A stretch of DNA of 43,364 nucleotides, taken from Octopus sinensis. Lineage: Eukaryota. Below the pieces are notes generated by a model. It did not search any database and had not been told where the DNA came from. It saw only the letters and a list, made by a program, of their open reading frames with translations. Below are positions 1 through 43,364 of this stretch, in pieces. A program made the translations under genes and the position numbers. The DNA lies in assembly GCF_006345805.1 (NCBI RefSeq), contig NW_021834995.1:1-43364 (forward strand), given 5' to 3'. How positions within the stretch are numbered: the stretch's first letter is position 1; every line of letters begins with the position of its first letter.

Positions 1-129
1 TCATACATATATATATATACATAAGCATATATATATTATACATACATATAAAAGTAGGTAAATGGTACATGTGTATGGTGGCTACCCCCTTGTTATCGAG
101 TATGGCCATTGCGCGAAGCTTAATCAATG

Positions 130-546
130 TTGTTATCATGCAATGGTTGTGCAAGAAGATTTTTTTTTGAAAGTGAGGAAAGGCTGTGCACAGAGTCAAT
201 CCCACTAACTAAGCAACAGCAGCCATTATCCGAAAAAAAGAACAAGTCAACATCATCGGTAACCACTGAGCCGCAGATTTTATGTCAGAGTTATCCCAGT
301 TACCTGAGTTATCTTCTCCTAGAAGGATGCCCTAACAAAGGCTAGGAGTCCTTCACTCCCAATGGTTTAACTGCGTGATCGGGTATTCAGTCCAATTATT
401 TCTATGTCCTCGCGCATGATATTTATTGGATGGCCGTTGACGCTCAAGAGTTCCTCTGCCCTTTAACGGGTTTTGTTTATCATCCCGCAAGGTGTCCAAT
501 AAACACCCTCCTCACGAAGCAAGCTTGGTGGGGTTGCCAGTTTAGT
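130..546 (-). mobile_element. 5'UTR fragment of an RTE-type LINE
   Basis: 424-546 aligns by eye with 26032-26152, the 5'UTR of the RTE at 25-26 kb (shared gagttcctctgcccttt and cttggtggggttgccagtttagt), in the same orientation. No coding part is present. Confidence 0.5.
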
Positions 547-2218
547 ATATATTTTGACCCCTAATATGTTCACTTGATTAATAAGGCTTTTCCCCCCAGT
601 TAATAAGTACTATGCCTACTCATAATAAGTAACAGTCTCTTTCTCCAAATTTGAATAAATTTTAGATTTATATTTTTTCCTTTATTCTAACGTGTCAAAG
701 TACTTGGAACTTATAGACCAACTGTTGTGATGATATGCATAGGGTTTGTAATGTCTCTGCATTCTCTGTGAATGTTATTGTGACCATTTGACTTTGACCT
801 AGTTCTCCTAAGGCTGAATCTGTTCATCAAATAGTAGTAATTGGCATTTAGTTGTGACACTGCTGTCTTCTACATAAATTCCTTATATGGAGACATCCCC
901 TTTACCCCATTTCTATAATTAGAAAATCTTTATTGTCTCCTTTCATTTGTTCTTCCCTCTCAGAACATTACAGTAGTCTGGAACAACTGAATCTTAGTCA
1001 GTCAGTTGATGGGCTCCACTACCTCGAATGTTCTTAAAATTTAAATCCACATCTTTGTCTACGTATCTACCTTCTCTATAATGTTGCCACTTGATATGAA
1101 AATTTTTGTATTAATGAAAAACCTCTATAATTGGCTGATGAGTGCTCAGCATTTTAAAACTGTTGTAATATTTACAACATTTAATAAAATGATGTAGTAT
1201 GAAACGATCATACCAAATTACCGGAGTCATTCTTGTTGCTTATTTTGATGAGATATATATATATGAACTCAGGTACAAGATTTTCTGGGCAAGAAATTCC
1301 CTCCCAAAATCCAAGGCTTGGAAGAGTTCGAAGTGAACCTACTGAAGCTCATGTTTGTGTATATATGTGCATATATATGTATGTATATACGTTTGTATAT
1401 GTAAGTATATCATATGTTGTGTATATATATATATATATATATATTTCTCAAGGACCACCAAGAGCAAAAGAAACGAGAATTTCTCCGTTCATACGCTCTA
1501 ATCAGGCAACACATGGACACTCTGGACATCATCCTAGGAGGTGACTGCACCAGGGAAGACCAAAAGGATGGAGAAAACATCCAGGACCCAACAAAAGACA
1601 CAAGCAAGAAAACTGCAACCATGGGAAACAATGGCACATGTCCAGCTCCCAACACAACTGAAGACCAAAGAGGTGCAATGGCCGCAAAAAAGGAAAGCAC
1701 CCTAAAATCAACAGAAAACTAAAGAGGTAAAAGACAAGAAAACTAAAACAAACACTGTTCAGAAAAAAACAGAAGAACCCCAGCAAGAACTATAAAGGCA
1801 AAAGCAGAAACATTTCCAAATTCTACCTGAAGGGAAACTGCTGGCATGGCGTCGAAGGTGCAAAATGTCATTTTGCACATCAGAGGTCCTGCCAAGGCCG
1901 CATGGACACAAGACAAAAATCCCTCCCTCGAGGAGAACAAAAAGAGAAAGAAAAATATAAAAGAAGGAAAAATGGCGCACTGACCACTCCTGAAAGACGT
2001 TATGCGGATGTAGTGCGCGGTAGCCCAACAAATGGCCAGCTTCACCCAAATGTGAGAAGGGCAGCAGCTGAACAGCAATCATTTTTGTGCATGGCACAAA
2101 AAATTGTTCAGCAGCTGACCTGGCTACAAACACAAAGCTGGAACTACCACCACATAAGGCCACCACCAACAGATGCAGGATGGCCACCACAGACACCAAC
2201 ACACACACCACAAAAATA

Positions 2219-2940
2219 TTTCTACTGAATGTAGGAGGGCTGCTGCGCAGCAACTGTAAAAGGAAAATCTCATTCCTGAGAGACCTTGTGGCATGCAATC
2301 AAGCTATATGCATGGCACTCATAGAAACGCATCTTGGATCCGATATAGGGGATGCAGAAATACACATACCGCAATATGCAGTCATATGCTCAGATAGAAA
2401 AAGGAGGAGCCATGGTGGAGTTGCAATGTACATCCAAGATGACCTCACGCTGCAGGTCCTGTTGTCATATTCAAACTCAGTGTGTGACGCGCAAATTGTA
2501 CACATAAGACACCTGAATATCATCATATGTACTACATATTGCCCACTGGATGCCCCAAATCACTCAGGCATGTTTGAAGACTGCCTAACAAAAATAGGAG
2601 AAGTTCTCACCAACCTGGAACAACACAGTAGTGTATTCTTCATGGGTGACTTTAACTTCCCCAATGTGGAATGGCCTGGGGGGGGGGGCAGATGCTCCCA
2701 GGGATGACACACCATCAGCAGGCACAGGCAGAGTCCCTGCTCCATCTCACAAATGCCTTTTTCATGGAGCAAATAGTGCTGCAACCAACAAGGGCAGATA
2801 ATATACTGGATCTCTGCTTCACAAACAATATGGATATTATCCATAATGTTAAAGTGATGCCGACAATGATCTCGGATCACAACATAATAGAGCTGTCTAC
2901 GTATGGACCAAAAGCCCCCGCAGACACACAGCCTATATGA
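2219..2940 (+). pseudogene. APE endonuclease domain of CR1-group ORF2, frameshifted at G11 (2678-2688)
   Basis: ORFs 2087-2707 and 2671-2940 are consecutive parts of one endonuclease domain in different frames. Confidence 0.85.
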
Positions 2941-3037
2941 AGCATCCACAATCTCTCCAACTTAAACTTTCATAAAGCAAATTGGAAGTTGATCGAGAAA
3001 GAGATCATCAAGCAAGATTGGCCTAGAGACAGCCACA

Positions 3038-3963
3038 GTGCACCAGAAAATAGGACCTCTCTTCCAAAAAGATGGCTCTCTCACAGGAAATCCCACGAGG
3101 ATAAGTGAAATACTGAATGAACAGTTCCAAAGTGTGTTCACTACACCTCTAGGACACAGGCAAGTAAACAACCCAGAAGAATTCTTTGCCACTTTACCTG
3201 CGGCCAAAGACGCAAAAATTGAGTACATCAACATTGAAGATGATGATATCACACACGCCATAGATGAGATTGACACAAACTCAGCTGCTGGACCTGATGG
3301 ATTTCCAGCGATCCTTCTCAAATCATGCAAACGAGCCCTTGCAAAACCGCTACAGCTTCTTTTTCAGAGCTTTCTTGCAAGTGGTAAGCTCCCAGTCAAA
3401 TTGAAAGAGGCGGTAGTATGCCCTATCCATAATATGCTAAAAATTATAGGCCTATCTCTCTGACCTCACACATCTGCAAGAAACTAATCATGTTCCTTGA
3501 AGAAAATGACTTGCTGACTGACACCCAACATGGATTTTGACCAGGTAGAAGCTGCCTAACACAGCTCCTGCAACGCTATGACTGGGTATTAAAACAGCTA
3601 CTAAATGGCTCAAATGTGGATGTGATATATCTCGACTTTGCAAAGGCCTTTGATAAAGTCGACCACGGTATGATTTGTCACAAAATGCATGGTCTCGGCA
3701 TAGGCGGAAAACTTGGAGAGTAGCTGCACAACTTCCTAAAAGATAGAAGGCAGGCAGTTGTGACCAATGGAGCCACCTCCAAGGAAACACAAATAACAAG
3801 CAGTGTTCCACAGGGCACTGTCTTGGGGCTACTGCTGTTCATAGTGGCCCTTTCAGACATGCCCTCAGTTGCTAAGATGGTCACCCTTGATAGCTATGCA
3901 GATGACACAAAAGTCTCCCACACAATACAAAACCCTAGAAATATTGCACATCTGCAACACACA
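3038..3963 (+). pseudogene. Reverse transcriptase domain of CR1-group ORF2 (frameshifts, stops, truncated after YADD)
   Basis: ORFs 3038-3463 and 3760-3966, with QHGF and DFAKAFDKV motifs in between. Confidence 0.85.
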
Positions 3964-3980
3964 TAATATATATATACATA

Positions 3981-4013
<33 letters not shown>

Positions 4014-4047
4014 ATATATTATATATAATATATAATATATATATTAT

Positions 4048-4080
<33 letters not shown>
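3964..4080. repeat. (TA)n microsatellite
   Basis: Direct reading. Confidence 0.95.
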
Positions 4081-4084
4081 GTTT

Positions 4085-4137
4085 ACTTCAGGAAACCTAC
4101 CTACTTCAGGAAACCTACCTACTTCAGGAAACCTACC
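4085..4137 (+). repeat. 18-bp tandem repeat x3 (acttcaggaaacctacct) at the RTE 5' junction
   Basis: Units 4085-4102, 4103-4120 and 4121-4137; the last runs into the RTE endonuclease sequence (FRKPTSHLVTYRSG). Confidence 0.95.
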
Positions 4138-7065
4138 AGCCACCTAGTCACCTACCGATCGGGCCAACATACCAGCCAAATTGACTACATCCTTGCAAGG
4201 CAAAGGGAGAGATGGCTGCTTATAAATGCCAAAACCTTCCCAGGCGAAGAATGTACCCCACAACATAGACTGGTAGTTAGTGACTTTAGGATCAGGACTA
4301 GGAGGACAACCAGAAGACGACCAATATGGAGAAGAAGGATCTGGAAGCTTAAAGATCCTGCAAATGGACAGAGATTTAAGGACATATTACTTGAAGCCTT
4401 TGATGAAGTAGAAGGGGATAGAGCATCACAGAGGGTAGAAGACAACTGGACGTTTCTCAGGGACAACCTGCTGAGAGCCACTGACCAGATCTGTGGCTGG
4501 TGCAAAGTCCCCTCTCGACCTAGAATAACGTGGTGGTGGAACAATATTGTAGACAGGGCTATTAGAGAAAAAAGACAGGCTTGGAAGGTCTGGAAAAATG
4601 GGGGTAGCAGGGAATTGTATCAGACTGCCAAAAGAGAAGCTAGGAGACTTGTTTATTTAGCCAGAGGGGAAGCAGATAAGAAAACATTTGCCAATGTTCT
4701 GCGCCGTGAGGACCAAAGACTGGAGGTGTTTCGCGTTGCAAGACAGTGTGTGAGAGAGAATCGTGATGTGGTAGGAGAGAAGTGTGTTTGCATGGAAGAT
4801 GGTTCACTTGCGCTAAATGAGGATGCAAAGAGAGAGGTTTGGAGACGCAACTATGAAAAGTTGCTGAATAAAGAAAATGAATGGGATAAAGAGAGTCTGC
4901 TGAATGTTGACCCAACAGAGGGACCAGCTATCCGAGTTGATAGTTCCTTGGTAGTTAAGGCAATTAGAAGCATGAAGACAGGGAAAGCCCCAGGCCCATC
5001 AGGAATCACTGCAGAGATGCTCAAAATGTCTGGTAGTGTCAGCTATAGCCTAGTCACCCGTATAGTTAATCAGGTGATACACAAAGGAGTCATACCCAAT
5101 GACTGGTGTAGCAGTATAATAGTCAACTGCTACAAAGGTAAAGGTGACGCCCTAGATACAAATAATTACAGAGGTATCAAGCTGTTGGATCAGGTGATGA
5201 AGGTTACGGAGAGGGTCATAGCCCAACTAATTAGAGAGAGAGAGTTAGTTTAGATGAGATGCAGTTTGGGTTCGTACCAGGGAAAATACCACTGATGCTA
5301 TATTCCTGGTAAGGCAGCTGCAGGAGAAATACCTAGCCAAAGATAAGCCCCTGTACCTGGCTTTTGTTGACATGGGGAAAGCCTTCGACAGGGTCCCCCG
5401 ATCCCTTATCTGGTGGTCAATGAGGAAACTAGGGATAGATGAATGGTTAGTGAGAGCTGTGCGAGCCATGTACAGGGATGCTGCTAGTAAGGTGAGGGTT
5501 GGCAACGAGTACAGTGAAGAATTCTGGGTAGAGGTAGGGGTCCACCAAGGCTCAGTCCTCAGTCCCCTCCTATTTATCATAGTCCTCCAGGCAATAACGG
5601 AGGAATTCAAGACAGGATGCCCTTGGGAGCTCCTCTATGCTGATGACCTTGCTCTAATTGCTGAGTCACTATCAGAACTGGAGGAGAAGTTTCAGGTGTG
5701 GAAACAAGGATTAGAATCGAAGGGCCTTAGAGTCAATCTAACTAAAACCAAAGTCGTAATCAGTAGGAAGGTAGAGAAATCACAAATGCCTTCAGGTAGA
5801 TGGCCCTGCTCGATCTGTAGAAAAGGTGTAGGTAGAAACTCTATAAGATGCACCAAGTGTAAGCTATGGACACATAAGAGGTGCAGCAATGTCAAAGGAA
5901 GGCTAACTAGGAAGATGGTTTTTGTATGTGGCAGATGCTCAGGAACAATAAACACTGAAAATGCTCTGAGACCAACTTCCGTCACTTTCCAGGGAGAAAA
6001 ACTAGAAATAGTTGATAGCTTCCGTTACCTAGGTGACCAAGTCAGCAGCGGGGGTGGGTGTGCTGAAAGTGTAACTGCTAGAGTAAGAATAGCTTGGGCA
6101 AAGTTCAGAGAGCTCTTACCTCTGCTGGTGACAAAAGGCCTCTCGCACAGAGTAAAAGGCAGGCTGTATGATGCGTGTGTACGAACAGCCATGCTACATG
6201 GCAGTGAAACATGGGCCGTGACTACTGAGGATATGCGTAAGCTCGCAAGAAATGAAGCCAGTATGCTCCGATGGATGTGTAATGCCAGTACTCATACTCG
6301 GCAGAGTGTAAGTATCTTGAGAGAAAAGCTGGACCTAAGAAGCATCAGTTGTGGTGTGCAAGAGAGACGTTTGCGCTGGTATGGGCATGTGGCGAGAATG
6401 GATGAAGATAGTTGTGTGAAAAAGTCCCACACCCTAGCGGTTGAGGGAACCTGTGGAAGAGGCAGACCCAGGAAAACCTGGGACGAGGTGGTGAAGTACG
6501 ACCTTCGAACTTTAGGTCTCACTGAGGAAATGACTAGAGACCGAGACCTCTGGAAGTGTGCTGTGCGCGAGAAGACCCAGCAGGACAAGTGAGACCATAA
6601 CCCGTGGCCTTCTACATGGGATGGAGCCAGCCTACGTATGCATACCTTCCCTTCTTTGGACACAAAACTCTACTTGTGAAGACCTGTTGAGGCAAGTGAG
6701 GATCAGAATCAAATTCGATCAATGGAAATTGCAGATGAGTTACCAGTGCCGGTGGCATGTAAGAGAACCATCCGTTCGTGACCGTTGCCAGCGCCGCCCC
6801 GACTGGCCTCGTGCTGGTGGCACATAAAAAGCACCATCCGTTTGTGGCCATTTGCCAGCTCTGTCTGGCACCTGTGCGGGTGGCACGTAAAAAGCACTCA
6901 CTACACTCACGGAGTGGTTGGCGTTAGGAAGGGCATCCAGCCATAGAAACACTGCCAGATCTGACTGGGCCTGATGAAGCCTTCCGGCTTCACAGACCCC
7001 AGTTGAACCGTCCAACCCATGCTAGCATGGAAAACAGATGCTAAACGATGATGATGATTGATGAT
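4085..7065 (+). mobile_element. 5'-truncated RTE-clade LINE, family 1 (PHD-containing RT), young copy with full 3'UTR and (GAT)n tail
   Basis: Frame is open from about 4123 to 5253 (QIDYIL, QHRLVV, KAPGPSGI, NYRGIKLL). Two frameshifts near 5235-5290, then ORF to 6592 (FDRVPR, GVHQGSVLSPLLF, LLYADDL, GRGRPRKTW). 3'UTR ends aaacgatgatgatga. Confidence 0.95.
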
Positions 7066-7067
7066 CG

Positions 7068-7130
<63 letters not shown>

Positions 7131-7293
7131 ATATATATATATATATGTGTGTGTATATATATATATATATATATGGTGTATATATATATATATAATGTGT
7201 GTTATATATATATATATATATGTGTGTGTATATATATATATATACATATGTGTGTATAATATAATATATATATATATGTGTGTATATATATAA

Positions 7294-7334
<41 letters not shown>

Positions 7335-7402
7335 ATATATATATATATATATATGTGTGTAATATATATATATATATATGTGTGGTATATTATATATATA
7401 TA

Positions 7403-7434
<32 letters not shown>

Positions 7435-7530
7435 ATGTGTATATATATATAGATATATATATATATATATATATAAATATATATACATATGTATACATAA
7501 TATACATATATATATACATAATATAAAATA
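7068..7530. repeat. Long (TA)n/(TG)n compound microsatellite
   Basis: Direct reading; the poly-YI ORFs are artefacts. Confidence 0.95.
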
Positions 7531-8049
7531 CAGTGTACATTTAAATACATTAAGATGTTTCCATCATAGGACTCCCTTACGCTAGAAGGAACAGCTAAAG
7601 TCAAAACCACTAATTAGGGATAAATTCTTGAAGGGAATGAAAAATAAAAACATTTACCATCTATTTCCTGGACCATGGTATCTGACTTATTTTAGCAAAT
7701 AAAATAAAATAGTTTGCCAGGTGAAGTCTTCATCAACAGGTACGCTAAGACTAAACTTATAAACATGAGGCCAATCCAGCATGTGCCTCTTGCTTATACA
7801 TTTTAATTTTTTTCAAATCCACTGCACAAGTGCAGTTTTTTGACAGCAGCAAAAAGATGCTGGCCATTTCTTCGAACATAGACGTCAAATTGCCATTTAA
7901 TGGCGATTTGACATCTATGTTTAGCATATAGGGTGTCCACTTTAGTGGTCATTCCTCTTAATTTTGTATGTAACACAATTTTTAATCTTCGGATTTTTAA
8001 ATATGCTAAGCCACTGGTTTTAATTGATTAACATCAATTTCTACCCTTA

Positions 8050-8052
8050 TTA

Positions 8053-8091
<39 letters not shown>

Positions 8092-8267
8092 TATACATAT
8101 GTGTGTGTGTGTGTGTGTATATATGACATCCCAATATATACTCAAGTTGAAGGTATATTTTTCCTTAATCACAATATCAACATTTTTTTTACTTTTAATT
8201 TTATGAAGGAGCTTTTACTCTCCCCAAAAATGTATCTTAGTACTCAATTCAGCATTGTTGCGACTTC

Positions 8268-8325
<58 letters not shown>
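8050..8325. repeat. (TA)n/(CA)n/(TG)n block (8050-8125) and (GA)n block (about 8271-8324)
   Basis: Direct reading. Confidence 0.9.
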
Positions 8326-8327
<2 letters not shown>

Positions 8328-9087
8328 GAAATGGGATATAGGAACTCATACAAAGCAGAGGGTAGCTATGCATTGCTTAGCAACAATCAGCTGGAAGCCA
8401 CTAGCCAGTTCTTTTGTTGGGGAGAAGAGGAGCAAGAAAACATTAAACAACACAGTCATGAATTGCAGAGATACACAAAAGAGGTTTGAAAGGAGGGAGA
8501 GCAGAGAAAGAGTAATGAATATTTAGGAAATATATCTCCAAGCTAGATTTAGCAACAAGTTATGTTTATCTAGTTATTGGAGAAACAGCAAGTAGGAGGT
8601 TTGTTAATGTTCTACATCAAAATGATGAGAAGTATAAAAGTATTTCAAACTGCAATTTAGTACTTTAGAACAAGGAACTGGAATATTACCAAGGACAGCT
8701 GTTTCCAAAATAACAGAGTATAATGCTTTCAATACCTAACCACTTGTGACTATCTCTAGATATGTAAAAGATAGAATAGAAACAAACTTATTTTAGAGTG
8801 TTTGTATTAAAATCTACCTTCTTAATTTTATTCAAGGATCTTTTGTTTTAAACACCAAATTAATTAGGACGTCATTTACTAAATTCTTCCAAAATTAACT
8901 GAAGTAATTAAGCAGCATATTTTTTTTATTAGAAAGTAGGTCTTTACCAGTCACTACACTGCCAGTAAAAAATATTTATTAATTATGCACATGTTTGTTT
9001 TAACAGTAGACTGTTATATAGTGAAAGTATCGTTAGTTACTATGGTGATAACACTCTACCTATCATCTATCTATCTTTCATGGACAC

Positions 9088-9132
<45 letters not shown>
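9088..9132. repeat. (CT)n microsatellite
   Basis: Direct reading. Confidence 0.95.
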
Positions 9133-9136
<4 letters not shown>

Positions 9137-9289
9137 GTATTTCTCTCTCAACAACCTGTTTTTTTTTTCTTGAAACAAATTTTAATTCTATCTTTTACAC
9201 ACACTCTTTCCCTCTCACTGGTATATTTGACATGTTATATATCATTGGTTTTTCTAATTGTTCTTTGGTGCAGTTTAGTTGAGTTGTTG

Positions 9290-9450
9290 CTTAGGCCCCA
9301 GATCAATCCATTATCAAGCAGACCCATGATTGGAAGATACACAATCCCACCTTTCTTTTCCGACATATTGTATCTAAGATCTCATTATCCAATATTTCAC
9401 CCCCTTTTTTTTTTTGAGATAAATGATCTTAACCCAAGAGACTCTATGGC
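9290..9450 (+). repeat. Unclassified old interspersed repeat (related copies at 20460-20515, 29040-29215, 36700-36855, 36860-36975)
   Basis: Shared degenerate core like ttagccccagatcagc..tga.caagcagtcctat; copies are divergent. Confidence 0.4.
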
Positions 9451-9604
9451 CAAGCAGTTCTACTTCCTCATATTTTTCACTTAAAAACTGGTAAATATTT
9501 CATCAAGGTTAAGTATGAATATGGAACTGATAGAACATTTGTCAGTGGTTTTAGAATTATTTAATGTCATATTTGATTATGTGTTGGATTTAGTCTAACC
9601 AGAA

Positions 9605-10338
9605 ATCATCATCATCATCATTTAGCATCCATTTTCCATGCTAGCATGGGTTGGACGGTTCAACTGGGGTCTGGGGCGCCCGAAGGCTGCACCAGGCCAG
9701 TCAGATCTGGCAGTGTTTCTACAGCTGGATGCCCTTCCTAACGCCAACCACTCCGAGAGTGTAGTGGGTGGTTTTATGTGCCACCGACACAGGTGCCAGA
9801 CGAGGCTGGCGAACGGCCACGCTCGGATGGTGTTTTTTATGTGCCACCGACACAGGTGCCAGACGAGGCTGGCAGACAGCCACGCTCAGATGGTGTTTTT
9901 ATGTGCCACCGACACAGGTGCCAGATGAGGCTGGCGAACGATCGGATGGTGTTTGTTACGTGCCCACAGCACGGAGGCCAGTCGATGCGGTACTGGCTAC
10001 GGGTACGTTCGGATGGTTTTCTTGTGTGCCACCGGCACTGGTACCACAAAGATACAAATTCCATTGATGTTCATCTATTTTGATTTGTTTTGATTTTCAC
10101 TTGCCTCAACAGGTCTTCACAAGTGTCACAAGAAGGAAGGTATGCACAGGTGGACTGACTACGTCCCAGGTAGGGGCCACGGGTTATGGCCTGACTAGTC
10201 TTGCCGGGTCTTCGGATGGTGTTTTTATGTGCCACCGACACAGGTGCCAGATGAGGCTGGCGAACAGCCACGATCGGATGGTGTTTGTTACGTGCCCACA
10301 GCACGGAGGCCAGTCGATGCGGTACTGGCTACGGCCAC
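9605..10338 (-). mobile_element. RTE family 1 3' end (3'UTR only) with an extra duplicated segment at the 5' junction
   Basis: (CAT)n tail at 9605-9621 and palindrome ccatgctagcatgg at 9636-9649. 10170-10212 matches the ORF2 end / 3'UTR start at about 6570-6620. Confidence 0.9.
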
Positions 10339-10621
10339 TGGGGACATAATGTAGAATCATCTTTCTGTGATTATGAAGCAGTCCAAGCAGTGAGTCACCA
10401 GCTGCTTTATCCATTATTGGATTTACCTTCTTGTGTGGGTGACTCGAGATATGCAAGATTGTTTCAAGAAGTAGAAAAATTTGATATGGACACAAAATGA
10501 TGACAATGATGATAATAATTGATTCAGATTTTGGCACAAGATCAGTAATTGCAGGGAGAAGGGGTTAATTAATTTCATTGACCCTCCCCCTCCCAGTACT
10601 TCACTGGGATTTTATTTTATC

Positions 10622-10673
10622 AAATAATAACAATAATAACAGAAGATTAAGCAGTAGTAGGGGGAAGAGGAGG

Positions 10674-10721
<48 letters not shown>

Positions 10722-10768
10722 GGTGTGGTGGTGTGGTGGTGGTGGTGGTGGTGGTGGTGGTGGTGGTG

Positions 10769-10824
<56 letters not shown>

Positions 10825-10872
10825 GGTGGTGGTGGTGGTGGTGGTGGTGGTGGTGGTAGTAGTAATAGTAGT
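10622..10872. repeat. Compound trinucleotide array (AAT/AAC, AGG, AGC, AGT, GGT)
   Basis: Direct reading; the poly-S/W/H/Y ORFs are artefacts. Confidence 0.95.
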
Positions 10873-11255
10873 TTAAACTTTCTTTTGTTTGCATAAGCTT
10901 CCCACCTCTCAGTATCTTATTTAAATACATTTCTTCCAGTTTTCCATTCATTAAACCTTCTATGACCATATCTTATAAAAGAGAATCTGATCTTTGTCTT
11001 TCCGTCACAAGGAAAAGAAGAGAAGAAATCAACCCCTGTCACAAAATATTTAGAATAGGAGGAGAAAGTTGTTGAGAGAAAAATACAGTGCGATAGAGAG
11101 TATGTGAAAGACAGATAGTTAGGTAGTGTTGTCACCATAATATCAAGTTTTGATTTAAAAAAAAAAACAGGAATTTTAAGTGCAAGTCTGTCAGCACAAT
11201 GCAACACACTTCAAAACACAAAAAAGGAAAGACATTCACTATACAACAATATAGC

Positions 11256-11299
<44 letters not shown>

Positions 11300-12530
11300 T
11301 CTGTATGCCTTTCAACACAGGGAGTTGGTAAAAAGATTCTGTATCCTGCTGGTGATACGACAGTTTGTAGCCTGAAACCAGAAACCAATGGTGTTATATA
11401 ATCAGACCCCCATCTCCTTGCTGGCTATCATTTTGATACAGAAACTGTGCTTTGAAATCCTTAGACAGATTGTCCTCAGGAAATAGAAGTTTCTGCTGTT
11501 ATAATGCTACCTGCACTGTTGTACATTTCTCTCTTTCTCTGCCTCTCCAGTGATTCTGGTTAGAAAACCTTCAGATGGCTCTTACTTTCACATACGTAAC
11601 AACTGAGCTTTCTAACCTACACTGCCAGCAGCAGCAGTCTTTGCACCCACAGGAGATACAAGTTCAGAGCTGTTCTATGATCTGTAGTTGGAGTGAGATC
11701 ATCAATTTTTATATGGTCATGCAGACCCCCACCCAACCACATTATTCTTGGTTACCTTACCACAGACCACTTTGTGGAACCATTCAGTGCTACAAAGGTG
11801 GCAACAAGCCATGGAACAATATGGATACCAGTGTCCCTGATTGTGACCTTGTTCAGCATTGCTTTACATATTAGCGCCCCAGTTTATGAACAGATGTATG
11901 ATGCCTGTTGTCTTGCCTTGTCCTAATTTTGAAGATCAAGTACATACTCCCATATGTCCTGCTCTGATCAACAGAAGAAACATCAATACATATACCACTT
12001 AAAGTTTCTCCCAACTGTTCTTTTGAAGGTAATTGGAAAAACATTCTCTCATTTGTGAAACAGAGAGGTTATCTTCTTCCTTGTCCATGCTTAAATAAAT
12101 TCTTCAGGCAAGAGAGAAAAGCTTCCTTTAGTGACATACTGATTTTTACTTCAGAAATGGGTTTTTGCCTAATCCTTCTCTCTGGTTAGCAACACTAGCA
12201 AAGGAATTGTTGCTTAAGCTTTTGCTTGTGTCATGAAAATAAATTTTGAAATTGTGATATTTTTCACAATTGGTAAAATATATGCACCTGTCTGTTGAAT
12301 TCAGTTTCTTTTATCTTTTTTTTTTTTGTTCCATTTGTACTGTGTTGTTTCATTTAATCTTACATACAAAACAAAGTTGATCTTTGGAGAAATTAGACTC
12401 AAAAACTAAAGATTTTGTCCAATGTGTTAATGATTCTGCCAATCAGTTGTTTTTAATGATGATGATAATAATAATTTCATTTTTTTAAATTATTTATTAA
12501 TATTAATAAATTTTGGCTAGACACATGGAT

Positions 12531-15500
12531 TATTGAAATGTTGGAGTGATGCCATGTTGATGTGTGTGGTGTGCGAGAAGTAAGATGGAGATTCCTCATA
12601 GGTAAGAGACAGAGACTCAAATTCTTCTGGGCTGGCAGGAAGGATGGGGTGGGTGGAGTAGGCATACTATTAGCAGAAAAGTGGGTAGATAAGGTAATTG
12701 AGGTAGTCACAGTATGAGATAAGGTAATTAATATGAGACTTATCATAGGTAAATTAACAGTTACGTTCATCTGTCTATGCTCCTCAGTCTGGGCTGACTG
12801 ATGAGCAGAAGGACCAATTCTATGAGGTCCTTTTGCAGACTACCTCAACAACAAATGACAAAGACTTTGTTATTGTAGTTGGTGACTTCAATAGACATGT
12901 TGGACAGTATCCCCATGGATTCTAGGGAGAGCATGGGGGCTATGGTTTTGGACCTAGAAATGGGGAGGAACAAGATTGCTGGAGTTCTGGGGTGCAAATG
13001 ATCTCAAGATCTATAACACTAACTTCAAAATACCAGCCAGCCACCTAATCACTTATCAGTCTGGTGAGTAACATAACCAGGTAATGAGATAGATGGATGC
13101 TTAAAAATTGCAAAGTCTTTCCCAGGTGAAGAGTGTACAACCCAACATAGGTCACTAGTTAGCGACTTCATAATTAGAGCTAGAAAGACTCGGAGAAATA
13201 AACCAATCTGGAAAAGAAGACTATGGAAGCTCAAAGACCCAGCAAACACACAAAATTTTAGAGATGTACTAATGGAAGCTCCTGAAGAAAGAGAGGAAGA
13301 GTTTCAGGTCATATAGCTTAGAGGACAATTAGAAGTTCCTGCAGGACAATCTACTGAGGATTACAGATGAAATCTGTGGTTGGTGCAGACTCCCAGCTAG
13401 ACCAAGGGTGATATGGTGGTGGAGCAAGGAAGTTGACAGTGATATAAAAGAAAAAAGGACAGGCCTAGAAAGACTGGAAAATGGTGGAAGCAGAGAATTA
13501 TATCAGGTAGCCAAAAGGGCAGCTAAGCATCAGGTATACATAGCAAAAGGAGCAGCTGAAGGTAAAAGATTTTCATGTTTTAGAGCATGAGGATTAGAGG
13601 CATGAGGTGTTCAGGATTGTAAAGCAGTGTATCAGAGAAAATAGATATATGGTAGGTGAGAAATGTGTGTAAATGGGTAATGGTAGGCTTACACTTAGTG
13701 ACTCAGAGAAGAATGATGCATGGAAGTGTCACTATGAAAGGTTACTGAATGTGAAAAATGAATGGGAGGAGAATTTACCAAATATTGAACCAAGTGAGGG
13801 ACCAACCATCAGAGTTGATAGCAGCATAATAATTAAGGATATGAAGACAGGGAAAGCCCCTGGGCCATCAGGAATCACTGCCAAGATGATTAAAATTTCC
13901 AAGAGTAAAGATGATGCCTTAGAAACAACTACAGAGACATTAAACTGCTACACCAAACCATGAAAGTTACTGAGAGGATTATAGCTCAATTGATTAGGGA
14001 TAGAATTGAAACTAGATGAGATGCAGTTTAGTTTTGTACCTGGGAAGAGTATCACAGATGCCATCTTCCTAGTGAGACAACTGCAGGAAAAGTACTTGGT
14101 CAAAAGTAAGCCATTGTACTTAGCCTTCGTCAACCTGGAGAAAGCTTTCAACACAGTTCCCCACTCTGTTATATGGTGGTCGCTAAGGAAGTTAGGAATA
14201 CAGGAGTGGCTTGTTAGAGCTGTACAAGCATGTGCAGTGGTGCTGTCAGTAAGGTGAGAGTCAGCCATGAATAAAGTGATGAATTTAGTGTACAGGTAGG
14301 GGTTCACCAGGGCTCAGTTCTCAGCTCACACTTATTCATTATAGTCCTCCAGGCCATAACAGAATTATTCAAAACTGGTGCCCATGGGAACTGCTATATG
14401 CTGATGACCTTGCTCTTATTGCAGAATCTTTAGCAGAATTGGAATTAAAGAGCCTTGAAGTTAACCTAGCAAAGTAGTTGTTAGTAAGAAAGAAGATAAA
14501 ACTCTCTTTCCATCAAGTAAATGGCCCTGCTCAATATGTAGGAAAAGAATGGACAAAATTCCATTCACTACAACCAGTGTAATCTATGGACACATAGGAG
14601 GTGCAGTAGAATCACAGGTAGATTAACAGATAAAGTCATCTTTGTATGTGGCAGATGTGCAGGAACAATAATCACTAAGAGTACATGGGACTTAGATTCT
14701 CTCAAATGCGCAGGAATCTCTCTTGAAGTTGTAGATAGTTTCTGTTACCTACTTAGGTAACCAAATTAGCAATGGTAGAGGATGCTCTGAAAGTACTGTT
14801 TCTAAAATAAGAATTGGGTGAAGGAAGATCAGAGTACTATTACCTCTGTTGGCAACAAAAGGGCTCTCTCTCTCAGAGTGGAAGGTAGACTATATGATGC
14901 TTGTGTGCAAACAGCTATACTCCATGATAGTGAGACATGGGCTCTGAATGCAGAAGACATGCATAGACTGGAGAGAAATGAAGGTAGTATGCTCCATTGG
15001 ATATGTAATATCAGTGCACATGGACAGCAAAGTGCAAATGTATTGAGAGAAAAGTTGGGCATAAGAGGAATCAAATGTAGCATGCAAGAGAGAAGACTAC
15101 GTCGGTTTGGACATGTGATGCATATGTATGAAGACAACTGCATAAAGAAGTGCCAATCACTGAAAATGGATGGTACTCGTGGAAGAGGGAGACCCAAGAA
15201 GACATGGGATCAAGTGGTAAGGACCAAGCTCAGGATGTTATGGTTTCATGGAGGAAATGACAATGGACTGAGATGTCTGGCGATATGAAGTTCTTGAGAA
15301 AACCCATACAGATCAGTGAAACTGAGTGTTAGAAGCGCTGTGTGTCCCACCCACACTTAACAAGAAAGCTTCTCACACACTCTTCCACAACAAACCAAAC
15401 TACATCTCTACATCTCTTCTCTTCCTCACATTTCCACTTCATGCATTATGCTTACCTCTGACTCCCCAACCCTGTCCTCTTGACCCTGTGCCACTGTATC

Positions 15501-16140
15501 ATTGCACTCCGCTAGCCCTGACCTGTGTGTTCCACCCCCACCCACAGGATTTTGCAATTCTCATTTTCGGTGACTCCTTCTGTAGTTTGCTGATACCATG
15601 TCTTTACTCTTCGTAGGCCATGATCTCCACAGAGTTCCCAATGGATCATTCTTTCCACAATGTCATGGCACCTTTGGTATTTGCATTGTGCCAATTTATT
15701 ATTGCTATTTACAAGCCCCCAACCTGTGTGTTCCACATATAACAAGAAAACTTTTCACTCACCCTACCCCCAACAAACCAATCTACATCTCCACATCTCT
15801 TCTCTTCCTCACATTTCTTCCTTCAGACACTATGCCTAACTCTCACTCCCCAACCCTGTCCTCACAGCCCTGTTCCTCTATATCATTGCTATCCGGCAGC
15901 CCCCTCCCCCAACTATATATACCCAGGTTTTTGCCACTCACTCCCCCTCTCCTCTGCACTCTTTAATCATACTTCCTTTGCAATATCCTGCCACTTATAT
16001 TATGGCATTCAATCCACAAGGGTATGCCCTGGCACTTGTCACAATCTATATCTCTCTCTTCCTTTACTCAACCATTCCATTTATATTCTGATCCCCTCCT
16101 TTGTGAGTATGCCTGGCATTTTGCCACCATCTCTATCTTG

Positions 16141-16171
<31 letters not shown>

Positions 16172-16248
16172 CTTCTCCTGCACTTCCCTCTGATTGGGTA
16201 ACCATGTATTTCCTTTGCAGTAGCACACCTGTTTCGCTTTTCATTCCT

Positions 16249-16305
<57 letters not shown>

Positions 16306-16712
16306 AGCTGGGTAACCTTGTACTTCCTCTAGAGCAAGACACCTGTTTCTGTCTCTCTGTCGCACTATACCCTTTCATCATCTGACACAACATCAGCTCT
16401 TCCAATGCCCCCTCCCCTCTTAAAAGTTGTTTTTTTTTTGCCTTGCAAGTACTTGGTGACCCTGTCAGTGCAGGTGCCACTTAAAAAGTACCCAGTCCAC
16501 ACTGTAAAGTGGTTCGTGTTCAGAAGGGCATCCAGCTGTAAGAAAAGCACCAAGTCCACTCTGCTGAGTGATTGGTATTAGGAAGGGCATCCATCTGTAA
16601 AAATCCTGCTAAAACAGTCACAGAAGTCTGGTGCAGGCTTCTGCCTGGCCAGCTCTTGTCAAACCATCCCACACATGCTAGCATGGAAGGTTGACATTAA
16701 ACAATGATCATG
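12531..16712 (+). mobile_element. Older degraded RTE family 1-related LINE (endonuclease through RT, PHD, long pyrimidine-rich 3'UTR, conserved 3' terminus)
   Basis: HVDVCG.REVRWR, FFWAG..DGVGGVGILL, SVYAPQ, GDFN, KAPGPSGIT, LEKAFNTVP, LLYADDL, GRGRPKKTW, with many stops and frameshifts. Terminal catgctagcatg at about 16674-16685. Confidence 0.85.
15541..15693 (-). mobile_element. Internal fragment of an R4/Dong-type LINE inside the RTE 3'UTR
   Basis: Reverse complement aligns with about 17520-17673 (RHD..MIHWELC...ENCKILW). Confidence 0.85.
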
Positions 16713-16773
16713 TTGACCAATTTCACCAAAGAACATGTGGCTGATTGCTTTGCTGCAATCATTGTAAATTTGC

Positions 16774-17003
16774 AATAATAATAATAATAATGGCTTCAAA
16801 TTTTGCCACAAGGGCAGCAATTTTAAGGGAGAGGATTAGACAATTACATTGAACCCAGTATTTCACTGGTACTTAATTCACTGACCCTGAAAGAATGAAA
16901 GGCAAAGTCGACCTTGGAGGAATTTGAGCTCAGAACGTAGTCGCAGACGAAATATTGCTAAGCATTTCGCCTGACATGCTAACAATTCTGCCAGCTTGCC
17001 ACC
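16774..17003 (-). mobile_element. tRNA-derived SINE (here SINE-A) embedded in (AAT)n
   Basis: Minus strand shows A-box-like tggcaagctggcagaa, B-box-like gagctcaaattcc, core gcctttcattctttcagggtc..taagtaccag, and (ATT)n on both sides. Confidence 0.85.
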
Positions 17004-17048
<45 letters not shown>

Positions 17049-17050
<2 letters not shown>

Positions 17051-18095
17051 AGTTGGCTGTACTTGTCCAGAAGGAAGGGTGTGAGAGGTTTGATCTGTTG
17101 CCAGGATTGTATCGAAGCAGAAGAAAACAGCCTAGGGCAGTATATAAAAAATGCCATGGAGCCACTGCTGAAACGCACAAAGAAGGCCAGCATCATCAGA
17201 ACTGGATATTGTGTAACTAAAGAAAAATTTAAACAAGAAATGAACAAAAAAACAGAAAAAGCATGAAAAGAAAAGAAAATGTACAGTCAGTTTGCAAGAG
17301 ATGTGAACAACAAGACAGATGCAGAAGTCTAATAGCTATGGATGTAGGAGGAGTGACCTGAAGATAGAGACAGAAGCACTCAAATGTGCTGCTCAAGAAC
17401 AAGCATTAAGGACCAATTATATGAAGTGCAGAATAGACAACACTACTAATAGTGACAAATGCAGAATGTGTGGTGAAAGGGGTGAAATGGTAAAGCATAT
17501 CATTAGTAAATGCCTGAAACTGGTACAACGCAAATACAAAAGACGCCATGACAATTTGGCAAGAATGATTCATTGGGAACTCTGTGGAAATCACGGCCTA
17601 CAAAGAGCAAAGACATGGTATCAGAAAACCCCAGAAGCATTCACCAAAAATGAGAATTGCAAAATCCTGTGGGATGCAATGATCCAGACATCGGAAACCA
17701 GACATTGTTGTGGTGAATAAAAAAGAAAGAACATCGACATAGCATGCCCCAGTGACAGCAGAATCAGTGTGAAAGAAGAAGAAAAAATAAACAACTATGA
17801 TGATTTAAAGTGGGAAATATGAAGATTGTGATCAAAGAAGAGAGTAGACATAATACCAATAGTAATTGGTGCACTTGGAAGTATCAGCACTCAACTACCA
17901 GCATGGCTGAAAAAGATCAGTGTAAGTATGAAGGTAGAACACCTACAAAAATGAGCATTGCTTGGAACTGCAAGAATTCTTCACAGAGTCCTTGAAGCAT
18001 GACCAGTAAAACAAGAGTCACCTTAGTCTGTTGGCTGCGGACACCTGACAACCAGCAATATAAGCTGTGAGTTTTAATACAAAAATAATAATAAT
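17049..18095 (+). mobile_element. 3' fragment of an R4/Dong-clade LINE (zinc knuckle plus restriction-like endonuclease), flanked by (TAA)n
   Basis: LYLSRRKGVRGL, CAAQEQALRTNY, CRMCGERGEMVKHIISKC (CCHC), KRRHDNLA, KILWD, PDIVV, IDIACP, IPIVIGALG, ALLGTARIL; tail aataataataat. Confidence 0.9.
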
Positions 18096-18306
18096 CATTT
18101 CAACTATAGATATAAGGCCTGAAATGTGGGGCATGGGCTTGCTGATTATAGCATCCCCAGTGCATAACTGGTACTTATTTTACTGACCACAAAATGATGA
18201 AAGGCCAGCTTGACCTTAGCAGAATTTGAACTCAGAACATAAAGATGGATGAAATGCAGTGTAAGCATTTTGCCCAGCATGCCAACAATTTCGCCAGCCT
18301 GCTGCC
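18096..18306 (-). mobile_element. SINE-A copy
   Basis: Same head and core as 16774-17003. Confidence 0.8.
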
Positions 18307-18320
18307 ATAATAATAATAAC

Positions 18321-18678
18321 AACAAGAGCACTTAGAGAGCACAAACCTCCGCCAAGGCAAAACCAACGTCCTCTCAACAATTAGCCAGAGATGATTTTTA
18401 AAATGAAAATATCTCAAATAAACTTGACTGCTCTCACAAACAAGAATACTAAAAATGAACCCGACTGCTCTCAGAGATTAAGTAAAAGAACAGGAAAAAT
18501 AATCCAAAATTCTTGTCCTGTATCAGATCAATCCTGAAATCTAATCAGTTCGTGCCAGTCTCAAGGCTAAACATCCCTGAAAGTTTCATCTGAATCTGTC
18601 CAACGGTTCTTGAGATATCTTGTCCACGGACAAACAAACAAACACAGCTGAAAACAATACCTCCGCCTTCGCTGAGGC
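18321..18678 (+). mobile_element. Non-autonomous Helentron/DINE-1(HINE)-like element, end clipped by an RTE tail
   Basis: Starts aacaagag; subterminal acctccgccaaggc (18345-18358); tttcatctgaatctgtccaacggttcttgagatatc block; (ACAA)n tract; terminal acctccgccttcgctgaggc half-hairpin. Family call is from pattern recall. Confidence 0.55.
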
Positions 18679-20151
18679 ATCATCATCATCATCATCATCA
18701 TTTAACGTCCGCTTTCCATGCTAGCATGGGTTGGACGATTTGACTGAGGACTGGCAAACCAGATGGCTGCACAAGGCTCCAATCTGATCTGGCGGAGTTT
18801 CTACAGCTGGATGCCCTTCCTAAGCCAACCACTCCGAGAGTGTAGTGGGTGCTTTTACATGCCACCGGCACGAGGGCCAGTCAGGCGGTACTGGCAACGG
18901 CCACACTCAAAAAGTGTTTTTTACGTGCCACCTGCACAGGAGCCAGTCCAGTGGCACTAGCGACAACCTTGCTCAAATGTTTTTTCACGTACAACCAGCA
19001 CAAGTGTCAGTAAAGTGATGCTGGTAACGATCACGCTCGAATGGTATATTTTATGTGCCACTGACACGGATGCCAGTCATTGAGCTTGATTTAGATTTCA
19101 CTTGCCTCAACAGGTCTTTGCAAGCAGAGTTTAGTGTCCAAAGAAGGAAAGGCAGGCAAAAGTGGGCTGGTTACACTCCTGGCATAGGCCACAAGGTTAT
19201 GGTCTCACTTGGTTTGCCAAGTCTTCTCAAGCACAGCATATTTCCAAAGGTCTTGGTCACTAGTCATTGCCTCAGTGAGGCCTAATGTTCGAAGGTCGTG
19301 CTTCACCACTTCATTCCAGGTCTTCCTGGGTCTACCTCTTCCACAGGTTCCCTCAACCGCTAGGATGTGGTACTTTTTCACACAGCTATCCTCATCCATT
19401 CTCGCCACATGACCATGCCAGCGCAAACGTCTCTCTTGCACACAACATCTGATGCTTCTTAGGTCCAACTTTTCTCTCAAGGTACTTACACTCTGTCAAG
19501 TATGCACACTGACATTACACATCCATCGGAGCATACTGGCTTCATTCCTTGTGAACTTACACATGCCCTCAGTAGTCACGGCCCATGTTTCACTACCATG
19601 TAGCATGGCTGTTAATACACATGCATCATACAGTCTACCTTTTACTTTGAGCGAGAGGCCCTTTGTCACCAGCAGAGATAAGAAATCTCTGAACTTTGCC
19701 CAAGCTATTCTTATTCTAGCAGCTACACTTTCAGTGCACCCTCCCCCACTACTGACTTGGTCACCTAGGTAACGGAAGCTATCAACTACTTCTAGCTTTT
19801 CTCCCTGGAATGTGATGGAAGTTGTTCTCTGTGCATTTTCAGTGTTTATTGCTTCCAAGCATCTGCCACACACAAAAACTATCTTCCCAGTTAGCCTTCC
19901 TTTGATATAACTGCACCTCTGGGTACATCTTATAGAGTTTCTACCTACGCCTTTTCTACAGATCAAGCAGTGCCATCTACCTGAAGGGATTTATGGTTTG
20001 TCTGCCTTCCTACATATTAGGACTTTGGTTTTAGCTAGGTTGACTCTAAGGCCCTTCGATTCTAATCCTTGTTTCCACACCTGAAACTTCTCCTCTAGTT
20101 CTGATAGTGACTCAGCAATTAGAGCAAGGTTGTCAGCATAGAGGAGCTCCC
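18678..20151 (-). mobile_element. 5'-truncated RTE family 1 copy (from WELLYAD to (GAT)n tail)
   Basis: ORFs 19496-19966 and 19205-19480 are homologous to the 5372-6592 ORF; YADD is mutated to YADN; (CAT)n at 18678-18701. Confidence 0.95.
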
Positions 20152-20432
20152 TTTCTACTATAGGCACAAGGCCTGAAATTTTGAGGAAGGGGCTAAGTGG
20201 GAGGGGATAAGATAATAATAATAATTGTTTCTAATTTTGGCCCAAGGCCAGTAATTTGGGGAGGGGGTAGTTGATTACATTGACCCAATATTTGACTGCC
20301 ACTTCATTTCAATGACCCCAAAAGGATGGAAGATAGAGTTGATCTTGGTGAAATTTGAACTCAGAATGTAAAGAGTCAGAAGAAAAGCTAAGCATTTTGT
20401 GTGACATGTTAACAATTCTGCCAGCTCACCAA
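20152..20432 (-). mobile_element. SINE-A: a 3'-end fragment (20152-20200) plus a near-complete copy (20220-20432)
   Basis: ttctactataggcacaaggcctgaaatttt terminus; core ccccaaaaggatg..gatcttggtgaaatttgaactcagaa. Confidence 0.75.
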
Positions 20433-20807
20433 TAATGATGAGGATGATATCTTGTTATTTTCATTGTTTAGCCCCAGATCAGCTTTGACTGAGCAGTCCT
20501 AAACTCAGCCACTATCATGTAGTTTTTCTGTGTGTGTGTGTGTGTGTGTGGTGTGTGTGTGTACATGTGCATGTTTAGATTTGTGCTTCTCCAAAGTTTA
20601 CTGAGCTAAGAGATACCTTACTAGGAAAACAGGTAAGTGGTAAGTATTGGTGACTGGAACGCTAAACCAACAGTAAACCAAGACCTCAAAAAATATATCC
20701 ATGCTATCATGGAAAAATGGACACAAAATGAACAAATTAAGACTGTGTATGTGACATGTGTAAGAGTTTGAGGTGATTCTTTACATGTATGAGTATATGG
20801 TGGGTGG

Positions 20808-21188
20808 AGGCGCAATGGCCCAGTGGTTAGGGCAGCGGACTCGCGGTCATAGGATCGCAGTTTCGATTCCCAGACCGGGCGTTGTGAGTGTTTATTGAGC
20901 GTAAACACCTAAAGCTCCACGGGGCTCTGGCAGGGGATGGTGGTGATCCCTGCTGTACTCTTTCACCACAACTTTCTCTCACTCTTACTTCCTGTTTCTG
21001 TTGTACCTGTATTTCAAAGGGCCAGCCTTGTCACTCTCTGTGTCACGCTGAATATCCCCGAGAACTACGTTAAGGGTACATGTGTCTGTGGAGTGCTCAG
21101 CCACTTACACGTTAATTTCACGAGCAGGCTGTTCCGTTGATTCGGATCAACCGGAAACCTCGTCGTCGTAACTGACGGAGTGCTTCCA
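20808..21188 (+). mobile_element. tRNA-derived SINE (SINE-B)
   Basis: A box tggcccagtggttag and B-box-like gtttcgattccc; the 3' half is shared with 41560-41746. Confidence 0.75.
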
Positions 21189-22029
21189 TCCATATGGTGG
21201 GTAGTTATAAAGGCAAAGAAAAAAGAATTTGTAATATGAGTGTCTGATTCCAACACTTTTTTAATTACAGAAAAGAAGATACTTTAATTTAAGGGATGGA
21301 TCTATTACCATGACAAACGATTCTGAGAAGCTGATTTTGATGATACTGAGCTTTTGTTTTTATTTCATTCATTTTATTGATTTTTTAAATTTTTATTTTA
21401 TTTTTCATTTGAATCATTCTTTTAAGAATGAAACATGCATAAGCAGATATTTGCTTCTTATTTTAAAATGTTATCAGTTTCTTATTACTTCAATTTGCAG
21501 TGATGCCAGAAGAAAACAATTCCAGTATTCAAGTAATTCTAATAATCATCAGGAACAGTGTCATCTTACTCAGCAGCAATAATGTTGTGATATAATTCTT
21601 GAAATCTAAAAGGATTTTCACTATCACCATTAGTTTTTATTCAACATTGACTATCACTTTATCATTTCAATGATGACAATGATGAGAATTATAAAGGTCA
21701 GCAGTGGCAGCAGCAGGACCACCACCACCACCACCACCACCACCAGTGTATTACCAAAAATTGAAGCTTTGGATTCACTTGTCTCATATTTCTTTCAAGG
21801 AAAAGTCTTAATTGTCTTCAGACTATTATTTAACAGCAGTTACACTTTCAATGGGTAAAATGAAGTCTTTTTGCTTCTCTTTCCTTTTTCATGCTGGAAA
21901 GTGAGAGATATTCGACCATCTTAAATTATCAGCCTTATCATTTAAAATTCAACAACACTATTTACATCATTACCACTACTACCACCACCTCTTTTCATTC
22001 CTCCACAATCAGTATTTTTACTTCCTTAT

Positions 22030-22240
22030 AAAGTGGCAAATTGGCAGAATCATTAGCACACTAGACAAAATGCTGCTAAGCATATTGTCCTTTATTGTAT
22101 TCTGAGTTCAAATTCTGCTGAGTTCAACTTTGCCTTTCATCCTTTTGGGGGTTGATGAAATAAGTACCAGTTAAATGCTGGGGTCGATGTAATTGACTAG
22201 CCCTTACTCCCTCAAAATCCCAGGTACTGTGCCTATAGTC
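22030..22240 (+). mobile_element. SINE-A copy (plus orientation)
   Basis: tggcaaattggcagaatcattagc...ttctgagttcaaattc...gcctttcatccttttgggggttgatgaaataagtaccag. Confidence 0.85.
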
Positions 22241-22594
22241 TCAGATCTTAAATCCAAATATCAAAACCACTTCCCTGACACATGCTACCATTCACTGCCA
22301 CTTAAATGAAAGTAAGCTTTGTAAAAGTTTCACAAGCTATTCCTTACTCCAGAAATAGGTCCAAAAATAAAGAATATCACATATTTCCAGCTACCTTCAC
22401 ACCTATACATAGAGGAACTGTGTTATATTATTCAACAGTAGAACTATTCTCTCAACTTCAAATCTATTTTCATACTTTTATCCTCTTCAACACAACACTC
22501 TCTTGTAACTTGTACAATCTTCTGTTATTATATGAAACAGACTTGTATATTCAATAAATAATTATACATACTGACATAGTAAGAACAATGACAA

Positions 22595-23338
22595 CAACTA
22601 CTGTTTCTAATTTAGGCACAAGGTCAACAGTTTTGAGGAAAGGAGATTAGTTTAATGCCACTGACTTCAATACTTGACTGGTACTTTATTTTATTGACTC
22701 TTTGACACTGAAAGGCAAAGTTGACTCTGGAGAGATTTGAACTGAGTACATAAAATGCTGAAACAAAAACTAAAAGACATTTTTTCCAATGCTCTTAGAA
22801 TTTTACCAATCCACTGCTCTACATAACAATTTCTAATTTCGTTACATGGCCAGCAAATTTGAGGAGGGACTTCATCAATACCATCAGTCCTAATAGTTCA
22901 CAGGGAGTTTATTTAATCACTACTAAAAGGATGAAAAACAACCCACCATCCATTAATAATTGTTTCTGATTTAGGAACAAGATCAACAAGAGAGAAGAGA
23001 GTTAGGTGATATCAACAACCCCAATTTTTGGTGCTTTGCTTATTGATCACAAAAGAATGAAACAAAGAGCTGAAAGAAATATTTAATAGTTTTCTGTCCA
23101 CTACTAATTATTCTGCCAATCCACTGTCATAATAATAATAATCCTTTTTAATATAGGCACAAGGTATGTAAAGTTTGAGGGAGGGGGACTTGTTGATAAC
23201 ATCAATCCCAGTGCCCAACTAGTACTTATTTTATTGGTCCTAAAAGGATGAAAGGCAACACCAACCTAGAATGTAAAGACAGGTGAAATGCCACAAAGCA
23301 TTTTGTCTGACATGGTAATAACTGTACCAGCTTGGTAT
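22595..23338 (-). mobile_element. Head-to-tail cluster of four SINE-A copies
   Basis: Copies start at about 22600, 22830, 22955 and 23143, each with a tttc..at(t)taggcacaag-like terminus and/or the aaaggatgaaa core, separated by short AAT-rich linkers. Confidence 0.7.
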
Positions 23339-23449
23339 GGAATTTGGGATTTCCACATGCTCTGTGTTCAATATGAACAGAGGGAACAAAGCAGCCTGTA
23401 GGGGATTACAGCTGCCATTGGAAGAAACCATGAAGGGACTAGTGAGTAG

Positions 23450-24560
23450 TGGATAGAAATATTTGGAGATTTTATAACTGGATGATATTTGACATGCAGA
23501 AATGAAAGAAAAGGTTAGCAAGACATATTATAAAGAGTAAAAATGATTTTAAAATATAACCTGAACATGAGAAATCTAGCCATTGCAATGAGTACCTTGG
23601 TAGTTGCAGTAGTTAGCTATAGTGTATCCATTCTCAGGTGGACTGATGAAGAAATATCAAATTTGGATAGAAAGATGAGAAAGTTAATGACACGGAGCTT
23701 TACACTCTAAACCAAATGTAAATAGACTGTATGTGAAGAGAAAGAATAGTGGCAGAGATCTCATCAGTGTAAATTATTGGGTGAGGAGTTAAAAGAGAAA
23801 ACTTTTTAAATACTTGATAAAGAGTGACGAAGGGCTGTTGCAAAATGCAGCAGAAAATATGCATACAAATACAGATGAAGTGTTTGGTAAGGAAGAGTTT
23901 AACCAAAGAGTTGAAGAGAAGAGAAAAAAGATCTGGGAATGAGAATGCATGGTCAGCTTGAAAAAGATACACAGAATATCAAGGATAAAACAACATTATG
24001 GACATGCCTTGCAATGCGATTTGAAGCATACCTGAAACCCTTATGAATGCAACACAAGACTATGCTCTTGTTACCAATTTGCTGAAGTATAACACCTACA
24101 AAACTTCTGACACCCATAAATGCAGACTCTCTGAAAAGAAAATGGAAAGTGTAACCCATTTGGTAGTGGATGTAAGACCCTTGCACAAAAAGAATACAAA
24201 CAACACCATGATAAAGTCAGTTTATACCTTCATTGGCTTTTATGTTGTAAATGCTAATATATGTAACAAAGAATTAGTATGAGCATGTGCCTAGTAATGC
24301 AGGAGGATGAGAAAGTAATGATATTCCGGGATTGTGATTTTCTGACTGATAAAGTAATTAAGCATCACCGACTGGACATGTATTGAACAAGAAAGACAAA
24401 TATAGTTAGATCATTAATGTAGTTATACTAAATATGAATATAGTAAAGAGGTTAATAAAAATCACCAAGTACTCCAAAATGAAAGTGGAAATGGCAAAAC
24501 AGTTCGGTATGCAAGAAGGTAATGTAAAAGTGATACCAATTGCGACAGGGATTAATGGTC
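23450..24560 (+). mobile_element. Degraded R4/Dong-clade LINE fragment
   Basis: YYKRVKMILKYNLN, VSYSVSILRW, LDRKMRKLM, VNRLYVKRKNSGRDL, KCRLSEKKMESVTHLV, DCDFLTDKVIKHHR, VKVIPI across frames. Confidence 0.8.
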
Positions 24561-25226
24561 AATCCTACTAAAATTTCAAGACTTCTTAATTCTATTTTTT
24601 ACCTTGTTTTTGTATTCAGTTCTTCTGTTTGTGTGTATGTGTGTGTGAGAGAGAGAGAGAGAGAGATGTGGATTATATATATAGCTGCATTTATATTACA
24701 CTACACTAGCTCTTGCTGCTTCTATTTTTACACTGACTATTTAGGAAGAGTCAGGGATTTGTTATTTAAAATTTTTAAAAAGTCAATGTGAGAGACAGTC
24801 ATATGTTAGTTATTTAAAGACACAAGACAGACATTCACTGATGCAACCAAGCTCAGTTAACAATCAATTATCTCTTCAAAGTCCATTATTGTAACCTTGT
24901 GCCACAAGAATAAAGCTATTTTTACTGGGTCAAACTATGTGTAACACTGCCAGTGTATTTCATTATGGTTGCATCTGAACAATGTGTTAATACTTGCTAT
25001 AAAACTATATCATTGTTGTTTAACACAAGGAAAACCTTGATTAAGCAGCTCTATGATTACAATGCATTCTAGGCAGTAACATCTTATCCTTCAGGAGATA
25101 ACTACATTATTTAATGTATCCATTCCTTACTTAAGATAGTAAAATATGACTTGAAAGAGATTTAGTTACATTTTCTATACAGAGCCTCTTTATTGGTTCA
25201 GGCGTGTTGTGTATGTGTATATATAT

Positions 25227-25635
25227 CCTCGGGGGAGCTTTCCAGTTTCCGCACGTGTACTGACTTGATGGCAAAACCAACACCAGCCTCACGACGCTCT
25301 TCGCTGCTGCGACCACTCCAAAAGAAAGTGTAGCCGCCGCCTGTCTCTGTCAGCTGGCCTTTGTCTGCAAGGCGGGTCTCGCTCAGTGCTGCAATATCGA
25401 CATTGTATCGGCTCAGTTCTCTGGCCACCAGGGCAGTTCGTCTCTCTGGTCTGTCCGCTTTGGTGTTGTCAAGTAGAGTTCTCACGTTCCAAGTTGCGAA
25501 AGTGAGCACCTTTGTTTGTTTTCTTCTTTCTTTGTTTCGACCGCTTGGAAAGGATCCCCGCCAGCCGCAGTTTGCTGACCAGGGTGAGGTGAGGCAGGCT
25601 ATGTTTAGGGCAACCTTTTCTAGCCCTGTCCTCAT
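25227..25635 (-). pseudogene. RTE ORF N-terminus (APE endonuclease, part 1)
   Basis: TFATWNVRTLLD, RRTALVARELSRYNVDIAALSETR, GYTFFWSG, GVGFAIK, ends KLESSPE. Confidence 0.92.
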
Positions 25636-26228
25636 GCTGGGGAGGCGAGCAGAGCGATCCTGAAGAGGGCTGCTCGGTCACTCAGGAGGCTGCCGGACTC
25701 CACTGCTGCCTCAGTTCAGTGAGGGGTGACCACATGTCCTGAGCCGCCAGTGTGTGGGTTCACGACTGCAGCTCCCAGTGTATCCTCACCTGCTACTTCG
25801 CCGTTTCCCCATCGCCACAGGACTTTGTGATGGTGTCATGACGTCATGATGTCGTGACATGTGCATGACTTGGATTATAGTGAGGGTGACTTGCGCAGGA
25901 TCAGCCTCACTCTCTTGTCCTGGTGCGCCGGATCCAGTGGCAAGACAAAGTCAAGACGACTGGGGTAGACCAGGATGCAGGAGCTGCCGGAAGGTGGCAC
26001 GCATGGCGCACTTAGGGGCTCCACTCCGGATTTTGGATGGCCATTGACTCATGAGAGAGTTCCTCTGCCCTTTGACAGGTTTTGTTTTTAGTCCTGCTGG
26101 GTGTCCAAATCACCCTCCTCACCAAGAAATCTTGGTGGGGTTGCCAGTTTAGTCACCAACGACCCGACCATGTAACAGGTTGTACTGGGTTACATGTTAC
26201 CAGCAGCTCCAAGCGGAGACCTGACACT

Positions 26229-26943
26229 AACTTGGTCTAGAGTTTCAAGGGCGATGGAATGAACCGTGTCCCTGAATGATTCCCACTGCTCATCGATGCT
26301 GGACTGGTCATTCCGAATGTCCAACAGCTTGCTGTCCATACGTGACTGGAGATCTTGTGCAGTCAGCTGGTTCTTTAATTTCGTGATGTTAAGCTTCCTC
26401 GTCACTTTCTGACCCTGTGGTCTTCTCTTAGGTCGGATGTAGAAATCCATCCTGGAGATGATGAGGCGATGGTCCGTCCAGCAATCAGCTCCGCACATGG
26501 CTTTGACCAGTCTCACGTCCCACCTGTCTTTCGCCCTGACGATGACGTAATCTATCAGATGCCAGTGTTTGGAGCGTGGTTGCATCCATGATGTCTTGTT
26601 GCGTGTTGGCAGACGGAACAAGGTGTTGGCGATGGTAAGATCATGAGAGGCACACGCACGCAGGAAGAGCTGCCCGTTGTTGTTGCACTTTCCAATTCCT
26701 TGCTTTCCCAGTACGCGATGCCAGGCTTGGTGGTCAGTCCCGACATGGGCGTTAAAATCCCCAAGGAAGATGAGCTTCCCAGGCTGGGCTGACGTGATGA
26801 GGGAGTCGAGTTCCTCATAGAACCTGTCCTTAACTTCTTCAGGGTTGGTCATGGTGGGGGCGTAAGCACTGATGATGGTCGCACTAGTCTTGTTTCCAAG
26901 TGGGAGCTGCATCTTCTTCAGCCGATCGTTGATACCCTCGGGG
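26229..26943 (-). pseudogene. RTE APE endonuclease, part 2
   Basis: PEGINDRL, TIISAYAPT, LGDFNAHVG, HWHLIDYVIVR, WTDHRLI, WESFRDTVHS. Confidence 0.92.
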
Positions 26944-28931
26944 ATACGCAGACAAACACGACACCAAGAAATTCTACAAGGCGCTGAAAGCTGTCTATGG
27001 ACCGCAGTTCTCCTTTGGATCAACCCCCCTGCTCAGCTTGGATGGAACCTCACTCCTGACTAACAAGAAGCTGATCCTGGAGAGATGGGCGGAGCATTTC
27101 AACATCGTGCTCAACCGACCAGCCCAGATCAACGAGGAAGCCATCGCACGACTCCCCCAGGTGCCGACAAACCACGAGCTGGCTGTTCCCCCTGCAGTCG
27201 AGGAAGTGAGCAGAGCCATCAAAAAAATGTCCACCGGCAAAGCTCCAGGCTCTGACGCCATCCCTGCAGAGGTGTTCAAGTCGGGCGGCCCCACCATGAT
27301 CAGTCAGCTCACCAGCCTGTTCCAGTCGATGTGGGACAGGGAACAACTCCCTCAAGATTTCCGGGACGCAACAATCGTCCACATTTATAAGCGGAAAGGA
27401 GATCGGCAGTCCTGTGACAACCACCGAGGAATCTCCCTCTTGTCCATAGCAGGCAAGATCCTGGCCCGAGTCCTGCTTGACCACCTTCTGGAACACTTGG
27501 AGCAAGGCCTTCTCCCTGAGAGCCAGTGTGGCTTCCACGCGGGTCAAGGGACCACTGACATGATATTCGCCGCCCGCCAGCTCCAGGAGAAATGCATGGA
27601 GCAGCACCTTGTCCTCTGCATGACCTTTGTTGACCTCACCAAGGCTTTCGATACAGTCAGTCGGGAGGGACTATGGAAGGTCATGGGAAAATTTGGTTGC
27701 CCCAGCAAATTTATTGCAATTGTCCGCCAGTTCCATGACGGAATGACAGCCAGAGTCCTTGAAGACGGCAACTCATCTGAAGCCTTCCAGGTGACCAACG
27801 GAGTCAGGCAGGGCTGTGTCCTAGCCCCAACACTGTTCAGCATCATGTTCTCGGCAATGCTGTCCGACGCCTTTAGGGACTGCAAGTCCGGTATTGACAT
27901 CAAGTACAGGACAGACGGGAAACTTTTCAACTCCAGAAGATTGCAGGCTGTCACAAAGGTAAGGGAGACAGTCGTCAGAGACTTTCTCTTTGCTGACGAC
28001 TGCACCCTTAATGCAATCGATGAGCAGGAGATGCAGCTCGAGATGGACAGGTTCTCATCAGCCTGTGACAACTTCAGTCTCACCATCAGTGATGTTTCAG
28101 CCAGCTCCCGGCAAACAATACCATGAGCATCAGATAAAGGTGAACGGACGGATCCTACGAGCGGTGGAAAATTTCACCTACCTGGGCAGCACTCACTCCT
28201 GCAATGCCAACATAGATGCTGAAACCATCAACAGAATCTCCAAGGCAAGCAGCGCATTTGGGAGACTGCGAAAGAAAATCTGGGAGCGGAGAGGAATCAG
28301 CCTCAACACCAAGCTGAAAGTCTACCGGGCAGTCGTGCTTACCACCCTACTATACGGCTGCGAGACGTGGACTGCTTACCGAAGGCACGAGCGCCAGATA
28401 AACCACTTCCACCTCAGGTGTCTTCGGAACCTCCTTCACATCCGCTGGCAGGACAAAGTCCCAGACACGGAAGTTCTGAAGCAGGCAGATCTCCCTAGCA
28501 CCATCACAATCATGCGCAAGGCCCAGCTGAGATGGGCGGGCCACGTCTCCCGCATGTCCGACACTCGCATCCCAAAACAGCTCTTCTGCGGTGAACTTAG
28601 CCAGGGCAAACGCAAAGTCGGAGGGTAGAAGAAGCACTTCAAGGACAGTCTCAAGGTCTCTCTCAAAGACTTCTCCATCGGCACAGAGACCTGGGAGACA
28701 CTTGCTGCCGACCGCTCATCCTGGCACAGCGCAATCACCACAGGAGCAGGGACAGCCGAGGAGGGACGGATTCGGTCAGCAGAGCAGAAACGCCAGATGC
28801 GGAAAGCCAGAGCCGCCTGCACCAGTAGCACGGCCCCTACCCACTTCTGCCCCACCTGTGGGAGGGGCTTCCTTGCCCGGATTGACCTCACCAGCCACCT
28901 CCGGTCTCATGGCGGCAGTTCCACCAGATGA
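26942..28931 (+). pseudogene. RTE reverse transcriptase plus C-terminal C2H2 zinc finger (frameshift near 28090, premature TAG at 28626-28628)
   Basis: KAPGSDAIP, NHRGISLLS, DLTKAFDTV, GVRQGCVLAPTLF, LFADDC, FTYLGS, QLRWAGHV; CPTCGRGFLARIDLTSHLRSH at 28848-28910; TGA at 28929-28931. Confidence 0.93.
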
Positions 28932-29659
28932 TGTCAGTGGTCATCTTCGAACCCGAAGGACGAACATTATTATTGTATGTGTATATGCAGTTTTGTTTGT
29001 GGAATATGATGCTGTGTGTGGTGTGAATGGTATTGTTGCTTAGAACCCATGTCAACCCTGACCCAGTATACTTATGAACAAAAGTAATCCAACCATCCAA
29101 TATAGTATTTCAGACATAATATATCTAGATCCAATGTATCTAATGTGTTCTTCCTGATTTTTAAGAAGGTAGAGTGTGATTAAAGATGTATTTGGATACA
29201 ATTTCCAGCAGATCTTTTAATTCAAATTATAGCAATAATAGATACCATGCTATGTTTATATAAAATACATATTGCAAATAATAAAGTTAATATTGATTGC
29301 TTACACAAGATACAAGATGAATTCTTGAAAAGGAAACGTTTAGATATATTCATTCTTCATCATCATTTTATGATTAAGATACATATGAAGAGAAAACCCA
29401 CTAATCATCGATGTGCATGATCAGTTTGTTTTTATCCTCTTTTTGTTTTGTCTTTGCATGGTCTTTATGACTGGACAGCTTCCATTTCACCAACTCCACT
29501 TTACAGCATAGACTTGGTACAAAATAATGTAAGTAGATCAAGACTAAAAGGTTCCCTTCCACACTGTCTCAGTTACTGCTCTCCTAGATGAGTTACTTTC
29601 AATCAAACAGTTTTAGTAAAATACTGTAATTATTTAATTGACTCCTACCACATGTATTG

Positions 29660-29850
29660 GTAGTATAATTAGAAAATCAGACAAAATGACAAGTGATATG
29701 TGTTCCAACTCTTGATGTTCTGAGTTCAAATCCTGCCCAAGTCAACTTTGCCTTGCACTCTTAGAAATTGATAAAATAAAATACCAGTCAAGTATTAGGG
29801 TTGAATTAATCAACACACACACACACACACACAATTTGTGGCCTGCTGAT
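29660..29850 (+). mobile_element. SINE-A copy (plus orientation, degraded)
   Basis: gttctgagttcaaatcctgcccaagtcaactttgcc...gataaaataaaataccagtc. Confidence 0.7.
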
Positions 29851-30249
29851 TTAAGAAATTATTATTTTACTGACTCCTAAGGCTAAGTGGTAGACCAAAT
29901 CCAGCTGCTGGGTTAAACACTCCCTCATGACCTTAGGGAGTCTTTAATGGAGTCCACTCCCCCTACAAGAAACCTGTTCAGGTCTGTGGTTTGATAAACT
30001 TGAGATGCAACATTCTGTACCAGCAATCCACCAATTGGTGGTTGTTCCCCCCCACCACTTCACCTCTAAATAGTCTTGGAGGCTCAGTAAAGATCATATT
30101 GTGTTACTGTTGCCACTCTATTTCTTCAAATTAAACCATTAAAAATGTTTTAAAGGTCAAGCCACCATACAGAGGACTGCTCTTAAATTATATTGGTGCA
30201 ATTGTGTGTGTGTGATTGTGCACATGCATGCATGCACATGTACATGTAT

Positions 30250-30440
30250 TTCTACTATAGGCACAAGTCCTGATATTTTGGAAGTGGGGTAAGTCAATTA
30301 CATCAACCCAAGTGCACAACACTGACCCTGAAAGGATGAAAGGCAAAGTTGACCTCAGTGGAATTTGAACTCAGAATGTAAACAGATGAAATGTCACAAA
30401 AGCATTTTGTCCAGTGTGCTAATGATTCTGCTAGCTCATC
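30250..30440 (-). mobile_element. SINE-A copy
   Basis: ttctactataggcacaag...ccctgaaaggatgaaaggcaaagttgacctcagtggaatttgaactcagaa. Confidence 0.85.
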
Positions 30441-31078
30441 ACATTTTTCTTCAAAATAATAATGAAAACAACTTTGGTTGACAGAAACAGAGCAGAATCT
30501 TATTACAATGGCAGTATCATTAGTATGTCAGACAAACACTTTAAAACAAAACAAAAACTGATAAGTAGCTGTTTTAAAAGTGTATTTGTAGTGCACACAC
30601 ATGCATGTGCATGCACACATTTCATTTATTTTATATTGCATTTTGTTAAACAATAGCATTCATCAGTCACAGAGCAATCATTGATTCATGGTAATGACAG
30701 TATGGACAAAGAAGCATCCATGTAATTCAGGCAAAATAAATACTCCCAAGGAGTGTTTGAATGCACTGGTTTATATGATTTACTCACAAATGTTTACATC
30801 TTTTACTTATATACATCACTGAAAGAAAGTTAAACAAATACACACACACACATCTGTATAGATATTTGATATGACCATTCCTCACAATTAAATACGACTT
30901 GGTGTCAACATGCATTGTACTTCTGCTAATGCTTTTAAGTACCCATGATGTTGCAAGTAAACACAGACACCCTACCCATCCACATACAAACACCAAAAAA
31001 ACAAAAAGGATAAAGTAGAAAATTGAACTTAGAACATAGAAAGCTGGAAGAAATGTCACAAAGTATTCTTCTGCCTGA

Positions 31079-31145
31079 TGCTTTAATGATTCTGTCACTG
31101 ACAGGATTCTACACAAAGCCTGTCAGTGACAGAATCATTAAAGCA
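31079..31145. repeat. Perfect 27-bp inverted repeat with 13-nt loop
   Basis: tgctttaatgattctgtcactgacagg (31079-31105) and cctgtcagtgacagaatcattaaagca (31119-31145) are exact reverse complements. Confidence 0.97.
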
Positions 31146-31827
31146 ATGTTCCAAACTCAAATGATGGGTCAGACAACCAATCATTACAGATCGTGTGGAG
31201 CCTATAAAAGGCAAGTCGATGCCAATATGCCATAATAGAAATTGGTCTCACTACAAGTTGCAACAACATTCTCCAGGGGACATACAAAGTGGTTATATGA
31301 GAATCCTGATGTGAAGTGGTTTATTTGACTGTTGAAATAAGGCTAGTAGCCACAGCAGAGTGGTTAATTTTTAATGTTGTGAACTAAAAGCTATGGGTTT
31401 GATTTCCATCAGTAATACACTTTTAGTTCTCTTTCGTAAATCCTCTGTATTTTACAAACAAATGTATCTAAAAATATTTAATGTGGATGCTAAATGAAAG
31501 CTGATTTCAGTTTACTTTAAAAGATTTTAACTTTACATTTGTTATTTTAAATAGAAACTTTAAAAAATGTTACTTCAAAACCTTGCATAAATATAAAAAT
31601 TTGAAAATCTATTCTAAGTGGAAATTTGAAAAAATAATGGTGAAGGAGGTAAAGAATGGCAAATGAAGAGAAGAGTCACAGGAAATGTCCCAGAAAAATA
31701 GCAAAACTATGTTAATAATAATAATGATTATAATTATTATTAAATGACTATTAAGTCAATATAATTATGACACATTATAATACAATAATAAACTAATAAA
31801 ATATCCAGATATAAAGATCCAGATATA

Positions 31828-32225
31828 GGCGCAGGAGTGGCTGAGTGGTAAGTAGCTTGTTTACCAACCACATGGTTCCGGGTTCAGTCCCACTGCGTGG
31901 CACCTTGGGCAAGTGTCTTCTACTATAGCCTCGGGCTGACCAAACCCTTGTGAGTGGATTTGGTAGACGGAAACTGAAAGAAGCCTGTTGTATATATGTA
32001 TATATATATATGCGTGTGTGTGTTTGCGTGTCTGTGTTTGTCCCCCTAGCACTGCTTGACAACCAATGCTGGTGTGTTTATGTCCCCGTTACTTAGCGGT
32101 TCAGCAAAAGAGAACGATAGAATAAGTACTGGGCTTACAAAAGAATAAGTCCCGGGGTCGAATTGCTTGATTAAAGGTGGTGCTCCAGCATGGCTGCAGT
32201 CAAATGATTGAAACAAGTAAAAGAG
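31828..32225 (+). mobile_element. CORE-like tRNA-derived SINE with a 26-bp TSD, inserted into an R4/Dong remnant
   Basis: A box tggctgagtgg, B box ggttcagtccc, CORE-like accttgggcaagt. taataaaatatccagatataaagatc occurs at 31794-31819 and 32226-32251. Right flank reads KISRYKDLEIK...TIPIIIDALG. Confidence 0.9.
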
Positions 32226-32663
32226 TAATAAAATATCCAGATATAAAGATCTGGAAATAAAGACATCCAGACTGAAAACGGAAACAATTCCCATAATAAT
32301 AGACGCTTTAGGAATGGTTAAAAAACATGCAAATACATAGCAATAATAATAGCATAATCATCATTGTCAACAACACCTAAAGTGAGGGAGAGGTGACAGA
32401 AAAATGTCTCTACAGCAGTAGCAAAAACTACAATGGAAGAGGAACCTTTTCAAAATAATAATGGTACCCCTCCTCAGAGTACTGATAAACACAATGACAA
32501 GGGTTTGTAAGACTGAGAATGACCATCCTTCAAAGATCAAACGTTTAAGAAACAGAATTATATAACAGTTAGTGTTGGATTACAATGAAATGAAAGAGGT
32601 GTATCCTGAAGATGTGGCTTATGTAATTCTACAGGCTCAAAAAAATGTTCTTTTTTTTTTACC

Positions 32664-33010
32664 TTTTCTACTCTAGGCACAAGGCCTGAAATTTTTGGGG
32701 AGGAGGCCAGTCAATTAGATCAACATCAGTATGTAAGTGGTACTTAATTTATCAACCCCGAAAGGATGAAAAGCAAAGTCGACTTCAGCAGAACTTGAGG
32801 CTCAAAAAATGTTAACAGGCACCTTTGGGTACATGCAACAGCAGTACAAAGCAATACCAACTACTCTGATACTTGACTGGTACTTTATTTTATTGACAAT
32901 GGAGGAATAAAAGGCAAAGCTGACCTTGGCAAGATTTGAACACAGAATATAAAGAGCCAAAACTAATACTGCAATGCATTTTTCCAATGCTCTAATGATA
33001 CTTGCCAAGT
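32664..33010 (-). mobile_element. Two SINE-A copies (about 32664-32805 and 32860-33010)
   Basis: Core ccccgaaaggatgaaaagcaaagtcgac and aaaaggcaaagctgaccttggcaagatttgaac. Confidence 0.75.
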
Positions 33011-33199
33011 CAGGCTAGCTTCTAGTTGCTACTAGCACTAATCTTCATCCACTTTCCCTAGTTTACTGGGTAAGATAAGTGTGTGTAGTCAGCTAGATTG
33101 CAAACCATACACAGAGAAGAGGCTAACAGCCTCTCTGTACATTGAAACATACATTGCAATGCATCTACAACCTCCTTATGTATGTATTTTAATAGTCAT

Positions 33200-33669
33200 T
33201 AGACCGAGACCTCTGGAGATATGCTGTGACTGAGAAGACCTGGCAAACAAAGTGAGCTCACAGCTGTAACCTACACCAGTGTCGTATAACCAGCCCACTC
33301 AAAAGTACCTTGGATTGTAGGGCGACATGCTGTGCTTGAGGAGACCTACTGAGTTAAGTGCATCAAAATCAAATGGAAATTGTAGTTGTGATCCCCATGC
33401 CAGTGGCACGTAAAAAGCACCATCCAAACATGGCCGATGCCAGTGCCGCCTTGACTAGCTTCCATACCAGTGGCACATAAAAAGCACCAACCAATCATGG
33501 TCCTTGCCAGCCTCCTCTGGCCCTTGTACCAGTGGCACATAAAAAGCACCCACTACACTCTTGGAGTGGTTGGCATTAGGAAGAGTATCCAGCAGTAGAA
33601 ACACTGCCAGATCAGACTGTCCAACCCATGCCAGCATGGAAAACAGACATTAAACGATGATGATGATGA
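33200..33669 (+). mobile_element. RTE family 1 3' end
   Basis: agaccgagacctctgg...gagaagacc matches 6538-6580; 3'UTR repeat units present; (GAT)n tail. Confidence 0.9.
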
Positions 33670-35461
33670 TGACTATCATGTTTTACTTTCTCCATGTGAC
33701 TGTGATTGGATCATTTTTCTTGACAATTACAACCCAAGAATATTATAATTGTTTAGAAAATCATTACTATCTGGTTCATCCACTCACTCAACTGTCTATG
33801 GTAACTTTGATTGCTAACACTATGTGTTTACCTTCTTTCTCTAGAGGTTTTTGTCACCTGGCAGTGATGTTTCTCATGAAACACATACTTAGAGCAGTCG
33901 ACTAGCACTTACAAAGTCTTGTTGGCTCATATGTAAACTTTGATGCCGTTTAATTTCATTGAATCAATTGACTGAAAACTACTATTTCTCTGAGTCCATT
34001 TAACTGTAAACAGGTACTATGTTGGGTATATTGCTCTCAACAGCAACAGCATGTTATGCATAAGACTTACTAGCCTGCAGTGCAGAATTCAATTGTCTTA
34101 TGAGCTTTGCAGAGGCAGGAAACCATAAAAGCATATTTTAATCCTAAAATTCAGTAGAATATTAGCTACTCTTTGATACTTGATGGTACAATGAAGTTAA
34201 ATTGAAATAAAAAATATTTTCTAAACTATTGACTTTATTACCCATAACATTTTAATGGTCATTTTTAGGTGCATATTTTTCTTAATGCCAGTATGGGTTG
34301 AATTGCTGTTTGTCACTTCACTATCTATTTTGAATATTTGTTATCTCATCTGCAAGACCAAAAATATTAAGATCCAACCTCAGCAATTCATCCCATGTCT
34401 TTCTTGCTTTTCCCTTTCTGCGATTGTTCTCCACTTACATCACATTCGTTGAACATGCACTGTCCATTCATATTGCATATTAATGCCGGTGTAGTGGACT
34501 GTAACTACAAACATTGGTTTATGTCACTAATGCCTAGTCACCCTTGCAGCTCTCTTATACATCCACCACCTTTCATGCATATTAACATTATACACACAAT
34601 GGACTACTGTCACAGCATTTCCTTTCAACCTTTCAGCAGCCTATTTCATTGTATTGCAACTTTACACACAGGTATGTTTTTAAAAAATTCTTTCTTACTA
34701 AACATTTGTATCCTGTATTCGTGGAAAAAATTTGTATTGACTATTTGTTTACAGGCAATATAGTAATTCCTTGCACTGGAACAAGGGCATGAATTTGTTA
34801 GGAGAGAAGGCAGTTAATAATACTGAACTGATAACTATGCTATTGATTCTCCACTCCTCAGCACAGATGAAAATCAAAAATCAATTTCCCTAACAGGATT
34901 TGAACTGAAGTCTATACAGAAAATTATGAACTGTTAGGATATTCAATCCAATAGTTTCATATTTCTACTATTTCACTGTCTTTCATATAAACAAAGTAAG
35001 AAAAAAAAATATTTTTAGAACAAAGTAAAAGGAAATTTCTGGCTGCTATTTATAGTATTGGCAATCAAAGAATTAGTTGGTGCTAGAATAATTTGAACAT
35101 AGAACAATAAAGCACTAATCTAGATACAGGAAAAAATAGACTTTCATTATGGTTTAGTCAGAGACAGAAGGACAGCACTCAATACTTTTGCACTGTCTCC
35201 AAGAGTAGCGGAGGATATGACTCGTCACAAGTTGGTGCTTTTGCAACAGTTAATCAAAATATTAAGTCAAGCTCAAACTGAAGATCTAAGCTTGTTGGCA
35301 ACAAACTGAAGATCTAAGTTTGTTGGCAACAAACCAGAATCTACTAAAAGCAGCTCAAAGTCAAGTGGTATTGTTAATGTGGGTAATGTATTTTGGTCCA
35401 CTGGCCAAGAACAAATACAGTCCATCTCCTTTTTACTCATAAGGTTCTGATCAATCCAAGG

Positions 35462-36050
35462 CTTCTTCTTCTTCTTAGGTCCATTGGTGCCTTTGAGTGG
35501 TACATCGGGCAGTCAGTAATAGCCAATTATCTTCATCTCTGGCCAACCGGTACACTTCTTCCCAGGTGATGTTCAGACTGCATGGTGTAGTACCTTCTTT
35601 GAAGATAATACACCATGTCTTCTTTGACCAGCCTCTTTTTCTCTTATCTTCCAGCAGCATCCAGCCTATGGCTGTTTTGACAAGCCTCTCCTCTGACAGT
35701 CATAGCCATTCTCAATCATTATTTGGTTACAATTATATGCAGGGGCCTCACTCTTGCTGCTTGGAGATGGCTTCATTTGTCACTCTAAGTGATACTAAAG
35801 ATCTTTCTGAGACACTGCTGATGAAATACGTCAAGTTGGAGGGCGATTTTTACTGCCATCTTCCCGGTCTCAGCTGCATAGATTGCTATTGGTAGTATTG
35901 CTGTTTTGTACAAATGAATCTTCAGTTCTACACTTATGTTATTGCTACACCAAAGTGTTGTCAGTCTTCTAAATACTGATGCTGCCTTGCCAATTCTGCA
36001 TCTATTGCTATTTACTGTCTCAGTAATTTCCATAAATGATTTGTAAAGAA
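35462..36050 (-). mobile_element. Old RTE-clade 3' remnant with (AAG)n tail
   Basis: RIGKAASVFRRL..W, KIHLYKTAILPIAIYAAET, LDVFHQQCLRKI, KRKRGWSKKTW; (CTT)5 at 35462-35476. Confidence 0.75.
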
Positions 36051-36414
36051 ACATTATAATACAATATATACACAATGAAGTTCATTATAAATGAATATAA
36101 AGTGAAATGTCACACACACACACACACACAGTGAAAAAGAGAGGGAGAAATATATTAGGTGCATTGCTACATCATCAAAGATTGAATCTTTAGTTGCATT
36201 TGTGTTAAACTCCTACTGATAGCATCTGTTATTTCCTTTCCTGACCTTCTTTTAGCTGCAATTAGGTCTCATATGGTAAAAACAAATTTCTCTCTTTATG
36301 CTAGAATATTAAGAAATTTTTGCAAGTGAGAGATGTATGCAGCCCATCCTGCTAGCAATATCTCTGGATGCGTGTATATACATGTGTGTGTAAAATAAAT
36401 ATATAAATTTTAAC

Positions 36415-36537
36415 AGGAGTGATACCAGAATGGACATGGCCAATCTGAAGGAAGCGACCCAGGACAGAACTGACTGGAGGACACTGATCCAATGAGTGAC
36501 CGAGAGTCGACTTCGACTGAGCGGATAGAGAGAGATC
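36415..36537 (+). mobile_element. 3' terminus of a BovB-like RTE with (GA)n tail
   Basis: Reads LKEATQDRTDWRTLIQ*VTESRLRLSG*, resembling the BovB C-terminus (DR..W...V.GV.KSRTRLSD); hairpin gtcg-actt-cgac. Confidence 0.6.
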
Positions 36538-37179
36538 TTTAATTATGATAAAATTAATTATTATTTTAGCATAAGCACAAAGCTTCAGTTTCTAAAGTAT
36601 GGAAGAATGAGATTGCACCACATACCTGCCTCTAAATGAATTGGTAATGCAGTTGATACAAAATGGTAATAACTAACAATCTAAATTGGTTGTTAATGGT
36701 GTTTCGCCTTAAGTTACAGCTAACTGAACAGAACTATAGTCAAAGCTGTTCTAGCTGTGACCATCCTGTCTAGTATTACATTATGTAACATGTCCTTCAT
36801 TTTTAAAAGTAGCAAGATGTGATTTGAGGGAAATTTCAGTGCTATTTCTAGACTTCCTTGTTTGTTAGTTCCTAATTAGCTCTGATCAAGCAGTCCTATG
36901 GACAAAAACATTCCAACCTTGATCAACCTGAGGAAGAGTTGGCTGTTATTTTAGCAAGTCAAGCAACTGCATAAAAGATTACTGCATTGGTTAAATGGCT
37001 TGGCTCACAAAGAGTATAATTCTAATTTTATGGTACTGGCAGTTCGAAAATTAAGACACTATTTTAACAGGTTTGATATCTAAAAAAAAAGTAACAGCCA
37101 AACAATGCCTTCATGAAATAAAACCAATTATTTCAAATTTTGAAAAATTTATGATAATGATTATGATGATGGTAATCTC

Positions 37180-37510
37180 TGAAAAGATGAAAGGTAAAGT
37201 CAGCCTTGGTAGAATTTGAACTCAGAAAGTAAAGCTGAAAGAAATACTGCTAAGCATTTTGTGGTAAAGATACTGCCAGCTTGCTGCCTTAATAATGATG
37301 ATAATAATGGTTTCAAATTTTGCTACAAGAGCAGCAATTTTGGAGGAGGGGATGAGTCGATTACATCGACCCCAGTGTACAACTGGTATTTATTTTATAA
37401 ATCCTGAAAGGATGAAAGGCAAAGTCAACCTCAGTGGAATTTGAGCTCAGAATGTAGCAACAGGTGAAAAACCACTAAGCATTTTATCCAGCATGCTAAT
37501 GATTCTGATA
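37180..37510 (-). mobile_element. Two adjacent SINE-A copies (about 37180-37289 and 37300-37510)
   Basis: Both carry the gaaaggatgaaagg.aaagtc..cct core and lie in AAT/GAT repeats. Confidence 0.8.
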
Positions 37511-37675
37511 ATAATAATAGAATTAGAATAGAACCATCTTTACAAATACTAATAAAAGCACATGAATTAAGAAAAGAAATTTGAAAGGAGCATCAGAGAG
37601 AGTTTGACTGTATTAATTGAATGCAATGCTAGAAAATAGCTATGAATACACTAATCATCTCAGATAACTTCAACA

Positions 37676-38460
37676 CAGGAGTGGCTGTGTGGTAAGTAGC
37701 TTGCTAACCAACCACATGGTTCCGGGTTCAGTCCCACTGCGTGGCATCTTGGGCAAGTGTCTCCTACTATAGCCCCGGGCCGACCAATGCCTTGTGAGTG
37801 GATTTGGTAGACGGAAACTGAAAGAAGCCTGTCGTATATATGTATATATATATATGTATGTGTGTGTTTGCATGTCTGTGTTTGTCCTCCTAGCATTGCT
37901 TGACAACCGATGCTGGTGTGTTTACGTCCCCGTCACTTAGCGGTTCGGCAAACGAGACCGATAGAATAAGTACTGGGCTTACAAAGAATAAGTCCCGGGG
38001 TCGATTTGCTCAACTAAAGGCGGTGCTCCAGCATGGCCACAGTCAAATGACTGAAACAAATAAAAGAGTAAAAAAAGAGTAAAGAGTAATAATAAACTAG
38101 AAATCAAGTGAATTGAAGAGCTTAGGCAAAACAAAGAAAAGAAGAAAGAAGAAAAAAAAATATTCATAGCTGACATGGATGCAGGCATGTTTGCTTCCCA
38201 GCCACATGATTCCAGATTCAGTCTCACTGTGTGGTACCATGAGTACCTTGGGTGACACCTTGGGCAAGTGTCTTCTACTATAACCCCATGCTGAACAAAG
38301 CCTTGTGAGGGATTTGGTAGATAGAAACTGAAAGAAGCTTGTCATGTGTGAGTGTGTGTGTGTGTGAATTTGTGTTTCTGTTTGTCCCCCCATTAGCACT
38401 TAACAACCAGTGTTGGTTTGTTTACAGCCCTGTTACTTAGTGGTTCAGCAAAAGGGTCTA
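37676..38460 (+). mobile_element. Two CORE-like SINE copies (about 37676-38085 and 38172-38460)
   Basis: The first aligns closely with 31828-32225 and has an (AAAGAGT)n tail; the second is degraded. Confidence 0.85.
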
Positions 38461-38469
38461 ACAAAATGA

Positions 38470-38990
38470 ATACCACTTTCCATACAGAAGGAATGCAGAG
38501 TCAAATACAAATACAAAACTACTACAAAATGACAACAGTGAAACAAAAATTCTTAGACGAAAGCAATAAGAAAACTTAGAATAGAGAAATCCAATAAAAC
38601 CATTTGCTTGTATATAAAGAAACAATACAAAGTGGAAACGACACTGGATGAAAACAGATAAAATAACAAAAAAGTTAGCAAGAAAAAAATAAAAGACAAA
38701 ATTAAAACAGAATTCCAAAATGTACAGAAAAAATGGAAAGAAAAACCATGCCATGACCAATATCTAACAAGACTTAAAGGAGAGAAAGTAAACCAGAATG
38801 AAAGCTAAAAATGGTTCCAAAAAAAGAAGCAATCTGATTTTAGTATTTAGGAGGAATACCTAGCCACAAACAACTACACTAAAATAAAAATGAAAAATAT
38901 GCACATCAAGTGCAGACTATCATATCATTTGCAATTGTCCACTCATTGTCTCATAGTCTCTGAGTATATTCACAGACATGATTGTATTAG
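38470..38990 (+). mobile_element. Highly degraded R4/Dong-clade remnant
   Basis: KWKEKPCHDQYLTRL and EEYLATNNY...KCRL motifs parallel 17270-17470. Confidence 0.55.
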
Positions 38991-39169
38991 CAGCTAAGTC
39001 CACTGGCAATATGCTTACAATTTATACAGAAATTGTATAAACCTGAACTGTAAATATGTCAAATTAAAAACTGTACTGATAATAATTGGAGTACTAAGCA
39101 TGATAAAAAAATATATGAATTTAAATGGGAAAACCATACCATACCAGAGCTTGCAATGTTGTGCAAAAT

Positions 39170-39312
39170 ACAACAGATGCTTAATTTATCAACCCTAAAA
39201 GGATGAAAGGCAAATTCAACCTCCATGAAATTCGAACTCAGAACATTGAATGCTGGAAGAAATGCTGGCAAGCATATTGTCTAACATGATGATTCTGCCA
39301 GCTTGCTGCCAA
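39170..39312 (-). mobile_element. SINE-A 5' portion
   Basis: accctaaaaggatgaaaggcaaattcaacc...ttcgaactcagaa...gattctgccagcttgctgcc. Confidence 0.8.
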
Positions 39313-40705
39313 AATGATGATGATGATAATAGTTTTGTCTTAGTATACAAGATGGGCTACAGCAAATATTCTGCTTAATACCACAGATTTGCTTATCAGT
39401 TGTTTGACCTTAACTAGTCCCTTAGTGGCTGACAATATGTGCATCTCTGATAATGAGCAGAAGTAGTGGGGGAGCATCATAGCCATGTGTTGAAAGGAAT
39501 TTTATGGGGTTTGAATAATTCACCTCTGGAATCATGGGAGTTTTGTTCAACATCCTTAAACAACCCTTATTCATGGACCTTTTGAGCAGAATGGGCTACG
39601 TGACCTGAAGAAAATTCTAATTAGGCTCCACCTGCAAGGTTATGAGCTGTTTATCTTGATTTGAGATCACCATGTCATGCACATATGGTTGTGATGCATG
39701 TGCCTAGTGTACTCTTATCAGACGGGTAGTCATGATGGGTATACTGGGCTTCGTATATTTCACTCCAGTGTCACTTTGAGGGCATGCACTGCTCTCTCAC
39801 TCAATATTAATAATAAACAAATGCCACCAATACCACAACAAAATTTGGCAAATTTTCATTACAAAAATTTACAATTCTCAAATTGTTTTAACTGAAAAGA
39901 ACAAAGGAATCCTTTGGTTGGCTGGCTGCCATTCTAGATGGTTTATATATTTGGGTATTTTATTCTAGTTTTAAAGTTTGAAAAACAAAATCAAAATAAA
40001 AAAAGCAAAACCTACAAAGTGAAATTACAAAACTATGAACAATAAAATAACATAGTTATTTGAAATATTTTTTTTATTAAACAATGTTATTTTATTAAAA
40101 TAACAGCTTGGATGAATAAATAAAAAATTACATCCAAAAATATAAGATTCCATTAGGCGTCAGTCATAACCTTATTGGGCAACTCCAAAGTTGGAAGACA
40201 AGAAAAAATTGTCCTCAAAACACTTGGTTTAAACACTTACAAAAGATTGAATTCAGGCATTAAATCTACAACTTCTGACTAACTTTTTTATCATTATTAG
40301 TATACTTCATTGACACTATCAAGAACTTTGATGTGAGGCACTTTATTAAAATAGTACTTATTACAGCCAATAATATCTGAAGTGTTTCAGTATAATCCTA
40401 ACTATTACAGCTAGCAACAAGTGAGGTATTTTATTATATTATCTACTAGCTGCACCTGTGAAAACTTCATGGAAAACATAAAAAATGTAAGCATCTGTAA
40501 ATTGTGTGCTGGTGCCATGAGAAATGTTTCTTTATTGTGACACAGAATACAGAAAGAAGTGTAAAACTGATAACTATATAGTCCATCCAAAATATCTCAG
40601 TTACGCAAACGTAAACAGAATTAGTATTTAGCTTTAAAATACATAGTACATATTCAAAGAACCTTCTTGGTTTAATGGTAAGGAACATTCTTCTGGTATT
40701 CTTTT

Positions 40706-40942
40706 CTTTTACTTGTTTCAGTCATTTGGTTGTGGCCTGGTGCTTATTCTTTCAGTCTCTTCTCCTGAACAGCTAAGCTGCAGGGATGCAAACACACCAA
40801 CATCGGTTGTCAAGTGATGGGTGTGGGACAACAAACACACACAGATATATACACATATACATATGATATGGGCTTCTCTAAGTTTCCATCTATGAAATCC
40901 ACTCATGAGATTTGTAGGGCTTAGGCTATAGTAGAAGACACT
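40706..40942 (-). mobile_element. CORE-like SINE fragment
   Basis: Reverse complement matches the 31910-32220 body with an internal deletion. Confidence 0.75.
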
Positions 40943-41436
40943 CCTTAAAGTATAGAGTTGAATTTCGTGTAGCCACCTGTTGGCAACTTTTCTCTCCCAT
41001 CCATTTTTCTGAGCTTTTTCACAGTTATACCCCATTCAAAATCTGCATTAGTTTTTGTACGACAAAAAAAAAAGGGAGATAGGGCTTGTTTGTAGTCTGT
41101 AGAGGAAACATTAAACATGCCTAAAAAAAACACGGTCTTTCCCCCCAACTAAAAGACATGAAGAACTATGAAAGAAGGCAAAGAAGTACCGGGGGGTGGG
41201 GGAAAGAAGAGAGAACTAACAGTTGATCATTCTAGAACTCCTGGGATGAAAACGTAAACACCTGAAAGACTTTCTCTGTATTCATTACTAAATGTCTTTC
41301 CTTCTTCATTACTGAAAGTAAAGGTGCTAGAAAAGATCAATCGTATTTCATTCTAATTGTCATTGTAAATGACTGAGGTTTTCCTTTCTCTGCCTCTATC
41401 GCCTCACTCCTTTTCTCTACAGTTAGGAGAGTGAAG

Positions 41437-41746
41437 GTGTGTGGCTCAGTGGTATTTGGCCCACGATCGTAAAGTCATGAGTACAATCCCCAGCAGCGTG
41501 CTATGTTCTTGAGCAAGGTACTCTACTTCACCTTGTTGCAATCCACTCAGCTGGCAAAAATGAGTTGTAGCTGTAATTCAAATGACCCAGCCTTGTCATA
41601 TTCTGTGTGAGGCTGAATCCTCCTGAGAACTACGTTATGGTATGCATGTCTGTGGAGTACTCAGCCACCTGTGCATTAATTTTATGAGCAGACTGTTCCA
41701 TTAATCAAATAAACAAGAACCTCATCATCATAACCAACGGAGTGCC
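41437..41746 (+). mobile_element. SINE sharing its 3' half with SINE-B but with a different head
   Basis: ccagccttgtca...gagaactacgtta...gtctgtggagt.ctcagccac...gagcag.ctgttcc...aacggagtgc is shared with 21020-21185. Confidence 0.65.
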
Positions 41747-41965
41747 ATTTTTTAAAAAGAGTGAAAGGAAAGGAAATGTTTCATATTGTAAGACAAAAAT
41801 GTCATGTGTTTAGTATAAGCAGTGAAAGCTAAGACGAAATAATTGCTATTCCATCGGGATGTGACTTCACCCTGGACTCAGGCTCAGTTTGATATCAACA
41901 ATATGCACATCAGTGTTTACCTGGGGACTTGGCCTCCACATCTGTGAGACCCACAAATGCAACTG

Positions 41966-42186
41966 TTAGGACTGGATTAACACCCCTAGAGACCCTAATG
42001 ACTAAAAAGGGCGGGCGGGCGGGCGGGCGGGCGGGCAGGCAGGCAGGCAGGCAGGTAACATTTCTTTTTGCAATTTCCATATTTTCAATGGCTTTATCAT
42101 ATATTATCGAAAATGAAAAGTTTTCCAGCATTTTCTGTATGAGATGGTCCCATTCTCTTTCATTATTATTCTCTATCCACTCCCTT
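41966..42186 (+). mobile_element. Probable non-autonomous DNA element containing (GGGC)7(AGGC)4
   Basis: Starts aggactggattaac; tetranucleotide tract at 42009-42052; last 73 bp duplicated at 42845-42918. Family unresolved. Confidence 0.35.
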
Positions 42187-43364
42187 CCTTCACTCAATCT
42201 ATCTCTTCCTCTCCCCTCTCTCTCCCCTATGTCTCCTTACATCTAACTGTCCTCCTGTGTTTAACATGTTCTATTTTTCTTACCTCTCAGCACTATCAAT
42301 CTCCTCTCTCTCTCTCTCTCCTTCGTACTTCCTCCTCTTTGCCACTTGCCTCTCACTTCACCTATACTTCCTCTGCTTCTGTCCCTCCTCTCTCTCCTGC
42401 TTTGCCACTCACTTCAACTATACCTCCTCTGCTTATTACTTTTTATTTCTCTTTTTACTTCTTCCTTTGAAGTAAGTGTGATGCACATGACAGGTACATA
42501 CAAAAACAAAAAGTTGGTGTATTAATATTATTGGTTACATCCATTAATATCTGAAGTATTTTATTATAATACTTCTTACGGCCAATTATTAACTAATTTA
42601 ATCTTTAATATTGTTAAGAACTTTGTCTTACTATTAACACACACTAAGCGCGTGCACGGTGTAAGAAGTATTTGAGGACATAATTGGTAATTAAATAAAA
42701 TAACAATAAAACCAAATGTATTTTAATAAGAATTTGAGCACAGGTTCTCAATGAGCTTTCTTATAAGATTATTTATCAACTTTGATGACTGCTTCAAAGG
42801 ACTGGAATCTTTGACATACCAACACTAAATGATCGTTATTTATTTGAAAAGTTTTCCAGCGTTTTCTGTATGAGAATGGTCCCATTCTCTTTCATTATTA
42901 TTCTCTATCCACTCCCTTGTATGAGTGGACAATCGTGACCTTTTGTAAAGCTATGGCATTATGAGGATGTTCATTAGTCCCCCTTTCAACCATGCTCCAA
43001 ATTTAGTGGTCTATAGGATTTAAATCTACTGAGTTTTGTGTCTAACATCCATTCTTAGGTTATATGGGTTTGTGAGGTGCTGAGTCCAGCTAAAATATGT
43101 ATGGCCTTCTATTGCATACTTCATACATACATTCAGGACTTAACATATCCAGCAGCATTAATTCTAAGACCCTGCAGAAACATGTCAGGTCGCATGACAT
43201 GACCTTCATTACTCACACACCTAAAACCAGGACAATTGTAAAAAGATTGCACATAACCATCTGTCATTTCTCCATTTACTCTTTTGGTCTTGGTCAAAAT
43301 CTTTCTCATCAGAGAACTAAAGCATGTCATGTTTGTTAAGGGTTTTAACCTTAAGTAACCACTT

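What the first reader, a model, noticed from the sequence alone, without database searches (positions are those of the whole stretch)
25210..28986. One RTE insertion whose 5' half is inverted AND circularly permuted (A' B' C) inside a 13-bp TSD
Seen: the minus strand reads endonuclease part 2 (26943-26229), then 5'UTR, then endonuclease part 1 (to 25227); the plus strand from 26942 carries the rest of ORF2 and the tail. The A/B breakpoint sequence cctcgggg appears twice (25227-25234 and 26936-26943). The B'/C join has ggg microhomology and lacks the linker expected between LETL and GYAD (roughly 60 codons by analogy with BovB-like RTEs). tgtatgtgtatat flanks the whole unit. Established: simple twin priming gives one contiguous inverted block (5'UTR-EN1-EN2). 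Inference: this needs either two successive internal priming/inversion events or a circularised 5' cDNA (B joined to A) reopened with an 8-bp stagger during one insertion. Such a structure seems unusual for RTEs.
Basis: partly seen in the sequence, partly recalled or inferred. Interest (0 to 1): 0.82.

Follow-up and report, generated by a model that had tools for sequence, protein, structure and literature searches.

The report
Doubly inverted RTE retrotransposon insertion
One copy of an RTE-type jumping gene was inserted with its front 1.7 kb split into two pieces that are each flipped in place, most likely because the copying enzyme started a second DNA copy in the middle of the RNA, ran to the RNA's front end and then hopped back to fill the remaining gap; a rare pattern that seems to match one reported for human L1, here seen in an RTE.

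Summary
A 3,751-bp RTE-type non-LTR retrotransposon (25223-28973) lies between two exact copies of tgtatgtgtatat, the only two in the window. Against intact relatives, the plus strand reads: reverse complement of [5'UTR + small ORF1 + endonuclease aa 1-96], a 3-nt filler, reverse complement of [endonuclease aa 93-329], then forward [aa 401 to end, 3'UTR, (ATT)n tail]. The first two blocks overlap by 8 nt (cctcgggg). About 213 nt (71 codons) between blocks two and three are missing. The inverted 5'UTR appears to reach the family's canonical 5' end right at the junction with block two.

Best explanation (about 0.6): one target-primed reverse transcription event with twin priming. The internally primed cDNA ran to the 5' end of a full-length RNA. 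It then switched to the only uncopied stretch of the same RNA and copied back to its own start, giving the 8-nt overlap. It joined the tail-primed cDNA through GG(G).

A preprint reports what appears to be the same class for about 0.5% of somatic human L1 insertions ("twin priming and 5' switching"). A circular template is possible but not needed. I could not test read support, an empty site or other copies from this genome. Interest is moderate.

The parts
25210..25222 (+). Left target-site duplication, tgtatgtgtatat
   Evidence: Only two exact copies in the window, at the two ends of the element. 13 bp is within the 7-15 bp range reported for RTE-clade LINEs (PMC6007223).
25223..25226 (+). 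Filler ATAT at junction J1. Three of the four bases match the element's next bases (canonical ..GATAC|CCTCGGGG), so it may be microhomology at the internal priming site or (TA)n slippage.
   Evidence: Sequence read, compared with the intact A/B boundary in L003, L006, L009 and with the window's own B copy.
25227..25635 (-). Block A: N-terminal part of ORF2. It holds endonuclease aa 1-96 of P0004 and ends in ..SSPE at the 8-nt overlap. The reading frame is open.
   Evidence: Pfam Exo_endo_phos positions 1-78. tblastn P0004 aa 1-96 -> 25509-25222, 78% identity. blastn 77-84% to relatives.
25632..25847 (-). Remnant of the small ORF1 (72 codons, MTS..VLWRWG..AGEDTLGA..HTGGSG..), with two internal stops
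   Evidence: Translation. Nine homologous proteins of 50-82 aa in the public databases, E down to 1e-27. P0116 and P0008 N-termini match at 25826-25641.
25848..26229 (-). 5'UTR, in sense on the minus strand. 25848-26034 is 77-84% identical to relatives. 26035-26229 is lineage-specific, but its length fits the relatives' (about 194 nt against about 170-205 nt) and its first 29 nt match the canonical 5' terminus 18/29.
   Evidence: Homology boundary at 26034 in L004, L006 and L007. The canonical 5' end CAGTGGCTAGAC is fixed by the 16-bp TSD of L004 and by different flanks in L006 and L009. In the anchored 29-mer scan, 26229(-) is the joint best of about 86,700 positions. Gapped local alignment of the rest is not significant.
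26230..26232 (+). Filler ACT at junction J3, between the RNA 5' end and the restart of the cDNA. Its boundaries are uncertain by about 2 nt.
   Evidence: B homology to L001 ends at 26233. The 5'-terminus match starts at 26229.
26233..26943 (-). Block B: the rest of the endonuclease and the start of the linker (P0004 aa 93-329, PEGINDRL...SIALETLDQ). The frame is open. Its first 8 nt (26936-26943) duplicate the last 8 nt of block A (25227-25234).
   Evidence: Pfam Exo_endo_phos_2. tblastn. blastn 83% to L001 over 26943-26233. cctcgggg occurs only twice.
26942..28973 (+). Block C: ORF2 from GYAD (P0004 aa 401) through the RT and the C-terminal CxxC..HxxxH motif to the stop at 28929-28931, then the 3'UTR and the (ATT)n tail. 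It is disabled by a deletion of about 17 nt with a frameshift near 28088-28090 and by a TAG at 28626-28628.
   Evidence: RVT_1. tblastn P0121 aa 14-397 -> 26939-28090 and aa 403-676 -> 28089-28910. The 3' end aligns with L005 up to ..GAAGGACGA and with L004.
28974..28986 (+). Right target-site duplication, tgtatgtgtatat

Best explanation
This is a single retrotransposition event of a full-length RTE-type RNA, made by twin priming followed by one intramolecular template switch.

1. The bottom-strand nick primed cDNA 1 at the (ATT)n tail. cDNA 1 copied the RNA up to the GYAD codon (block C).
2. The 3' end of the cut top strand (...gtatat) annealed inside the endonuclease region at the PEG codons and primed cDNA 2. 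cDNA 2 copied the RNA to its very 5' end (blocks A and 5'UTR, antisense on the plus strand).
3. After run-off and the addition of about 3 nt, the end of cDNA 2 switched to the only part of the same RNA still single-stranded, the stretch between the PEG site and the tip of cDNA 1. It landed about 213 nt short of that tip (..ALETLDQ).
4. cDNA 2 then copied back to its own starting point and 8 nt into it. That gives block B and the 8-nt overlap.
5. The 3' ends of cDNA 2 and cDNA 1 paired through GG(G), and each served as template for second-strand synthesis. The 213 nt that neither cDNA copied were lost.

Shown: the anatomy, the breakpoints, the TSD, the overlap, and a U' block that appears to reach the canonical 5' end. 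Inferred: the order of steps, the use of one RNA molecule, and the cause of the stop (strand displacement or an RNase H remnant).
For: One exact 13-bp TSD pair flanks the whole unit. The tail abuts the right TSD and the A/B breakpoint abuts the left TSD, as twin priming predicts.

All three blocks map collinearly and without other gaps onto intact relatives. Only the strand and the order differ.

A' and B' overlap by exactly 8 nt of canonical sequence. Independent breakpoints in a 1.7-kb region would fall this close in roughly 1% of cases (my estimate).

The best match in the whole window to the family's 5'-terminal 29-mer lies 3 nt from the end of B'. The 5' terminus itself is defined by the TSD of L004. 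So the jump started where the RNA ended.

Short fillers and microhomologies (ATAT, ACT, GG) sit at the junctions.

Identity to relatives shows the same pattern for every block, with U/A consistently more conserved than B or C. That is compatible with one source lineage.

Precedents exist. 'Twin priming and 5' switching' was seen in 20 of 3,598 somatic L1 insertions (10.1101/2024.08.27.596794). [quoted passage not shown]
Against: No reads, no empty allele and no second copy from the same genome could be examined. A single event, and the reality of the assembly, are therefore inferred from the sequence alone.

The distal 194 nt of the 5'UTR are not significantly alignable to relatives by gapped local alignment. 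The claim that U' reaches the true 5' end rests on an 18/29 anchored match and on the fit in length.

The ATAT filler lies in a (TA)-rich target and is ambiguous.

Nothing proves that block B came from the same RNA molecule rather than from a second RNA of the family. Only the 8-nt closure argues for it.

The geometry of the published L1 class could not be checked, because the figure is not held.
Confidence: 0.6

Rival explanations
1. Circular template. The 5' 1.7 kb (5'UTR-A-B) existed as a closed RNA or cDNA circle with a B-end-to-5'-end junction. It was copied for one lap plus 8 nt, or opened with an 8-bp stagger, during the insertion.
For: The inverted part is an exact circular permutation with an 8-nt terminal redundancy. 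One lap around a circle would give exactly this.
Against: A linear RNA with a run-off and a switch gives the same product without an extra molecule. The circle junction would have to join the (presumably capped) 5' end to an arbitrary internal site with 3 extra nt. No splice signals are seen at the B end or at the C start in relatives. No independent trace of circles was found.
Confidence: 0.08
2. Twin priming with a switch to a second RNA molecule of the same family, or a separate third priming event, rather than back onto the same RNA.
For: Template switching between different RNAs is well documented for L1 chimeras (PMC13174262; PMC4476161). The blocks cannot be told apart by divergence.
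Against: The coincidence that block B ends within 8 nt of where block A starts would be unexplained.
Confidence: 0.12
3. Rearrangement after insertion. An ordinary full-length or simply twin-primed copy was later reshuffled by two DNA inversions or by replication template switching.
For: Two adjacent in-place inversions of a forward full-length copy would formally give A'U' B' C. The copy is old enough to carry a frameshift and three stops.
Against: One inversion breakpoint would have to fall exactly at the element/TSD boundary. Two events would have to share the PEG breakpoint with an 8-bp duplication, and a 213-nt deletion would also be needed. No inverted repeats that could drive such inversions were found.
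Confidence: 0.07
4. Assembly artefact: mis-joined or chimeric reads in a repeat-rich region.
For: The window is full of TEs and microsatellites. No read data are available.
Against: The junction repeats are only 2-8 bp, too short to mislead an assembler. Nothing but those 8 bp is duplicated. The structure closes exactly on a 13-bp TSD. No near-identical copies that could be confused were found in the window, and none above 84% nucleotide identity or 83% amino-acid identity turned up in the databases.
Confidence: 0.05

Closest known systems
Twin priming of human L1 (Ostertag and Kazazian 2001; described in PMC2912911 and 10.1101/2024.08.27.596794)
   Same: One TSD pair. The 3' part is forward and ends in the tail, and the 5' part is inverted. 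There is a possible microhomology at the internal priming site and a 2-3-nt microhomology at the inversion junction, with a deletion at the junction.
   Different: Classical twin priming gives one contiguous inverted block (B' A' U'). Here the inverted part is two blocks in permuted order (A' U' then B'). The internally primed cDNA also reached the 5' end of a full-length RNA, whereas L1 cases are usually 5'-truncated.
'Twin priming and 5' switching' in somatic L1 insertions of tumours (bioRxiv 10.1101/2024.08.27.596794)
   Same: [quoted passage not shown] It is explained by transfer of the internally primed cDNA to a not-yet-copied part of the same RNA. It is rare: 20 of 3,598 insertions.
   Different: That work concerns L1 in human tumours, not an RTE in a germline genome. 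I could not check from the text whether the published cases have the same coordinate order. A switch launched from the true RNA 5' end and a closure on the cDNA's own start (8-nt overlap) are not described there.
End-to-end template jumping by non-LTR reverse transcriptases (R2: Bibillo and Eickbush 2002, 2004, cited in PMC2912911) and U6/L1-type chimeras (PMC4476161, PMC13174262)
   Same: The RT reaches the 5' end of its template, adds a few nucleotides and continues on another template, leaving short fillers at the junction.
   Different: Those jumps go to another RNA or to the target DNA and give sense-oriented chimeras. Here the acceptor is an internal site of what seems to be the same RNA, and the jumping cDNA is the twin-primed one.

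Membership tests
RTE-clade non-LTR retrotransposon | One large ORF with an N-terminal apurinic-type endonuclease followed by a reverse transcriptase | tested here: met
   Exo_endo_phos, Exo_endo_phos_2 and RVT_1. The blocks are collinear on the intact relatives P0004, P0003 and P0008.
RTE-clade non-LTR retrotransposon | No long gag-like ORF1; at most a very short upstream ORF. Element length about 3-4 kb. | tested here: met
   72-codon ORF1 conserved in nine database proteins. The insert is 3,751 bp, about 3.96 kb with the lost linker.
RTE-clade non-LTR retrotransposon | Short 3'UTR ending in a microsatellite-like repeat instead of poly(A); TSD mostly 7-15 bp | tested here: met
   Tail cattattat in the window, (CAA)n in the Oculina relative L004. 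TSDs of 13 bp (window) and 16 bp (L004). Ranges and tail types are taken from PMC6007223.
RTE-clade non-LTR retrotransposon | Phylogenetic placement of the RT inside the RTE clade | not tested
   There is only indirect support. Many relatives are named 'craniofacial development protein 2-like', a name that to my knowledge derives from a BovB/RTE endonuclease. No reference RTE sequences were available for a tree, and two literature searches for that link found nothing.
Twin-priming insertion | A single TSD pair encloses a forward 3' part ending in the element's tail and an inverted 5' part | tested here: met
Twin-priming insertion | The inverted block is contiguous, and its 3'-most element coordinate abuts the flank next to the forward block's start coordinate | tested here: not met
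   The flank abuts the PEG breakpoint (aa 96), not the coordinate next to GYAD. The inverted part is two blocks in permuted order. It is therefore a variant, not the classical form.
Twin-priming insertion | Microhomology and a small deletion or duplication at the inversion junction | tested here: met
   GG(G) at 26941-26943. 213 nt are missing between B and C.
Twin priming and 5' switching (L1 class of 10.1101/2024.08.27.596794) | [quoted passage not shown] | tested here: met
   Block B' lies between A'U' and C and is antisense.
Twin priming and 5' switching (L1 class of 10.1101/2024.08.27.596794) | The same coordinate order of segments as in the published dot plots | not testable with these tools
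   Only the text and legends are held, not the figure.
Circular-template copy (one lap) | Circular permutation with terminal redundancy | tested here: met
   8-nt redundancy at 25227-25234 and 26936-26943.
Circular-template copy (one lap) | Independent evidence for the closed circle, such as its junction in RNA, cDNA or other copies | not testable with these tools
   No transcript data and no same-genome data. An exact look-up of the junction-spanning ORF found nothing.

The most novel reading that the evidence does not exclude
The RTE reverse transcriptase copied a covalently closed or functionally circular 5' RNA segment (5'UTR-ORF1-endonuclease) for one lap plus 8 nt. If so, RTE RNAs would form 5'-terminal circles, or a 5'-3' bridged ribonucleoprotein would let the enzyme pass from the RNA's 5' end to a defined internal site. 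The break of an unrelated copy (L002) within about 10 nt of the same ALE.L site would then mark a preferred RNA end or acceptor.
Probability: 0.07. Interest if true: 0.7.

Novelty: new member of a known kind. Interest (0 to 1): 0.4.

Why it matters
It is a cleanly resolved natural record of what an RTE reverse transcriptase can do in a single integration. The record shows internal (twin) priming, synthesis to what appears to be the true 5' end of a full-length RNA, and a template switch back to the remaining single-stranded gap of the RNA. The switch stops at the cDNA's own origin, and joining uses 2-3 nt of microhomology. Twin priming and its switching variant have been documented almost only for mammalian L1. 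An example in the RTE clade, which spreads widely by horizontal transfer, suggests these are general properties of target-primed reverse transcription. For annotation, it shows that two antisense fragments plus a sense fragment inside one TSD should be scored as one insertion, not three.

Tried and rejected
1. Cryptic splicing as the cause of the missing linker (ALETL|G ... CAG|GYAD). Rejected: relatives L001, L005 and L006 have no GT after the B end, and block B runs two codons past LETL.

2. The 205 nt between the conserved 5'UTR and B' as foreign filler or a 5' transduction. I considered this because homology to Oculina and two other loci stops at 26034 and because a 121-nt stretch recurs at 426-546. 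I now think it is largely wrong. Relatives carry a further 170-205 nt of 5'UTR there, the canonical 5' terminus is fixed by L004's TSD, and it matches the window at 26229 as the joint best site of about 86,700. Gapped local alignment of the remainder is still not significant, so a lineage-specific replacement of the middle of the 5'UTR remains possible.

3. Structured or cellular RNA in the filler. No Rfam hit.

4. More copies from the same genome. There were no near-identical proteins (best 77-83% amino-acid identity), the exact look-up of the junction ORF was empty, and both metagenome DNA scans were empty.

5. A general breakpoint hot spot at ALE.L. L002 breaks there too, but 36 of 46 homologous proteins read through into the canonical linker.

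6. Nested independent insertions. Rejected: blocks A'U' and B' have no 3' tail or TSD of their own.
Full report
**What is there**

The 13-mer tgtatgtgtatat occurs only at 25210-25222 and 28974-28986, and cctcgggg only at 25227 and 26936. The 3,751 bp between the two 13-mers are about 50-55% G+C, against about 34% in the flanks.

Pfam finds the first third of an apurinic-type endonuclease on the minus strand at 25201-25635. It finds the rest of the endonuclease on the minus strand at 26193-26945, and a reverse transcriptase on the plus strand from 26942.

The endonuclease query finds 1,904 homologues (E <= 1e-10), spread across animal genomes and marine metagenomes. Many are named 'craniofacial development protein 2-like'. 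Intact relatives (P0004, P0003, P0008) show the normal order: endonuclease, then ...ALE.LG + about 70 aa + ...EIQGYAD, then RT.

tblastn of P0004 maps:
- aa 1-96 to 25509->25222,
- aa 93-329 to 26942->26238,
- aa 401-635 to 26939->27646.

So the split, the 8-nt overlap, the two antisense blocks and the missing 71 codons are all real. At the DNA level the same three blocks are contiguous, collinear and on one strand in L003, L006/L007 and L009. The gap corresponds to 212-217 nt in L005 and L006.

**The stretch between the two endonuclease halves**

On the minus strand, upstream of the endonuclease, lies a degenerate 72-codon ORF (25847->25632, two stops). Its product has nine homologues of 50-82 aa in the databases, and it matches the N-termini of P0116 (Oculina) and P0008 (Xenia). 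It is the family's small ORF1.

Nucleotide identity of 77-84% to relatives continues to window 26034 in L004, L006 and L007. Beyond that point the relatives share a further 170-205 nt. Their common sequence starts at CAGTGGCTAGACCTTGCTTGGAGC, and upstream of it their flanks differ. In the Oculina copy L004 this start is bounded by a 16-bp TSD (atattctattcctgga / atattctattcttgga), and that copy's 3' end is ...GAAGGACGA(ACA)n. This defines the canonical termini of the family.

The window's corresponding 194 nt (26035-26229) are not significantly alignable by gapped local alignment. However, an ungapped scan of the canonical 29-mer over both strands of the window puts 26229(-) among the three best of about 86,700 positions, with 18 of 29 matches. 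That site lies 3 nt from the end of block B.

I conclude that the inverted block runs to, or within a few nucleotides of, the 5' end of a full-length RNA, and that the middle of the 5'UTR is lineage-specific. A 121-nt piece of it (26033-26153) has a second, isolated copy at 426-546 with 84.5% identity.

**Junctions**

- **J1:** TSD + ATAT + cctcgggg. The canonical antisense sequence is ..gatac|cctcgggg, so three of the four filler bases could be microhomology between the top-strand end and the RNA.
- **J3:** the plus strand reads ...gacacta | act | tggtctagag. That is the 5' end of the RNA, a 3-nt filler, then the restart at ..ALETLDQ.
- **J4:** the plus strand reads ...cctcgg[gg]atacgcagac. 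GG is shared by B' and C. A third G is possible if the lineage's Gln codon is CAG.
- **J5:** ...ggacgaacattattat + TSD.

**Mechanism**

The left flank abuts the A/B breakpoint, and the tail abuts the right TSD. That is the signature of twin priming: the cut top strand primes a second cDNA inside the RNA (PMC2912911).

Blocks A'U' and B' lie on the same DNA strand in that order. The simplest path is one cDNA that was primed at the PEG codons and ran off the 5' end of the RNA. It picked up about 3 nt and re-annealed to the only RNA segment still single-stranded, which lay between its own origin and the tip of the tail-primed cDNA. It then copied that segment back to its origin and 8 nt into it.

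The stop can be explained by limited strand displacement, or by an RNase H remnant of the RNA. That step is inference. The two cDNA ends then paired through GG(G). The 213 nt that neither cDNA had copied were lost.

This explains every feature with one RNA and one switch. In particular, it explains why B ends where A begins.

[quoted passage not shown] It proposes transfer of the internally primed cDNA to a not-yet-copied region of the L1 RNA (10.1101/2024.08.27.596794). Template jumping from RNA 5' ends is established for the R2 enzyme (references in PMC2912911) and is invoked for L1 chimeras (PMC13174262).

**Rivals**

- **Closed circle.** A circular RNA or cDNA copied for one lap gives the same permutation, but it needs an extra molecule for which there is no trace.
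- **Second RNA molecule.** This leaves the 8-nt closure unexplained.
- **Later DNA inversions.** One breakpoint would have to fall exactly at the TSD, two events would have to share a breakpoint, and a deletion would also be needed.
- **Assembler error.** This is unlikely, because the junction repeats are only 2-8 bp and nothing else is duplicated.
- **Splicing.** Rejected as the cause of the missing linker.
- **Nested insertions.** Rejected because the antisense blocks have no tails or TSDs of their own.

**What the element is**

The following features fit the RTE clade as described in PMC6007223 and PMC13174262:
- a single large endonuclease-RT ORF,
- a 72-codon ORF1,
- a length of about 3.9 kb,
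- a short 3'UTR with an (ATT)n tail, or (CAA)n in the Oculina relative,
- a 13-bp TSD.

I did not make a phylogeny. The copy is dead: it has two stops in ORF1, a deletion of about 17 nt with a frameshift near 28088, and a TAG at 28626. Both endonuclease blocks still have open frames.

**Limits**

No copy from the same genome, no reads and no empty site could be obtained. The best database relatives reach 75-84% nucleotide identity, and both metagenome scans were empty. The source organism is unknown. The relatives come from corals, other marine invertebrates and marine metagenomes.

**Verdict**

It is a rare variant of twin priming, of a kind that seems already reported for human L1, here documented at base resolution in an RTE. 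Interest is moderate.

Noticed in passing
window 426-546: An isolated second copy (84.5% identity, same strand) of the 121-nt central stretch of this element's 5'UTR (26033-26153). It is not attached to any other RTE sequence, and both its ends are sharp. It may be a remnant of another copy or an independent short repeat captured by the 5'UTR.
   Followed up: partly
window 26035-26200 versus L004, L006, L009-L011: The middle of the 5'UTR cannot be aligned between the window's element and its relatives, although the sequence on its 3' side is 77-84% identical, its first 29 nt match the family's 5' terminus 18/29, and the lengths fit. This suggests modular replacement or very fast evolution of this part of the 5'UTR.
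   Followed up: partly
L002:1195-1225 (Tara Oceans metagenome contig): An unrelated copy of the family (about 75-80% identical) loses homology within about 10 nt of the site where the window's block B ends (ALE.L), and continues into AT-rich foreign sequence. This may be coincidence: 36 of 46 homologous proteins read through this point.
   Followed up: partly
L003:5538-6814, L004:5624-7396, L009:825-3009: Several relatives are internal-deletion derivatives that keep the 5'UTR, ORF1, part of the endonuclease and the 3' end. L004 has an intact 16-bp TSD, so such short forms were themselves mobilised (non-autonomous derivatives).
   Followed up: no
window 25632-25847 (minus); P0240-P0248: A conserved ORF1 of about 72 aa (MTS..VLWRWG..AGEDTLGA..HTGGSG..TEAAVE..) with no Pfam domain precomputed for any of its nine database homologues. 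It is found as a separate small protein in nine database clusters.
   Followed up: partly
window 25835-25858: Three tandem GTCATGAC units containing the palindrome TGACGTCA (CRE-like), right at the ORF1 start in the 5' region. This is a possible internal promoter element.
   Followed up: no
window 2087-6592 (+), 12770-15288 (+), 19232-19966 (-): A different non-LTR retrotransposon (only about 25% identical to the RTE; RVT_1 followed by a PHD-like finger), plus two fragments of related elements.
   Followed up: partly
window 1-60, 7041-7610, 8300-8400, 9080-9140: Long TA/TATG-type and (GA)n microsatellite tracts. The window is repeat-dense, and I recognised no host gene in it.
   Followed up: no
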